Translations under genes and position numbers: made by a program | Notes under the pieces: generated by a model | Seen by the model: the letters and a program-made list of their open reading frames with translations, nothing else | The model's database searches: none | Told to the model about the DNA's origin: nothing | Assembly (NCBI RefSeq): GCF_003334785.1 | Contig: NZ_QOWV01000051.1 | From: Escherichia coli | Lineage (GTDB): Bacteria; Pseudomonadota; Gammaproteobacteria; Enterobacterales; Enterobacteriaceae | Direction: 5' to 3' (one strand) | Length of the DNA stretch: 3,334 nt | Shown here: positions 1 through 3,334 of the stretch, piece after piece | How the letters are laid out: each line of letters starts with the position of its first letter | How positions within the stretch are numbered: position 1 is the stretch's first letter

Positions 1-60
1 TGTCCGAAAATGTGTCTCATGGGCACCGTATGCGCCCAAACCGATCGCCATTCACTTTCA

Positions 61-74
61 TGCATAGCTATGCA
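61..74. promoter_or_regulatory. Perfect 14-bp palindrome TGCATAGCTATGCA, candidate ARG-box-like accessory-factor site of the cer-like region
   Basis: Seen in sequence: perfect palindrome about 105 bp upstream of the putative XerC arm. Position and partial match to the degenerate ArgR box pattern are consistent with ColE1 cer architecture (established knowledge), but the match is loose. Duplicated at 3318..3331 because of the circular overlap. Confidence 0.3.
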
Positions 75-174
75 GTGAGCTGAAAGCGATCCTGACGCAT
101 TTTTCCGGTTTTCGCTTGGTAAAACATCTCTTTTTGCGGTGTTCGCGGCAGAATCGCGTTCAGCGCGTTTTAGC

Positions 175-203
175 GGTGCGCGTAATGCGACGTTATGGTA
201 AAT
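175..203 (+). other. cer-like XerC/XerD site-specific recombination core (plasmid multimer resolution site)
   Basis: Seen in sequence: GGTGCGCGTAA-TGCGACG-TTATGGTAAAT. Right arm is identical to the ColE1 cer XerD arm as I recall it; left arm is one mismatch from the dif XerC arm GGTGCGCATAA. Central region is 7 bp (cer has 8, dif/psi 6). Accessory sequence would extend upstream across the wrap point. Confidence 0.5.
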
Positions 204-351
204 GCTGTGATTTACGGGATGGTTTTATCTATGTTGATATCAATACCACCTCTTATGGAGGTGGCTTACACCGATTTTTCCTTGTTGTCTGTTTCAGAAC
301 AGATAGAGGCTTTTTTGGCAATTATCCAACCACTATTGATAGTGTTTATTA

Positions 352-504
352 CTACTTAGATAACTGAGCCTTTACTGTATCTGCCCCTGCAAGCAGGAAC
401 CCAACAGTTAAGAACCACCCCCAGCCATTGATACCTTTTAGCGCTAGAATTGCTGCGCAAATGATGGCTGCTATAGGGACTATCTGGTACAGAAAATACT
501 TCAT
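352..504 (-). CDS. Hypothetical small hydrophobic protein (50 aa), possible membrane peptide
   Basis: Hand-translated ORF absent from the supplied track: ATG at 504..502 (- strand), stop TAG at 354..352. Product MKYFLYQIVPIAAIICAAILALKGINGWGWFLTVGFLLAGADTVKAQLSK has two hydrophobic segments. Weak SD-like GGGGT 7 nt upstream of the ATG; possible promoter GTGACA(561..556)-17-TCTCAT(538..533). Contains rare ATA and CTA codons. No recognisable family. Confidence 0.3.
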   Translation of the reverse strand: MKYFLYQIVPIAAIICAAILALKGINGWGWFLTVGFLLAGADTVKAQLSK

Positions 505-582
505 ATAACTTACCCCGAGGTTTTGCTTTTTTATGAGACCCTAAAGCATCGATACTGTCACTTTGATGCTTTAAGGACCTTC

Positions 583-864
583 TTAGTGATAATCCTCGAG
601 ATCCACGTCAAAGACGTTAGGTTCTTCGAGCTTAAACACTACGCGCCAGTTTCCATTGACCTCTAACGAATACTCTCCTTGACGGTCTCCCTTCAATGGA
701 TGGCAGCGCAATGCCTTTAAATCCATCATATCCTGCAAGTTCGTCGCTGTGCTTAAGGCTGTTAGGATCAGCTTCAGACGTTGAGTAAACTGTTGCGGAA
801 TTCCTGCGTTGTTACCTGTTTCGGCAAACTTACGCAAACCTTTATGCTTGATATTTATGATCAT
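583..864 (-). CDS. higB: HigB-family toxin (plasmid maintenance system killer protein, RelE/ParE superfamily mRNA interferase)
   Basis: 93-aa ORF from the track. Motifs IKHKGL..F...G....GIP, HPLKGDR.G..S..VNGNWR and C-terminal DVD.EDYH match my recollection of the HigB/killer-protein family. ATG at 864..862 with GGTG SD-like sequence 4 nt upstream; stop TAA at 585..583. Confidence 0.85.
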   Translation of the reverse strand: MIINIKHKGLRKFAETGNNAGIPQQFTQRLKLILTALSTATNLQDMMDLKALRCHPLKGDRQGEYSLEVNGNWRVVFKLEEPNVFDVDLEDYH

Positions 865-1001
865 TAATCACCATCCCATATTTGTTTAGATAGAAACATC
901 GCAGTTTATTTTTCCGGTTCATCCGTATTTCCATTGCAAACCCCTTGCTCTATTTGAATAAATGACGTAGGTTTTACTTAACCAAGTCGCATTTTAATCT
1001 G

Positions 1002-1029
1002 TTGACATTGGTTTGATGCGCTGTACAAT
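1002..1029 (+). promoter_or_regulatory. Near-consensus sigma70 promoter, rightward, presumably driving higA with a roughly 170-nt leader
   Basis: Seen in sequence: -35 TTGACA (1002..1007), 16-bp spacer, -10 TACAAT (1024..1029). Predicted start near 1036. Confidence 0.5.
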
Positions 1030-1094
1030 GCCGGGGCCTTGAATTTCACATCAAGTACCCACATCATAAGGAATGATTAGACGCACCAATGTGC

Positions 1095-1123
1095 ATCATA
1101 ATGTCATTCTTTTTTTTAGTCAA
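1095..1123 (-). promoter_or_regulatory. Near-consensus sigma70 promoter, leftward, candidate higB promoter with a roughly 220-nt leader
   Basis: Seen in sequence on the - strand: -35 TTGACT (1123..1118), 17-bp spacer, -10 TATGAT (1100..1095). Predicted start near 1087. No better promoter was found closer to the higB start codon. Confidence 0.45.
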
Positions 1124-1208
1124 CAATGAGTTGCGTTATGCGCAATGCGCAATCTGAAAACGCAATAGGCCTATCTTTTTAAAACTAATATAGGCTTCAG
1201 AGGAAGGT

Positions 1209-1505
1209 ATGATTAATCTTGTCGATCCAGTACATCCAGGGGTTTTTATCCGTGAGATGTTTATGGAACCGTTTGAAATATCAGCCGCGGACCTGTCTGA
1301 AAAACTGCATGTATCACCTTCCACTCTAAGTAGAGTGCTGAATGGAAAAGCTGATTTAAGTGTTGAGATGGCATTAAGGCTTTCTCGAGTTCTTGGTCGC
1401 AGTGCCGAGTCGTGGATAAACATGCAGACTCAATACAGTCTTAACGCGAGCAGGAAGTCACCTAATGTCATTAAGGAATTAGATGAATTGGTTCCTATAT
1501 TTTGA
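1209..1505 (+). CDS. higA: HigA-family antitoxin (XRE-type helix-turn-helix addiction module antidote protein)
   Basis: 98-aa ORF from the track. N-terminal VHPG..IRE.F.EP...S...L...L.VS...LSR.LNGK..LS.EMALRLS...G.S.ESW.N.Q..Y.L matches the HigA-family HTH pattern as I recall it. ATG at 1209 with GAGGAAGG SD immediately upstream; stop TGA 1503..1505 followed by a terminator hairpin. Confidence 0.85.
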   Translation: MINLVDPVHPGVFIREMFMEPFEISAADLSEKLHVSPSTLSRVLNGKADLSVEMALRLSRVLGRSAESWINMQTQYSLNASRKSPNVIKELDELVPIF

Positions 1506-1512
1506 GAAAAGA

Positions 1513-1537
1513 AAAGGCCGCTATATGCGGCCTTTTT
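1513..1537. terminator. Rho-independent terminator hairpin downstream of higA, flanked by A-run and T-run (bidirectional)
   Basis: Seen in sequence: stem AAGGCCGC (1513..1520) / GCGGCCTT (1527..1534), loop CTATAT, then TTT; preceded by GAAAAGAAA. Confidence 0.55.
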
Positions 1538-1542
1538 CTGTC

Positions 1543-1571
1543 TTGACTCTCAGGCAACTGGATCGTATCGT
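1543..1571 (+). promoter_or_regulatory. RNAII (preprimer) promoter of the ColE1-type replicon
   Basis: -35 TTGACT (1543..1548), 17-bp spacer, -10 TATCGT (1566..1571); start near 1578..1580. Placement matches the ColE1/p15A arrangement, where RNAII begins just outside the RNAI terminator. Confidence 0.55.
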
Positions 1572-1579
1572 TTCTCGTA

Positions 1580-1683
1580 AACGAAAAAACCACCCGGCAA
1601 GGTGGTTTTTTCGAAGGTTCAGTAACCGGCAAGTTTCTGAACCAGGGTAACTGGCTTGGAGGAGCGCAGTCACCAAAACTTGT
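1580..1683 (-). ncRNA. RNAI: RNAI antisense copy-control RNA of a ColE1/p15A-type replicon
   Basis: - strand reads ACAAGTTTTGGTGACTGCGCTCCTCCAAGCCAGTTACC...AAAAAACCACCTTGCCGGGTGGTTTTTTCGTTT, closely resembling p15A RNAI as remembered, ending in a terminator hairpin plus U-run. Ends are approximate to within a few nt. Confidence 0.7.
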
Positions 1684-1690
1684 TCTTTCA

Positions 1691-1719
1691 GTTTAGCCTT
1701 AACTGGCGCATAACTTCAA
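1691..1719 (-). promoter_or_regulatory. RNAI promoter
   Basis: - strand: -35 TTGAAG (1719..1714), 17-bp spacer, -10 CTAAAC (1696..1691), start at A (1683). Same layout as the pBR322/p15A RNAI promoter as recalled. Confidence 0.5.
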
Positions 1720-2084
1720 GACTAACTCCTCTAAATCAGTTACCAGTGGCTGCTGCCAATGGTGTTTTGCATGTCTTTCCGGGTTGGACTCAAGATGATA
1801 GTTACCGGATAAGGCGCAGCGGTCGGGCTGAACGGGGGGTTCGTGCACACAGCCCAGCTTGGAGCGAACGACCTACACTGAACCGAGATACCTACAGCGT
1901 GAGCTATGAGAAAGCGCCACGCTTCCCGAAGGGAGAAAGGCGGACAGGTATCCGGTAAGCGGCAGGGTCGGAACAGGAGAGCGCACGAGGGAGCCACCAG
2001 GGGGAAACGTCTGGTATCTTTAAGTCCTGTCGGGTTTCGCCACCTCTGACTTGAGCGTCGATTTCTGTGATGCTCGTCAGGGGG

Positions 2085-2110
2085 GCGGAGCCTATGGAAA
2101 AACGCCTGCG
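2085..2110 (+). other. Origin of replication (RNAII to DNA transition region), approximate
   Basis: GCCTATGGAAAAACGCCTGCGGCGCGG aligns with the pBR322 origin segment GCCTATGGAAAAACGCCAGCAACGCGG, where leading-strand synthesis begins. The exact switch nucleotide cannot be fixed from sequence. Confidence 0.5.
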
Positions 2111-2176
2111 GCGCGGCCTTCTTCCTGTTCTTGGTCTTTTGCTCACATGTTCTTTCCGGCCTTATCCCCTGATTCT

Positions 2177-2185
2177 GTGGATAAC
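2177..2185 (-). promoter_or_regulatory. DnaA box (TTATCCACA on the - strand) downstream of the origin
   Basis: + strand TGTGGATAA at 2177..2185 within CTGATTCTGTGGATAACCG, the same context as the DnaA box next to the pBR322 origin. Confidence 0.5.
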
Positions 2186-2289
2186 CGTGCTGCCGTTTTT
2201 GTGTAAGTCAGTACCGCTCGCCGCAGCCGAACGACCGAGCGTAGCGAGTCAGTGAGCGAGGAAGCGGAAAAGCGCCTGGACGCGCATTT

Positions 2290-2440
2290 TCTCCTTACGC
2301 ATCTGTGCGGAATTTCACACCCGGCATGGGGCACTTTTCATACAATCTGCACTGATGCCGCATAGTTAAGCCAGTATACACTCCGCTATCGCTACGTGAC
2401 TGGGTCAGGGCTTCGCCCCGACACCCGCTGACGCGCCCTG
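2290..2440. other. bom/oriT-like region (basis of mobility) homologous to the pBR322/ColE1 nic region; no mob genes present
   Basis: GATGCCGCATAGTTAAGCCAGTATACACTCCGCTATCGCTACGTGACTGGGTCA and flanks are near-identical to the pBR322 segment between ori and rop that carries bom/nic, as I remember it. Boundaries and exact nick position are uncertain. Confidence 0.45.
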
Positions 2441-2501
2441 GCGGGCTTGTCTGCTGCCGAAAACGCTCGCGGACAAGCCGTGAGCGCCTCCGTCAGCTTC
2501 G

Positions 2502-2696
2502 TTATGTTCCTGTTTCACTTTCGGTCTCAAAGCGAACCTGGATGCTGTTCTGGAGTTCTTCCGCGAGTTCGTGCAGTCGTTCGCACATGGCCGCCTGTTC
2601 GTCGGCATCCAGAGCATCCAGTTTTTCAAGCAGTGTCAGGCTCTGGCTTTTGATAAATCGCGCCATATTCAGCGCAGTTTGTTGCTGTTTGTTCAC
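2502..2696 (-). CDS. rop: Rop/Rom (RNA one modulator) copy-number control protein
   Basis: 64-aa ORF from the track. MNKQQQTALNMARFIKSQSLTLLEKLDALDADEQAAMCERLHELAEEL aligns with pBR322 Rop (MTKQEKTALNMARFIRSQTLTLLEKLNELDADEQADICESLHDHADEL). Start is GTG at 2696..2694, as in pBR322 rop. Convergent with RNAII, as in pBR322. Confidence 0.85.
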   Translation of the reverse strand: MNKQQQTALNMARFIKSQSLTLLEKLDALDADEQAAMCERLHELAEELQNSIQVRFETESETGT

Positions 2697-3053
2697 CTTC
2701 CGTTGTTCTCCGTCAGTACCGGGTGTCGGGTGGACCCTGACCAGGTGGTAATTGTAAGACGTTGCGGGCGACGGTATTACAATTGCACATCCTGTCCTGT
2801 TTTTTTAGGACGTATCATGGCACAGCATATCAACTGATAAATAATCCCTGTGCAGTGCAGCCGCTGTTGCATAAAATTTCGCTCTGCGTCGAGTGTTTCT
2901 TAATCAATAATTCCGCTGATACTCCGGAAAAACGCGAGTCTGTTCTCATGCCTGAAATGCCCACACCCCACGCAAAAACAATTTTTTGCTGATTTTTCTT
3001 TATAAATAGAGAGTTATGACAAATTAGTTCTTCTTGCTCTCTTTGTGATATTT

Positions 3054-3102
3054 AAAAAAGCGGTGTCGGCGCGGTGTTGTAGCTGCGCCAACACCGCTTT
3101 TT
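3054..3102. terminator. Long GC-rich hairpin flanked by A6 and T5: candidate bidirectional intrinsic terminator
   Basis: Seen in sequence: AAAAAAGCGGTGT (3054..3066) pairs with ACACCGCTTTTT (3091..3102); inner GGCGC (3068..3072) pairs with GCGCC (3085..3089). Could insulate the cer-like site from incoming transcription (inference). Confidence 0.5.
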
Positions 3103-3257
3103 AGGGGTGGTACTGACTATTTTCATAAAAAACATCATTTTATATTAGGGGTGCTGCTAGCGGCGCGGTGTGTTTTTTTACAGGACGCCCCTGGGGGCGC
3201 TGCTAGGGGTGTCTGTTCAGATATGTAGCAATGAGTCAGGGATTCACGAACTGAAAA

Positions 3258-3334
3258 TGTCCGAAAATGTGTCTCATGGGCACCGTATGCGCCCAAACCG
3301 ATCGCCATTCACTTTCATGCATAGCTATGCAGTG
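3258..3334. repeat. Terminal redundancy: exact 77-bp copy of positions 1..77, indicating a circular molecule of about 3257 bp
   Basis: Checked base by base: 3258..3334 equals 1..77. The window ends at 3334, so the match may simply be truncated there. Confidence 0.9.

Follow-up and report, generated by a model that had tools for sequence, protein, structure and literature searches.

The locus raises the question whether the beginning of a small plasmid contig of Escherichia coli contains a site at which plasmid multimers are resolved, and whether the 7-bp central region of this site sets it apart from the sites already described. The window, by which the whole stretch of DNA analysed (3,334 nucleotides) is meant, consists of a 3257-bp circle and a 77-bp overlap. 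Bases 1-77 are exactly repeated at 3258-3334 (100% identity, spacing 3257), and therefore the molecule is a 3257-bp circle. The length of the overlap may, at a guess, reflect an assembler k-mer of 77. The repeated segment was considered as a second resolution site and rejected, because it is this contig overlap. The window is a ColE1-type cryptic plasmid. According to the plasmid records, its public copies are circles of 3255-3258 bp, and there are many deposits of identical or nearly identical plasmids, with E. coli, Salmonella, Shigella and E. fergusonii as their sources. The genes annotated in these copies are those of Rop, a HigA antitoxin and a RelE/ParE-family toxin. The features of the window outside the site are as follows.

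352-504, minus strand: strongly hydrophobic open reading frame of 50 amino acids (MKYFLYQIVPIAAIICAAILALKG…), just downstream of the core of the site
583-864, minus strand: gene of a RelE/ParE-family (HigB-like) toxin (weak RelE_StbE match, E = 0.007, below the cut-off)
1209-1505, plus strand: gene of the HigA antitoxin (TIGR02607 match, E = 7e-28)
1505-1543: hairpin with a T run, between higA and the RNAI/RNAII region
1581-1681, minus strand: RNAI of a ColE1-type replicon (91.3 bits)
1582-1613: hairpin with a T run, part of RNAI
3055-3102: inverted repeat with 18-nt arms (AAAAAGCGGTGTCGGCGC … GCGCCAACACCGCTTTTT), flanked by A and T runs
3101-3215: repeated GCTGCTAGGGGTG-like motifs, following the inverted repeat
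3258-3334, plus strand: terminal overlap of the linearised circular contig (100% identity to 1-77), including the palindrome of the ARG box at 3318-3331

RNAI is the only feature of the window that scores above threshold in Rfam, and no Rfam family matches the Xer site. The toxin and HigA genes are divergent and separated by 344 bp, whereas the usual arrangement of such genes is a toxin-antitoxin operon. The hairpin at 1505-1543 looks like the terminator of higA. The open reading frame at 352-504 is a putative gene, for which the NCBIfam search gives no match. The repeats at 3055-3215 may represent a bidirectional terminator, transfer-origin-like repeats or both, the second of these because the plasmid is typed as 'mobilizable' although it has no mob genes.

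The first-pass annotation placed a cer-like multimer resolution site at the start of the window, with well conserved arms, a XerD arm identical to that of ColE1 cer and a 7-bp spacer between the arms. The core of this site is composed of three elements.

175-185, plus strand: putative XerC-binding arm GGTGCGCGTAA, identical to the XerC arm of NTP16 nmr and to the dif XerC arm GGTGCGCATAA at 10 of 11 bases
186-192, plus strand: central region TGCGACG (7 bp), the predicted place of strand exchange; TGAGACG in NTP16
193-203, plus strand: putative XerD-binding arm TTATGGTAAAT, identical to the arm of ColE1, ColA, ColE3, CloDF13, NTP16 and pJHCMW1

Xer sites have two 11-bp arms, of which the XerD arm is better conserved and the inner bases are palindromic (…TAA / TTA…), with 6-8 bp between them (PMC11724359). 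The core, GGTGCGCGTAA-N7-TTATGGTAAAT, has this form of a XerCD recombination site (xrs). Its XerD arm is that of ColE1 (positions 3928-3938 of the ColE1 sequence, L003), and its XerC arm differs from the ColE1 arm GGTGCGTACAA at 3 positions. The exact 29-mer GGTGCGCGTAATGCGACGTTATGGTAAAT is present among the 183 unique enterobacterial Xer sites of Fournes et al. (PMC11724359 sup file 2). All three statements on the core are thus borne out by the comparison with ColE1 and NTP16, and the comparison with known Xer sites does not place the arms outside the XerC/XerD consensus.

The segment on the XerC side of the core contains the elements listed below.

20-174, plus strand: accessory sequences, a putative ArgR/PepA-binding region, assigned by homology to NTP16 nmr
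61-75, plus strand: ARG box, a putative single ArgR-binding site identical to the NTP16 box, with the palindrome TGCATAGCTATGCA at 61-74
100-135, plus strand: A/T tracts T5, T4, A4 and T5, centred at 102, 110.5, 122.5 and 133, in roughly helical phase

At 61-74, the sequence TGCATAGCTATGCA forms a perfect palindrome of 14 bp, which had been noted as lying where an ArgR box would be expected. The palindrome alone is weak evidence, because by arithmetic about 0.2 perfect palindromes of this length are expected by chance in 3.3 kb. It is significant because of its identity to the NTP16 box and its position. The box TGCATAGCTATGCAG is marked as a potential ArgR site in NTP16, and the box of the window is identical to it (PMC11724359 sup file 1). 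The distance from the start of the ARG box to the XerC arm is 114 bp, as in NTP16, and lies inside the range of 112-116 bp covered by 18 published ArgR-type accessory sequences. These two results confirm the earlier reading of the palindrome. The A/T tracts have a mean spacing of approximately 10.3 bp, as calculated from their centres. Resolution sites of the ColE1 type conserve phased A-T tracts between their ArgR and XerC sites, and their ArgR-to-XerCD orientation relative to RNAII is also invariable (PMC2831885). RNAI lies on the minus strand, and therefore RNAII lies on the plus strand, which is also the direction from ArgR to XerCD in the window. The site thus shows the features of an ArgR-type cer-like site: the spacing of a single ARG box, the homology, the A/T tracts and the fixed orientation.

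It had also been stated that the site spans the wrap point of the circular sequence. This holds for the nominal accessory region of 180 bp, which alone would reach the junction (approximately position -5). It does not hold for the conserved site. The conserved homology starts at approximately 20-36 and stops at 203/204, and therefore positions 1-204 contain the whole conserved site. For the most part, the wrap point is an artefact of linearisation, not a property of the site.

The closest relative of the site is nmr of the Salmonella plasmid NTP16 (NC_002090, 2141-2348). The two sites have the same XerC arm, XerD arm and ARG box, and both have a 7-bp central region and a 114-bp spacing between the ARG box and the core. 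Their central regions, TGAGACG in NTP16 and TGCGACG in the window, are one base apart. In the accessory region, 140 of the 154 bases to the left of the core are identical, and the approximately 14 substitutions fall in two short patches (approximately 113-120 and 144-150). The alignment of the two is nearly identical over approximately 36-205 and weaker back to approximately 1; on the right, past the XerD arm, NTP16 and the window are unrelated in both flank and cargo. The NTP16 site is listed as a 'previously characterized' Xer site (Fournes et al., NAR 2025, PMC11724359). The site of the window is assigned, on its sequence, to the nmr subtype of the ArgR-type cer-like family.

RefSeq and PLSDB records carry no annotation at the position of the Xer site, as might be the case if the resemblance were accidental or if the segment were a non-functional remnant without a role. 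This explanation is hardly credible. The core is unique in the window, being the one match to a dif/cer-type consensus pattern with 3 mismatches or fewer, and the expected number of matches to this pattern in 200 dinucleotide shuffles is 0.00, by which a chance match is ruled out. The near-identity to a characterised site over approximately 170 bp, the conserved spacing and the wide conservation on plasmids likewise argue against a remnant. Positions 20-203 (approximate left end) are therefore read as a probable multimer-resolution site of the NTP16 nmr type for ArgR/PepA-dependent XerCD recombination, with a probability of roughly 0.85. The near base-for-base match to nmr and the presence of the core in a published catalogue support the earlier reading of a cer-like resolution site as far as sequence comparison can do so.

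The relationship to cer itself is more distant. ColE1 cer shares the architecture of the site, namely an ARG box, approximately 113-114 bp of accessory DNA, a XerC arm, a central region and the identical XerD arm, as well as the orientation relative to RNAII, and the ArgR/PepA/XerCD mechanism is presumed to be common to both. In contrast, the central region of ColE1 cer, TTAAGGGA, is 8 bp, and its accessory region is identical to that of the window at only 62 of 154 bases in an ungapped comparison. With its 7-bp centre and a XerC arm other than GGTGCGTACAA, the site of the window differs from ColE1 cer in the strict sense.

Within ColE1 cer, a checkpoint RNA, Rcd, is transcribed from the promoter Pcer (PMC4393325), and homologues of Rcd and Pcer have been reported for several cer-like sites (PMC4393325, PMC2831885, PMC5935869). 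A site that belongs to this family and has its conserved orientation to RNAII might therefore encode an Rcd-like RNA from a Pcer-like promoter, in which case the 7-bp core would modulate the repression of this promoter by XerCD. The hexamers of Pcer are 15 bp apart (PMC5935869), and Pcer of ColE1 was placed, by deduction and consistently with this 15-bp spacer, at TTGCAT-N15-TAAAAT, overlapping the ARG box. The same position reads ATGCAT-N15-TGAAAG in the window and in NTP16, with 2/6 matches in the first and 3/6 in the second hexamer and no T at the last position of the -10 hexamer. A scan of 1-300 for consensus promoters and terminators gives none. The accessory region of the window lacks the block GGGTGGTTTGTGGCC, which is common to ColE1 and ColA and is found, at 2-4 mismatches, in four further published accessory sequences, and the RNA of 88-172 folds no better than its shuffles (z = -0.17). 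At the level of sequence, the Pcer/Rcd element of ColE1 cer in the strict sense is thus missing, and the checkpoint module does not appear to be recognisably conserved in the window. The site is not called ColE1 cer proper, and no Rcd checkpoint is claimed for it, because the promoter, the block, the terminator and a stable fold were not found. That it nevertheless encodes such an RNA is improbable.

The function of the nmr-type site is most likely ArgR/PepA-dependent dimer resolution initiated by XerC, as judged by homology with cer and nmr and from the general mechanism of such sites (PMC5357621, PMC2699498); from the same homology we infer that the proteins bind, that resolution depends on ArgR and PepA, and in which order the strands are exchanged. 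In a plasmid dimer, an ArgR hexamer would be bound to the ARG box (61-75) of two directly repeated sites, and PepA to the accessory DNA that flanks it. Interwrapping of the two accessory regions would limit synapsis to sites on the same molecule. XerC would bind to the arm at 175-185 and XerD to the arm at 193-203. The first strand exchange, by XerC, would take place between bases 185 and 186, and the resulting Holliday junction would then be processed either by XerD or by Xer-independent cellular processes, as is the case for cer and mwr.

The first-pass annotation assumed that the length of the spacer governs strand exchange and the dependence on accessory proteins. mwr of pJHCMW1 and the sites of ColE3, ColA and CloDF13 are of the ArgR type and dependent on accessory proteins; they share the XerD arm with the window and have an ARG box at 113-115 bp, but their central region is 6 bp. 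mwr is sensitive to osmolarity and supercoiling and is naturally inefficient in standard medium, and both mwr (6 bp) and cer (8 bp) stop at the Holliday junction, which is then resolved independently of Xer (PMC2699498). At psi (6 bp), XerC and XerD exchange both pairs of strands (PMC5357621). The outcome does not follow from spacer length alone, because mwr and psi are both 6 bp and have different outcomes; the assumption fails to this extent. psi of pSC101 is, like the predicted site of the window, a plasmid XerCD site with PepA-dependent accessory sequences, but ArcA takes the place of ArgR, the central region is 6 bp, and the XerD arm, TTATGTTAAAC, resembles that of dif. Chromosomal dif has two 11-bp arms around a short centre, as in the window, but this centre is 6 bp, and dif is activated by FtsK and has no accessory sequences. 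attP of the Vibrio phage VGJphi is 29 bp, and hence has a 7-bp centre as in the window, but it is an integration site and not a resolution site. In the accessible literature, the combination of a 7-bp centre and XerC was found for Vibrio phage attP sites alone, and an outcome of strand exchange at a 7-bp plasmid site was not found.

Similarity to nmr is no guarantee of efficient resolution, because the related mwr is naturally inefficient in standard medium. The site might therefore be a weak or decayed one that, like mwr in that medium, contributes little to stability, and the plasmid would then be maintained by its high copy number and its HigA/RelE-like toxin-antitoxin genes. The presence of a toxin and an antitoxin gene agrees with this explanation, and so does the ARG box: the consensus half-site is TGAAT, and both half-sites of the window are TGCAT. 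The 185-bp site is, however, 100% identical across different plasmid backbones and more than 50 E. coli records, and it shares its arms, spacing and ARG box with the characterised NTP16 nmr. The only difference between the two cores is one base in the central region, the sequence of which is not conserved among Xer sites (PMC11724359). A weak or decayed site is accordingly considered unlikely, and a working site of the nmr type is preferred.

The central region of Xer sites ranges from 6 to 8 bp (PMC11724359, PMC2699498). The catalogue of Fournes et al. contains 183 unique sites: 13 have a length of 30 bp, 27 of 29 bp, and all others of 28 bp. The 7-bp sites in this catalogue are outside the set that was cloned and tested in that study (PMC11724359). 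A genome scan was done with one genome per species and the pattern GGTGC-N4-AA-N(6-8)-TTATGGTAAAT, which gives at least 120 loci; the scan is biased, because this pattern demands GGTGC…AA and a XerD arm exactly as in cer. Unique cores with 6-, 7- and 8-bp centres number at least 37, at least 27 and at least 19, respectively, and those with an ARG-box-like sequence 108-120 bp upstream at least 27, at least 19 and at least 5. Among the loci listed, the 7-bp sites with an ArgR box are more diverse than the ColE1-type 8-bp sites. The exact core of the window is present in at least 2 of the scanned loci, and TGCGACG is found behind four other XerC arms in public genomes among the loci listed. The idea that the 7-bp spacer is a rarity was rejected on the counts of the catalogue and the scan. 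The unusualness implied by the earlier description of the central region gives way to a well-populated known class (27/183 in the catalogue). The site is of an already known kind, its sequence is already catalogued, and its 7-bp spacer is a common variant.

The spacing between the ARG box and the core was surveyed in 76 distinct combinations of accessory sequence and core among the scan loci listed (L004-L123), and is 113-115 bp in these 76 sites. Among these loci, the distance from the ARG box to the XerC arm is 115 bp in 34 of the 40 distinct 6-bp sites, but 114 bp in 22 of the 24 distinct 7-bp sites; it is also 114 bp in 11 of the 12 distinct 8-bp sites. The surveyed sites are related by descent, so that these counts do not amount to a statistical test. 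One base less in the spacing offsets the extra base in the centre, and therefore the distance from the ARG box to the XerD arm is 132 bp in both the 6-bp and the 7-bp classes. This compensation is the one hint that goes beyond what is already described. That the 7-bp sites are a functional class set apart by its geometry, and not a neutral variant in length, is improbable.

The right boundary of the site coincides with a change in the relationships of the plasmid. Matches to positions 1-1560 of the window are found in 655 plasmid records, of which 23 cover at least 80% of this segment. Among the 60 listed, nearly all of the others end at 203/204, and a few end at 180-185. The matches of heterologous plasmids begin at 1, 26, 35 or 49 and end at 203/204. 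pColG and pEC886 are 100% identical to the window leftwards for hundreds of bases and unrelated to it rightwards from base 205. An accessory sequence identical at 154 of 154 bases is joined to the same core and another right flank in two loci (L066, L104). Among the loci L124, L125, L066, L104 and L127, plasmids with a 100% identical ori-rop-accessory backbone lose all similarity directly after the XerD arm (203/204). These sequences suggest that the core marks the junction between the backbone and exchangeable cargo.

Hybrid cores are also present. In CP057355.1, the accessory sequence of the window is joined to the ColE1 core GGTGCGTACAA-TTAAGGGA, and the nmr-type as well as the cer-type XerC arm is found with each of TGCGACG and TTAAGGGA, so that all four combinations exist. 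Such cores would be expected if heterologous sites underwent exchange where XerC cleaves. The pattern fits the title of Zakova & Szatmari 1995, reportedly a cer x nmr study. From the module junctions and the hybrid cores we infer that the site may be used in nature, and homologous recombination in the backbone, which is conserved, could also give rise to the module-junction pattern.

Of 5426 complete E. coli genomes, 344 carry the site family, and 400 of its 405 places are on plasmids. Cer-like cores with ARG boxes are also present on small contigs of assemblies labelled Streptomyces, Streptococcus, Corynebacterium, Bradyrhizobium, Zoogloea, Arthrobacter and Microbacterium; the carriers of these out-of-place cores are L012, L014, L016-L018, L047, L066, L073, L075, L077 and L083. 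A 1570-bp 'Bacillus anthracis' plasmid (PLSDB NZ_CP047109.1) has a cer-like core with an ARG box as well. The cores in non-enterobacterial assemblies are most likely contaminating DNA of enterobacterial ColE1-type plasmids.

The finding means that a very common 3.26-kb cryptic plasmid of E. coli, Salmonella and Shigella probably carries a standard Xer site of the nmr type. It is of practical value to recognise this site, which flags the boundary between backbone and cargo here, since Xer sites are never annotated in the RefSeq and PLSDB records. Should the compensation between spacing and central region be under selection, ArgR and the XerD arm would be the two points between which the synapse is measured. 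The register of the XerC arm would then be tunable, and would set the cooperativity of XerC and XerD and whether XerD completes the exchange. It would also decide which co-resident plasmids recombine with each other.

Follow-up and report, generated by a model that had tools for sequence, protein, structure and literature searches.

The DNA analysed here, a stretch of 3,334 nucleotides from Escherichia coli that we refer to as the window, is a small plasmid. Bases 1–77 recur at 3258–3334, so the window represents one turn of a 3257-bp circle plus an overlap. Its matches in PLSDB comprise 40 plasmids of E. coli, Salmonella, Shigella, and E. fergusonii; for 39 the identity is ≥99%. The circle carries a ColE1-type origin, rop, a recombination core that we take to be cer-like from the ColE1 cer consensus, and a HigBA-type toxin–antitoxin (TA) module (Table 1). 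Only three coding sequences are annotated by RefSeq on the matching plasmids, and only three of the 21 ORFs of at least 50 aa in the 3.3-kb window are annotated genes. PF05015 is recorded on the HigB proteins of two relatives (L017 and L018), which are 90–91% identical to the HigB of the window. An earlier note on this DNA had described higB as lacking an adjacent antitoxin. That description does not hold: higA lies next to it in divergent orientation, and its product matches the HigA model TIGR02607 with 96.3 bits against a cut-off of 47.7.

Table 1 Positions of genes and other features in the window
Feature	Position	Strand	Basis
cer-like XerC/XerD core	175–203		presumed from ColE1 cer consensus
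GC-rich 8-bp hairpin with weak U-tract, ~90 nt past the smp stop	245–265	−	fold of 215–355(−), z = −2.4
Two extra in-frame stops (TAA TAA) directly past the smp TAG	346–351	−	sequence
smp, 50-codon gene for a predicted small two-helix inner-membrane protein	352–504	−	ORF list, conserved homologues, hairpin model
Shine-Dalgarno-like GGGGU, 7 nt 5' of the smp ATG	512–516	−	sequence; GGAGG, AGGAG, or GGGGG at the same position in homologues
Intercistronic hairpin between higB stop and smp ribosome-binding site	539–576	−	inverted repeat 539–550/565–576, 92% complementary
higB, HigB-like toxin of the RelE/ParE superfamily, upstream cistron on the smp strand	583–864	−	RefSeq annotation of identical plasmids
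Promoter-like TTGACA-16-TACAAT towards higA	1002–1029	+	sigma-70 scan, 11/12; same geometry in L006
Promoter-like TTGACT-17-TATGAT towards higB and smp	1095–1123	−	sigma-70 scan, 10/12; equivalent in L006
higA, antitoxin (HTH), divergent from higB	1209–1505	+	TIGR02607 match; RefSeq annotation
ColE1-type origin, RNAI	1581–1681	−	Rfam, 91 bits
rop	2502–2696	−	

Downstream of higB and on the same strand lies a 50-codon ORF that we call smp, running from an ATG at 504–502 to a TAG at 354–352. A spacer of 78 nt (505–582) separates it from the higB stop codon (583–585), and it encodes the peptide MKYFLYQIVPIAAIICAAILALKGINGWGWFLTVGFLLAGADTVKAQLSK. The earlier note had picked out this ORF, its plausible ribosome-binding site, and its use of the rare codons ATA and CTA; all three are there, each of the two codons occurring twice. 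PGAP left smp uncalled in each of the 26 complete E. coli genomes where it is present, and it is unannotated in every PLSDB copy of the plasmid that we inspected. By length alone such an ORF does not exceed chance, and its significance comes entirely from comparison with related sequences.

Searching plasmids for smp with tblastn gave 160 records, which include homologues at 38–62% identity besides the near-identical set, and a protein database search added members at 82–84% identity. Homologues from 38 to 84% protein identity are intact and begin with an ATG behind a Shine-Dalgarno site; the sole exception among those sampled is L011. The frameshifts of L011 coincide with homopolymer runs and resemble sequencing errors, and we therefore discounted a joint decay of smp and the abortive-infection protein AbiLi there. 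Compared with its relatives at 82–84%, the smp of the window differs at 9, 1, and 21 first, second, and third codon positions in one case and at 11, 1, and 24 in the other (Sd 20–25, Nd 9–10, dN/dS 0.05–0.09). Between clades, where synonymous sites are saturated, dN is 0.04–0.5 and dN/dS 0.04–0.21. Homologue searches and a comparison of synonymous with nonsynonymous change were the checks proposed in the earlier note, and they yielded intact plasmid homologues under purifying selection. We conclude from these comparisons that 352–504(−) is a real protein-coding gene. The suggestion that it encodes a small membrane peptide is likewise borne out, the membrane location as a prediction.

The earlier note had also allowed for a chance ORF. 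In its fullest form this reading would have smp owe its conservation to a DNA or RNA element acting in cis, such as a 3' untranslated region of higB, accessory sequences of the cer-like site, or a small RNA. It can draw on the many ORFs of similar length in the window, most of them spurious, on the silence of RefSeq, on the rare codons, and on the cer-like core only ~150 bp away. The bias towards third codon positions and the dN/dS of 0.04–0.21, however, exclude conservation as a DNA or RNA element. The protein motif is kept at 38% identity although synonymous sites in the DNA are saturated; the reading frame, the ATG, and the Shine-Dalgarno site persist in differing genomic contexts that lack cer; protein-level relatives number in the hundreds; and the smp region has no match in Rfam. 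We regard the chance that smp is not a gene as negligible. A linkage of smp to cer was rejected as well: in clade C, smp adjoins the RNAII promoter region instead.

The protein is predicted to be an inner-membrane helical hairpin of 50 aa, with residues 3–22 forming the first transmembrane (TM) segment. The AlphaFold model (pLDDT 72.6) contains helices at residues 2–22 and 29–49, which agrees with hydropathy and with the two hydrophobic stretches noticed earlier; the first is a full-length TM segment, the second is shorter (~14–15 residues), and the GRAVY score of the whole is 1.07. Fifteen residues are invariant in our alignment A1: M1, F4, P10, L20, A21, G27, W28, G29, W30, F31, L32, G40, D42, T43, and V44. 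The GWGWFL block among them makes up a short Trp-rich turn and the beginning of helix 2. A conserved G-A-D-T-V-K tail (G40–K45) closes helix 2 and would lie in the cytoplasm, and the Lys or Arg at position 2 together with this basic tail suggests an N-in/C-in topology. With its INGWGWFLT, the smp of the window fits the pattern of a superfamily of small membrane proteins of 35–60 aa, in which an N-terminal TM helix rich in small residues is followed by (D/N)GWGWFL(F). It also fits a plasmid subfamily, encoded beside HigBA or AbiLi/AbiLii, whose second helix ends in G-(A/V/S)-D-(T/V)-(V/I/L)-x-K.

Family libraries had little to say about this protein. Pfam, Hok/Gef included, gave no match for smp and ten relatives, NCBIfam none for smp, and the PADLOC models none for four family members. 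The only library family that matched was phrog_14810, weakly (E = 6.3e-05 for the window protein; 2.6e-06 to 0.04 for 19 relatives). This match spans TM1 and the GWGWF motif, within a 48-position profile that lacks annotation and the plasmid-specific tail. A Hok/Gef toxin was rejected for want of a Pfam or NCBIfam match. A lysis lipoprotein of the colicin-plasmid kind was rejected because smp has no lipobox (L-x-[GAS]-C) and its cysteine is not conserved: the only one, C16, is preceded by A-I-I, and clade B has Ser at that site. No known holin, pinholin, or antiholin family was found for smp in Pfam, the PHROG lysis families, or NCBIfam, and the window contains no endolysin or spanin gene.

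The arrangement of expression signals suggests that higB and smp share a transcript that starts at the promoter-like site at 1095–1123 and has smp as its distal cistron. This site and the one towards higA face each other, with 10–11 of 12 consensus matches, both in the window and in its 70%-divergent relative L006. The earlier note had considered a promoter of the ORF's own possible, but the sigma-70 scan of the window and of L006 gave nothing at threshold in the gap between higB and smp. What the gap does contain is a hairpin with a 12-bp stem and a 14-nt loop, present in both the minimum-free-energy and the centroid fold. It lies upstream of the smp ribosome-binding site without sequestering it, and a hairpin with a partly different stem occupies the equivalent place in L006–L009, L017, and L018. 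We rejected an intrinsic terminator between the two genes, since no U-tract follows this hairpin in the right order on either strand. The hairpin might serve to stabilise the message, to mark where the RNA is processed, or to dampen translation. The second hairpin (245–265) may form the 3' end of the higB-smp transcript; it failed the terminator scan. As a candidate antisense signal, a promoter-like site at 315–343(+) with 9 of 12 matches is within chance expectation, and no counterpart was seen in L006.

The cassette of the window, with higA divergent and higB followed by smp, recurs in relatives whose proteins have diverged in parallel. In L017, L018, and L019, HigB is 90–92%, HigA 95–98%, and smp 82–84% identical to the window; in L006–L009, L012, and L032 the corresponding values are 71–75%, 70–73%, and 38–45%. 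Relative to the origin, the latter relatives carry the cassette inverted, and smp there lies beside the RNAII promoter region and not beside cer. More distant members are found next to HigB and HigA proteins that are just 26–33% identical to those of the window: P0005 and P0006 are divergent from a canonical higB-higA operon, and P0007 follows higA after 12 nt, on a plasmid whose Rep protein is of the RPA type. HigBA loci with smp thus come in three gene orders and on more than one replicon type. In L144, smp is co-transcribed with the antitoxin gene, 12 nt downstream of it, and palindromes that could be shared HigA operators lie between higB and smp in L139 and L143.

HigBA is not the only partner. 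The nearest non-identical clade of smp (56–62% identity) is not beside higBA; it is divergent from a two-gene operon resembling AbiLi/AbiLii, whose ATPase matches AbiLi with E = 3.6e-72 and AriA with 1e-29. AbiLi/AbiLii adjoin smp in L003, L013, L137, and L138. In this clade a near-consensus promoter, TTGACA-17-TAGCAT (10/12 of the sigma-70 consensus), lies 84 nt upstream of smp.

We also scanned metagenomes with degenerate DNA patterns of the smp motif, which returned 28 loci. Six were chance matches inside large proteins and one contig was too short to assess. The remainder were small ORFs beside HigBA (14 loci) or AbiLi/AbiLii (7 loci), and none was linked to neither module. All 21 assessable tail-bearing members are therefore immediately adjacent to HigBA or AbiL. 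The converse does not hold: the 429 HigB-like plasmid records, 109 of them with at least 60% identity to the HigB of the window, outnumber the 160 records of smp, and most HigB-like plasmid genes are without it. Smp is therefore optional and not a core part of the TA system; it is an accessory of particular small-plasmid lineages. Small plasmids have few genes, which partly forces adjacency.

These patterns bear on the proposal of the earlier note that the ORF may be a third member of the higB locus. The gene for a third component of a type II TA system would be expected to keep its synteny with toxin and antitoxin genes and to diverge along with them. Smp shows both, and the linkage extends through three gene orders and to HigB proteins at 26–33% identity. 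Exclusivity to higB is not supported, given the pairing of the closest non-identical clade with an AbiLi/AbiLii-like operon. Smp is better described as a probable recurrent accessory of toxin and abortive-infection modules on small plasmids, and its association with HigBA and AbiL looks functional rather than accidental.

The plasmid proteins have a much larger kinship. A profile search with the smp family among 1.84 billion representatives (E ≤ 0.001) retrieved at least 488 representatives of 50%-identity clusters, nearly all of 35–80 aa. Every superfamily sequence that we read has the layout ...(I/V)LA(F/Y)xGxDGWGWFLF.... A second search gave 1362 clusters at 90% identity, for which no source supplied a Pfam domain or a functional name. 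The superfamily is carried mainly by phages: DNA coding exactly for DGWGWFLF was present on 92 IMG/VR contigs, but among the contigs of 100,044 species genomes on just 17. Members are found in Klebsiella virulent phages, on contigs of ~183 kb and ~248 kb resembling large phages, and in the nin region of a Salmonella lambdoid prophage, between rusA and DUF1367/Q. Some phage members thus lie in nin regions or among early genes, outside lysis cassettes.

In 63 of 103 loci the upstream neighbour belongs to one endolysin cluster, phrog_7, whose N-terminus resembles a signal-anchor-release (SAR) domain, and in 60 of the 103 the downstream neighbour is an Rz-like spanin (phrog_13). Salmonella phage UPF_BP1 has the order holin, endolysin, 35-aa protein, spanin, with stop/start overlaps of 4 nt, and in Klebsiella phage RCIP0114 the gene beside the small protein is annotated as a SAR endolysin. 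Where checked, the endolysin next to the 35-aa version was of the SAR type. The 35-aa version is under purifying selection, pN being below pS outside the motif in 881 of 915 pairs. There is redundancy in the viral sample, whose 66 loci give 37 unique proteins. The phage proteins lack the helix-2 tail of the plasmid form, and function may differ between the two subfamilies. A search for the 35-aa phage gene in E. coli genomes returned only matches to the flanking lysozyme and lysis proteins. The ORF52 antiholin of BSPM4, a 64-aa single-TM protein of Chi-like phages (PMC11657625), could not be linked to smp, as no Chi-like phage was among the phage matches.

Among known systems, the closest architectural precedent for higB-smp is relBE-relF (hokD), by analogy and not by homology. 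In E. coli, relF lies downstream of relBE, is co-transcribed with it, and encodes a hok-like toxin of the inner membrane (PMC3598666). In both cases a gene of ~50 codons for an inner-membrane protein directly follows the gene for an mRNA-interferase toxin of the RelE superfamily, with the membrane location and the co-transcription predicted in the case of smp. There the likeness ends: no sequence relationship was found (Pfam, including Hok/Gef), and the antitoxin gene is divergent in the window, whereas it comes first in the relBEF operon. Hok has a single TM segment and a periplasmic domain with cysteines, in contrast to the two hydrophobic segments of smp. GhoT, a type V membrane toxin of 57 aa with two TM segments, is controlled by MqsR/MqsA, a RelE/HigB-like interferase with an HTH antitoxin. 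It is not linked to mqsRA, however, and has its own antitoxin, GhoS, the coupling being through cleavage of ghoS mRNA. GhoT and smp are not known to share sequence similarity, and this cleavage has no visible counterpart in the window.

Phage lysis proteins (holins, pinholins, antiholins, and the Mu releasin gp25) resemble the family in being small, with a TM helix, and phage members of the family sit between the genes for endolysin and i-spanin, their stops and starts overlapping; the plasmid smp shares a charged C-terminal tail with small phage lysis proteins. Holin and releasin families do not match smp, though, and smp is on a plasmid without a lysis cassette. At 35 aa the phage version is smaller than known holins. 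The releasin is described as a DUF2730 protein having one TM segment (PMC9239132). Third genes adjoining HigBA are also known. HigX of Caulobacter, encoded beside HigBA, is membrane-associated and toxic when overproduced, yet acts independently of its neighbours (PMC13384398). This independence is a caution for smp. In the HigB-HigA-SecB-like TAC systems the third gene encodes a cytosolic chaperone. Neither HigX nor the chaperone is a 50-aa hairpin, and neither is homologous to smp.

Two other views of smp as a real gene have to be weighed. One would make it a co-toxin like HokD/RelF, a membrane-depolarising killer that the intercistronic hairpin and repression by HigA would keep almost unexpressed. 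Upon derepression it would add a membrane hit to mRNA cleavage by HigB, serving post-segregational killing or abortive infection. The position of smp equals that of relF downstream of relBE (PMC3598666), the protein combines small size and strong hydrophobicity (GRAVY 1.07) with a predicted hairpin of two helices, a hairpin in the RNA stands immediately 5' of its ribosome-binding site, and the palindromes of L139 and L143 could be shared HigA operators. A killer of this kind is hard to reconcile, however, with the clade linked to AbiL, where smp has a strong promoter and no visible antitoxin, or with L144, where it is co-transcribed with the antitoxin gene. Nor was similarity to Hok/Gef or another known toxin family found, or a conserved antisense promoter seen, and on high-copy ColE1-type plasmids (RNAI) a leaky killer would be costly. 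The constitutive-looking promoter in the AbiL context and the co-transcription with an antitoxin both weigh against an acutely toxic smp; the former fits better with a non-toxic protein that is made constitutively. We therefore consider a co-toxin unlikely.

We judge it equally unlikely that smp is independent cargo, a stand-alone protective membrane protein (for superinfection exclusion, a block of phage-DNA entry, or immunity) that clusters with the modules without depending on them. Its two partners, HigBA and AbiL, are unrelated, as is seen for defence genes in islands; it has a strong promoter of its own in the AbiL context; relatives turn up in the nin regions of prophages and amid early phage genes, which are usual places for exclusion genes and morons; and the majority of HigBA loci do without it. 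Against this, every assessable tail-bearing member in the metagenomes is directly beside one module or the other, smp co-diverges with HigB and HigA, neither three rearrangements nor changes of HigB subfamily and replicon type have broken the linkage, and in two architectures smp is co-transcribed with higB or higA.

The explanation that we prefer as a whole, and to which we give somewhat better than even chances, is that smp is a real gene on a higB-smp transcript, a recurrent accessory of TA and abortive-infection modules that acts at the level of the membrane. The same tail motif occurs with HigBA and with AbiL as partner, which argues that smp would work in parallel to the modules, against one shared target in host or phage, and not through contact with HigB or HigA. 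One partner is an mRNA-interferase TA system and the other an Abi-type ATPase system, kinds that often serve addiction or abortive infection, and phage relatives lie in lysis cassettes; for these reasons we favour an action at the membrane, complementary to that of the cytoplasmic toxin. Its effect might be premature lysis, blocked lysis, or self-depolarisation. Smp would be an envelope-directed arm beside a nucleic-acid-directed toxin, an inner-membrane protein that acts through helix–helix contacts and alters membrane integrity or a step of lysis. This mode of action is a tentative proposal, and we would not count on it. Within it, interference with the holin/SAR-endolysin step of a phage would be the favoured possibility, because phage relatives are built into SAR-endolysin lysis cassettes. 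More speculatively still, GWGWFL proteins might be an unrecognised class acting on the lysis step of phages, the 35-aa phage version a fourth component of the lysis cassette, and the plasmids might have captured a tail-bearing form as the membrane arm of HigBA and AbiL cassettes. If so, this would be a new tripartite TA/abortive-infection architecture.

Taken together, the comparisons support smp as a member of an unannotated and uncharacterised family, and as a small membrane protein appended to TA and abortive-infection modules, with a predicted role as a third component. If the linkage is functional, both a HigBA cassette widespread on plasmids and the AbiL-type cassettes would have in smp a third gene that annotation has passed over. 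Toxin modules of the RelE family would then be coupled to a membrane component, a combination otherwise known only from relBE-hokD and MqsRA/GhoST. PGAP misses smp in all the genomes and plasmid copies inspected, and plasmid gene inventories and catalogues of TA and defence systems consequently under-count it. The analysis also brings to light a superfamily of at least 488 clusters at 50% identity that has neither a Pfam family nor a functional name in any source, and the single plasmid gene smp offers an easy genetic handle on this family, whose phage members adjoin the endolysin gene (SAR-type where checked) within lysis cassettes.

The first 77 nucleotides of the window (1-77) are identical to its last (3258-3334), so the window represents a 3257-bp circular ColE1-type plasmid covered slightly more than once around; copies of the plasmid in PLSDB measure 3255-3258 bp. 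Roughly 150 bp downstream of the stop codon of smp, the predicted small two-helix membrane protein gene, lies a sequence that resembles the XerC/XerD core of ColE1 cer, and shuffles gave an expectation of zero chance matches to it. The 3' end of smp is overlapped slightly by two open reading frames of the opposite strand, the shorter of which had no match in an NCBIfam search. On its 5' side, the hairpin separating smp from the toxin gene higB has a counterpart at the equivalent place in the clade of plasmid relatives L006-L009, whose stem (CTAATCCATCC/GGATGGATTAG) differs in part.

Coordinates of sequence features in the window and in homologous loci
Feature	Locus	Position	Remarks
Hairpin	Window	539-576	Between higB stop and smp ribosome-binding site; 12-bp stem, without U-tract
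Stop codons TAG TAA TAA	Window	346-354	Three in succession, closing smp frame
83-aa and 54-aa ORFs	Window	116-367 (+) and 195-359 (+)	Between cer-like site and smp
Promoter-like sites	Window	1002-1029 (+) and 1095-1123 (-)	Best sites for divergent higA, higB; face each other
Promoter-like sites	L006	482-510 (+) and 573-601 (-)	Same facing geometry as window
Cer-like XerC/XerD core	Window	175-203	GGTGCGCGTAA-TGCGACG-TTATGGTAAAT
35-aa smp relative	L134	2501-2608	Salmonella phage UPF_BP1; between endolysin and spanin genes
35-aa smp relative	L135	2501-2605	Between endolysin and spanin genes
AbiLi-like ATPase gene	L003	29-1768 (-)	PADLOC E = 3.6e-72; also AriA-like
Frameshifted smp locus	L011	2950-3153	Enterobacter hormaechei plasmid
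93-aa ORF	L014	395-676	Metagenomic; directly 3' of smp
93-aa ORF	L018	1427-1708	Metagenomic; directly 3' of smp
Interrupted higA-higB-smp cassette	L010	3938-4225	148-kb conjugative Raoultella plasmid
Palindromes	L139	3882-4000	Between divergent higB and smp
Palindromes	L143	1794-1962	Between divergent higB and smp

Type II toxin-antitoxin pairs normally form a single operon, and divergent higA and higB with facing promoter-like sites are unusual among them. With the promoter-like sites in this position, the 5' leaders of the two mRNAs would overlap in antisense, and each transcript would run through the promoter of the other gene. The geometry is kept between the window and L006 across ~70% protein divergence.

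Beyond these plasmids, relatives of smp occur in phages. In L134 and L135, and at ~60 of the IMG/VR viral loci within L042-L133, a relative of 35 aa, such as MRYLPSAVCFAAAGYLAAHGIDGWGWFLFVGVILL, is flanked by an endolysin gene, SAR-type where checked, and an Rz-like spanin gene, and its start and stop codons overlap with the neighboring genes. This protein, which is either labeled hypothetical or left without annotation, may be an unrecognized component of the lysis cassette.

In other ColE1-type plasmids (4.7-5.8 kb; L003, L013, L137, and L138), from Enterobacter, Klebsiella, Citrobacter, and E. coli, smp lies beside an AbiLi-like ATPase and its 145-aa partner, labeled only "ATP-binding protein" and "hypothetical", respectively. 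The ATPase gene spans the record origin in L137 and L138 and is absent from their gene tables. In L011, both smp and the AbiLi-like gene are frameshifted; the frameshifts fall at homopolymer runs and are therefore more probably sequencing errors than signs of decay.

The cassette in L010 is cut by a TnAs1-family transposon, so that smp loses its final residues and gains a read-through extension of 38 aa in their place. The 93-aa reading frames of L014 and L018, built of four tandem ~23-aa copies (IYRTVSHVDGWNGLPQYEIRG), are 85% identical and carry no family annotation. The intergenic palindromes of L139 and L143, GCACA-N7-TGTGC and TGCACA-N7-TGTGCA, could be shared operators for the antitoxin HigA, and if they are, smp belongs to the HigA regulon.

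Follow-up and report, generated by a model that had tools for sequence, protein, structure and literature searches.

What does the short inverted repeat between the toxin gene higB and the small open reading frame (ORF) behind it do, and does it act as DNA or as RNA? The sequence in which this question arises (Escherichia coli, NZ_QOWV01000051.1; the whole stretch analysed, 3,334 nucleotides, is hereafter called the window) is a 3257-bp circular ColE1-type plasmid plus a short wrap-around, bases 1-77 recurring at 3258-3334. This plasmid is identical to E. coli plasmid CP099257.1, has about 40 near-identical counterparts from E. coli, E. fergusonii, Salmonella and Shigella, and is carried by 26 of 5426 complete E. 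coli genomes (~0.5%). Its PGAP annotation consists only of rop (2502-2696, minus strand), higA (1209-1505, plus strand; a helix-turn-helix protein, TIGR02607, E = 7e-28) and higB (583-864, minus strand; 93 aa, Pfam HigB-like_toxin PF05015, E = 6e-15). The cistron downstream of higB, a small ORF of 50 codons at 352-504 on the minus strand (start codon 504-502), is not called by PGAP. A preliminary description of the locus had rightly placed the repeat between the higB stop codon (585-583, minus) and this ORF (504-352, minus). Our literature search found no paper on the higB-downstream region of this plasmid, and an Rfam search of the window with E up to 1 returned only RNAI (1581-1681, minus strand) and weak matches at 1506-1880, with none at 500-620.

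Several other features of the plasmid can be recorded here. The RefSeq entry NZ_CP033853.1 carries, at 929-1041 (about 2050-2170 of the window), a frameshifted 'replication initiation protein' pseudogene annotated within the ColE1 RNAII/origin region, which is probably an annotation artefact. The strongest inverted repeat of the plasmid, at 3055-3102, has 18-nt arms (AAAAAGCGGTGTCGGCGC and GCGCCAACACCGCTTTTT) with A-runs and T-runs outside them, and looks like a bidirectional terminator in a region that has no annotated gene. Positions 174-203 read GGTGCGCGTAA-TGCGACG-TTATGGTAAAT and resemble the XerC/XerD core site of ColE1 cer, GGTGCGTACAA-TTAAGGGA-TTATGGTAAAT; this is probably the multimer-resolution site.

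The repeat downstream of higB consists of two 12-nt arms, CCCTAAAGCATC at 539-550 and GATGCTTTAAGG at 565-576, which are 92% complementary (one mismatch) and lie 14 nt apart; they enclose a perfect 9-bp core, TAAAGCATC (542-550) with GATGCTTTA (565-573), three pairs of which are G-C. Of the 9-bp inverted repeat first proposed at 542-571, the repeat itself and its left arm (542-550) stand, while the right arm had been set three bases off, at 562-571 instead of 565-573, and the loop is 14 nt long, not about 12. Read as minus-strand RNA, which is the sense of higB, the stem extends over 15 positions (579-565 with 550-536, G.U pairs and one U.U included): 12 contiguous pairs are followed by the U.U mismatch and then by two more pairs (G-C and G.U), and the plus-strand mismatch C541.A574 becomes a U.G wobble. 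The 5' arm of this sense hairpin is GGUCCUUAAAGCAUC (565-579, with 565-576 as core arm), its loop is AAAGUGACAGUAUC (551-564), and its 3' arm is GAUGCUUUAGGGUCU (536-550, with 539-550 as core arm). The lone hairpin has a predicted folding energy of -17.0 kcal/mol as sense RNA (z = -4.9 against shuffles) and of -14.8 kcal/mol as plus-strand RNA, and its 101-nt context one of -27.6 kcal/mol (z = -3.8). When the plasmid was shuffled with its dinucleotides preserved, 13% of the shuffles gave a perfect 9-bp repeat whose loop measured 3-20 nt (mean 0.2 per shuffle), so that the repeat by itself is not significant.

Comparison with diverged copies of the region gives it a different weight. These copies include the Enterobacter mori plasmid pHSW1412-2, 83% identical over window positions 371-2272; PLSDB, searched in distant mode, yielded one diverged plasmid. 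Metagenome contigs L004-L008 were reached via protein relatives of the small ORF, and loci L017-L022 via a degenerate DNA pattern for its N-terminus, which found five metagenome loci and one genome locus, all from the same plasmid group. Contig L004 belongs to the E. mori-type lineage. The resulting set comprises four independent lineages and minor variants, with 84-92% pairwise identity, and was compared in a five-sequence alignment of 1.2 kb.

Positions 541-573 form an invariant run of 33 nt, the second longest in this alignment. Variable intergenic columns number 0/33 in the hairpin core and 18/48 in the flanking spacers (Fisher p = 1.9e-5), both of which also carry indels; for the loop only, the corresponding figures are 0/14 and 13/37 (p = 0.011). 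Because the core is invariant between variable spacers, the hairpin, loop included, is under purifying selection. Each of the four independent lineages (five aligned sequences) has it 3-8 nt past the higB stop and about 35 nt ahead of the AUG of the small ORF, on the strand of both genes. On this comparison it is the conservation, and not the repeat alone, that makes the element notable, and among the sequences recovered only one small plasmid group has the hairpin. Viral contigs gave five matches to the stem and one to the loop, all of them in unrelated sequence.

The few substitutions that do affect the stem fall in its outer part and bear on the question of strand. At pair 10 of the sense RNA the window has U.G, and L021, the E. 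mori type and L007 all have C-G; at pair 11 the E. mori type has U-A, a compensatory change, and the window, L021 and L007 have C-G; at pair 12 L007 has U.G, and the window, L021 and the E. mori type have C-G. The pairing-preserving outer-stem changes thus comprise one compensatory and two wobble substitutions, and two of the outer-stem changes are A.C mismatches when read on the other strand or as duplex symmetry. In the four-lineage comparison, paired cells make up 96.7% for the sense RNA and 83.3% for the antisense RNA. This outer-stem variation favours a sense-strand RNA hairpin, on thin evidence, the asymmetry resting on two C-to-U transitions with a chance p of roughly 0.25. With four independent lineages and one compensatory pair, the covariation score is matched by 130 of 500 shuffles and is for that reason not significant. 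The invariant 14-nt loop is not accounted for by a purely structural role. A search elsewhere on the plasmid for a loop partner, of pseudoknot or kissing-loop type, gave, beyond the strand opposite the loop itself, only complementary matches of up to 7 nt, those of 7 nt being scattered.

The nature of the downstream cistron matters for any interpretation. Its product, MKYFLYQIVPIAAIICAAILALKGINGWGWFLTVGFLLAGADTVKAQLSK, is 50 aa long and has two hydrophobic segments and an invariant GWGWFL motif. Variants across lineages comprise 38 synonymous and 14 non-synonymous changes, and by this measure the ORF is a genuine gene under purifying selection. A profile search recovered 113 cluster representatives (E < 1e-3), two-segment membrane proteins of 35-80 aa in which a (D/S)GWGWFL motif is invariant; there is a weak PHROG match, phrog_14810 (E about 1e-5), to a group of unassigned function, and searches of Pfam and NCBIfam with the small protein gave no match. 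Synonymous variation is unevenly distributed along the gene, with 4 variants in codons 1-15 (461-504, minus strand) versus 38 in codons 16-50, which suggests an RNA-level constraint on the initiation region. A second hairpin is predicted over codons 2-10 (477-499, minus strand) and coincides with the suppressed synonymous change. The more remote relatives of the small protein are encoded in packed gene arrays of a phage-like kind, and the hairpin behind higB is absent from all these distant relatives. Since it is missing from relatives with other arrangements, the hairpin is specific to loci where the small gene stands behind higB.

In some members of the plasmid group, the region beyond the small ORF has a further peculiarity. 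Contigs L004 (395-676) and L008 (1424-1708) and the E. mori plasmid (L003) carry four tandem units of about 63 bp directly beyond a strong terminator located behind the small ORF, and gene callers read these repeats as a 93-aa repeat protein. The window lacks them, and its homology to these plasmids stops near position 371, inside the 3' end of the small ORF.

RNAalifold, applied to the sense strand, encloses the hairpin in an outer helix formed by AUCUCGAGG (602-594), which covers the last codons of higB, and CCUCGGGGU (520-512), the Shine-Dalgarno region of the small ORF, in which GGGGU stands 7 nt before the AUG; both strands of the helix lie on the minus strand of the window. The helix has 9 pairs, two of them G.U, and the pair adjacent to it is U-A, C-G or U.G in different lineages. 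Of six higB-linked variants, four have it in their minimum-free-energy structure; in the remaining two, the structure with the helix enforced comes within 1.1-1.3 kcal/mol of the minimum. Its ensemble probability is 0.09-0.14 in L019 and L007, the former having a G-to-A change that breaks one outer-helix pair. The two strands of the helix could also be conserved independently of each other, the 5' strand as coding sequence and the 3' strand as Shine-Dalgarno sequence.

From the predicted outer helix and from the early small-ORF structure with its suppressed synonymous change we arrive at the reading that we tentatively prefer, at somewhat less than even confidence. It holds that the repeat is an intercistronic mRNA hairpin forming the core of a fold that masks the Shine-Dalgarno sequence of the small ORF, so coupling and limiting its translation, and that perhaps serves as a decay barrier. 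The repeat would act as RNA and not as DNA, as a 12-15-bp hairpin in a bicistronic minus-strand mRNA. That mRNA would start at a promoter upstream of higB, cross higB and enter the 50-codon membrane-protein gene; the best candidate for such a higB-to-small-ORF promoter, and the nearest good one on the minus strand, is TTGACT-17-TATGAT at 1095-1123 (minus strand, 10/12). The hairpin would be a rigid core, closing off 44 nt and allowing the last higB codons to meet and pair with the Shine-Dalgarno region of the small ORF. With this region paired in the predicted outer helix, the ribosome-binding site of the small ORF would be masked, to be opened mainly when a ribosome reaches the end of higB, that is, by translational coupling through unmasking. 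Masking of this kind in vivo would keep the membrane protein low and tie its synthesis to the translation of higB. The same hairpin is probably also a barrier to 3'-exonucleases or a landmark for processing, in which case the higB and small-ORF segments of the message may differ in lifetime. In so far as the preliminary description had proposed an RNA processing or stability element, it came close to what we consider the best-supported reading of the locus.

Intercistronic stem-loops that set differential expression are familiar from the colicin lysis-gene hairpin, the malE-malF REP hairpins and the processing of papB-papA, and two features of that kind are found here, namely co-directional cistrons with no promoter or terminator between them and a stable hairpin that is kept in the sense RNA. 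The hairpin of the cea-cei-cel operon of ColE7 is similar in being a stable structure between co-directional cistrons on a ColE1-type plasmid, and also in the small envelope protein encoded downstream, the level of which presumably has to stay low. A published report documents that the colicin lysis gene is controlled post-transcriptionally (PMC2896534). The differences are that the colicin T1 hairpin is a partial terminator, which the present hairpin, having no U-tract, is not; that the loop here has no GGA motif for CsrA; and that the small protein, unlike the lysis lipoprotein, has no lipobox, its Cys being Ser in other lineages.

Translational coupling by unmasking is known from the coat, lysis and replicase genes of the RNA phage MS2 and from the infC-rpmI-rplT operon. 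In such cases the ribosome-binding site is paired with the end of the upstream cistron, and the helix predicted here joins a last segment of higB, on the scale of 9 nt, to the Shine-Dalgarno sequence of the small ORF; the two segments are complementary on the plasmid. An intervening hairpin likewise shortens the loop, and the helix is thermodynamically favoured in most variants. The plasmid differs in that one natural variant weakens the helix and in that both of its strands are otherwise constrained. The mRNAs of type I toxins (hok, tisB, zorO) offer a third comparison, as intramolecular structure in them holds back translation of a small hydrophobic toxin until the mRNA has undergone processing, according to a published account (PMC11228461). 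The locus shares with them a hydrophobic ORF of about 50 aa, a structured and highly conserved leader and early coding region, and a predicted masked Shine-Dalgarno sequence. It differs in that no antisense RNA gene was detected on the plasmid, in that the ORF would stand in an operon behind a type II toxin gene, and in that the small-protein family occurs in phage gene arrays.

Rho-independent terminators resemble the element in that they too are inverted repeats directly after a stop codon. The preliminary description had already held that this is not a classic intrinsic terminator and that no T-run follows the repeat on either strand, and both statements are borne out by the sequence and by a terminator scan that has no site here. 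An intrinsic terminator was rejected on the ground that neither strand has a T-run (at least 5 of 8; the sequence after the stem is TCTCATAAAAAAGC on the sense strand and ACCTTCTTAG on the plus strand), that the loop is 14 nt long as against 3-8 nt, and that the stem is AU-rich. By what was found, then, the hairpin does not belong with terminators, with promoters, with operators (by location and half-site recurrence) or with type I loci (no antisense gene). The element fits the intercistronic mRNA stem-loop kind; it is an ordinary post-transcriptional element and challenges no current ideas.

The alternative that survives best keeps the RNA hairpin and dispenses with masking. The hairpin would then be purely an mRNA stability or processing element, through an RNase E cut in the AU-rich loop, an RNase III cut in the stem or a stop to 3'-exonucleases, leaving a stable higB segment and a scarcer small-ORF segment; we consider this possible, if rather unlikely. 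The position and conservation of the hairpin fit it as well as they fit the masking fold, an invariant loop suits recognition better than a mere structural clamp, and all variants are predicted to form the hairpin, but not all of them have the outer helix in their minimum-free-energy structure. A typical RNase III site is longer than the 12-15-bp stem found here, which speaks against cleavage of that kind. As for RNase E, the loop AAAGUGACAGUAUC includes ACAGUAU, the 7-mer core of the standard RNase E oligonucleotide substrate UUUACAGUAUUUG (PMC7284133). The match is short, and RNase E sites are degenerate, so that 14 invariant bases exceed the need of such a site; we regard the motif as a lead for a processing role and not as evidence.

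It is improbable, in our estimation, that the repeat instead works as a DNA palindrome, bound by HigA, by the HigB-HigA complex or by a host factor and acting as an operator or as a roadblock between the genes. The perfect 9-bp arms, the conservation of both arms together with the spacer, and the presence on the plasmid of a gene for the helix-turn-helix protein HigA would all suit such a site. The repeat lies 3' of higB, however, some 520-590 bp from the predicted promoters (1002-1029 and 1123-1095) and not in the control region. The half-site CTAAAGCATC has no copy at up to two mismatches in 865-1208, its count over the plasmid (6 versus 3.5 expected) is not above chance, and the plasmid holds no further copy with fewer than two mismatches; the palindromes present in that control region have unrelated sequences. 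For the operators of helix-turn-helix dimers, a spacer of 14 bp (23 bp from centre to centre) is atypical. The outer-arm changes of two lineages, moreover, are mismatches in a duplex palindrome and wobbles in the sense RNA. The protein-binding site has nothing specific in its favour.

Mobile elements have entered this junction at least in two plasmids. In the Salmonella Hadar plasmid NZ_CP022068.1, a Tn3 carrying blaTEM-1 sits inside the right arm of the repeat, with the target duplication TTTAA (570-574; loci L002 3230-3240 and L034 110-125); it parts higB from the hairpin remnant and the small ORF, and bla points toward the latter. In L004 (1-110), an IS5-like element (ISKpn26 family) ends against CTAA where the higB stop is located, directly 5' of the hairpin, and is a second independent insertion at the higB/hairpin junction. 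This contig had been a candidate for a hairpin and small ORF standing behind a different gene, which was rejected, as the upstream DNA is the end of the IS5-like element. Both of these insertions between higB and the hairpin are tolerated, so that uninterrupted coupling is not essential for plasmid survival.

The same insertions can be cited for the idea, in our view very improbable, that the repeat has no function of its own at this place, being either a chance palindrome kept by low divergence or hitch-hiking, or a single-stranded-DNA hairpin for replication, transfer or recombination. The frequency of such repeats in shuffled plasmid sequence, and the fact that all carriers form one closely related plasmid group, point the same way. 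Against this stands the island of complete conservation between variable, indel-bearing spacers, at the significance given above. Genes for a Rep or Mob protein are missing from the plasmid, and about 1.6 kb separates the site from the ColE1 origin region. The targets of Tn3 (TTTAA) and of the IS5-like element (CTAA), for their part, are ordinary AT-rich or consensus targets.

We give still less credence to the proposal that the repeat is the 3' hairpin of a plus-strand antisense RNA over the ribosome-binding site of the small ORF, in the manner of a type I toxin-antitoxin system with the hydrophobic 50-aa protein as toxin. Codons 1-15 and the leader do show unusually strong nucleotide conservation, as if an antisense gene overlapped them, and the plus strand after the hairpin, ACCTTCTT(T), is weakly T-rich. 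This T-run falls short of that of a terminator, however, and the 14-nt loop is unlike those of intrinsic terminators; no plus-strand promoter of at least 9/12 is present in 352-540, and a relaxed scan gave only non-conserved 7/12 matches; two lineages would have A.C mismatches in the stem of an antisense RNA; and relatives of the small protein lie in packed phage gene arrays and not in stand-alone toxin loci.

Least probable of all is the suggestion of the preliminary description that the repeat overlaps the -35 element of a dedicated small-ORF promoter: the sense-strand loop holds GTGACA (5/6 to TTGACA) and the small gene of distant relatives has its own promoter region, but TCTCAT or GCTCAT, 17 nt past GTGACA, has no key A at -11, a consensus scan finds no promoter-like site of at least 9/12 on either strand in 348-1002, and a relaxed scan of five variants (the four independent lineages and L004) gives only sense-strand matches of 7-8/12 that are not conserved or would place the start of transcription at or after the ATG.

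The recurrence of the GWGWFL family beside higBA and the divergent arrangement of higB and higA are more interesting than the hairpin itself. On the plasmid, higB (minus strand) and higA (plus strand) diverge from a control region at 865-1208, which is unusual for a type II toxin-antitoxin pair. Besides the minus-strand candidate described above, this region contains a plus-strand promoter match, TTGACA-16-TACAAT (1002-1029, 11/12), and both are conserved in the 83%-identical E. mori plasmid. As these two best promoters face each other, their 5' leaders would overlap in antisense over about 50 nt (about 1036-1088).

The control region has some further sequence features. An 8-bp inverted pair, ACATTGGT (1005-1012) and ACCAATGT (1085-1092), flanks the facing promoters. 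Within the higA leader, AAGGAATGATTA (1068-1079) nearly duplicates the ribosome-binding site and start of higA, AAGGTATGATTA (1204-1215); this first copy would open an upstream ORF of 18 codons, ATGATTAGACGC...TGA.

The closer among the distant relatives of the small protein are encoded beside higB-higA pairs on Rop-type plasmids, where HigB and HigA are only 27-29% identical to the present pair. There the small gene and a canonical higB-higA operon point away from each other and have one control region in common. Loci at which the small gene recurs with higBA are L012 (900-2130) and L013-L016; the order is small ORF <- higB <- / -> higA in the window (352-1505) and higA <- higB <- / -> small ORF in L013. 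The higA gene and the small gene are in effect swapped around one shared control region, and the three genes may form a unit. Because the small gene adjoins the promoter region shared with higBA in distant relatives, co-regulation with higB is a recurring theme. A bolder version of the coupling would make the hairpin and its invariant loop a specific recognition site that ties the GWGWFL membrane protein, as a third component, to HigBA. Synthesis of this protein would be switched when the toxin is translated or active, or by a dedicated partner (RNA-binding or an RNase), and the locus would be a tripartite toxin-antitoxin-membrane-effector module with coupling at the RNA level. This we regard as speculative and very improbable.

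In practical terms, the hairpin draws attention to a gene behind higB that is clearly selected though unannotated, and to the way in which this gene is probably expressed. If the model of coupling by a masking fold is true, the small membrane protein would be made in proportion to the translation of HigB, and this would be the first functional clue to a nameless family of small proteins, found in phages and plasmids, for which Pfam has no entry.

What the first reader, a model, noticed from the sequence alone, without database searches (positions are those of the whole stretch)
583..1505. HigB toxin and HigA-like antitoxin are divergent and 344 bp apart, not a co-directional operon
Canonical higBA loci are a single operon with higB immediately upstream of higA on the same strand, giving coupled expression and autoregulation from one promoter. 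Here higB is on the - strand (864 to 583) and the HigA-family gene is on the + strand (1209 to 1505), with start codons pointing away from each other across a 344-bp intergenic region. Toxin and antitoxin stoichiometry must therefore be set by separate promoters or RNA-level control. The HigA-like protein might alternatively be a stand-alone regulator, with the toxin neutralised some other way.
Basis: partly seen in the sequence, partly recalled or inferred. Interest (0 to 1): 0.65.

Follow-up and report, generated by a model that had tools for sequence, protein, structure and literature searches.

The report
Divergent HigB/HigA toxin-antitoxin on small plasmids
A HigB toxin and its HigA antitoxin sit back-to-back on a 3.3-kb ColE1-type plasmid, and this unusual layout, with a 340-bp control region holding two promoters that fire towards each other, is conserved across a whole clade of small enterobacterial plasmids but appears undescribed.

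Summary
higB (864..583, -) is a full-length HigB-family toxin with the catalytic His/Asp/Tyr/His residues. higA (1209..1505, +) passes the curated HigA model. They point away from each other across 344 bp.

The window is a complete 3257-bp ColE1-type plasmid. The layout is a conserved trait, not a one-off rearrangement:
- All 27 sampled loci with a toxin at least 64% identical are divergent, with spacers of 336-356 bp (15 distinct spacer sequences).
- All 10 sampled pairs with a toxin at most 46% identical are ordinary higB-higA operons.
- Two more distant small-plasmid lineages are also divergent.

The spacer is otherwise variable but holds strongly conserved elements:
- A near-consensus rightward promoter and a leftward promoter facing it. 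Predicted transcripts overlap by about 50 nt.
- A covarying hairpin, usually followed by a U-run, lying over the toxin promoter.
- An invariant TTGYGCA-A-TGCRCAA palindrome next to the toxin promoter -35.

Best reading: a genuine HigBA pair rewired into two opposed transcription units, with an excludon-like architecture and a possible roughly 80-nt antisense RNA. Promoters, RNA and operator are predicted only. I found no published description. I class it as a new variant of a known kind, of moderate to high interest.

The parts
583..864 (-). higB toxin gene (93 aa), HigB/RelE-superfamily ribosome-dependent mRNase
   Evidence: PF05015 over the full model, E 6e-15. Full-length alignment to P. 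vulgaris HigB 4mct_B. Invariant H55, D91, Y92, H93 correspond to the catalytic H54/D90/Y91/H92 (PMC5027501).
1209..1505 (+). higA antitoxin gene (98 aa), HTH (Xre/Cro type) HigA family
   Evidence: TIGR02607 at 96.3 bits against a cut-off of 47.7. HTH_3 at residues 21-67. Matches solved HigA antitoxins 7csv, 6jpi, 2icp.
865..1208 (.). 344-bp shared control region between the two start codons
   Evidence: The spacer is 336-356 bp in all 15 distinct clade sequences. Mean column identity is 0.69, with sharply conserved islands.
1002..1029 (+). Predicted rightward promoter (TTGACA-16-TACAAT, 11/12). Predicted start near 1036, giving a roughly 173-nt higA leader
   Evidence: present at 9-12 of 12 matches (at least 10/12 in 14 of 15 distinct spacers) at the homologous place in every one. 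Column identity is 0.96 for the -35 and 0.88 for the -10, against 0.54-0.59 for the flanks. Prediction only.
1095..1123 (-). Predicted leftward promoter (TTGACT-17-TATGAT, 10/12). Predicted start near 1088, giving a roughly 224-nt higB leader
   Evidence: present at 10/12 or better in all 15 distinct spacers. The -35 to -35 distance from the rightward promoter is 118-121 bp throughout. Column identity is 0.98 and 0.85. A face-to-face pair of this quality arises in 0.2% of dinucleotide shuffles. Prediction only.
1036..1088 (.). Predicted overlap of the two 5' leaders (about 50 nt of mutually antisense transcript)
   Evidence: Inferred from the two promoter positions. Not measured.
1068..1117 (+). 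Hairpin (stems 1068-1077 / 1103-1112, inner stem 1083-1086 / 1091-1094) followed by T8. Lies over the leftward promoter. Candidate intrinsic terminator or attenuator giving a roughly 80-nt RNA from 1036
   Evidence: Fold of 1034-1119: -22.3 kcal/mol, z -4.1. Covariation: 86% of cells paired against 8-42% for slid controls, and 5 of 8 pairs have compensatory changes. A U-run follows in 4 of 5 lineages. The simple terminator scan did not call it, and energy shows no strand preference.
1131..1152 (.). Candidate HigA operator: TTGCGTT-A-TGCGCAA-TGCGCAA, that is, the palindrome TTGYGCA-A-TGCRCAA plus an extra half-site, 8 bp upstream of the leftward -35
   Evidence: Column identity 0.90. The two arms change symmetrically (T/A against C/G). 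The motif and its position next to the toxin -35 are kept in the L050/L051 outgroup. Binding is not tested.
842..934 (-). Possible leader ORF (30 codons) preceded by the invariant GCAAGGGG, overlapping the higB start
   Evidence: A 23-30 codon ORF ends between -2 and +22 of the higB AUG in every lineage, as ATGA or TGATG overlaps in two subgroups. The substitution pattern looks coding-like in one subgroup only. Weak.
1512..1536 (.). GC-rich hairpin with T-runs just after the higA stop: the end of the higA unit
   Evidence: Terminator scan.
352..504 (-). Unannotated conserved 50-aa membrane ORF about 80 nt downstream of higB, probably co-transcribed. Probably plasmid backbone rather than part of the toxin-antitoxin pair
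   Evidence: Conserved at 38-86% aa identity across the clade, with its own ribosome-binding site. No terminator lies between it and higB. It also occurs on plasmids without higBA.

Best explanation
This is a genuine, cognate HigB/HigA type II toxin-antitoxin pair on a 3257-bp ColE1-type plasmid. In this lineage the usual higB-higA operon has been replaced by two opposed transcription units that share a dedicated control region of about 340 bp.

Shown:
- Both proteins are intact family members, and the toxin's catalytic residues are kept.
- The divergent layout and spacer length are conserved across a clade of small enterobacterial plasmids, and in two more distant lineages. More distant relatives are ordinary operons.

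Inferred from conserved sequence:
- A strong rightward promoter (1002-1029) transcribes towards higA. A leftward promoter (1123-1095) transcribes towards higB.
- The two face each other, so the 5' ends of the two RNAs overlap by about 50 nt. Rightward transcription has to run across the toxin promoter. This should hold higB expression below higA expression, through promoter occlusion or collision and through pairing of the two leaders (an excludon-like arrangement).
- In most members, a hairpin plus U-run over the toxin promoter probably stops part of the rightward transcripts. That would release a roughly 80-nt RNA antisense to the 5' end of the higB mRNA, with read-through giving higA mRNA.
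- HigA, a helix-turn-helix dimer, most likely binds the invariant palindrome at 1131-1152. The site lies 8 bp upstream of the toxin -35 and about 100 nt into the higA leader. From there it could autoregulate higA as a roadblock and modulate the toxin promoter.
- HigA neutralises HigB by direct binding, as in the rest of the family.
For: Families and catalytic residues: and PMC5027501.

Conserved layout:
- Annotated relatives with a toxin 72-77% identical are divergent, with spacers of 336-352 bp.
- In my survey, 27 of 27 loci with a toxin at least 64% identical are divergent. All 10 pairs with a toxin at most 46% identical are co-directional, with gaps of 0-105 bp.
- The outgroups L050/L051 (HigA 50-53% identical, HigB 35%) and L042/L043 are also divergent.

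Co-occurrence: 109 plasmid records for each gene at 60% identity or more.

Promoters:
- Every one of the 15 distinct spacers carries the promoter pair at homologous positions (leftward at least 10/12 in all 15; rightward at least 10/12 in 14 and 9/12 in L020). The -35 to -35 spacing is 118-121 bp.
- The hexamers are 0.85-0.98 conserved, against 0.54-0.66 around them.
- Such a facing pair occurs in 0.2% of shuffles.
- L050/L051 have an equivalent pair.

Hairpin: consistent two-hairpin fold, z -1.8 to -4.1. Covariation is well above the shuffled and slid controls.

Palindrome: invariant, with symmetric arm changes, and kept in the outgroup at the same distance from the toxin -35.
Against: - No transcript, binding or toxicity data exist. 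The promoters are consensus matches.
- The simple scan did not call the 1068-1117 hairpin a terminator.
- The E. cloacae subgroup and the L050/L051 outgroup keep a hairpin but lack the U-run. The short RNA therefore cannot be a universal feature.
- Folding energy does not favour the + strand.
- The palindrome does not overlap either core promoter, unlike the operators of characterised HigA proteins (PMC12266136). Its effect on either promoter is unknown.
- One subgroup also has a good higA-proximal promoter match (CTGAAA-16-TATAAT). higA may therefore not depend on the distal promoter everywhere.
- Several invariant blocks (941-948, 963-971, 1036-1043) are not explained by this model.
Confidence: 0.62

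Rival explanations
1. This is a plain rearrangement with no special circuitry. An ancestral inversion separated the two genes, each acquired an ordinary promoter, and HigA represses as usual. The facing geometry and the hairpin have no regulatory consequence.
For: Both genes are ordinary family members. Separate antitoxin promoters are already known in canonical higBA loci (PMC5906591, listed). One subgroup has a higA-proximal promoter match.
Against: The 118-121 bp promoter-to-promoter spacing, the hairpin over the toxin promoter and the spacer length are held constant while the surrounding sequence drifts to 54-66% identity. The same geometry is present in an outgroup whose toxin is only 35% identical.
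Confidence: 0.18
2. Control of the toxin is mainly RNA-level, of the type I kind. The roughly 80-nt RNA from the strong rightward promoter is the key repressor of higB mRNA, by antisense pairing and RNase III cleavage, possibly acting through the leader ORF. HigA is a secondary layer.
For: The predicted RNA has the typical 5' stem-loop, linker and terminator hairpin with U-run, z -4.1, with covariation. It is antisense to the predicted 5' end of the higB leader. A leader ORF overlaps the higB start in all lineages, recalling mok/hok (my knowledge). Antisense control of a type II system has a precedent in mazEF aMEF (PMC8749433).
Against: The U-run is absent in the E. cloacae subgroup and in L050/L051. 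The antisense overlap lies about 90 nt upstream of the leader-ORF ribosome-binding site. There is no match in Rfam. An intact HigA is always present.
Confidence: 0.12
3. HigA acts here only as a transcription factor, controlling higB from the divergent region as RacR controls ydaS, or it regulates other genes. It does not bind and neutralise HigB.
For: Divergent repressor/toxic-gene pairs exist (RacR-YdaS, PMC5700373). The palindrome lies next to the toxin promoter.
Against: The protein passes the HigA equivalog model and resembles HigA proteins solved in complex with HigB. Co-occurrence is strict and divergence is matched. Characterised HigA proteins both bind the toxin and repress transcription (PMC12266136).
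Confidence: 0.05
4. The module has three parts. The conserved 50-aa GWGWF membrane protein downstream of higB is a functional partner of HigBA.
For: The small ORF is found beside very different HigB/HigA pairs, in three different gene orders, on small plasmids.
Against: The same ORF sits beside an unrelated ATPase cargo on 4.8-kb ColE1-type plasmids without higBA. It is absent from the E. cloacae subgroup and from large-plasmid higBA loci. This fits a backbone gene next to a cargo insertion point.
Confidence: 0.06

Closest known systems
HigB-HigA of plasmid Rts1 (Proteus vulgaris) and other canonical higBA operons
   Same: Same two protein families. The toxin is 39% identical over its full length, with the catalytic H54/D90/Y91/H92 equivalents. 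The antitoxin is an HTH dimer type. Both are plasmid-borne.
   Different: Canonical loci are a single operon with higB first, and the operators O1/O2 overlap the -35 and -10 of one promoter (PMC12266136). Here the genes are divergent and 344 bp apart. There are two facing promoters, and the candidate operator lies beside the toxin promoter rather than over it.
Excludons (divergent genes with overlapping 5' UTRs) and the face-to-face promoter switches of P2/186-type phages
   Same: Two promoters fire towards each other, the predicted transcripts overlap by about 50 nt, and an HTH regulator is encoded on one side. The expected outcome is transcriptional interference and mutual antisense control (excludon concept: PMC12288877; phage 186 pR/pL from my own knowledge).
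   Different: Neither arrangement has been described for a type II toxin-antitoxin pair. The overlap here is predicted, not mapped.
Type I toxin-antitoxin loci with divergent sRNA (tisB/istR-1, zorO/orzO, hok/sok)
   Same: A short, structured RNA from a strong promoter lies opposite the long 5' leader of a toxin mRNA. A leader ORF overlaps the toxin start, like mok/hok (my knowledge; reviewed in PMC4147584).
   Different: The toxin is a soluble RNase with a protein antitoxin, not a small membrane peptide. The RNA is unproven and not universal in the clade.
RacR-YdaS/T (rac prophage)
   Same: An HTH repressor and a toxic gene are divergently transcribed from a shared region (PMC5700373).
   Different: RacR is not a toxin-binding antitoxin, and YdaS is not a RelE-family RNase.

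Membership tests
HigB toxin (Pfam PF05015, RelE superfamily) | Full-length match to the family profile | tested here: met
   PF05015 residues 5-93 against model positions 3-91 of 91, E 6.2e-15.
HigB toxin (Pfam PF05015, RelE superfamily) | Catalytic residues His54, Asp90, Tyr91, His92 (P. vulgaris numbering) | tested here: met
   H55, D91, Y92 and H93 are invariant in the alignment of 9 homologues, which includes the Rts1-type HigB. The residues are defined in PMC5027501.
HigB toxin (Pfam PF05015, RelE superfamily) | Ribosome-dependent mRNA cleavage and growth arrest | not testable with these tools
   Needs expression and cleavage assays.
HigA antitoxin (NCBIfam TIGR02607) | Score above the curated equivalog cut-off, with an HTH domain | tested here: met
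   96.3 bits against a cut-off of 47.7. HTH_3 E 3.4e-11.
HigA antitoxin (NCBIfam TIGR02607) | Binds and neutralises the cognate HigB | not testable with these tools
   Only indirect support: strict co-occurrence and parallel divergence.
Canonical higBA operon | higB immediately upstream of higA on the same strand, transcribed from one autoregulated promoter | tested here: not met
   The genes are on opposite strands and 344 bp apart. This holds for the whole clade.
Canonical higBA operon | HigA operator(s) overlapping the -35/-10 of the toxin-antitoxin promoter | tested here: inconclusive
   A conserved palindrome exists at 1131-1152, but it lies 8 bp upstream of the predicted toxin -35 and about 100 nt downstream of the predicted higA start. 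Binding is untested.
Excludon / face-to-face promoter pair | Divergent genes whose transcripts overlap at their 5' ends | tested here: inconclusive
   Two conserved promoter matches predict an overlap of about 50 nt. No transcript mapping is available.
Type I (antisense RNA) toxin control | A short stable RNA complementary to the toxin mRNA that blocks its translation | tested here: inconclusive
   A hairpin plus U-run with covariation predicts a roughly 80-nt RNA. The U-run is missing in one clade subgroup and in the L050/L051 outgroup, and there is no Rfam match.

The most novel reading that the evidence does not exclude
A widespread plasmid HigBA lineage has replaced operon coupling with an excludon-type switch. 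Opposed promoters, and a short antisense RNA released by an attenuator that lies over the toxin promoter, set the toxin-to-antitoxin ratio. HigA acts from a site beside the promoters, not over them. This would be a natural hybrid of type I and type II control, possibly bistable.
Probability: 0.3. Interest if true: 0.75.

Novelty: new variant of a known kind. Interest (0 to 1): 0.58.

Why it matters
Current models of type II toxin-antitoxin regulation assume that both genes share one operon. This holds for translational coupling, autoregulation of a single promoter and conditional cooperativity. A conserved natural lineage in which the genes are uncoupled and their promoters oppose each other gives a direct test of how far that coupling is needed.

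It also offers a compact system of about 1 kb for studying transcriptional interference and antisense control of a toxin.

There is a practical point too. Tools that look for toxin-antitoxin pairs as adjacent, same-strand genes will probably not score this as a pair. Yet it sits on at least 109 small plasmids of E. coli, Salmonella, Klebsiella, Enterobacter, Citrobacter and Erwinia, many from clinical isolates.

Tried and rejected
- **Invertible element.** Every one of the 27 loci has the same orientation, so I rejected this without searching for flanking inverted repeats.
- **Known RNA family in the spacer.** Rfam at E of 1 or less finds only RNAI at 1581-1681 and weak chance hits elsewhere.
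- **Structured higB leader.** Folding 1088..845 gives z -0.65. The pairing of the invariant TGACGTAGG block shows no covariation. Rejected.
- **Strand assignment of the hairpin by folding energy.** No consistent difference between strands.
- **Small GWGWF membrane ORF as a third component.** Attractive at first, because it accompanies very different HigBA pairs. It also sits beside an unrelated ATPase on plasmids lacking higBA, so I treat it as backbone.
- **Leader ORF as a conserved peptide.** The substitution pattern looks coding-like in one subgroup but not in another. The peptides are not alignable between subgroups. I keep it only as a possible translational-coupling feature.
- **Shared operator motif in canonical relatives.** Each lineage has its own palindrome directly upstream of higB. 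This gives no cross-support for TTGCGCAA.
- **Genome-collection scan.** The scan failed in the queue and its quota was consumed. I used the metagenome scan instead.
- **Literature.** Seven topical full-text searches plus one accession-number search found no description of a divergent higBA. Subscription-only papers were not searched.

Full report
**What the window is.** The first 77 bases repeat at the end, so the window is one complete circular unit of 3257 bp. It matches dozens of 3255-3258-bp plasmids of E. coli, E. fergusonii, Salmonella and Shigella at 99.6-100% identity. It carries RNAI at 1581-1681 (Rfam, 91 bits) and a Rop gene at 2502..2696 (annotation on identical plasmids). It is therefore a small ColE1-type plasmid. 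The module occurs in 26 of 5426 complete E. coli genomes, always on plasmids.

**Checking the observation.** The ORF list gives 583..864 (-, 93 aa) and 1209..1505 (+, 98 aa), with 344 bp between the two start codons. RefSeq annotates the same two genes.

- The toxin matches Pfam HigB-like_toxin over the entire model. It aligns end to end with the solved P. vulgaris HigB. The four residues shown to be critical for HigB activity are His54, Asp90, Tyr91 and His92 (PMC5027501). Their equivalents H55, D91, Y92 and H93 are invariant in my alignment.
- The antitoxin scores twice the curated cut-off of the HigA equivalog model. It has an HTH_3 domain and matches several solved HigA proteins.

Both the coordinates and the family assignments are therefore correct.

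**Is the layout an accident?** It is not. I tested this in three ways.

- Annotated relatives whose toxin is 72-77% identical all have the two genes divergent, with a spacer of 336-352 bp. These are E. cloacae pSZECL_f, E. coli CREC8 p5, K. oxytoca pCAV1335-5410 and Erwinia amylovora pEAR5.2. E. mori pHSW1412-2 shares the spacer and higA, and its toxin gene runs across the record start.
- A metagenome scan added 28 loci. I located both genes in every locus by tblastn. All 27 loci with a toxin at least 64% identical are divergent, representing 15 distinct spacer sequences of 336-356 bp. All 10 pairs with a toxin at most 46% identical are ordinary co-directional higB-higA pairs with gaps of 0-105 bp. 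The second group includes the Rts1-type locus.
- In the plasmid collection, 109 records hold the toxin at 60% identity or more, and 109 hold the antitoxin at 60% or more. The two proteins also diverge in parallel.

Two further lineages are also divergent:
- C. freundii and K. pneumoniae plasmids of 3.0-3.6 kb (L050/L051). HigA is 50-53% identical to the window's, HigB only 35%, and the spacer is 266-269 bp.
- An AT-rich metagenomic plasmid (L042/L043) with a 378-bp spacer.

The layout is therefore a stable, selected property of a group of small-plasmid HigBA modules.

**Anatomy of the spacer.** I aligned the 15 distinct spacers and measured conservation per element on eight representatives. 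Most of the region is 54-66% conserved, with sharp islands standing out:

- **Rightward promoter.** TTGACA-16-TACAAT at 1002-1029 (11/12). Column identity is 0.96 for the -35 and 0.88 for the -10.
- **Leftward promoter.** TTGACT-17-TATGAT at 1123-1095 (10/12). Column identity is 0.98 and 0.85.
- **Block at the predicted rightward start.** GCCTTGAA at 1036-1043 is invariant (0.97).
- **Palindrome region.** 1131-1152, at 0.90.
- **Two unexplained blocks.** CCCCTTGC (941-948) and TGACGTAGG (963-971).

All 15 spacers carry both promoter matches at homologous positions. The leftward match is 10/12 or better in all 15. The rightward match is 10/12 or better in 14 and 9/12 in L020. The -35 to -35 distance is 118-121 bp. 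In 2000 dinucleotide shuffles of the spacer, a facing pair of this quality appeared in 0.2%. The promoters point towards each other. With starts near 1036 (+) and 1088 (-), the two leaders would overlap by about 50 nt, and the rightward polymerase must cross the toxin promoter. The outgroup L050/L051 has an equivalent facing pair.

**Hairpin.** The predicted rightward transcript folds into a 5' stem-loop, a linker and a long 3' hairpin (1068-1112), followed by eight U residues. The fold is -22.3 kcal/mol, z -4.1.

- The same two-hairpin shape is predicted in the other lineages despite different sequences.
- On an alignment of nine sequences, the core of the 3' hairpin is 86% paired, against 8-42% when the partners are slid. 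Five of eight pairs show compensatory changes, and no shuffle reaches the observed covariation score.
- The hairpin lies exactly over the leftward promoter.
- A U-run follows in four of five lineages, but not in the E. cloacae subgroup or in L050/L051. Those keep a hairpin without the U-run.
- The simple terminator scan did not call it. Folding energies do not favour one strand.

I therefore regard a roughly 80-nt terminated RNA, antisense to the start of the higB leader, as likely in most members but not proven and not universal.

**Palindrome.** The consensus TTGYGCA-A-TGCRCAA is a perfect 15-bp palindrome in several members. Its two arms change symmetrically: TTGTGCA..TGCACAA against TTGCGCA..TGCGCAA. 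An RNA hairpin with a 1-nt loop is not possible, so this pattern points to a dimeric DNA-binding protein.

The motif has an extra half-site upstream and lies 7-8 bp from the toxin -35. Both the motif and that position are kept in L050/L051. HigA is the obvious candidate to bind it. In characterised HigA systems the operators overlap the promoter itself (PMC12266136). Here the site lies beside the toxin promoter and about 100 nt into the higA leader. Its action could be a roadblock on higA transcription, or repression or activation of the toxin promoter. This cannot be read from sequence.

**Most likely mechanism.** The pair is a functional HigBA module whose expression ratio is set by opposed promoters rather than by operon coupling. 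The stronger rightward promoter both makes higA mRNA and interferes with the toxin promoter. The overlapping leaders, and in most members a short antisense RNA, add an RNA-level brake on higB. HigA feeds back through the palindrome.

- Shown: the protein identities and the conservation of layout and motifs.
- Inferred: promoter activity, transcript ends, HigA binding, interference and neutralisation.

**Rivals.** I considered four alternatives:
- A functionally neutral rearrangement with ordinary independent promoters.
- A mainly antisense-RNA (type I-like) control of the toxin.
- A purely transcriptional role for HigA, like RacR-YdaS (PMC5700373).
- A three-part module that includes the small membrane protein.

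The conserved geometry argues against the first. The missing U-run in two lineages and the universal presence of HigA argue against the second. The HigA equivalog match and strict co-occurrence argue against the third. The occurrence of the small ORF without higBA argues against the fourth.

**Comparison with what is known.** The proteins are members of the HigB and HigA families, and the tested defining features are met. The locus fails the defining organisational feature of canonical higBA, a single operon with the toxin first.

The architecture works more like an excludon (PMC12288877), or like the face-to-face promoter switches of P2/186-type phages (my knowledge). It also has echoes of type I loci with divergent sRNAs. 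Antisense control of a type II system has a precedent in mazEF (PMC8749433). In seven topical full-text searches plus one accession-number search, I found no description of a divergent higBA or of these plasmid proteins by accession.

**Verdict.** This is a new variant of a known kind. It is common in sequence databases, apparently undescribed, and directly testable. Interest 0.58.

Noticed in passing
window 352-504 (-): An unannotated 50-aa hydrophobic ORF with its own ribosome-binding site lies about 80 nt downstream of higB. It is conserved across the clade (38-86% aa identity) with the motif LA(F)xGxxGWGWFL...ADTV. It has no Pfam, NCBIfam or PADLOC match, and hits only phrog_14810 (unknown function). 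A profile search finds 538 representative proteins of 40-60 aa, all unnamed. It sits beside very different HigBA pairs in three gene orders, but also beside an ATPase on 4.8-kb plasmids lacking higBA. It is probably a ColE1-type backbone gene of unknown function.
   Followed up: partly
window 842-934 (-): A leader ORF of 23-30 codons, preceded by the invariant GCAAGGGG, ends between -2 and +22 of the higB AUG in every lineage. Two subgroups have ATGA or TGATG overlaps. This suggests translational coupling of the mok/hok kind. The substitution pattern looks coding-like only in the window subgroup.
   Followed up: partly
window 941-948 and 963-971: The blocks CCCCTTGC and TGACGTAGG in the predicted higB leader are invariant (column identity 0.88-0.92) and have no assigned role. 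A predicted pairing of the second block is not supported by covariation.
   Followed up: partly
window 1038-1064 (+): CTTGAA-N14-CCCACAT resembles the sigma-32 heat-shock promoter consensus as I recall it (CTTGAA-N13-15-CCCCATnT). A CCCAT-like box recurs at this distance in four of five lineages in alignment A5. This could explain the invariant GCCTTGAA. Not tested statistically.
   Followed up: no
L050 689-1575; L051 959-1828; L042 850-1973: Further small-plasmid HigB/HigA lineages are also divergent, with spacers of 266-269 bp and 378 bp. L050/L051 keep the TTGCGCAA-type motif next to the toxin -35 and a 9-bp hairpin with compensatory changes over the toxin promoter. In L042 the GWGWF ORF directly follows higA.
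   Followed up: partly
window 174-203: A cer-like XerC/XerD dimer-resolution core, GGTGCGCGTAA-TGCGACG-TTATGGTAAAT. I recognised it by eye from my memory of the cer consensus (locates the XerD-like arm).
   Followed up: no
window 1-77 and 3258-3334: The window wraps around a 3257-bp circle with a 77-bp terminal duplication. RNAI lies at 1581-1681 (-), Rop at 2502..2696 (-), and a GC-rich bidirectional terminator at 1512-1536 between higA and the origin.
   Followed up: yes
L030 2001-2285: One metagenomic copy of the toxin carries three single-base insertions in homopolymer runs, which break and then restore the frame. This is most likely assembly or sequencing error rather than a pseudogene.
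   Followed up: yes
L003 1552-1698; L004 1111-1224; L051 537-650: Related ColE1-type plasmids carry 37-48-aa ORFs annotated as 'replication initiation protein' inside the RNA-primed origin region. This looks like an annotation artefact.
   Followed up: no

What the first reader, a model, noticed from the sequence alone, without database searches (positions are those of the whole stretch)
1002..1123. Two near-consensus promoters arranged face to face between the toxin and antitoxin genes
A + strand promoter TTGACA-16-TACAAT (1002..1029, start near 1036) faces a - strand promoter TTGACT-17-TATGAT (1123..1095, start near 1087). If both fire, the 5' leaders of the rightward (higA) and leftward (higB) transcripts are complementary over about 50 nt. 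That would allow transcriptional interference or RNA-RNA pairing between toxin and antitoxin messages, which is not how type II systems are usually controlled. Both hexamer pairs are near-consensus, which is unlikely to be chance in a 120-bp stretch.
Basis: seen in the sequence. Interest (0 to 1): 0.7.

Follow-up and report, generated by a model that had tools for sequence, protein, structure and literature searches.

The report
Face-to-face promoters in divergent higBA
On a family of small enterobacterial plasmids the HigB toxin and HigA antitoxin genes point away from each other but are driven by two conserved promoters that fire toward each other, a wiring not described for this kind of toxin-antitoxin system that probably adds RNA-level and polymerase-collision control of the toxin.

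Summary
TTGACA-16-TACAAT (1002-1029, +) faces TTGACT-17-TATGAT (1123-1095, -). They are the only sites scoring 10/12 or better on this ~3.26-kb ColE1-type plasmid, and such a facing pair arises in 0.2% of shuffled spacers.

Twelve relatives in four lineages (HigB down to 65% identity, spacer about 69% in Erwinia) keep both promoters at the same offsets. Variation falls only at the least critical hexamer positions. Predicted starts overlap by 49-53 nt in all twelve. Eight HigB relatives at 42-56% identity are ordinary higB-higA operons, so the layout is a derived trait of one clade.

Other conserved parts:
- A hairpin plus U-run inside the higB promoter, predicting a 79-83-nt + RNA antisense to the higB mRNA 5' end.
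- A protein-type palindrome, TGYGCA-A-TGCRCA, 21-23 nt after the U-run.
- A hairpin before the higA ribosome-binding site.
- A leader ORF coupled to the higB start.

No other conserved promoter exists.

Best reading: P(+) makes an antisense RNA and, by read-through, higA mRNA. P(-) makes a long-leader higB mRNA that is held down by interference and antisense pairing. All transcription is inferred. Closest analogues are Ecl18kI R-M, phage 186/P2 switches and hok/sok. I rate it a new variant of a known kind.

The parts
583..864 (-). higB toxin gene (93 aa, ends ...EDYH)
   Evidence: Pfam PF05015 HigB-like_toxin, E=6e-15, full length. Annotated as a RelE/ParE family toxin in identical plasmids.
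842..934 (-). Upstream leader ORF (30 codons) with a conserved Shine-Dalgarno (AAGGGG, complement of 941-946). It ends 20 nt inside higB.
   Evidence: All 12 relatives have SD + ATG 68-70 nt before higB. The ORF always stops at -2, +1 (ATGA-type overlap) or +20 relative to the higB start. The peptide is not conserved between lineages. Function as a translational-coupling device is inferred.
941..980 (.). Conserved block (CCCCTTGC.yTATT....A.AA.TG.CGTA.GTT) covering the leader-ORF SD and about 30 nt upstream of it in the higB leader
   Evidence: Near-invariant columns across lineages in alignments A2 and A3. The role beyond the SD is unexplained.
1002..1029 (+). P(+): -35 TTGACA (1002-1007), 16-nt spacer, -10 TACAAT (1024-1029); predicted start ~1036
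   Evidence: Conserved in 12/12 relatives as TTGAC[AT]-16/17-TA[ACT]AAT, 177-181 nt before higA.
1036..1088 (.). Region transcribed from both strands (predicted 53-nt overlap of the two 5' ends)
   Evidence: Overlap is 49-53 nt in all 12 relatives.
1036..1117 (+). Predicted short + RNA (82 nt): 5' hairpin 1038-1042/1051-1055, linker, long 3' hairpin 1068-1077/1103-1112 with tip hairpin, U-run to 1117
   Evidence: Same design and a length of 79-83 nt in 12/12 relatives. MFE z = -3.8 in the window and -2.3 to -5.7 in 11 of 12, more negative than the opposite strand in 11 of 12. Compensatory pairs are seen. A covariance model trained only on subclade 2 hits window 1037-1117 on the + strand at 24 bits, E~0.002. 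No Rfam family matches.
1095..1123 (-). P(-): -35 TTGACT (1123-1118), 17-nt spacer, -10 TATGAT (1100-1095); predicted start ~1088. The 3' arm and U-run of the + strand hairpin lie inside its spacer.
   Evidence: Conserved in 12/12 relatives as TTGAC[AT]-17-TA..AT with T1, A2, A5 and T6 invariant, 221-232 nt before higB.
1131..1152 (.). Operator-like palindromes TTGCGT-TA-TGCGCA-A-TGCGCA-A (core 1139-1151), the presumed HigA binding site
   Evidence: Unique in the plasmid. Core present in 12/12 at a fixed position: centre -57 to -60 from the - start, +108 to +111 from the + start, 21-23 nt after the U-run. Erwinia and Yersinia-type relatives carry the symmetric double change TGTGCA-A-TGCACA. 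A 1-nt centre excludes an RNA hairpin. Binding by HigA is inferred.
1169..1195 (+). Hairpin just upstream of the higA Shine-Dalgarno (GCCTAT-N15-ATAGGC)
   Evidence: I5. A stem is present at this place in all lineages, but with four unrelated stem sequences and loops from about 5 to over 15 nt (GCCTAT/ATAGGC; AGCC.../...GGCT; TTTTGTAT/ATACAAAA; GTGGGA/TCCCAC). That pattern fits an RNA element in a higA leader that starts upstream.
1209..1505 (+). higA antitoxin gene (98 aa, HTH)
   Evidence: NCBIfam TIGR02607 HigA, 96 bits against a cutoff of 47.7. 72-75% identical across the divergent clade, with a conserved HTH.
1512..1536 (.). Hairpin terminator after higA
   Evidence: 10-bp stem with 6 GC pairs.

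Best explanation
This is a rewired HigBA type II toxin-antitoxin cassette. The two genes are divergent, but their only conserved promoters point at each other, 52 bp apart start to start. P(+) is near-consensus. It transcribes across the higB promoter into a hairpin plus U-run that sits inside that promoter. Many transcripts end there as an ~80-nt RNA complementary to the first ~50 nt of higB mRNA. The rest read through the palindrome and a leader hairpin to make higA mRNA. P(-) makes a higB mRNA with a ~220-nt leader, and higB translation is coupled to a short upstream ORF. Toxin expression is therefore held down in three ways: polymerases from P(+) dislodging or occluding polymerase at P(-), especially while paused at the embedded terminator; antisense pairing with the higB leader; and HigA bound at the palindrome next to the P(-) -35. 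The same HigA site, just ahead of the terminator, would limit read-through into higA, giving autoregulation. Shown: the sequence elements, their geometry and their conservation. Inferred: that the promoters fire, that the hairpin terminates, that HigA binds the palindrome, and the direction of every regulatory effect.
For: The promoters are exactly as described and are the only two sites at 10/12 or better on the plasmid; the chance of a facing pair is 0.2%. They are conserved at fixed offsets in 12 relatives from four lineages, with variation only at -35 position 6 and -10 positions 3-4. No other promoter-like site keeps its position, even at 8/12. Eight HigB relatives at 42-56% identity are canonical operons, so the architecture is a shared derived trait of this clade. 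The + RNA design (79-83 nt, 5' hairpin, 3' hairpin, U-run) recurs in all 12, with z of -2.3 to -5.7 in 11 of 12 and a more negative z than the opposite strand in 11 of 12. Subclade 2 gives a consensus fold of -19.8 kcal/mol with 3 compensatory pairs. A subclade-2-only covariance model finds window 1037-1117 on the + strand. The palindrome shows a symmetric double substitution and fixed spacing to the U-run and to P(-). The pre-SD stem is kept with four unrelated sequences, which implies a higA leader that starts upstream. The leader ORF's SD, ATG and stop at the higB start are conserved although its peptide is not. Precedents exist for each mechanism: sitting-duck interference at ~50-bp spacing and occlusion by polymerase paused at a terminator (PMC5001618), and face-to-face promoters between the divergent genes of the Ecl18kI R-M addiction module (PMC2760811).
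Against: There are no transcript data of any kind. The 3' hairpin is weak in Erwinia (z about 0) and in metagenomic variant L018 (z -1.3), and the consensus fold for the window's own subclade is only -5.7 kcal/mol. Termination may therefore be inefficient in some members, including possibly the window. The covariance model missed L002, L018 and L019. The antisense target is about 90 nt upstream of the leader-ORF ribosome-binding site, so pairing cannot block translation directly, and no conserved long-range leader structure was found. The palindrome lies outside both core promoters, which is unusual for a TA operator. The fixed spacings could partly reflect a simple lack of indels.
Confidence: 0.6

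Rival explanations
1. Pure promoter-level switch. Both promoters are the real higA and higB promoters, and control works only through transcriptional interference or promoter competition plus HigA binding, as in phage 186/P2 or Ecl18kI. The RNA hairpins and the short RNA have no function of their own, and the + transcript is essentially all full-length higA mRNA.
For: The geometry (52 bp between starts, adjacent but non-overlapping polymerase footprints) matches systems where interference alone gives several-fold effects (PMC5001618, PMC2760811). The terminator-like hairpin is weak in Erwinia and L018. No proximal higA promoter exists, so P(+) must serve higA.
Against: The hairpin plus U-run is kept in 12/12 relatives with compensatory and G-U changes and a strand-specific fold, inside a promoter spacer that otherwise needs no particular sequence. 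The T5-8 run is invariant.
Confidence: 0.2
2. Dedicated antisense-RNA gene. P(+) makes only the ~80-nt RNA, a type I-like RNA antitoxin for higB. higA has its own unrecognised promoter between 1118 and 1208, regulated classically by HigA at the palindrome.
For: The terminator is strong in subclade 2 and in P0032 (14-bp stem, U7, z -5.7). The palindrome lies between the terminator and higA, where an autoregulated promoter would be expected. Kpn and Leclercia plasmids have a 9-10/12 site 26 nt before higA.
Against: That proximal site is absent in the window's subclade, and in the common 5.4-kb family it loses the critical -11 A. No -10/-35 pair flanks the palindrome in any lineage. The pre-SD stem behaves like a transcribed RNA element.
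Confidence: 0.12
3. One or both promoter-like sites are inactive in vivo. They are conserved for another reason, such as protein binding or RNA structure in the opposite-strand leader, and the genes are expressed from weak or non-sigma-70 promoters.
For: Consensus matches alone do not prove activity. Every hexamer also lies within the other strand's transcript or hairpin, so constraints overlap.
Against: Variation is confined to exactly the positions sigma-70 tolerates, the spacers stay at 16-17 nt, and distances to the genes are fixed across four lineages whose surrounding sequence has diverged heavily. No alternative promoter is conserved.
Confidence: 0.05

Closest known systems
Canonical HigBA type II toxin-antitoxin operons (Rts1 HigBA of Proteus vulgaris, Pseudomonas aeruginosa HigBA and similar)
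   Same: Same protein families: PF05015 HigB-like toxin plus TIGR02607 HigA HTH antitoxin. Plasmid-borne. A palindrome plausibly bound by HigA.
   Different: Canonical systems have one promoter upstream of higB, higA 0-12 nt downstream on the same strand, and operators overlapping the core promoter (PMC12266136, PMC6987408). Here the genes are divergent across ~340 bp, the promoters face each other, the leaders are 170-220 nt long and the palindrome lies outside both core promoters.
Ecl18kI / SsoII-type restriction-modification systems
   Same: An addiction module with divergent toxic (R) and protective (M) genes whose promoters were shown to face one another. The protective partner binds an operator in the spacer, and the toxic gene is controlled by competition between the two promoter complexes (PMC2760811).
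   Different: The proteins are unrelated. In Ecl18kI the operator overlaps the M promoter and the R start lies opposite the M start codon. No embedded terminator, short antisense RNA or leader ORF is described there.
Coliphage 186 pR/pL and P2 Pe/Pc developmental switches
   Same: Divergent genes driven by face-to-face promoters a few tens of bp apart, with transcriptional interference (the sitting-duck mechanism) and an HTH repressor setting the state (PMC5001618, PMC3675496; the 62-bp figure for 186 is from memory).
   Different: Those are phage lysis-lysogeny decisions rather than toxin-antitoxin control. They have no terminator inside the facing promoter and no discrete antisense RNA from the overlap.
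hok/mok/sok type I toxin-antitoxin system of plasmid R1
   Same: A strong promoter makes a short structured antisense RNA complementary to the toxin mRNA leader. Toxin translation depends on an overlapping upstream reading frame (mok). (General knowledge; review PMC5812544.)
   Different: hok encodes a small membrane peptide and has no protein antitoxin. Sok pairs at the mok translation-initiation region, whereas here the overlap is at the extreme 5' end, about 90 nt before the leader-ORF SD. There is no sequence or Rfam similarity.
ColE1 RNAI/RNAII copy-number control (present on this same plasmid, RNAI 1581-1681)
   Same: Face-to-face promoters. A ~100-nt stem-loop antisense RNA ends near the start of the sense transcript.
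   Different: It controls primer formation for replication, not a toxin. The overlap is 108 nt, and there is no sequence relationship to 1036-1117.
aMEF antisense RNA of the type II mazEF system
   Same: An antisense RNA that modulates a type II TA locus (PMC8749433).
   Different: aMEF lies opposite the coding operon, stimulates rather than represses expression, and its promoter is poorly conserved. Here the genes are divergent and both promoters are highly conserved.

Membership tests
HigBA type II toxin-antitoxin system | Toxin of the HigB-like / RelE superfamily (PF05015) | tested here: met
   PF05015 E=6e-15 over residues 5-93.
HigBA type II toxin-antitoxin system | Antitoxin of the HigA family (Xre-type HTH, TIGR02607) | tested here: met
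   TIGR02607 at 96.3 bits against a cutoff of 47.7.
HigBA type II toxin-antitoxin system | Toxin gene first and antitoxin immediately downstream in one operon from a single autoregulated promoter | tested here: not met
   The genes are divergent with a 344-bp spacer and each has its own facing promoter. Eight outgroup relatives meet this feature.
HigBA type II toxin-antitoxin system | HigB is toxic (ribosome-dependent mRNA cleavage) and HigA neutralises it by direct binding | not testable with these tools
   Needs expression and rescue assays. Only the intact length and the C-terminal ...EDYH are seen.
Type I toxin-antitoxin (hok/sok-like) | Antitoxin is a small antisense RNA that base-pairs with the toxin mRNA | tested here: inconclusive
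   A 79-83-nt hairpin/U-run RNA complementary to the first 49-53 nt of the higB leader is predicted and conserved, but no RNA has been observed.
Type I toxin-antitoxin (hok/sok-like) | Toxin is a small hydrophobic peptide | tested here: not met
   The toxin is a 93-aa RelE-fold HigB.
Face-to-face (convergent) promoter switch with transcriptional interference (186/P2, Ecl18kI type) | Two promoters on opposite strands pointing at each other, with starts tens of bp apart, serving divergent genes | tested here: met
   Sequence geometry: starts at ~1036 and ~1088, with genes to the left and right. Conserved in 12/12 relatives.
Face-to-face (convergent) promoter switch with transcriptional interference (186/P2, Ecl18kI type) | Activity of one promoter measurably lowers the other in cis | not testable with these tools
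   Needs reporter fusions with -10 knock-outs.
Rfam RNA families | Match of 1002-1123 to any curated covariance model | tested here: not met
   cmscan at E<=1 gives no hit in this region. The only strong hit in the window is RNAI at 1581-1681.

The most novel reading that the evidence does not exclude
This would be a hybrid type I/type II toxin-antitoxin module in which one near-consensus promoter supplies both antitoxins. An ~80-nt cis-antisense RNA acts against the higB mRNA, and terminator read-through supplies the HigA protein. HigA bound 13-23 nt ahead of the U-run would act as a roadblock that sets the split between the short RNA and higA mRNA while also damping the facing toxin promoter. 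The terminator is embedded in the toxin promoter, so polymerase pausing there occludes it. The circuit could be bistable and would give post-segregational killing two timers, RNA decay and protein decay.
Probability: 0.3. Interest if true: 0.8.

Novelty: new variant of a known kind. Interest (0 to 1): 0.62.

Why it matters
Type II toxin-antitoxin systems are textbook examples of a single autoregulated operon, and models of conditional cooperativity and post-segregational killing assume that wiring. This clade shows that the same two proteins can be re-plumbed into divergent genes with colliding promoters, an embedded terminator and a likely antisense RNA. That design was previously tied to phage switches, R-M systems and type I TA loci. 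The cassette is compact (~1 kb) and self-contained. It moves between different small-plasmid backbones in Escherichia, Salmonella, Klebsiella, Enterobacter, Citrobacter, Cronobacter, Leclercia and Erwinia (about 109 PLSDB records; 26 of 5,426 complete E. coli genomes). The cassette is also easy to test in E. coli. It offers a natural system for asking how transcriptional interference, antisense RNA and protein autoregulation combine to keep a toxin silent on a multicopy plasmid. It also warns annotators: HigA starts are mis-called across this spacer in several records.

Tried and rejected
- Chance: rejected by shuffles and by conservation.
- Known RNA family: the Rfam evalue-mode scan found nothing in the spacer.
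- 19-mer CCTTGAATTTCACATCAAG scanned against 100,044 representative genomes: four hits, the number expected by chance, none in a plasmid or TA context.
- Coding explanation for the + RNA: the 18-aa ORF at 1073-1129 has a good SD but is absent from the relatives.
- Other leader ORFs on the - strand are not conserved, apart from the one at 934.
- Second promoter for higB or higA: none keeps its position even at 8/12. The Kpn/Leclercia site 26 nt before higA is lineage-specific.
- Inverted repeat ACATTGGT/ACCAATGT (1005-1012 / 1085-1092) as an operator linking the two promoters: not conserved in subclade 2.
- Conserved long-range structure in the higB leader that would link the antisense target to the leader-ORF SD: the MFE folds disagree between relatives.
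- YUNR loop motif in the 5' hairpin: present in the window's subclade only.
- All-lineage MAFFT/RNAalifold: the sequence alignment scrambles the stems, so I relied on within-subclade alignments, per-sequence folds and a covariance model.
- Literature searches for a divergent higBA, for pEAR5.2 regulation and for ColE1-plasmid hig loci found no description of this arrangement. The library excludes most subscription journals.

Full report
**What the window is.** The two ends repeat (1-77 = 3258-3334), so the window is a circular plasmid of about 3,257 bp. It has a ColE1-type origin, with RNAI at 1581-1681 on the - strand (Rfam 91 bits). Near-identical copies of 3,255-3,258 bp occur in Escherichia, Salmonella and Shigella and in 26 of 5,426 complete E. 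coli genomes, always on plasmids. It carries higB (583-864, -; PF05015) and higA (1209-1505, +; TIGR02607 at 96 bits). The two genes point away from each other across a 344-bp spacer.

**Checking the observation.** The scan finds exactly the two sites described: TTGACA-16-TACAAT at 1002-1029 (+, 11/12) and TTGACT-17-TATGAT at 1123-1095 (-, 10/12).
- They are the only sites scoring 10/12 or better on the plasmid, against 0.53 expected.
- In 20,000 dinucleotide-preserving shuffles of the spacer, a facing pair of this quality appeared in 0.2%.
- With starts placed 7 nt after each -10, the transcripts begin near 1036 and 1088 and overlap by 53 nt.

**Comparative evidence.** I assembled 12 distinct relatives in four lineages.
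- Lineage 1a: the window, Enterobacter mori pHSW1412-2 and two metagenomic variants.
- Lineage 1b: Erwinia amylovora pEAR5.2 and a Yersinia-type plasmid.
- Lineage 2: Klebsiella, E. coli, Leclercia, Enterobacter, Cronobacter and Salmonella plasmids of 3.7-5.4 kb.
- Lineage 3: a metagenomic lineage whose HigB is only 65% identical.

All have the divergent layout with a 336-352-bp spacer. All have P(+) as TTGAC[AT]-16/17-TA[ACT]AAT, 177-181 nt before higA, and P(-) as TTGAC[AT]-17-TA..AT, 221-232 nt before higB. Hexamer variation is limited to -35 position 6 and -10 positions 3-4, which are the positions sigma-70 tolerates. Surrounding sequence has diverged heavily (about 69% in Erwinia, with little alignable sequence between the starts in subclade 2). 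The predicted overlap is 49-53 nt in every case. No other promoter-like site keeps its position, even at 8/12.

Eight HigB relatives at 42-56% identity (Pseudomonas, Acinetobacter, Pseudanabaena, Pantoea, E. coli, Arsenophonus and two metagenomic) are ordinary higB-higA operons with gaps of 0-12 nt. The face-to-face design is therefore a shared derived trait of one clade. The conserved unit is the cassette itself (window ~523-1505), which sits differently relative to the origin on different backbones.

**Other conserved elements in the spacer.**

*1. A terminated small RNA on the + strand.*
- From the P(+) start, every relative encodes a 79-83-nt RNA: a small 5' hairpin, a linker and a long 3' hairpin with a tip hairpin, followed by 5-8 U.
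- In the window this is 1036-1117, with the stem at 1068-1077/1103-1112.
- Fold energies beat shuffles (z -2.3 to -5.7 in 11 of 12), and z is more negative than for the complementary strand in 11 of 12, because several pairs are G-U.
- Subclade 2 gives a consensus of -19.8 kcal/mol with 3 compensatory pairs.
- The window's subclade is weaker (-5.7), because variant L018 and Erwinia break the stem.
- A covariance model trained only on subclade 2 recovers window 1037-1117 on the + strand end to end (24 bits, E~0.002) and E. mori (E~0.04). It finds nothing in six canonical loci, but it also misses three clade members.
- The 3' arm and U-run occupy the spacer of P(-), and the loop holds its -10.

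*2. An operator-like palindrome.*
- TGYGCA-A-TGCRCA (window 1139-1151, with an overlapping TTGCRY-N3-GYGCAA) is unique in the plasmid and present in all 12.
- It always lies 21-23 nt after the U-run, with its centre at -57 to -60 from the - start.
- The Erwinia and Yersinia-type lineage carries a symmetric double change.
- A 1-nt centre rules out RNA, so this looks like a dimeric-protein operator. The HigA HTH is conserved across the clade.

*3. A hairpin before the higA ribosome-binding site.* A stem just before the higA Shine-Dalgarno is kept with four unrelated sequences and different loop sizes. That behaviour fits a transcribed RNA element and implies that the higA leader starts upstream.

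*4. An upstream ORF coupled to higB.* On the - strand, a conserved SD (AAGGGG or AAGGTG) and ATG lie 68-70 nt before higB. They open a 23-30-codon ORF that always stops at -2, +1 or +20 relative to the higB start, although its peptide differs between lineages. This suggests translational coupling.

**Most likely mechanism (inferred).**
- P(+) transcribes into the terminator embedded in P(-). Terminated transcripts are an antisense RNA to the first ~50 nt of higB mRNA. Read-through transcripts are the higA mRNA.
- Polymerases from P(+) remove or occlude polymerase at P(-).
- At ~50-bp spacing, sitting-duck interference dominates. In lambda, polymerase paused at tR1 occludes the facing PRE promoter (PMC5001618).
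- HigA at the palindrome would sit at the leading edge of a polymerase paused on the U-run. It would also lie just upstream of the P(-) -35. It could therefore limit its own synthesis and damp the toxin promoter at the same time.
- Nothing here has been measured. The weak hairpins in two members and the distance between the antisense target and the leader-ORF SD are the main soft spots.

**Comparison with known systems.**
- The proteins are bona fide HigB and HigA, but the defining operon organisation of HigBA is not met.
- The closest functional analogue is the Ecl18kI restriction-modification module. There, divergent toxic and protective genes were shown experimentally to have face-to-face promoters, with an operator for the protective partner (PMC2760811).
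- The geometry also matches the phage 186/P2 switches.
- The antisense RNA plus leader ORF recalls hok/mok/sok.
- The plasmid's own RNAI/RNAII pair uses the same layout about 450 bp away.
- An antisense RNA acting on a type II system has one precedent, aMEF/mazEF, but with a different layout and the opposite sign of effect (PMC8749433).
- Searches of the paper library found no description of a divergent higBA or of this spacer.

**Verdict.** This is a new variant of a known kind: a HigBA cassette rewired with colliding promoters and probably an antisense RNA. Interest is moderate to high. A TA or transcription specialist would find the conserved architecture unexpected, and it is directly testable in E. 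coli, but each individual mechanism has precedents elsewhere.

Noticed in passing
window 1-77 and 3258-3334: The two ends are identical, so the window is a circular plasmid of about 3,257 bp read slightly past its start. Database copies are 3,255-3,258 bp.
   Followed up: yes
window 1543-1681: The plasmid's own replication control has the same face-to-face geometry. RNAI (1581-1681, -, Rfam 91 bits) ends next to the start predicted for a + strand promoter, TTGACT-17-TATCGT (1543-1571), which is placed as the RNAII promoter.
   Followed up: partly
window 842-934 (-): Leader ORF upstream of higB. In subclade 2 and in P0032 its peptides share RYRRK..GD, while the window's subclade does not. It is unclear whether this reflects a peptide constraint or a nucleotide constraint such as the higB SD.
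   Followed up: partly
window 941-980: The block CCCCTTGC.yTATT....A.AA.TG.CGTA.GTT is near-invariant across lineages and extends about 30 nt beyond the leader-ORF SD. No promoter, palindrome or stable fold explains it.
   Followed up: partly
window 1036-1043: GCCTTGAA at the 5' end of the + RNA is invariant in 11 of 12 relatives, even where the rest of the RNA differs, but it is absent in the P0032 lineage. CCUUG is complementary to the CAAGG of the leader-ORF SD. That is too short to call an interaction.
   Followed up: partly
window 1073-1129 (+): An 18-codon ORF whose SD and start (AAGGAATGATTA) mimic the higA start (AAGGTATGATTA at 1204-1215). It is not conserved in the relatives.
   Followed up: yes
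window 352-504 (-): A 50-aa strongly hydrophobic ORF downstream of higB, after a hairpin at ~540-577. It has no NCBIfam match. Some relatives also have small unannotated or hypothetical ORFs there.
   Followed up: no
window 175-203: GGTGCGCGTAA-TGCGAC-GTTATGGTAAAT resembles a cer/XerCD multimer-resolution site. This is from memory and was not tested. The region is partly shared with relatives.
   Followed up: no
window 2502-2696 (-): A 64-aa ORF (MNKQQQTALNMARFIKSQ...) in the position of Rom/Rop. A neighbouring relative is annotated as a Rop family protein, but NCBIfam gave no meaningful hit.
   Followed up: no
L007 570-1052, L012 844-1326, L013 1087-1326: Public annotations mis-call the HigA start. 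The 160-aa versions in the Leclercia plasmids run back across the palindrome and P(-), and pMB6956_2 has a 79-aa truncated version. The conserved SD + ATG gives 97-98 aa.
   Followed up: partly
window 3053-3128: A GC-rich palindrome with T-runs on both sides (a bidirectional terminator-like hairpin) was picked up weakly by the covariance model (E 0.15). It is probably unrelated.
   Followed up: no

Follow-up and report, generated by a model that had tools for sequence, protein, structure and literature searches.

A covarying hairpin and U-tract between divergent higB and higA genes of a ColE1-type plasmid: a candidate attenuator in the antitoxin leader

To our knowledge, the near-universal view of type II toxin-antitoxin pairs is that each forms a single autoregulated operon. 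In the plasmid locus studied here, the toxin gene and higA diverge from each other at a distance of 344 bp, and the spacer between them carries a stem-loop that is followed by a run of T residues. What does this hairpin do? The earlier note on this DNA proposed that it could terminate a fraction of the rightward transcripts, giving an RNA of about 80 nt that is antisense to the start of the leftward higB transcript, and that this RNA might be either a type I-like regulator of the toxin or an attenuator of higA. Here we compare the locus with its relatives and weigh these two functions against other explanations of the same structure.

The plasmid and its divergent genes

The window, which is the whole stretch of 3,334 nucleotides that was analysed, is one complete circular ColE1-type plasmid of approximately 3257 bp plus a terminal overlap of 76 bases (1-76 = 3259-3334). 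Near-identical plasmids are present in PLSDB (n = 39), with E. coli, Salmonella and Shigella as hosts. The segment 560-1540 has a 100% match in pFUJ80154-5 (NZ_AP024692.1). The RefSeq annotation of the plasmid is limited to Rop, the toxin and HigA (Table 1). At the protein level, the pair is of the type II higBA kind, with a HigB-family toxin (PF05015) and a HigA-family HTH antitoxin that matches TIGR02607 at 96 bits (cut-off 47.7, E = 7e-28). The gene order is not that of a higBA operon, which is bicistronic with the toxin first and is read from one autoregulated promoter; both in the window and in every clade locus sampled, the two genes point away from each other. Outside the module, a bidirectional terminator-like hairpin (1512-1536) lies between higA and the ColE1 replication region, and this region contains a candidate RNAII-type promoter at 1543-1571 besides RNAI.

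Table 1. Positions of the module and of neighbouring plasmid features, counted from the first nucleotide of the window.
Feature	Position	Strand	Basis
50-aa protein gene (MKYFLYQIVPIAAIICAAILALKGINGWGWFLTVGFLLAGADTVKAQLSK), 78 nt downstream of higB and on the same strand	352..504	-	tblastn
HigB-like toxin gene, RelE/ParE superfamily, 93 aa	583..864	-	RefSeq annotation; PF05015 precomputed for all homologues
Upstream ORF (uORF) in the toxin leader, 30 codons, Shine-Dalgarno GCAAGGGG, end 23 nt inside higB	842..934	-	
Promoter P(+), sigma-70-type: TTGACA 1002-1007, 16-nt spacer, TACAAT 1024-1029	1002..1029	+	promoter scan, 11/12 matches
Predicted short leader RNA, ~82 nt, P(+) start through U-tract	1036..1117	+	promoter and terminator-like hairpin
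Predicted overlap of rightward and leftward transcript 5' ends, ~53 bp, spanning SL1, linker and SL2 5' arm	1036..1088		two promoter positions
SL1, 5' stem-loop CUUGA/UCAAG, 8-nt loop AUUUCACA	1038..1055	+	RNA folding
SL2, long interrupted hairpin, 45 nt	1068..1112	+	RNA folding, dG -14, z = -3.0 to -3.65
Promoter P(-), toxin operon: TTGACT 1123-1118, 17-nt spacer, TATGAT 1100-1095	1095..1123	-	promoter scan, 10/12 matches
U-tract, eight T directly 3' of SL2	1110..1117	+	
Probable HigA operator: half-site TTGCGT 1131-1136 and 15-bp palindrome ATGCGCA-A-TGCGCAA 1138-1152	1131..1152		
higA Shine-Dalgarno AGAGGAAGG	1199-1207	+	
higA antitoxin gene, 98 aa	1209..1505	+	RefSeq annotation; TIGR02607 HigA
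RNAI, ColE1 replication control RNA	1681..1581	-	Rfam, 91 bits
Rop gene	2696..2502		RefSeq

The toxin belongs to a tight clade of homologues (63-96% identity) that are mostly found on contigs of a few kb. A tblastn search of PLSDB places this clade on at least 108 plasmids, and the hosts are Escherichia, Klebsiella, Salmonella, Enterobacter, Citrobacter, Leclercia, Raoultella, Erwinia and Cronobacter. Every sampled clade locus with both genes has the divergent layout, with a spacer of 336-351 bp, whereas the relatives at approximately 50% identity (for example, in Vibrio) have an ordinary co-directional higB-higA operon with a stop/start overlap. Therefore, the divergence is a derived state that has been stably inherited in the plasmid clade. 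Scans with protein patterns yielded two further clade loci in genome_contigs and none in viral_contigs, and a metagenome contig scan with the 17-mer CCTTGAATTTCACATCA returned mostly chance matches, with two clade loci among the matches listed. The comparison set consists of 26 distinct spacers, with 22 distinct sequences within the RNA region and seven subclades.

The leftward side of the module contains more than the toxin gene. The toxin leader is approximately 224 nt long, and all 26 spacers have an upstream ORF that is preceded by a Shine-Dalgarno sequence. Counted from the higB ATG, its own ATG lies at -70, -68 or -58 and its stop codon at +23, +4 or +1. The peptide sequence of this ORF is not conserved; its geometry suggests, by analogy, translational coupling of the mok/hok kind. 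The fold of the whole toxin leader has a z-score of -0.84, and an 11-bp long-range helix within it (minus-strand AUGAUGUGGGU with ACCUACGUCAU, involving TGnCGTA) was rejected because it is not kept in relatives. Two plus-strand motifs upstream of P(+) hardly vary, namely CTTGC (944-948), which on the minus strand belongs to the Shine-Dalgarno region of the uORF, and TGnCGTA (964-970). Downstream of higB, the 50-aa protein has two hydrophobic segments, which we read by eye as two membrane helices, and a G-x-x-GWGWF motif. It occurs in most clade members at 38-86% identity (tblastn), and its gene is absent or truncated in L003, L007/L009 and L028/L210. This protein has no match in Pfam, NCBIfam or PADLOC and a weak match to PHROG 14810, and it is missing from the RefSeq annotation.

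The hairpin, the U-tract and two facing promoters

As the earlier note had described, GAATGA (1071-1076) can pair with TCATTC (1104-1109) outside an inner stem of GCAC (1083-1086) and GTGC (1091-1094); the loop of this inner stem is CAAT (1087-1090). Position 1109 is the C that ends TCATTC; therefore, the run that follows consists of eight T residues (1110-1117) and not of nine (1109-1117), as had been counted. The resulting hairpin, SL2, folds into ten basal pairs (two of them G.U), an internal loop and then the inner stems, and the first three T of the U-tract can pair with AAG at 1068-1070. The folding calculation that had been proposed for 1060-1120 gives -14.0 kcal/mol, which is not negligible, with z = -2.98 and 1 of 200 dinucleotide shuffles as good; for 1066-1117, the energy is also -14.0 kcal/mol, with z = -3.65 and none of the 200 shuffles as good. 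The description of the stem as AT-rich and weak fits the copy on this plasmid but not the sister subclades, which are richer in GC and reach -23.8 kcal/mol. A stable hairpin with six or more U directly after its 3' arm, as in an intrinsic terminator, is found here and likewise among the relatives, where a run of 6-8 T stands 3' of the stem in 18 of the 22 distinct sequences and in six of the seven subclades. A simple terminator scan for short, uninterrupted, G+C-rich stems with loops of 3-8 nt did not list SL2 in the window, because the stem there is long, interrupted and AT-rich at its base, and did not list the site in L029 or in L014.

The rightward promoter that the earlier note had placed before the hairpin was recovered by the promoter scan, and the same scan located a leftward promoter, P(-), which had merely been assumed. 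The predicted starts lie near G1036 for P(+) and near 1088 for P(-), approximately 52 bp apart and face to face in all variants. Both promoters occupy identical aligned positions in 26 of 26 spacers, with 10-12 of 12 matches for P(+) and 10-11 of 12 for P(-). The invariant positions are TTGAC and TAnAAT in P(+) and, as read on the plus strand, GTCAA and AT..TA for P(-) (TTGAC and TAnnAT on the other strand). No third promoter-like site is common to all 26 spacers at a fixed position. The -10 element of P(-) lies inside SL2, and the U-tract is the promoter spacer of P(-). The location of P(-) makes the proposed antisense overlap concrete at about 1036-1088. P(+) is close to the consensus and should be strong, and two promoters that face each other in this manner must interfere with each other.

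The predicted leader RNA as a whole (1036-1117) folds at -17.3 kcal/mol with z = -3.34. An Rfam 15 search gave no match at 1000-1210 even at E <= 1, and RNAI was the only significant match in the window. Folds of the individual variants consist of a 5' hairpin and a 3' hairpin, and the latter is long except in L016, L017, L028 and L210, where it is short. All 20 of the tested sequences of the 3' hairpin region beat their shuffles, with z-scores from -0.3 to -7.1 and a mean of approximately -2.9. The basal stem differs between subclades and yet remains paired, as GGAAUGA/UCAUUC, AUGGAA/UUCCAU, AUAGAA/UUCUAU, AGAAUAGCC/GGUUGUUCU, GCAGUAGC/GCUGACUGC or CAGCAGAGUCA/UGACUUGCUG.

RNAalifold on plain MAFFT alignments found no consensus structure, neither in the 90-nt region nor over the toxin leader as a whole. 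Because of this failure and because bulges shift subclades by one column, the column pairs were taken from the per-sequence folds and compared with controls in which the 3' partner was slid. The tested structure is one set of 20 pairs that comprises SL1 and the basal and apical stems of SL2 and that was itself derived from folds of the same sequences. In the plain MAFFT alignment, 74% of the cells are paired, compared with 33-46% when the partner is slid by 1-3 columns, and the covariation score is 0.36 as against 0.08-0.15 in the controls. Sixteen of the 20 pairs changed on both sides, a number that 1 of 500 shuffles reached and that is lowered rather than raised by the bulge, which puts several alignment rows one column out of register. 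After realignment with a covariance model, 77% of the cells are paired and 17 of the 20 pairs changed on both sides (0 of 500 shuffles). For SL2 alone, 14-15 of 15 pairs changed on both sides. It is thus the structural part of the original proposal, a stem-loop and a U-tract in a predicted RNA of about 80 nt that would overlap the start of the toxin transcript, that is strongly supported, by covariation in 22 sequences and by facing promoters in 26 of 26 spacers.

In SL1, 87-88% of the cells are paired and two of the pairs differ in both partners, and the block CCTTGAATTTCACATCAAG (1037-1055) is identical in 15 of the 22 distinct sequences, whereas the flanking linker and SL2 vary freely. Complementarity between overlapping transcripts needs no conservation of sequence; therefore, pairing alone does not explain the conservation of this block, and another constraint, such as a protein, an RNase or a tertiary contact, is to be expected. 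A leader peptide in the short RNA (AAGGAAUGAUUAG, Met-Ile-stop) was considered and rejected because it is not conserved.

The exceptional subclade (L016, L017, L028 and L210) has a short CCAUC/GAUGG hairpin without a U-tract, and both promoters, SL1 and the operator have been kept. One of the seven subclades has therefore lost the outer stem and the U-tract, and the element is dispensable there. These plasmids provide a natural loss-of-attenuator variant that is useful for comparison.

The base-pair evidence alone does not identify the strand on which the structure forms. The alignment contains 25 G.U cells, which are valid only on the plus RNA, and 33 A.C cells, for which only the minus RNA would allow pairing; folds of the minus strand have about the same stability as those of the plus strand. 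We assign the structure to the plus strand because the U-tract stands 3' of the stem on that strand only and because the conserved P(-) starts inside the hairpin, so that the minus transcript cannot contain both arms.

Proposed attenuation of higA and its alternatives

We consider SL2 and its U8 tract to be a conserved, leaky intrinsic terminator that acts as an attenuator in the 173-nt higA leader, and we assign this reading a probability of approximately 0.6. No conserved promoter was found between the T-run and higA in the 26 distinct spacers. Therefore, higA of the window is presumably transcribed through the hairpin, and attenuation of higA is the better supported of the two functions that had been suggested earlier. 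A weak dedicated higA promoter is a candidate alternative, to which the TAATAT at 1186-1191 would belong; at the equivalent place, the Klebsiella subclade, and that subclade only, has a promoter candidate before higA (CTGAAA, a 16-17-nt spacer and TATAAT or TATTAT). However, no such promoter is conserved. A third hairpin before the higA Shine-Dalgarno sequence (CUGAA..GCCUAU/AUAGGC..UUCAG, 1154-1201) occurs inconsistently and in some subclades only, and we do not claim it.

In the attenuation model, transcription from P(+) would begin near 1036, and polymerases would meet SL2 and U8 after approximately 80 nt. A fraction of them would stop at about 1115-1119 and release an RNA of approximately 82 nt that consists of SL1 and SL2, and the remaining polymerases would pass the HigA operator and produce the higA mRNA. 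Because the base of the stem is AU-rich on this plasmid (-14 kcal/mol), termination is probably partial. P(-), which is built into the same hairpin, would fire leftward from about 1088. Owing to this position of P(-), the first ~53 nt of the toxin mRNA should have a complementary stretch in the short RNA and likewise in every higA mRNA.

The operator adds a protein component to this arrangement. Its 15-bp palindrome has a clade consensus of TTGYGCA-N-TGCRCAA, the arms match at 7 of 7 positions in most variants, and the Y and R positions change together. A centre of 1 nt cannot be an RNA loop; therefore, the palindrome is a site for a dimeric protein, and judging from the sequence, the probable binder is most simply HigA itself. 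The operator overlaps neither promoter. Relative to P(+) it lies at approximately +95 to +117 and relative to P(-) at approximately -43 to -64, an unusual position for the operator of a toxin-antitoxin pair. HigA bound there, 15-29 bp upstream of the -35 element of P(-), might be a roadblock to read-through and might also affect the toxin promoter.

It is possible, although doubtful, that the 82-nt RNA is mainly a cis-encoded antisense regulator of the toxin operon, type I-like, and that read-through into higA is secondary. The SL1 loop AUUUCACA would then kiss its complement in the 5' end of the uORF-higB-orf50 mRNA, and pairing would lead to cleavage or to altered folding of the leader and thereby to less toxin synthesis. 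The facing promoters of all 26 spacers would give approximately 53 nt of perfect complementarity, and two hairpins plus a terminator are the typical shape of plasmid antisense RNAs; in addition, the UUCA of the SL1 loop matches the YUNR U-turn motif. The toxin side also has features of a type I target, namely a long leader with a conserved uORF that overlaps the higB start, as mok does for hok, and a conserved small hydrophobic protein in the same operon that is of the size of a type I toxin. However, overlapping transcription produces such complementarity automatically, which is therefore no sign that pairing as such has been selected. The complementary region reaches only to 1036, which leaves a distance of at least 90 nt to the Shine-Dalgarno sequence of the uORF (~945) and of 170 nt to the higB start, and no conserved long-range structure joins it to the translation signals, although in tisB/istR-1 and zorO/orzO the small RNA also pairs far upstream of the ribosome-binding site. 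Antisense RNA on a type II system does have a precedent in aMEF of mazEF (PMC8749433). Further arguments against a mainly antisense role are that a protein antitoxin is already present and that the terminator is missing in one subclade.

The geometry that produces the overlap could also matter in itself. Facing promoters may form an excludon-like switch that works by transcriptional interference, with an RNA product that has no role, and the hairpin and U-tract would then release or pause the P(+) polymerases exactly over P(-). Mutually exclusive expression through overlapping 5' UTRs of divergent genes is the excludon principle (PMC12288877). The two starts are approximately 52 bp apart and facing in all variants, and the predicted termination point falls between the -10 and -35 elements of P(-). 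Nevertheless, we regard interference as a rather unlikely explanation of the element because collision or occlusion requires neither a terminator nor a covarying hairpin, whereas strong covariation indicates selection on the RNA structure itself; moreover, interference can operate alongside attenuation rather than replace it. Far less probable still is the notion that the inverted repeat is a DNA-level feature and not an RNA structure. It would then be a mere result of how the promoter is built, or an operator on both sides of the -10 element of P(-) to which HigA, the HigB-HigA complex or a protein of the host binds. The arms of the repeat do bracket the -10 element of P(-), and the pairing statistics have no strand preference. 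However, conservation of sequence is expected of a protein site, and here the arm sequences change completely while HigA and the separate 15-bp palindrome stay conserved, which makes a protein operator unlikely. The repeat also tolerates bulges and G.U-type changes, and the T-run is kept at the 3' foot, on one strand only.

Attenuation and antisense action could be combined in an addiction module that is a hybrid of type I and type II and in which control at the RNA level is reciprocal, with antitermination in one direction and silencing of the toxin mRNA in the other. In such a module, the toxin mRNA would bind through its 5' end to the rightward leader while this is being made, across SL1, the linker and the 5' arm of SL2, and would thereby block formation of the terminator, so that toxin transcription would switch on read-through into the antitoxin gene (antisense-mediated antitermination). 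In the opposite direction, the 82-nt RNA released by termination would silence the toxin by pairing with its mRNA. After plasmid loss, the short RNA and HigA would decay and the toxin would be released, possibly together with the co-transcribed small membrane protein. We consider the full hybrid scheme distinctly improbable. As regards attenuation itself, no leader peptide, riboswitch or known antiterminator was recognised in the higA leader, nor was there an Rfam match, and the complementary toxin mRNA is the only obvious candidate for a modulator of the attenuator.

Relation to known systems and meaning of the arrangement

In its geometry, the locus resembles hok/sok of plasmid R1. Both systems are plasmid-borne, both have a strong promoter inside the toxin leader that faces the toxin promoter and makes, or in the present locus is predicted to make, a short, terminator-ended RNA, and in both an overlapping upstream ORF precedes the toxin frame (mok in one, the uORF in the other). 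Sok pairs with the translation start of mok, whereas the predicted overlap of the present locus comes no closer to the uORF than 90 nt on its upstream side. A further difference is the toxin, a 93-aa HigB-type ribonuclease with a protein antitoxin, and read-through of the small-RNA terminator would here produce the antitoxin mRNA. No similarity in sequence or in Rfam links the two systems. The divergent type I pairs tisB/istR-1, zorO/orzO and shoB/ohsC likewise combine a toxin mRNA with a small RNA that has an overlapping or complementary 5' region, and in these pairs, pairing occurs far upstream of the toxin ribosome-binding site. However, their toxins are small membrane peptides without a protein antitoxin, and their small RNAs stand alone rather than forming the leader of another gene. 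A type I toxin is a small hydrophobic peptide that has no protein antitoxin, and the toxin of this module, a 93-aa PF05015 protein accompanied by HigA, is not of that type.

The canonical higBA systems (Rts1, Vibrio and E. coli K-12) share with this module the PF05015 toxin, the HigA-family HTH antitoxin and a palindromic operator. In contrast, they form one operon with higB first and a stop/start overlap, whereas the genes described here are 344 bp apart and have their own promoters, and the operator lies outside both of these. In the type II mazEF locus of E. coli, the antisense transcript aMEF also modulates a type II locus; it is reported to stimulate mazEF expression and to have a promoter that is poorly conserved in sequence (PMC8749433), and the plasmid module differs in that its promoters and structure are highly conserved and in that its predicted RNA doubles as the leader of the antitoxin mRNA. 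The module resembles leader attenuators in having a hairpin and a U-tract between a promoter and its gene, whose expression would need read-through, and it resembles excludons in having divergent genes with 5' UTRs that are predicted to overlap. A survey has recorded higA/higB among the cargo of ColE1 plasmids without regulatory detail (PMC5864857), and we found no regulatory description of the arrangement in the literature on the module, on its protein accessions or on pEAR5.2.

The plasmids of this clade, of which there are at least 108 in E. coli, Salmonella, Klebsiella, Enterobacter and their relatives, have uncoupled toxin and antitoxin into two facing transcription units, and these two units share a conserved, covarying RNA structure. 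The current annotation misses three conserved pieces of the module, namely the leader RNA, the upstream ORF and the 50-aa membrane protein. The locus occupies approximately 1.2 kb of a 3.3-kb E. coli plasmid, and every step of the proposal is directly testable. If attenuation with an antisense product is confirmed, the toxin-to-antitoxin ratio would be set by events at the RNA level rather than by conditional cooperativity at one promoter, and the boundary between type I and type II systems would be blurred.

What the first reader, a model, noticed from the sequence alone, without database searches (positions are those of the whole stretch)
1131..1165. Tandem TGCGCA palindromes and TTGCG/CGCAA inverted repeats between the leftward promoter and higA
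The sequence TTGCGTTATGCGCAATGCGCAATCTGAAAACGCAA contains two tandem copies of the self-complementary hexamer TGCGCA (1139..1144 and 1146..1151) plus a third CGCAA half-site (1161..1165). The location is 8 to 40 bp upstream of the -35 of the leftward promoter and inside the leader of the rightward higA transcript. This is where an HTH autoregulator such as HigA would be expected to bind, and it could affect both genes from one site.
Basis: partly seen in the sequence, partly recalled or inferred. Interest (0 to 1): 0.45.

Follow-up and report, generated by a model that had tools for sequence, protein, structure and literature searches.

The report
Conserved 22-bp HigA antitoxin operator
The repeats are real and form a 22-bp palindromic site that travels with one clade of HigA antitoxin genes from gut plasmids to cyanobacteria, so it is very probably where HigA binds, here inside an unusual control region in which toxin and antitoxin genes point away from each other.

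Summary
The window is a complete 3257-bp ColE1-type plasmid. It carries a HigB-like toxin gene (864..583, minus strand) and a HigA gene (1209..1505, plus strand), which are divergent and 344 bp apart.

The functional unit is 1131-1152: TTGCG-tta-TGCGCAA-t-GCGCAA. This is a central 8-bp palindrome with two distal half-sites offset by 7 bp. The third CGCAA (1161-1165) is not conserved.

- **Conservation:** 1131-1152 is the best-conserved 22-bp stretch of the intergenic region in seven divergent relatives.
- **Divergent loci:** the element is present in all 10 divergent higB/higA loci that were found by protein similarity.
- **Canonical operons:** it sits on the core promoter of canonical higB-higA operons whose HigA is 52-57% identical.
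- **Distant HigA:** it is absent from more distant HigA loci.
- **Pattern scans:** 28 of 102 metagenome hits, found by DNA pattern alone, lay next to a HigA gene.
- **Geometry:** the layout matches the crystallographically defined GraA and PaHigA operators, which bind two dimers on opposite DNA faces. The half-site sequence is different.

The HigA-operator reading is therefore supported by comparison, not by experiment. What binding does here is inferred. The site lies 13 bp after a terminator-like U-tract and 7 bp before the -35 of the only good higB-directed promoter. The overall control layout appears undescribed.

The parts
1131..1152 (.). 22-bp tripartite palindromic element, the putative HigA operator: TTGCGTTATGCGCAATGCGCAA. 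The consensus of 27 distinct copies is TTGCG-YN-TTGCGCAA-N-GCGCAA.
   Evidence: Sequence. Best-conserved 22-column window of a 7-locus MAFFT alignment of the intergenic region, mean 0.90. Consensus and information content.
1131..1135 (.). Left distal half-site, TTGCG.
   Evidence: TTGC is invariant or nearly so in 27 distinct elements. It lies 7 bp from the left half of the central palindrome, the same offset as the distal TAAC site of the GraA operator.
1138..1145 (.). Central palindrome, ATGCGCAA (consensus TTGCGCAA).
   Evidence: In L003 it is TTGTGCAA with the right distal site GCACAA. Those changes keep the inverted symmetry rather than a direct repeat.
1148..1152 (.). Right distal half-site, CGCAA.
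   Evidence: It mirrors 1131-1135 about the centre at 1141/1142.
1209..1505 (+). higA: 98-aa HigA-family HTH antitoxin, the presumed binder. It is the only predicted DNA-binding protein on the plasmid.
   Evidence: TIGR02607, 96.3 bits against a cutoff of 47.7. Closest solved relatives are PaHigA (6jpi/7csv, E 1e-14) and GraA (6f8s), about 37% identical over 80 ungapped residues.
583..864 (-). higB: 93-aa HigB-like RelE-fold toxin gene, divergent from higA.
   Evidence: PF05015, E 6e-15, full length. RefSeq annotates it as a RelE/ParE family toxin.
1095..1123 (-). P_L, a leftward sigma-70-like promoter (TTGACT-17-TATGAT) pointing at higB. Its -35 lies 7 nt from the element. Predicted TSS is about 1088.
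   Evidence: A promoter of this kind sits 5-11 bp (types A, B, C and Aeromonas) or 20-22 bp (types E and F) from the element in otherwise unalignable relatives. Its activity has not been measured.
1002..1029 (+). P_R, a strong rightward promoter (TTGACA-16-TACAAT, 11 of 12 matches), face to face with P_L. Predicted TSS is about 1036.
   Evidence: An equivalent promoter lies 125-168 bp left of the element in nearly all divergent relatives, and the scan tool confirms it in L138 and L005.
1068..1117 (+). Terminator-like compound hairpin (stem 1068-1077 with 1103-1112) plus a run of eight U (1110-1117, its first three bases inside the 3' arm of the stem). It ends 13 nt before the element.
   Evidence: RNA fold: -22.3 kcal/mol, z -2.9. 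A hairpin plus T-run occupies the same place, with different sequences, in six of seven subtypes. It is a canonical terminator in L138 by the scan tool. The simple scan did not call it in the window because the loop exceeds 8 nt.

Best explanation
Positions 1131-1152 are the operator of the plasmid's own HigA antitoxin.

**What it is.** It is a 22-bp palindrome built from a central 8-bp palindrome (ATGCGCAA; consensus TTGCGCAA) and two distal half-sites (TTGCG and CGCAA), each offset by 7 bp from the central half-site of the same orientation.

**How it is probably bound (inferred).** By analogy with the solved GraA and PaHigA complexes, two HigA dimers bind cooperatively on opposite faces of the DNA. 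Each dimer places one HTH on one half of the central palindrome and the other HTH about 10.5 bp away on a distal half-site.

**What binding probably does here (inferred, not shown).** In this plasmid the operator is not on a classical operon promoter. It sits 13 bp downstream of the U-tract of a terminator-like hairpin that ends the short transcript from strong P_R. It sits 7 bp upstream of the -35 of P_L, the only good promoter pointing at higB. It sits 56 bp upstream of the higA start codon.
- HigA occupancy is expected to limit read-through from P_R into higA. A roadblock at this distance would hold RNA polymerase with its active site in the U-tract, which would favour termination. The result would be negative autoregulation.
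- HigA occupancy is also expected to hinder P_L, and hence higB, by crowding the -35 and UP-element region.
For: **Shown here**
- The element is the conservation maximum of the 344-bp intergenic region across seven relatives whose flanks are largely unalignable.
- It is present in 10 of 10 divergent higB/higA loci found by protein similarity. These come from Enterobacteriaceae, Erwinia, Aeromonas and Shewanella. A cyanobacterial MAG whose HigA is only 39.5% identical also carries it.
- In canonical higB-higA operons with HigA 52-57% identical, the same 22-bp palindrome lies 10-22 nt before the higB start and is followed directly by a -10-like hexamer. L206 is the clearest case: element, then TATAAT, then 6 nt, then ATG. 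There it overlaps the core promoter.
- It is absent from 8 of 8 HigA loci below 47% identity, which carry other palindromes.
- Starting from the motif alone, 28 of 102 metagenome hits and 2 of 109 genome hits lie next to a HigA gene, and in 27 of the 28 metagenome hits the element lies upstream of that gene. My rough estimate of the chance expectation is below 0.1.
- The recognition helix S-x-S-(T/S)-(L/I/V)-S-R accompanies the motif. GraA and PaHigA, which read TAAC, differ at the residues that contact DNA.
- HigA is the only DNA-binding protein encoded on the plasmid.

**From the literature**
- GraA and PaHigA operators consist of a central palindrome plus two distal half-sites, bound by two dimers on opposite faces. 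Both distal sites are needed for binding (PMC6393540 and PMC6987408). The GraA sequence TTAACGAATAACGTTAAGCATTC has the same 7-bp offsets and the same 22-bp span.

**For the position-based effects**
- The gap from T-run to element is held to 7-15 bp in six subtypes.
- The gap from the P_L -35 to the element is 5-11 bp in four subtypes.
- No convincing sigma-70 promoter lies between the element and higA in the window.
Against: - No binding, footprint, TSS or expression data exist for any member. All promoter and terminator calls are consensus matches.
- Three HigA homologues with the same recognition helix (L120, L124, L130) lack the motif nearby, though all three are in rearranged or orphan contexts.
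- Many of the 27 distinct copies were retrieved with the motif itself, so their consensus is partly circular.
- The element does not overlap the -35 or -10 hexamers of any predicted promoter in the window. A site at -43..-64 of P_L could repress, activate or do nothing.
- The distance to P_L is 20-25 bp in types D, E and F. Type C has no terminator. No single positional rule therefore holds for all subtypes.
- Type B may have its own higA promoter just right of the element (CTGAAA-17-TATAAT in L004). Read-through is therefore not the only possible route to higA expression.
Confidence: 0.72

Rival explanations
1. The element acts as RNA. In the higA leader the palindromes fold into a GC-rich hairpin (UGCGC-AAU-GCGCA, optionally enclosed by 1131-1138 pairing with 1159-1166). 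That hairpin would control stability, processing or translation of higA mRNA. No protein would read the DNA.
For: The MFE fold of 1119-1215 contains exactly these stems. The L003 changes GCGC to GTGC/GCAC preserve pairing. In types C-F the element lies only 15-23 nt from the higA start, so it is probably transcribed.
Against: The fold is not exceptional: z -1.68, and 11 of 200 shuffles fold as well. The outer stem depends on the third CGCAA, which is not conserved. In canonical relatives the -35-proximal part of the element lies upstream of the -10, so that part is not transcribed. The bases themselves, not only the pairing, are conserved from enterobacteria to cyanobacteria at 39% protein identity. 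That pattern is typical of protein recognition.
Confidence: 0.07
2. HigA does bind here, but as an activator or neutral anchor for P_L (a class-I-like position centred near -53), or only as a HigB-HigA complex. The site would then set the toxin:antitoxin ratio rather than repress.
For: The element spans -43 to -64 of P_L and touches neither hexamer. Regulators bound in this zone can activate through the alpha-CTD (general knowledge). In GraTA the toxin changes operator occupancy, acting as a de-repressor (PMC6393540).
Against: In canonical relatives the same element overlaps the core promoter, a repressor position. In L214 it abuts the -35 of a canonical operon promoter, where autorepression is the expected logic. 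The centre at -53.5 is off the usual -61.5/-71.5 activation faces (general knowledge). An antitoxin that activates its toxin has no precedent that I know of.
Confidence: 0.12
3. The site is read by a host or other plasmid factor rather than by HigA. Candidates would be a global regulator, or 7-bp iteron-like repeats used in plasmid maintenance.
For: The 7-bp periodic repeats superficially resemble iterons. L207 carries four tandem units.
Against: The motif follows HigA genes across unrelated hosts and replicons, including chromosomal contigs of GC-rich bacteria and a cyanobacterium. The plasmid replicates by the ColE1 RNAI/RNAII mechanism and needs no iterons. There is no second copy of the motif anywhere else in the plasmid at PWM score of 8 bits or more.
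Confidence: 0.04
4. It is a chance arrangement, or a recent slippage duplication of ATGCGCA, with no function.
For: The two TGCGCA copies are a perfect tandem 7-mer. The hexamer count in the window is not significant on its own.
Against: It is conserved in about 45 loci with 27 distinct sequence variants, across phyla and across two gene arrangements.
Confidence: 0.01

Closest known systems
GraA operator of Pseudomonas putida graTA (HigBA family; PDB 6f8s; PMC6393540)
   Same: Both have a central 8-bp palindrome plus two distal half-sites that repeat the half-palindrome at a 7-bp offset, spanning about 22 bp. The binder is a homologous HigA-type HTH (about 37% identical over 81 ungapped residues). 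In GraA, two dimers bind cooperatively on opposite faces and both distal sites are required for binding.
   Different: The half-site is TAAC/GTTA in GraA and TTGC/GCAA here. The DNA-contacting residues differ: GraA P39, N42 and R46 correspond to S38, S41 and N45 here. The GraA operator lies on the promoter of a toxin-then-antitoxin operon. Here the genes are divergent and the site lies outside the promoter hexamers. Stoichiometry is untested here.
Pseudomonas aeruginosa HigA operator (TTAAC GTTAA central site with two semi-palindromes; PDB 6jpi; PMC6987408)
   Same: It has the same tripartite layout, and this is the closest solved protein relative (E 1e-14). The central palindrome is necessary but not sufficient for binding, and two dimers encircle the DNA.
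   Different: The sequence specificity differs. PaHigA also regulates host genes (mvfR, pel); no second site was found on this plasmid. PaHigBA is a canonical operon.
Canonical type II HigBA autoregulation (for example Rts1 higBA, and the canonical relatives L127, L129, L183 and L206 found here)
   Same: The protein families are the same (PF05015 toxin, TIGR02607 antitoxin). In the canonical relatives found here, the 22-bp element itself is the same.
   Different: In those operons the operator spans the -35 to -10 region and one promoter drives both genes. In the window the toxin and antitoxin have separate, oppositely oriented transcription units.
Face-to-face promoter switches with transcriptional interference (coliphage 186 pR/pL; from my own knowledge, not checked here)
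   Same: Two convergent promoters have start sites about 50-60 bp apart, the stronger one opposing the weaker.
   Different: That switch controls a phage lysis-lysogeny decision through CI and Apl. Here the promoters flank a TA control region, and interference is only inferred.
hok/mok/sok type I toxin-antitoxin control (from my own knowledge)
   Same: The predicted short, strongly promoted RNA is antisense to the 5' part of the toxin mRNA. A leader ORF overlaps the toxin start codon (934..842 in the window).
   Different: The toxin here is a HigB ribonuclease paired with a protein antitoxin, not a small membrane peptide. The antisense overlap is at the extreme 5' end, about 100 nt from the leader ORF's ribosome-binding site. 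No RNA has been detected.

Membership tests
HigA/GraA-type tripartite antitoxin operator | Central 8-10 bp palindrome | tested here: met
   ATGCGCAA at 1138-1145; the consensus TTGCGCAA is a perfect palindrome.
HigA/GraA-type tripartite antitoxin operator | Two distal half-sites repeating the half-palindrome 7 bp to either side, about 22 bp overall | tested here: met
   TTGC at 1131-1134 against (A)TGC at 1138-1141, and GCAA at 1142-1145 against 1149-1152. The GraA sequence TTAACGAATAACGTTAAGCATTC has the same offsets.
HigA/GraA-type tripartite antitoxin operator | Adjacent gene encodes a HigA-family HTH homologous to GraA/PaHigA | tested here: met
   TIGR02607, 96 bits. PDB sequence hits 6jpi, 7csv and 6f8s at E 1e-13 to 1e-14. 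37% identity.
HigA/GraA-type tripartite antitoxin operator | Operator overlaps the core promoter of the TA operon | tested here: not met
   In the window the element lies 7 nt beyond the -35 of P_L and touches no predicted hexamer. The feature is met in canonical relatives such as L206, L127 and L129. No TSS has been mapped.
HigA/GraA-type tripartite antitoxin operator | Half-site sequence TAAC/GTTA | tested here: not met
   The half-sites are TTGC/GCAA. This is a different specificity class, consistent with a different recognition helix.
HigA/GraA-type tripartite antitoxin operator | Cooperative binding of two antitoxin dimers on opposite DNA faces | not testable with these tools
   This needs EMSA, ITC, native MS or a structure.
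Type II HigBA toxin-antitoxin module | HigB-like RelE-fold toxin and HigA HTH antitoxin encoded side by side | tested here: met
   PF05015 over the full length and TIGR02607. The pair co-occurs in all divergent relatives.
Type II HigBA toxin-antitoxin module | Toxin gene directly upstream of the antitoxin gene in one operon | tested here: not met
   The genes are divergent with a 344-bp spacer. This layout is conserved in seven sequence subtypes.
Type II HigBA toxin-antitoxin module | Toxicity of HigB and its neutralisation by HigA | not testable with these tools
   This needs expression experiments.
Type I-like antisense control (hok/mok/sok kind), considered for the surrounding region only | Short cis-antisense RNA overlapping the toxin mRNA, plus a leader ORF coupled to the toxin start | tested here: inconclusive
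   Predicted P_R, terminator and P_L give an overlap of about 53 nt. A leader ORF with a conserved SD, start and stop is present in types A and B only. There are no RNA data and no Rfam match.

The most novel reading that the evidence does not exclude
The divergent higB/higA module is a hybrid regulatory design not described for type II TA systems. One strong promoter (P_R) makes a short RNA, about 80 nt long, ending at a terminator. That RNA is antisense to the 5' end of the higB mRNA and opposes P_L by convergent transcription. Read-through of the same terminator makes the higA mRNA.

The HigA operator sits 7-15 bp past the U-tract. It would work as a roadblock that turns a leaky terminator into an efficient one. 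HigA level would then decide between the short antisense RNA and the long higA message, while the same bound protein crowds the higB promoter.
Probability: 0.22. Interest if true: 0.75.

Novelty: new variant of a known kind. Interest (0 to 1): 0.5.

Why it matters
Type II toxin-antitoxin modules are treated as operons that the antitoxin shuts off at a single promoter. Three things follow from this analysis.

- **A new recognition code.** It defines a HigA operator class (TTGC/GCAA) that is laid out like the solved GraA and PaHigA operators. Structural and specificity-swap work can test it directly.
- **A different wiring.** The same operator is used in a conserved but apparently undescribed arrangement. 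The toxin and antitoxin genes are divergent, the promoters face each other, a terminator sits just before the operator, and some subtypes have a leader ORF on the toxin message. This arrangement is common on very small ColE1-type plasmids of E. coli, Salmonella, Klebsiella and Citrobacter, and it recurs in environmental bacteria.
- **Possible consequences.** If the wiring works as inferred, it would show how a plasmid can regulate toxin and antitoxin separately. It could also provide a compact, portable protein-controlled terminator.

Tried and rejected
- **Rfam.** Both gathering and E-value modes found only RNAI (1581-1681). Nothing credible lies in the intergenic region; the best hit was TarB at 19 bits against a cutoff of 80.
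- **Consensus fold of the P_R RNA.** RNAalifold on six type-A sequences recovered only the 5' hairpin, because MAFFT misaligned the terminator arms. I therefore folded each sequence on its own. I claim no formal covariation statistics.
- **Repeat AAGGAATGATTA (1068) / AAGGTATGATTA (1204) and the 15-codon ORF at 1073.** This is not conserved in L002, so I dropped it as chance.
- **Third CGCAA (1161-1165) as part of the site.** Rejected, because it is not conserved and is out of register.
- **A dedicated sigma-70 higA promoter between the element and higA in the window.** I found none. TAATAT at 1186-1191 has no usable -35, and CTGAAA at 1154-1159 has no -10 at 16-18 bp. A plausible one exists only in L004, a type-B locus.
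- **Minus-strand 'terminator' at 1145..1131 from the scan.** This is the palindrome itself and has no U-run.
- **The 33-bit genome pattern.** It gave mostly chance hits; 107 of 109 were not near HigA.
- **Literature searches.** Searches for TTGCGCAA with antitoxin, for divergently transcribed HigB/HigA, for pEAR5.2, and for opposite-orientation TA on small plasmids found nothing on this operator or layout. The library lacks most subscription journals, so absence is not proof.

Full report
**What the window is.** The 3334 bases are one complete 3257-bp circular ColE1-type plasmid read past its start; 1-77 repeats at 3258-3334. About 40 near-identical copies occur in E. coli, E. fergusonii, Salmonella and Shigella. 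The plasmid carries:
- RNAI at 1581-1681 on the minus strand;
- rop at 2696..2502, as annotated in RefSeq;
- a 93-aa HigB-like toxin gene at 864..583 on the minus strand (PF05015);
- a 98-aa HigA gene at 1209..1505 on the plus strand (TIGR02607, 96 bits).

The two TA genes are divergent and separated by 344 bp. That is not the usual higB-then-higA operon.

**Check of the observation.** The string TTGCGTTATGCGCAATGCGCAATCTGAAAACGCAA is at 1131-1165 exactly as reported. The hexamer count alone is unremarkable: 3 against 1.3 expected. The 15-mer ATGCGCAATGCGCAA with up to 3 mismatches matches only here, four times in overlapping registers, against 0.2 expected and 0 of 200 shuffles. So is a stronger rightward one (TTGACA-16-TACAAT, 1002-1029, 11 of 12).

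**Relatives found by protein or flank similarity.** PLSDB holds small plasmids from Enterobacter, Erwinia (pEAR5.2), Klebsiella, Citrobacter, E. coli and Aeromonas. Their HigA is 50-99% identical, and their toxin gene is likewise divergent, 266-352 bp away. A Shewanella MAG contig has the same layout. The intergenic regions fall into several sequence types that barely align with one another, yet all contain the element:

| Locus | Element |
|---|---|
| window | TTGCGTTATGCGCAATGCGCAA |
| L002 | TTGCGTGTTGCGCAATGCGCAA |
| L003 | TTGCTTGTTGTGCAATGCACAA |
| L004 | TTGCACATAGTGCAATGCGCAT |
| L006 | TTGCGCTTTGCGCAAGGCGCAA |
| L008 | TTGCGTGTTACGCAATGCGCAA |

In a MAFFT alignment of seven whole intergenic regions, the best-conserved 22-column window is 1131-1152 exactly, with mean conservation 0.90. 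The third CGCAA at 1161-1165 is not conserved. In L003 the cores are TGTGCA and TGCACA, which are reverse complements of each other. The unit is therefore an inverted repeat, not a direct one.

**Anatomy.** The consensus of 27 distinct copies is TTGCG-YN-TTGCGCAA-N-GCGCAA. Information is low only at positions 6, 7 and 16 (many copies were retrieved with the motif, so this is partly circular). The element is a 22-bp palindrome about the centre of TTGC|GCAA. It has distal half-sites TTGC (positions 1-4) and GCAA (19-22). Each lies 7 bp from the central half-site of the same orientation.

**Specificity for one HigA clade, in two gene layouts.** I sampled HigA homologues from the large protein collection and read their contigs. 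I also read six more distant HigA loci from plasmids.
- **HigA 52-57% identical, canonical higB-higA operons.** Four carry the same palindrome immediately before higB: L127 TTGCGTGATGCGCAACATGCTA, L128, L129 and L131.
- **Canonical operons found by the metagenome scan.** In L206 the element is followed at once by TATAAT, 6 nt and the higB ATG. In L183, L228 and L127 the pattern is similar. In these operons the element spans the core promoter, so its -35-proximal part cannot be transcribed.
- **Same recognition helix, no motif.** Three homologues (L120, L124, L130) lack the motif. All three are orphan or rearranged.
- **HigA below 47% identity.** Eight loci lack it and show other palindromes at the promoter: GTTTC..GAAAC in L234 and L236, TAACGTTA in L237 and TGTGTATACACA in L235.

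**The reverse test, from motif to gene.**
- A 33-bit pattern scanned over 100,044 representative genomes gave 109 hits, mostly chance. Two lay next to a HigA gene. One of these is a cyanobacterial MAG (L044) whose HigA is 39.5% identical. It has the same divergent layout, a strong rightward promoter, a terminator-like hairpin and then the element, which ends 19 nt before higA.
- A 36-bit pattern over the metagenome collection gave 102 hits. Of these, 28 lie next to a HigA homologue, and in 27 of those 28 the element lies upstream of the higA or higB-higA start. For a random position I estimate an expectation well below 0.1; this is my own rough estimate from gene density.

**Comparison with known operators.**
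- The closest solved proteins are P. aeruginosa HigA (6jpi, 7csv; E 1e-14), E. coli CFT073 HigA (2icp) and P. putida GraA (6f8s). PaHigA and GraA are about 37% identical to the window protein over 80 ungapped residues.
- The papers on GraA and PaHigA describe an operator with a central palindrome (TAACGTTA, or TTAAC GTTAA) and two distal half-sites. Two dimers bind cooperatively on opposite faces of straight B-DNA. Each dimer has one HTH on a central half-site and the other on a distal site. Binding is lost if either distal side is removed (PMC6393540 and PMC6987408).
- The GraA sequence TTAACGAATAACGTTAAGCATTC has TAAC at offsets 0 and 7 and spans 22 bp, the same geometry as here.
- The half-site differs (TTGC against TAAC). 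So do the residues at the GraA DNA-contact positions: P39, N42 and R46 in GraA correspond to S38, S41 and N45 here.
- Across my sample the helix S-x-S-(T/S)-(L/I/V)-S-R goes with the TTGCGC motif.
- I therefore conclude that 1131-1152 is a HigA operator of the GraA/PaHigA architectural kind with a new recognition sequence. Two-dimer binding is inferred, not shown.

**Where the operator sits and what that implies.**
- P_R (predicted TSS about 1036) and P_L (predicted TSS about 1088) face each other, so their transcripts would overlap by about 53 nt.
- The P_R transcript folds into a 5' hairpin and a compound hairpin (1068-1077 paired with 1103-1112). A run of eight U (1110-1117) begins inside the 3' arm of that hairpin. 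The fold is -22.3 kcal/mol, z -2.9.
- A hairpin plus T-run is present at the same place, with unrelated sequences, in six of seven subtypes. The scan tool calls it as a canonical terminator in L138. The gap from T-run to element is 7-15 bp; it is 13 bp in the window.
- P_R lies 125-168 bp left of the element in nearly all divergent loci. P_L has its -35 5-11 bp from the element in types A, B, C and Aeromonas, and 20-22 bp away in types E and F.
- I found no convincing promoter between the element and higA in the window. higA is therefore most simply expressed by read-through from P_R.
- From general knowledge of roadblocked elongation complexes, polymerase stalls with its active site roughly 13-18 bp before the block. 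A protein on 1131-1152 would therefore hold it in the U-tract, which should favour termination. The result would be negative autoregulation of higA.
- The same protein would lie at -43 to -64 of P_L and could hinder it.
- Both effects are inferences from position. Type C lacks the terminator, type D has P_L further away, and L004, a type-B locus, may have its own higA promoter. The rules are therefore not universal.

**Rivals.**
- **RNA hairpin.** This role is weakly supported. The fold has z -1.68, and its outer stem uses the non-conserved third half-site. The promoter location in canonical relatives contradicts it.
- **Host factor or iteron.** The motif follows HigA across unrelated hosts and replicons, which contradicts this.
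- **Chance.** Conservation excludes it.
- **Direction of the effect.** Whether HigA represses or activates P_L, and whether HigB modulates binding as GraT does, cannot be decided here.

**Novelty.** Full-text searches found no description of a TTGCGCAA-type HigA operator or of divergent higB/higA modules. The library is incomplete. I rate the operator itself as a new member of the GraA/PaHigA operator kind. Its deployment in a conserved divergent TA control region is a new variant of type II TA regulation.

Noticed in passing
window 1002-1123 (P_R 1002-1029 +, P_L 1123..1095 -): Two good sigma-70-like promoters face each other inside the higB/higA spacer. Predicted starts are about 1036 and 1088, giving an antisense overlap of about 53 nt. 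The same face-to-face pair recurs at similar distances from the operator in otherwise unalignable subtypes, including environmental ones. This suggests transcriptional interference or antisense control of higB.
   Followed up: partly
window 1034-1117 (+): The predicted RNA from P_R is about 80 nt long. It has a conserved 5' hairpin (CCUUGA..UCAAG) and ends in a compound hairpin with a run of eight U. There is no Rfam family for it. Hairpin plus T-run equivalents with different sequences occur in six of seven subtypes, and the one in L138 is a canonical terminator.
   Followed up: partly
window 934..842 (-): A 30-codon leader ORF lies on the higB strand with a good SD (AAGGGG). It ends 23 nt inside higB in another frame. 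Its start, SD and stop positions are conserved in L002, L003 and L126 (28-30 codons, peptide sequence not conserved). An equivalent ORF in type B stops at +1/+4 of higB. It looks like translational coupling in the manner of mok/hok.
   Followed up: partly
window 1169-1195: The palindrome GCCTAT-N15-ATAGGC lies just before the higA SD. Type B has a different one (TTTTGTAT-N6-ATACAAAA) at the same place. In the MFE fold the upstream arm region pairs with the higA SD. Its function is unknown.
   Followed up: no
window 583-1505 and relatives L002-L010, L044, L126, L138, L149, L187: The divergent orientation of a HigB-like toxin and HigA, with a 266-358 bp spacer, is conserved in at least seven sequence subtypes. 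These range from enterobacterial ColE1 plasmids to Aeromonas, Shewanella, a cyanobacterial MAG and soil or water metagenomes.
   Followed up: yes
window 504..352 (-): A 50-aa hydrophobic ORF (MKYFLYQIVPIAAIICAAILALKGINGWGWFLTVGFLLAGADTVKAQLSK) lies downstream of higB on the same strand. It has no NCBIfam match and is not annotated in RefSeq.
   Followed up: no
L207 (metagenome contig), about 142 bp upstream of its HigA start: The element is expanded to four tandem 7-mers (TTGCTTG TTGCGCA ATGCGCA ATGCGCA A), which suggests the unit can grow by slippage.
   Followed up: no
L234, L236, L237, L235 (more distant canonical higBA loci on plasmids): Other HigA clades carry other promoter palindromes: repeated GTTTC..GAAAC (L234, L236), TAACGTTA as in GraA (L237) and TGTGTATACACA (L235). 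Each goes with a different recognition helix. This is raw material for a HigA recognition code.
   Followed up: partly
L127, L129, L206 (canonical relatives): The -10-like hexamer that follows the operator lies only 6 nt from the higB ATG. Those higB mRNAs would therefore be leaderless or nearly so.
   Followed up: no

Follow-up and report, generated by a model that had tools for sequence, protein, structure and literature searches.

The window, by which we mean the whole stretch of 3,334 nucleotides that was analysed, is a circular plasmid of 3,257 bp which carries a ColE1-type origin with RNAI, an RNAII promoter, an RNA-DNA switch site, bom and Rop. Relative to the classic references of the ColE1 family this replicon is a recombinant patchwork. 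It very likely became one through recombination between co-resident plasmids of the family, and the specificity of its RNAI is probably distinct.

The plasmid and the sequences compared

The plasmid is real and ordinary, i.e., small, common and already catalogued in E. coli and Salmonella. It is present in 25 of 5,426 complete E. coli genomes and was already included, with PlasmidFinder type Col440I, in a survey from 2021 (PMC8683028, Table S2). Identity of at least 99% over the best aligned stretch was found in 60 records, and 80% or more of the plasmid is present in 37; the records come from independent laboratories. Among the hosts are E. coli, E. fergusonii, Salmonella and Shigella, isolates were taken among others from pigs, sheep, cattle, poultry, humans, soil, river water and wastewater, and the countries are UK, Canada, USA, Japan and Hong Kong. 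Two reports turned out to concern other plasmids: the Salmonella Reading turkey paper describes a Col440II/ColRNAI-like plasmid of 10.4 kb, and the S. Heidelberg poultry-litter preprint deals with other ColE1 plasmids.

The comparison, made by hand for 17 origins, takes in four classic replicons, p15A, ColE1, pBR322 and CloDF13. ColE1 is represented by NC_001371 (L001) and pBR322 by the rop-bom-ori region within NC_009716 (L007). For p15A there are two references: L004, a 4,245-bp record with the gene content of pACYC184, and L006, a natural p15A plasmid whose origin a published tree joins to the p15A entry V00309 by a branch of zero length. L004, L006 and L007 were located with pBR322 and pACYC184 sequences as leads, which real records matched at 100%. 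U36911.1 (L005) was dropped as a pMB1 reference because it is a rearranged pUC-type vector without contiguous bom and rop.

Anatomy of the origin

The features of the plasmid are collected in Table 1. Three characters of a ColE1-type origin were found: an antisense RNAI of about 105 nt with three hairpins, opposite the 5' end of RNAII, an RNAII promoter about 500-550 nt upstream of the switch site, and the auxiliary protein Rop. Rop (Rom) is common in ColE1-type replicons, not universal. A further character of such replicons is that they depend on the DNA polymerase I and RNase H of the host. No plasmid-encoded Rep initiator is present among the family-supported open reading frames, which are those for a RelE/HigB-type toxin, HigA and Rop. 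RefSeq has a small “replication initiation protein” CDS inside RNAII, overlapping the primer RNA, which we judge to be an annotation artefact.

The RNAII promoter is located directly 3' of the terminator hairpin of higA (1505-1543). The canonical TTGAGATC...CTGCGCGTAATCT of ColE1, pBR322, p15A and CloDF13 was not found at this promoter, and homology to the four fades at about 1563-1579. The 5' end of RNAII is placed by means of its promoter and of the RNAII start of ColE1 and pBR322 with which it aligns. For the 3' end we used the origin of pBR322, which we take to be at 2533-2535, anchored on the rop CDS; these positions map to 2099-2101, within the switch site GGAAAAACG at 2097-2105. The letters themselves show two G-runs in RNAII, at 1834-1839 and 2080-2085.

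RNAI matches its Rfam family with 91.3 bits (E=6e-17, gathering score 47) and folds into its three hairpins at -47.2 kcal/mol (z=-6.4). A consensus promoter scan reported nothing at the RNAI promoter, the site being below threshold. Weak Rfam hits at about 1506-1614 (Trp leader, sroD and a plus-strand RNAI; E=0.03-0.5) are all below gathering scores and are explained by the terminator hairpins of higA and RNAI. The Rop protein is 64% identical in amino acids to that of ColE1 (E=9e-27), and the same protein is encoded by the sibling plasmids L013-L015.

This is very likely a working ColE1-type, RNA-primed theta origin, in which RNAII would begin near 1578 and be processed to the primer at about 2099-2101. 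RNAI, transcribed from 1684 to 1579, would contact RNAII loop to loop with Rop stabilising the contact, and this loop-loop binding would determine both copy number and incompatibility.

Table 1. Features of the plasmid; coordinates are positions in the window.
Feature	Position	Strand	Remarks
cer-like XerCD core site	175..203	+	GGTGCGCGTAA TGCGACG TTATGGTAAAT; single pattern match, 0/200 shuffles
Variable cargo segment	205..1578		missing from L013-L015, which share the remaining plasmid
50-aa ORF	352-504	-	
RelE/HigB-type toxin	583-864	-	RefSeq: RelE/ParE family
HigA antitoxin	1209-1505	+	TIGR02607, 96 bits
RNAII promoter	1543..1571	+	TTGACT, 17-nt spacer, TATCGT; only sigma-70-like site in 1480-2200 (shuffle mean 0.3)
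RNAII primer transcript	1578..2101	+	~520 nt, up to the RNA-DNA switch
RNAI, antisense copy-control RNA	1579..1684	-	Rfam RF00106 match 1581-1681
RNAI hairpin III and terminator	1582..1613	-	Klebsiella small-plasmid type, core CCACCTTGCCGGGTGG
RNAI hairpin II	1616..1643	-	Klebsiella small-plasmid type, GGTTCAGAAACTTGCCGGTTACTGAACC
RNAI hairpin I	1646..1674	-	p15A type, GGTGACTGCGCTCCTCCAAGCCAGTTACC
p15A-like block	1645..1778		hairpin I, RNAI promoter, RNAII ~nt 67-200; p15A 95-97%, ColE1/pBR322 72-76%
RNAI promoter	1690..1719	-	TTGAAG, 18-nt spacer, TAAACT; by eye and position-by-position alignment with ColE1/p15A
Conserved block, putative site of crossover	1779..1826		98% to p15A, ColE1 and pBR322 alike
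ColE1-like block	1827..2440		mid RNAII, origin, downstream region, bom
bom nic	near 2369		mapped from pBR322 position 2254, which we take to be its nic
rop (rom), 64 aa	2502..2696	-	RefSeq WP_001041633.1, Rop family protein

Block identities and the breakpoint

An alignment with p15A, pMB1, ColE1 and CloDF13 that takes in the RNAI loops, as advised in an earlier note on this DNA, gives a mosaic pattern. Positions 1645-1681 are 97% identical to p15A and 76% to pBR322 and ColE1, and positions 1682-1778 are 95% identical to p15A, 73% to pBR322 and 72% to ColE1. Like p15A, the window is here without an insertion of 20-25 nt at 1721/1722 that is carried by ColE1 (25 nt), pBR322 and CloDF13; over the whole of 1579-1778 ColE1 is 64-76% identical.

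To the right of the conserved block the order is reversed. Mid RNAII (1827-1990) is 99% identical to pBR322, 98% to ColE1, 91% to CloDF13 and 68% to p15A, the alignment being uncertain in the most divergent stretches, e.g., 1892-1960 against p15A. The values are 95% for pBR322, 94% for ColE1 and 89% for p15A at 1991-2110, and downstream of the origin (2111-2215) they are 93% for ColE1, 82% for pBR322, which has an 11-nt insertion near 2125, and 40% for p15A. In the bom region (2291-2440) ColE1 is 96%, pBR322 91% and p15A 57% identical. ColE1 thus stays at 93-98% throughout 1827-2440, and from 2107 onward pBR322 is the poorer match of the two (7 discriminating sites against 33 for ColE1). The earlier note had placed both the stretch from about 1790 to 2100 and bom close to pBR322/pMB1; this is borne out for 1827-2110 (95-99%), whereas bom is closer to ColE1.

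There are 215 sites which discriminate p15A from ColE1. They are divided 42:13 in favour of p15A to the left of the break and 8:152 to the right, and the maximum chi-square, 116.8, puts the break between 1778 and 1827 and was reached by 0 of 5,000 permutations. Together with the block identities this supports the recombinant ColE1-family replicon that had been suggested. Uniform similarity to one known replicon, which would have spoken against it, is seen only with siblings of the lineage (e.g., NZ_CP130093.1, L017, 97-100% in every segment) and with no characterised classic replicon.

The RNAI hairpins

Hairpin I is identical in p15A (L004, L006) and in L013, L015, L016, L017 and L020. Hairpin II is unlike that of p15A, ColE1, pBR322 and CloDF13; L008, L016 and L017 have it in identical form, and L009, L010 and L012 have a near-identical one. 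The core of hairpin III is identical in L008, L009, L010, L012 and L017, the p15A type being CCGCCCTGCAAGGCGG and the ColE1 type CCACCGTTGGTAGCGGTGG. Hairpins II and III (1582-1643) found no match among p15A, ColE1, pBR322 and CloDF13, and over 1579-1644 the identity is 62-65% to ColE1, pBR322 and p15A (65% for the last) and 76% to CloDF13. The sources of sequence are at least three, not two, hairpins II and III being of a type known from small Klebsiella and E. coli plasmids (L008, L009, L010, L012). It had been proposed that the RNAI region resembles p15A more than pMB1, which is correct for hairpin I and the promoter side (95-97%) and fails for hairpins II and III.

The nearest relatives in this stretch are the CUUGCCGG-loop RNAI plasmids CP052142.1 (pF17KP0040-4) and NZ_CP128938.1 (pMTY9757_Col440I). 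In hairpins II and III they agree with the window completely or except for 1 nt, and the identity is 97% over 1579-1644 and 92-95% over 1682-1778. Unlike the window they have a hairpin I loop with a 1-nt difference, or with a 3-nt change and an insertion, a mid RNAII of p15A type (66-67%) and no bom homology (5-9%).

Plasmids of one incompatibility group should have the same RNAI loops. Compared with p15A, hairpin I is identical and hairpins II and III differ in loop and stem. With ColE1/pMB1 none of the three hairpins match and 1579-1681 is 62-76% identical, and with CloDF13 all three hairpins differ. The hairpin set matches no classic reference (p15A, ColE1, pBR322, CloDF13), in keeping with the earlier remark that the incompatibility group is not obvious. 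Because a p15A hairpin I is joined to hairpins II and III of the CUUGCCGG-loop type, the specificity of this RNAI is, judged from its sequence, probably distinct from those of p15A, ColE1/pMB1 and CloDF13.

This probable specificity, and the compatibility predicted from it, are derived from the loops and from one natural case of co-residence. In strain Res13-Sevr-PER06-05-b-A the window plasmid (L022) is found together with L020, which has the same hairpin I, a mid block 98% identical, and different hairpins II and III; this is one strain, and an assembly cannot prove one cell line. Experimentally, loop changes are able to yield compatible ColE1 origins, and the same directed-evolution study states that compatibility is not predicted by loop differences alone (bioRxiv 10.1101/2021.11.25.470029). 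In another host strain the neighbouring accessions belong to an IncX1 plasmid and to a Col(MG828) plasmid of 1,551 bp; neither is informative on ColE1 compatibility.

Siblings and combinations of blocks in nature

Several plasmids carry parts of the same arrangement. L013 is 99-100% identical over 1779-2440 and has hairpins II and III of p15A type, and L016 has hairpins I and II identical to those of the window and a hairpin III of p15A type. Compared with L013 the backbone of about 1,680 nt (1772 through 3257 to 197) has 2 differences, as against 33 in the 193-nt regulatory domain (1579-1771), in which the final cluster reaches to 1771; the adjoining cargo is completely different. The same junction is present on different backbones in L013-L017 and L020.

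With the insertion within 1682-1778 and the type of 1827-1990 as two diagnostic blocks, all four combinations are found. The window, L013-L017 and L020 have no insertion and a ColE1-type mid block; p15A, L008 and L009 have no insertion and a p15A-type mid block; ColE1, pBR322, CloDF13 and L011 combine insertion and ColE1 type; and L010 and L012 combine insertion and p15A type. When 4,921 database hits were sampled at even intervals, these four classes of coverage were found again. The junction of the window is in 6 of the 60 sampled rows, and about a tenth of the ColE1-like plasmids in the database appear to share it. Since all four combinations occur naturally, mosaicism is a property of the ColE1 family and not peculiar to this plasmid.

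How the patchwork could have arisen

The mechanism that we infer from the observed anatomy, block identities, breakpoint and siblings is recombination. Homologous recombination between co-resident ColE1-family plasmids would give the patchwork ancestry, with the regulatory 5' domain (1579-1778) coming from the p15A/small-Klebsiella-plasmid side of the family and the domain for primer maturation, origin and bom (1827-2440) from the ColE1 side. The crossover would have taken place within the 48 nt of 1779-1826, which are conserved across members.

The direction of the exchange could be the opposite, so that the window, with its 5' block lacking the insertion and its ColE1-type mid block, has the ancestral arrangement, and p15A, ColE1 or both were derived by recombination. 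The triplet breakpoint test assigns no direction, the combination found in the window is frequent (about 6 of 60 sampled rows), and the ColE1-type mid block is also present in CloDF13 (91%), the most divergent member examined. We nevertheless consider this polarity unlikely, as the p15A-type mid block is widespread too (L008, L009, L010, L012; about 12 of 60 rows) and the very recent exchange relative to L013, with 2 differences in about 1,680 nt, indicates that swaps into the backbone are ongoing.

Far less probable is a history without recombination, in which RNAI evolved fast under selection to escape incompatibility while the region close to the origin was conserved. Such uneven rates would agree with the hairpin II/III stretch being the most variable one among otherwise near-identical siblings, and with the conservation of 1779-1826 and 1991-2110 across members. 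They cannot make p15A 95-97% identical at 1645-1778 and then 68% at 1827-1990 with ColE1 behaving in the reverse way; the divergent blocks moreover differ by indels of 13-25 nt, and all four combinations of blocks exist. Of the 66 positions in the hairpin II/III stretch 24 are different in L013, and yet the stretch is 97% identical to that of L008/L009, which have the opposite mid-block type, and convergence is implausible because so many sites are shared. A chimeric assembly or a laboratory construct of p15A and ColE1/pBR322 vector parts can be dismissed: p15A and pMB1 origins are ubiquitous as vector contaminants in sequence databases, and several exact pBR322/p15A matches are in implausible hosts, but the 60 records, from independent laboratories and from diverse hosts, sources and countries, refute it, the plasmid has no polylinker and no marker gene, hairpins II/III and Rop match no vector, and the block identities of 95-99% fall short of 100%.

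Possible cargo exchange at the Xer site

Returning to recombination between co-resident plasmids, what varies in the junction-sharing lineage would be how far foreign sequence extends inward from the cargo side, the crossovers lying at one conserved point or another from hairpin III through hairpins II and I to the block that follows. Paired with an exchange at the cer/Xer site or close to it, such a crossover would swap cargo and RNAI hairpins jointly. The pattern used for this site also recovers the ColE1 cer core at 3909-3938 of NC_001371. The involvement of the Xer site is suggested by the homology to siblings L013-L015, which stops at 203-205, at the XerD arm.

We put forward tentatively, as a possibility that could well turn out either way, that the three RNAI hairpins of ColE1-family plasmids in nature reassort nearly independently through crossovers at various conserved points in the 5' part of RNAII, that this is tied to cargo exchange anchored at cer/Xer, and that specificity is traded as a cassette among backbones that are otherwise nearly identical. 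If general, such reassortment would be a main route to new ColE1 compatibility groups and would explain contradictions among marker-based typing schemes. A comparable concept, by analogy only, may be found in the mosaic IncFII-related replicons (Osborn et al., 2000, ref. 31 of PMC8683028), where an antisense-RNA incompatibility determinant would be reassorted by recombination within the replicon; those belong to another family with copA/repA control and are initiated by a Rep protein.

Consequences and replicon typing

The understanding of ColE1 replication is unchanged and the practical consequences are modest. The lineage offers natural RNAI variants on near-identical backbones, a possible test set for the determinants of ColE1 compatibility, and it could supply extra compatible origins for multi-plasmid work. 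A single tree of the whole origin, as in surveys, averages conflicting histories, and single-marker replicon typing of small Col plasmids does not report incompatibility.

The plasmid shares with ColE1 its general architecture, including the downstream rop, and unlike ColE1 it is without mob and colicin genes and has a non-homologous RNAII promoter region. Typing schemes place it differently. The Col440I type of PlasmidFinder, which p15A also has, demands at least 95% identity and at least 60% coverage to the marker. It was assigned to NZ_CP033853.1 (3,257 bp), NZ_CP010205.1 (3,258 bp) and NZ_CP022068.1 (PMC8683028, Table S2), and the type of the window is taken from this published table, not recomputed, since these records match it at 97.8-99.9%. 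In MOB-suite, as distributed with PLSDB, NZ_CP057241.1 and NZ_CP062818.1, which are the same plasmid as the window, belong to rep_cluster_2350 together with ColE1 and a pBR322 derivative, and p15A belongs to cluster 2335. The schemes disagree because the origin is a mosaic of which each reads another block: PlasmidFinder groups the plasmid with p15A, and MOB-suite groups it with ColE1/pBR322.

Structure of the mosaic

Sequences of pBR322 and pACYC184 were used as search leads only; they gave 100% matches to real records, from which the references were taken. The ColE1 (L001) and CloDF13 (L002) plasmids served as further references, and the rop-bom-ori segment of pBR322 (L007) stood for pMB1. 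The p15A references were a 4,245-bp record carrying tet(C), catA1 and a p15A origin (L004) and a natural 2,318-bp plasmid (L006), whose origin is separated by zero branch length from V00309, the p15A entry, in the tree of a published survey (PMC8683028).

Identity of window segments to the reference origins
Segment	p15A	ColE1	pBR322
1645-1681	97%	76%	76%
1682-1778	95%	72%	73%
1779-1826	98%	98%	98%
1827-1990	68%	98%	99%
1991-2110	89%	94%	95%
2111-2215	40%	93%	82%
2291-2440 (bom)	57%	96%	91%

The earlier note proposed that a p15A-like 5' region is joined to pBR322-like sequence, and both the segment identities and a three-sequence breakpoint test (window, p15A, ColE1; 215 informative sites) place the junction where it had been suspected. 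On the left of the break p15A-like and ColE1-like sites stand at 42:13, on the right at 8:152, and the maximum chi-square of 116.8, with the break between 1778 and 1827, was reached by none of 5,000 permutations. The mosaic is correct and statistically solid.

The two partners need some revision. RNAI was thought to resemble p15A, which holds for the hairpin I segment, but over hairpins III and II (1579-1644) identity is only 62-65% for p15A, ColE1 and pBR322 and 76% for CloDF13, so only hairpin I is p15A-type. Alignment against p15A, pMB1, ColE1 and CloDF13 found no match to the hairpin set as a whole. The 1579-1644 segment is 95-97% identical to its counterpart in three small plasmids of natural origin, the Klebsiella plasmid CP052142.1 (L008), pMTY9757_Col440I (L009) and pTA113-2 (L010). 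The 3' part is close to pBR322 over 1827-2110 (95-99%), but from 2107 onward ColE1 is favoured at 33 of the 40 sites which discriminate the two. In Rop and beyond ~2450 nucleotide identity to ColE1 is 50-78%, and this region is of yet another lineage.

Anatomy of the origin

Features of the window
Feature	Position	Strand	Remarks
cer-like XerCD core	175-203		GGTGCGCGTAA TGCGACG TTATGGTAAAT, 29 nt, apparent 7-nt central region
RelE/HigB-type toxin gene	583-864	minus	annotated
HigA gene	1209-1505	plus	TIGR02607, 96 bits
RNAII promoter	1543-1571	plus	TTGACT / 17-nt spacer / TATCGT; sole sigma-70-like site in 1480-2200
RNAI	1581-1681	minus	Rfam, 91.3 bits, E=6e-17
RNAI hairpin III	1582-1613	minus	fold
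RNAI hairpin II	1616-1643	minus	fold
RNAI hairpin I	1646-1674	minus	fold
Rop gene	2502-2696	minus	64% identity to ColE1 Rop

RNAI folds into three canonical hairpins (z=-6.4), and the candidate promoter would be placed right for an RNAII start at ~1578. The RNA-DNA switch of pBR322 (2533-2535) maps to 2099-2101 inside GGAAAAACG and the nic region to ~2369, a mapping anchored on rop. With RNAI, its fold, the RNAII promoter and these two mappings, the window has all sequence-detectable defining parts of a ColE1-type replicon.

The RNAII promoter region (1540-1579) shows no homology to TTGAGATC...CTGCGCGTAATCT, the canonical promoter of ColE1, p15A and CloDF13. Upstream of RNAII +1 the sequence differs in every sibling examined (L013-L016, natural plasmids with the same junction), and the cargo/replicon boundary thus runs through the primer promoter. 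The -35 element lies directly 3' of the higA terminator hairpin.

Loops III (1595-1602) and II (1626-1633) of RNAI have the same apical octamer, CUUGCCGG, with a palindromic CCGG core, which in principle allows cross-register or RNAI-RNAI loop contacts; two identical loops were found in no classic reference compared. It should be noted that RefSeq annotates a small 'replication initiation protein' inside the primer region (784-942 in ColE1; roughly 1699-1997, minus strand, in the window). This CDS overlaps the primer, a non-coding RNA, and has the look of an artefact of annotation.

Siblings and the family-wide patchwork

Whole-origin hits that ranked lower than the near-identical copies included siblings with the same junction, and five other backbones were compared. 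L017 (NZ_CP130093.1, 4,694 bp), which carries mob genes, matches the window at 97-100% in all segments. L013 (3,188 bp) matches it at 99-100% over 1779-2440 and has p15A-type hairpins II and III, L016 (5,973 bp) shares hairpins I and II with the window and has a p15A-type hairpin III, and L014 and L015 (pO26_4) carry further variants of hairpins II and III. L013-L015 have the same Rop protein as the window and are 94-98% identical to it from 1579 through 3257 to about 204, while 205-1578 is cargo differing from theirs. Compared with L013, the window shows only 2 differences over the ~1,680 nt that run from 1772 through 3257 to 197, 9 in 1645-1771 and 24 in 1579-1644. Homology to the siblings stops at the XerD arm of the cer-like core (in ColE1 the cer match is 30 nt, one more than here), which is consistent with cargo exchange at this site.

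Among 17 origins, two blocks occur in all four combinations: 1682-1778, which may or may not carry a 20-25-nt insertion, and 1827-1990, which is either ColE1- or p15A-type. The RNAI hairpins assort too. Written in the order I,II,III, with P for p15A, K for the Klebsiella small-plasmid, E for ColE1 and D for CloDF13 type, the window and L017 are (P,K,K), L016 is (P,K,P), L013 (P,P,P'), L020, another natural plasmid with this junction, (P,P,E) and L010 (D,K,K). These are the expected products of single crossovers at various points along hairpin III, II, I and the next block. A query spanning both diagnostic blocks (1690-1960) gave 4,921 hits; 60 rows sampled evenly over these fell into four coverage classes, about 6 of the 60 being full-length like the window, which suggests that roughly a tenth of ColE1-like records have its block combination. 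A mosaic origin is an unsurprising property of the whole ColE1 family, and this plasmid is already catalogued and widespread.

The 1,551-bp Col(MG828) plasmid NZ_CP057242.1 (L021) carries at 1262-1321 the 60 nt of the bom/nic core at 2367-2426, 100% identical. It is co-resident but differently typed, so the transfer-origin core travels separately from the replicon.

A possible route to the hybrid origin

In the textbook mechanism, RNAII stays hybridised at the origin and is cleaved to yield the primer for DNA synthesis. RNAI prevents this when its loops contact those of RNAII, a contact that Rop stabilises. The work of Tomizawa and Masukata reportedly placed the RNAI-responsive alternative-pairing elements within roughly the first 200 nt of RNAII and a G-run/C-run interaction, needed for hybrid formation, downstream. 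G-runs matching the latter element are found at 1834-1839 and 2080-2085. If this layout holds, the crossover block 1779-1826 would divide two self-contained functional modules, which would explain the continued viability of hybrids. The block is 98% conserved, and we infer that homologous recombination within it between co-resident plasmids, together with another exchange at the Xer site or close to it, would be the most economical route to the observed products.

Typing and incompatibility

In a 2021 survey of 1,035 ColE1-like plasmids, three members of the window family (NZ_CP033853.1, NZ_CP010205.1, NZ_CP022068.1) are Col440I with Rop and HigA; by PlasmidFinder the natural p15A plasmid is also Col440I and pO26_4 is ColRNAI (PMC8683028). 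In MOB-suite, by contrast, the window family falls into rep_cluster_2350, as do ColE1 and pBR322, and p15A falls into 2335. The two schemes conflict because each reads different blocks of the mosaic origin. The survey relies on one whole-origin tree and names oriT and cer as sites of recombination; in the passages searched, exchange within the origin is not explicitly treated (PMC8683028).

Of the window's three RNAI hairpins, p15A shares one; ColE1, pBR322 and CloDF13 share none. For strain Res13-Sevr-PER06-05-b-A the window plasmid (L022, origin 100% identical) is recorded alongside L020, whose hairpin I is the same and whose mid block is 98% identical, but whose hairpins II and III differ. 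This one strain suggests that coexistence is possible once hairpins II and III differ. In a directed-evolution study loop changes could yield compatible ColE1 origins, but loop differences alone did not predict compatibility (bioRxiv 10.1101/2021.11.25.470029), and for this reason compatibility of the window plasmid with p15A and pMB1 vectors is only probable.

The plasmid and its distribution

Bases 1-77 are repeated exactly at 3258-3334, and the window is therefore a circular plasmid of 3,257 bp that was read a little beyond its start. Among the records of the plasmid collection, 60 reach 99% identity or more over their best alignment, and 37 contain at least 80% of the plasmid. The hosts are E. 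coli, E. fergusonii, Salmonella and Shigella, and the isolates came from livestock, food and people as well as from soil, river water and wastewater in several countries; 25 of 5,426 complete E. coli genomes contain the plasmid essentially intact. None of the window's genes encodes a Rep protein.

The whole 3.26-kb plasmid is embedded in larger Salmonella plasmids from ground turkey, CP082640.1 and CP082530.1 (both 13,949 bp) and NZ_CP022068.1 (19,849 bp), apparently cointegrates or multimers. The last has two copies and an IS91-family transposase, is listed as Col440I/Col440I, and stands in the survey's functional-annotation supplement with blaTEM-1B (PMC8683028).

A 50-aa hydrophobic ORF in the cargo segment (352-504, minus strand) begins MKYFLYQIVPIAAIICAAILALKG; it has no NCBIfam match and is absent from the RefSeq annotation of the plasmid's records. 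Between rop and the cer-like site the conserved backbone has an 18-nt inverted repeat (3055-3102, 94% complementary, 12-nt loop), followed by the direct repeats TTAGGGGTGGTACT / TTAGGGGTGCTGCT (3101-3158). Here pO26_4 differs from the window mainly in the loop, 3073-3084.

Follow-up and report, generated by a model that had tools for sequence, protein, structure and literature searches.

Does a repeat found at both ends of a contig belong to the DNA molecule, or to the way in which its sequence was assembled? The question is raised by the stretch of DNA studied here (the window, 3334 bases in all), in which positions 1–77 are identical to positions 3258–3334 (77/77 bases), with a start-to-start spacing of 3257. 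This exact repeat had been noted in a preliminary description, which read the window as a circularly permuted complete plasmid with a unit of about 3257 bp. The repeat was confirmed and its reading supported, the latter by closed public circles of 3257 bp in which the 77-mer occurs once and its flanks are contiguous. We conclude with high confidence that the window represents a complete circular plasmid as a contig of a draft assembly. The plasmid has a true length of 3257 bp and is a ColE1-type replicon lacking mob genes and carrying three transfer origins.

Origin of the terminal overlap

Apart from the overlap, no exact direct repeat in the 3257-bp unit, taken as a circle, is longer than 12 bp, and a chance origin of the 77-bp identity is thereby excluded. 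End overlaps that are longer than every repeat in a genome have been used as a criterion of circularity (PMC8172020), and the overlap in the window is longer than any internal repeat (77 vs 12 bp). An end identity of 77 bp has previously been put down to SPAdes (PMC9409062). Two closed records of the plasmid, L001 and L002, which show 2 and 1 substitutions, respectively, relative to the window, each contain one copy of the 77-mer, with the left flank, the 77-mer and the right flank contiguous; the single-copy junction is therefore a direct observation. Further draft contigs of the plasmid were reached by looking up truncated toxin products. Two NCBI draft assemblies represent it as 3384-bp contigs with exact terminal overlaps of 127 bp (unit 3257 bp), and a metagenome scaffold of 3317 bp ends in an exact overlap of 55 bp (unit 3262 bp). 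The breakpoints of all three contigs differ from that of the window. Overlap lengths of 55, 77 and 127 bp at differing breakpoints indicate that the overlap tracks the assembler k-mer rather than any biological feature, and that its position is arbitrary. The value of 77 is a default largest k for 150-base reads. Presumably, a de Bruijn-graph assembler working with k = 77 would have travelled once round the circle and emitted the last 77 bases twice.

A genuine repeat would also be seen if the window had been cut from a larger molecule, such as a head-to-tail multimer or a cointegrate, instead of representing a monomer circle. Multimers do form among ColE1-type plasmids, and a head-to-tail multimer would give an identical window. 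Moreover, in one record (L004) a transposon-bearing derivative takes the form of a head-to-tail dimer, where the 77-mer occurs at positions 7395 and 17320 of 19849 bp, and the backbone is also found inside 13.9-kb resistance plasmids. However, a contig that exceeds one unit by exactly 77 bases fits an assembler k-mer and not a random cut, and the 127-bp and 55-bp overlaps in other contigs of the same plasmid likewise argue against a larger source molecule, which we consider very improbable. Even in a multimer the repeating unit would still be 3257 bp, and the practical conclusion would be the same. The idea that part of the cer accessory arm is truly duplicated locally, within a plasmid of 3334 bp, has nothing in its favor except the presence of the repeat, and is hardly credible: the two copies are not adjacent but sit at the very ends of the window, with 3257 bp between their starts, no closed circle of 3334 bp occurs among the public records of the plasmid, and while L001 and L002 have one 77-mer, the other closed records, at 3255–3258 bp, leave no room for a second.

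Under the assembly explanation, the first copy of the overlap (1–77) is real plasmid sequence inside the cer accessory arm, identical to 3258–3334 and single in L001 and L002, and the second copy (3258–3334) is redundant and should be trimmed, leaving a unit of 1–3257. The overlap had been placed within the cer accessory region, and the position of the ARG box (59–76) inside 1–77 agrees with this. It had also been cautioned that features near the boundary appear twice and should be counted once. This advice was sound, as the ARG-box-like palindrome occurs at both 61–74 and 3318–3331 solely through the overlap. For bookkeeping purposes, the ARG box and the duplicated part of the cer arm count once, and open reading frames (ORFs) that cross the window end, for example 3135–3308 on the minus strand, are candidates for artefacts.

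Known copies, hosts and derivatives

The plasmid is a well-known cryptic ColE1-type replicon of E. coli and Salmonella, and the overlap itself is ordinary and already known. In PLSDB, megablast found 37 records in which at least 80% of the unit is covered; among the full-length matches listed, most were closed circles of 3255–3258 bp, with 99.6–100% identity. Hosts of the closed copies include E. coli, E. fergusonii, Salmonella enterica and Shigella, and among complete E. coli genomes 25 of 5426 carry the plasmid (at least 80% of the unit). The same plasmid is present as closed 3257-bp records in E. coli EC6 (NZ_CP182404.1), E. coli RHB08-SO-C08 (unnamed2, CP099257.1) and E. fergusonii (pRHB32-C09_4, NZ_CP057241.1), all with 100% coverage, 0–2 SNPs and the same gene content as the window. 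These records are circular and are classed by MOB-suite as 'mobilizable', in rep_cluster_2350, without a relaxase; they differ from the window in lacking the 77-bp terminal duplication and in having other start positions.

In addition to being a common cryptic hitch-hiker, the plasmid serves as a backbone for Tn3-family structures with blaTEM-1 and tet(A) in Salmonella Hadar, where 13.9-kb resistance plasmids consist of this backbone plus such a structure carrying both genes. Tn3-family insertions were found in CP082640.1 (L003) and NZ_CP022068.1 (L004), with blaTEM-1 in both and tet(A) in the former. The insertion point corresponds to unit positions 223–227, with a TTTTA target duplication, and is 20 bp from the XerD half-site. 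The 19.8-kb record NZ_CP022068.1 contains, as deposited, two head-to-tail copies of a 9.9-kb derivative. Another record, NZ_CP069465.1 (L010), is a linear 'plasmid' of 1763 bp that contains only the higA/higB part, and is evidently an assembly fragment.

Replication region

The preliminary description listed an origin, rop, bom, a cer-like site and toxin-antitoxin genes, and all of these are present in the unit. The functions of replication, resolution, killing and mobilisation that we assign below are predicted on the basis of homology and of what experiments have shown for sister plasmids. ColE1 (NC_001371) aligns to 1579–2696 with 86% identity over 983 columns, a span that includes the RNAII region, the origin, bom and rop. 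The antisense copy-number regulator RNAI is encoded at 1581–1681 on the minus strand, opposite the 5' end of RNAII, and gave a full-length match to Rfam RF00106 (91.3 bits vs a gathering score of 47), with the three-stem-loop fold. The RNAII primer region and origin occupy 1579–2140 on the plus strand within the ColE1 homology; the origin is placed near 2134 from the 555-nt length of RNAII in ColE1, and a promoter-like site is located at 1543–1571, upstream of the RNAII start. The rop (rom) gene, whose product modulates RNAI-RNAII pairing, lies at 2502–2696 on the minus strand and encodes a protein with 64% amino acid identity to ColE1 Rop (E=9e-27); Pfam PF01815 was matched by the same gene in two related records (L017 and L019).

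No ORF of the unit matched a Rep family. ColE1-type replication requires no plasmid protein, and for this reason a PGAP annotation of a 'replication initiation protein' within the RNAII/origin region (approximately 1900–2100), which appears in RefSeq copies of the plasmid (e.g. H31–H45) and in ColE1, looks spurious. Past the end of higA and ahead of the RNAII promoter there is a terminator-like hairpin (1512–1536, inverted repeat I4), which may serve to keep higA transcription from reaching into replication control. An Rfam match to Trp_leader at 1508–1601 on the minus strand (25.8 bits vs a gathering score of 41) was rejected, and corresponds to the higA terminator hairpin together with the 3' stem of RNAI.

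Taken as a whole, the plasmid resembles ColE1 in its replicon cluster, its RNAI fold, its Rop protein, its origin/bom/rop sequence and the architecture of its cer core, including the spacing to the ARG box. Unlike the window, ColE1 carries mbe/mob, colicin, immunity and lysis genes, and has a cer central region of 8 bp; the window has neither mob nor colicin genes, a 7-bp cer central region, and two additional oriTs.

A cer-type site for multimer resolution

A cer-type Xer multimer-resolution site, consisting of an accessory arm and a core, extends over 26–204 on the plus strand. A block of approximately these coordinates is common to hundreds of other plasmids, small and F-type plasmids among them, and ends at the XerD half-site. 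The start of the accessory arm may lie some tens of bases further back, across the junction. Xer sites have been described as two 11-bp half-sites flanking a central region of 6–8 bp (PMC11724359), and the core at 175–203 on the plus strand has this architecture, with the XerC half-site GGTGCGCGTAA (175–185), the 7-bp central region TGCGACG (186–192) and the XerD half-site TTATGGTAAAT (193–203). By BLAST, the core aligned to ColE1 cer and the accessory arm gave no alignment to ColE1; the arm was compared with ColE1 by hand, by anatomy and spacing, and with other plasmids. In cer-type sites an arm of approximately 180–200 bp lies on the XerC side and includes an ArgR box at a set distance. Within the arm of the window, a palindrome at 59–76, with the 14-bp core TGCATAGCTATGCA at 61–74 (inverted repeat I3), resembles the ARG-box consensus, and its second copy at 3316–3333 arises from the overlap only. 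The distance from the center of this palindrome to the XerC half-site is 107.5 bp, compared to 106.5 bp for the ColE1 box, TTGCATAGGTATTCA. This anatomy suggests that multimers of the plasmid would be resolved by XerCD with ArgR and PepA at the cer-type site.

Transfer origins and mobilisation

The absence of mob genes, claimed previously, was upheld: the unit contains no ORF longer than 100 aa and no match to a relaxase, and MOB-suite lists none in the closed records. ColE1 is typed MOBP by MOB-suite, and the closed copies of this plasmid are without a relaxase. Of the ColE1 mobilisation system, the bom/oriT nick region is present and the mbeA-D/mobA-D genes are absent. The ColE1-type bom/oriT (2290–2425, minus strand) matches the oriT region of ColE1 almost perfectly, and includes, at 2358–2378, the reverse complement of TATACTGGCTTAACTATGCGG, an exact match to the nick-region motif of ColE1/pBR322. 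Position 2358, the outermost base of this nick-region motif, is C in the window and T in L001 and L002.

The stretch from rop to cer (2697–3257) has no annotated gene, and at least 5000 plasmid records, most of them conjugative, matched it by blastn. Two further transfer origins are predicted here. An oriT of the IncI1/R64 type, at 2717–2805 on the plus strand, consists of an imperfect inverted repeat and the nick-region core TTACAATTGCACATCCTGTCC (2777–2797). The segment has 81.5% identity to the sequence directly upstream of nikA in the IncI plasmid pSTM7, and it is this alignment that gives the R64-type label. The 21-bp core is identical to that of the IncI plasmid, and the left repeat arm is imperfect.

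An F-type oriT that reaches from the nick to the TraM-binding sites was found at 2963–3211 on the minus strand, with 89.6% identity to F 66157–66405. In IncF plasmids, including F itself, the sequence corresponding to 2961–3211 maps between an SLT-transglycosylase gene and traM. The minus strand reads TTTGCGTGGGGTGT|GGGCATTT where F has TTTGCGTGGGGTGT|GGTGCTTT, and the nick is predicted, from its position in F, to fall between 2963 and 2962. The 14 bases 5' of the predicted nick are identical to those of F, and the homology continues through the region of the TraY, IHF and TraM sites. When 2906–2976 is compared with F (L015, 1100–1175), similarity collapses directly beyond the predicted nick, with indels and loss of the inverted repeat of F. 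A homology boundary at nic could reflect how the F-type segment was acquired. The inverted repeat of the sbmC region (3055–3102, inverted repeat I1) is retained, and the loop between its arms is inverted relative to F: positions 3073–3084 read GGTGTTGTAGCT in the window, vs the reverse complement of GGCTACAACAACGC of F. This is consistent with a comparison of pSe-Kan and F, in which the sbmC-region inverted repeat was the least conserved spot (PMC9282650).

The two origins together form a module that was found, at a coverage of at least 80%, in 282 PLSDB records. A similar arrangement has been described for pEC156 (AF158026), in which an R64-like oriT of 93 bp and an F-like oriT of 274 bp lie beside rom and cer (PMC4743918). 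That plasmid was mobilised by F' and by R64drd11, each of its two sites proved functional, and mobilisation was lost when both sites were deleted (PMC4743918). The oriT sites of pEC156 are shared by pKPN2, pSe-Kan and pColG (PMC4743918), and pKPN2, with similar sites, was reported to be mobilised by F but not by R64 (PMC4743918). The tra genes of F mobilised pSe-Kan with no mob operon present (PMC9282650); IncI1 plasmids also mobilised it, whereas those of the IncX and IncP groups did not. Like the window, all four are ColE1-type plasmids that lack mob genes and have one oriT of the F type and one of the R64 type in the interval from rom to cer, and the common order is RNAI/RNAII, rom, the R64-type oriT (~90 bp), the F-type oriT (~250–270 bp) and cer. 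Their F-type oriTs are approximately 87–90% identical to that of F; the likeness of our sites to those of this group was deduced by way of F and an IncI plasmid. The cargo differs, being a restriction-modification system or a kanamycin-resistance transposon in the pEC156 group, and the higB-like gene, higA and an ORF of 50 aa in the window.

By sequence, the plasmid thus possesses three transfer origins: the ColE1 bom and one oriT each of the R64 and F types. The preliminary description had proposed that a replicon of this kind depends on helper plasmids for mobilisation. The dependence itself stands, given the lack of mob genes, but two of the oriTs had been missed, and one conjugative plasmid of the IncF or IncI1 type should be enough as helper, because the F-type and R64-type oriTs are present, as shown for pEC156. 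Likely routes are those of relaxase-in-trans mobilisation, in which the relaxase and the mating apparatus would both be borrowed from co-resident IncF or IncI1 plasmids. The bom would offer a third route, for which a ColE1-type Mob donor and a conjugative plasmid would be needed. The possession of three transfer origins fits the spread of a plasmid without any mob gene over E. coli, E. fergusonii, Salmonella and Shigella.

Divergent higB-like and higA genes

The toxin-antitoxin locus named in the preliminary description holds genes of the HigB and HigA families, which do not form a canonical higBA operon. A gene at 583–864 on the minus strand encodes a HigB-like toxin of the RelE/ParE fold (93 aa; Pfam PF05015, E=6e-15; WP_000586174.1 in identical records), and a gene at 1209–1505 on the plus strand encodes a HigA-family antitoxin with a helix-turn-helix (HTH) domain (98 aa; TIGR02607, 96.3 bits vs a cut-off of 47.7; WP_000609270.1). 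The two genes are on opposite strands and 344 bp apart, rather than in the adjacent, toxin-first and co-transcribed layout. In canonical higBA loci, such as that of Rts1 and the tandem relatives, higB is followed by higA on one strand, at a distance of 11–14 bp or with an overlap, whereas the protein families, a PF05015 toxin and a TIGR02607 antitoxin, are common to both layouts.

The divergent layout also occurs in 10 related lineages (loci L006, L007, L011, L012 and L022–L027), with gaps of 305–391 bp, and was found in all examined relatives with at least 65% toxin identity. These include plasmids of Klebsiella, Raoultella, Enterobacter and Erwinia, as well as six contigs that were found through toxin relatives, some of which are annotated to Cronobacter and Yersinia. 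The tandem layout is seen in relatives with 44–54% toxin identity, which come from Legionella, Acinetobacter and a metagenome contig. The HigB-like and HigA proteins diverge in parallel, as expected for a cognate pair, and together they are predicted to act in toxin-antitoxin killing and plasmid stabilisation.

A candidate structured RNA unit between higB and higA

The gap between the divergent genes contains the only item on this plasmid that might be new, and the only one with research value. A strong sigma-70-type promoter at 1002–1029 on the plus strand (TTGACA-16-TACAAT) is kept in 11 of 11 lineages, with the consensus TTGACN-16/17-TAnnAT and a spacer that is not conserved. Approximately 80–84 nt downstream of it, all 11 lineages have a hairpin, a T-run and then GTCAA, although the T-run is weak and set apart from GTCAA in one of them. 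In the window, this corresponds to a candidate structured transcript or leader of approximately 83 nt (1035–1118, plus strand), with a 5' hairpin, an inner hairpin bearing a CCA-containing loop, and a long stem followed by a U-run, in the form of an intrinsic terminator. A second promoter-like site (1095–1123, minus strand; TTGACT-17-TATGAT) faces the first and points toward higB, and its spacer is formed by the 3' arm of the hairpin. The TTGAC of this site (GTCAA on the plus strand) and its TAnnAT, 17 nt apart, are conserved even though the stem varies. Adjacent to the element, an operator-like repeat, TTGCN-N5-NGCAA-TGCNCAA, at 1131–1153 comprises invariant alignment columns and is a candidate HigA binding site. 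A search by eye for a separate higA promoter in 1118–1208 found none that was convincing.

The sequence of the long stem differs between lineages. After realignment with a covariance model, a procedure that leans toward the given structure, 13 of 19 pairs had changed on both sides, a number reached by 0 of 500 shuffles, and 76.6% of cells were paired, vs 34–48% in slid controls. The realignment was needed, as RNAalifold alone missed the long stem owing to register shifts. The covariance model matched all 11 loci with the divergent layout, and found no match in tandem higBA loci, in ColE1 or in F. No Rfam family matched the element at 1035–1118; a match to TarB (19 bits vs 80) was rejected.

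These results suggest a scheme in which the promoter at 1002–1029 would give rise to a structured, terminated transcript of approximately 83 nt (1035–1118). This transcript may attenuate higA as its leader, or may instead act as an antisense RNA over approximately 50 nt at the 5' end of the higB message. The higB message would start from the facing promoter (1123–1095), embedded in the terminator stem, and HigA would bind the adjoining repeat at 1131–1153. A conceptual precedent exists in an antisense RNA that acts on the type II system mazEF (PMC8749433). We tentatively propose, rating the idea somewhat short of an even chance, that a cis-encoded RNA not described before controls the clade of divergent higB/higA loci on Enterobacterales plasmids. 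If this is true, a layer of RNA control has been added to a type II toxin-antitoxin pair.

Small open reading frames

The ORFs at 116–367 and 2762–2992 on the plus strand and at 3135–3308 on the minus strand were rejected as spurious, as they match no family and overlap cer or the oriTs. A hydrophobic ORF of 50 aa (352–504, minus strand) lies downstream of higB; the closed records that we read do not annotate it, and it had no match in Pfam, NCBIfam or PADLOC. Relatives with approximately 60% amino acid identity are present in other Col plasmids, and in L022, the toxin of which is 90% identical, the ORF keeps its position after higB. The two copies differ by 16 synonymous vs 9 nonsynonymous codon changes, which points to apparent purifying selection, and the ORF probably encodes a real small membrane protein.
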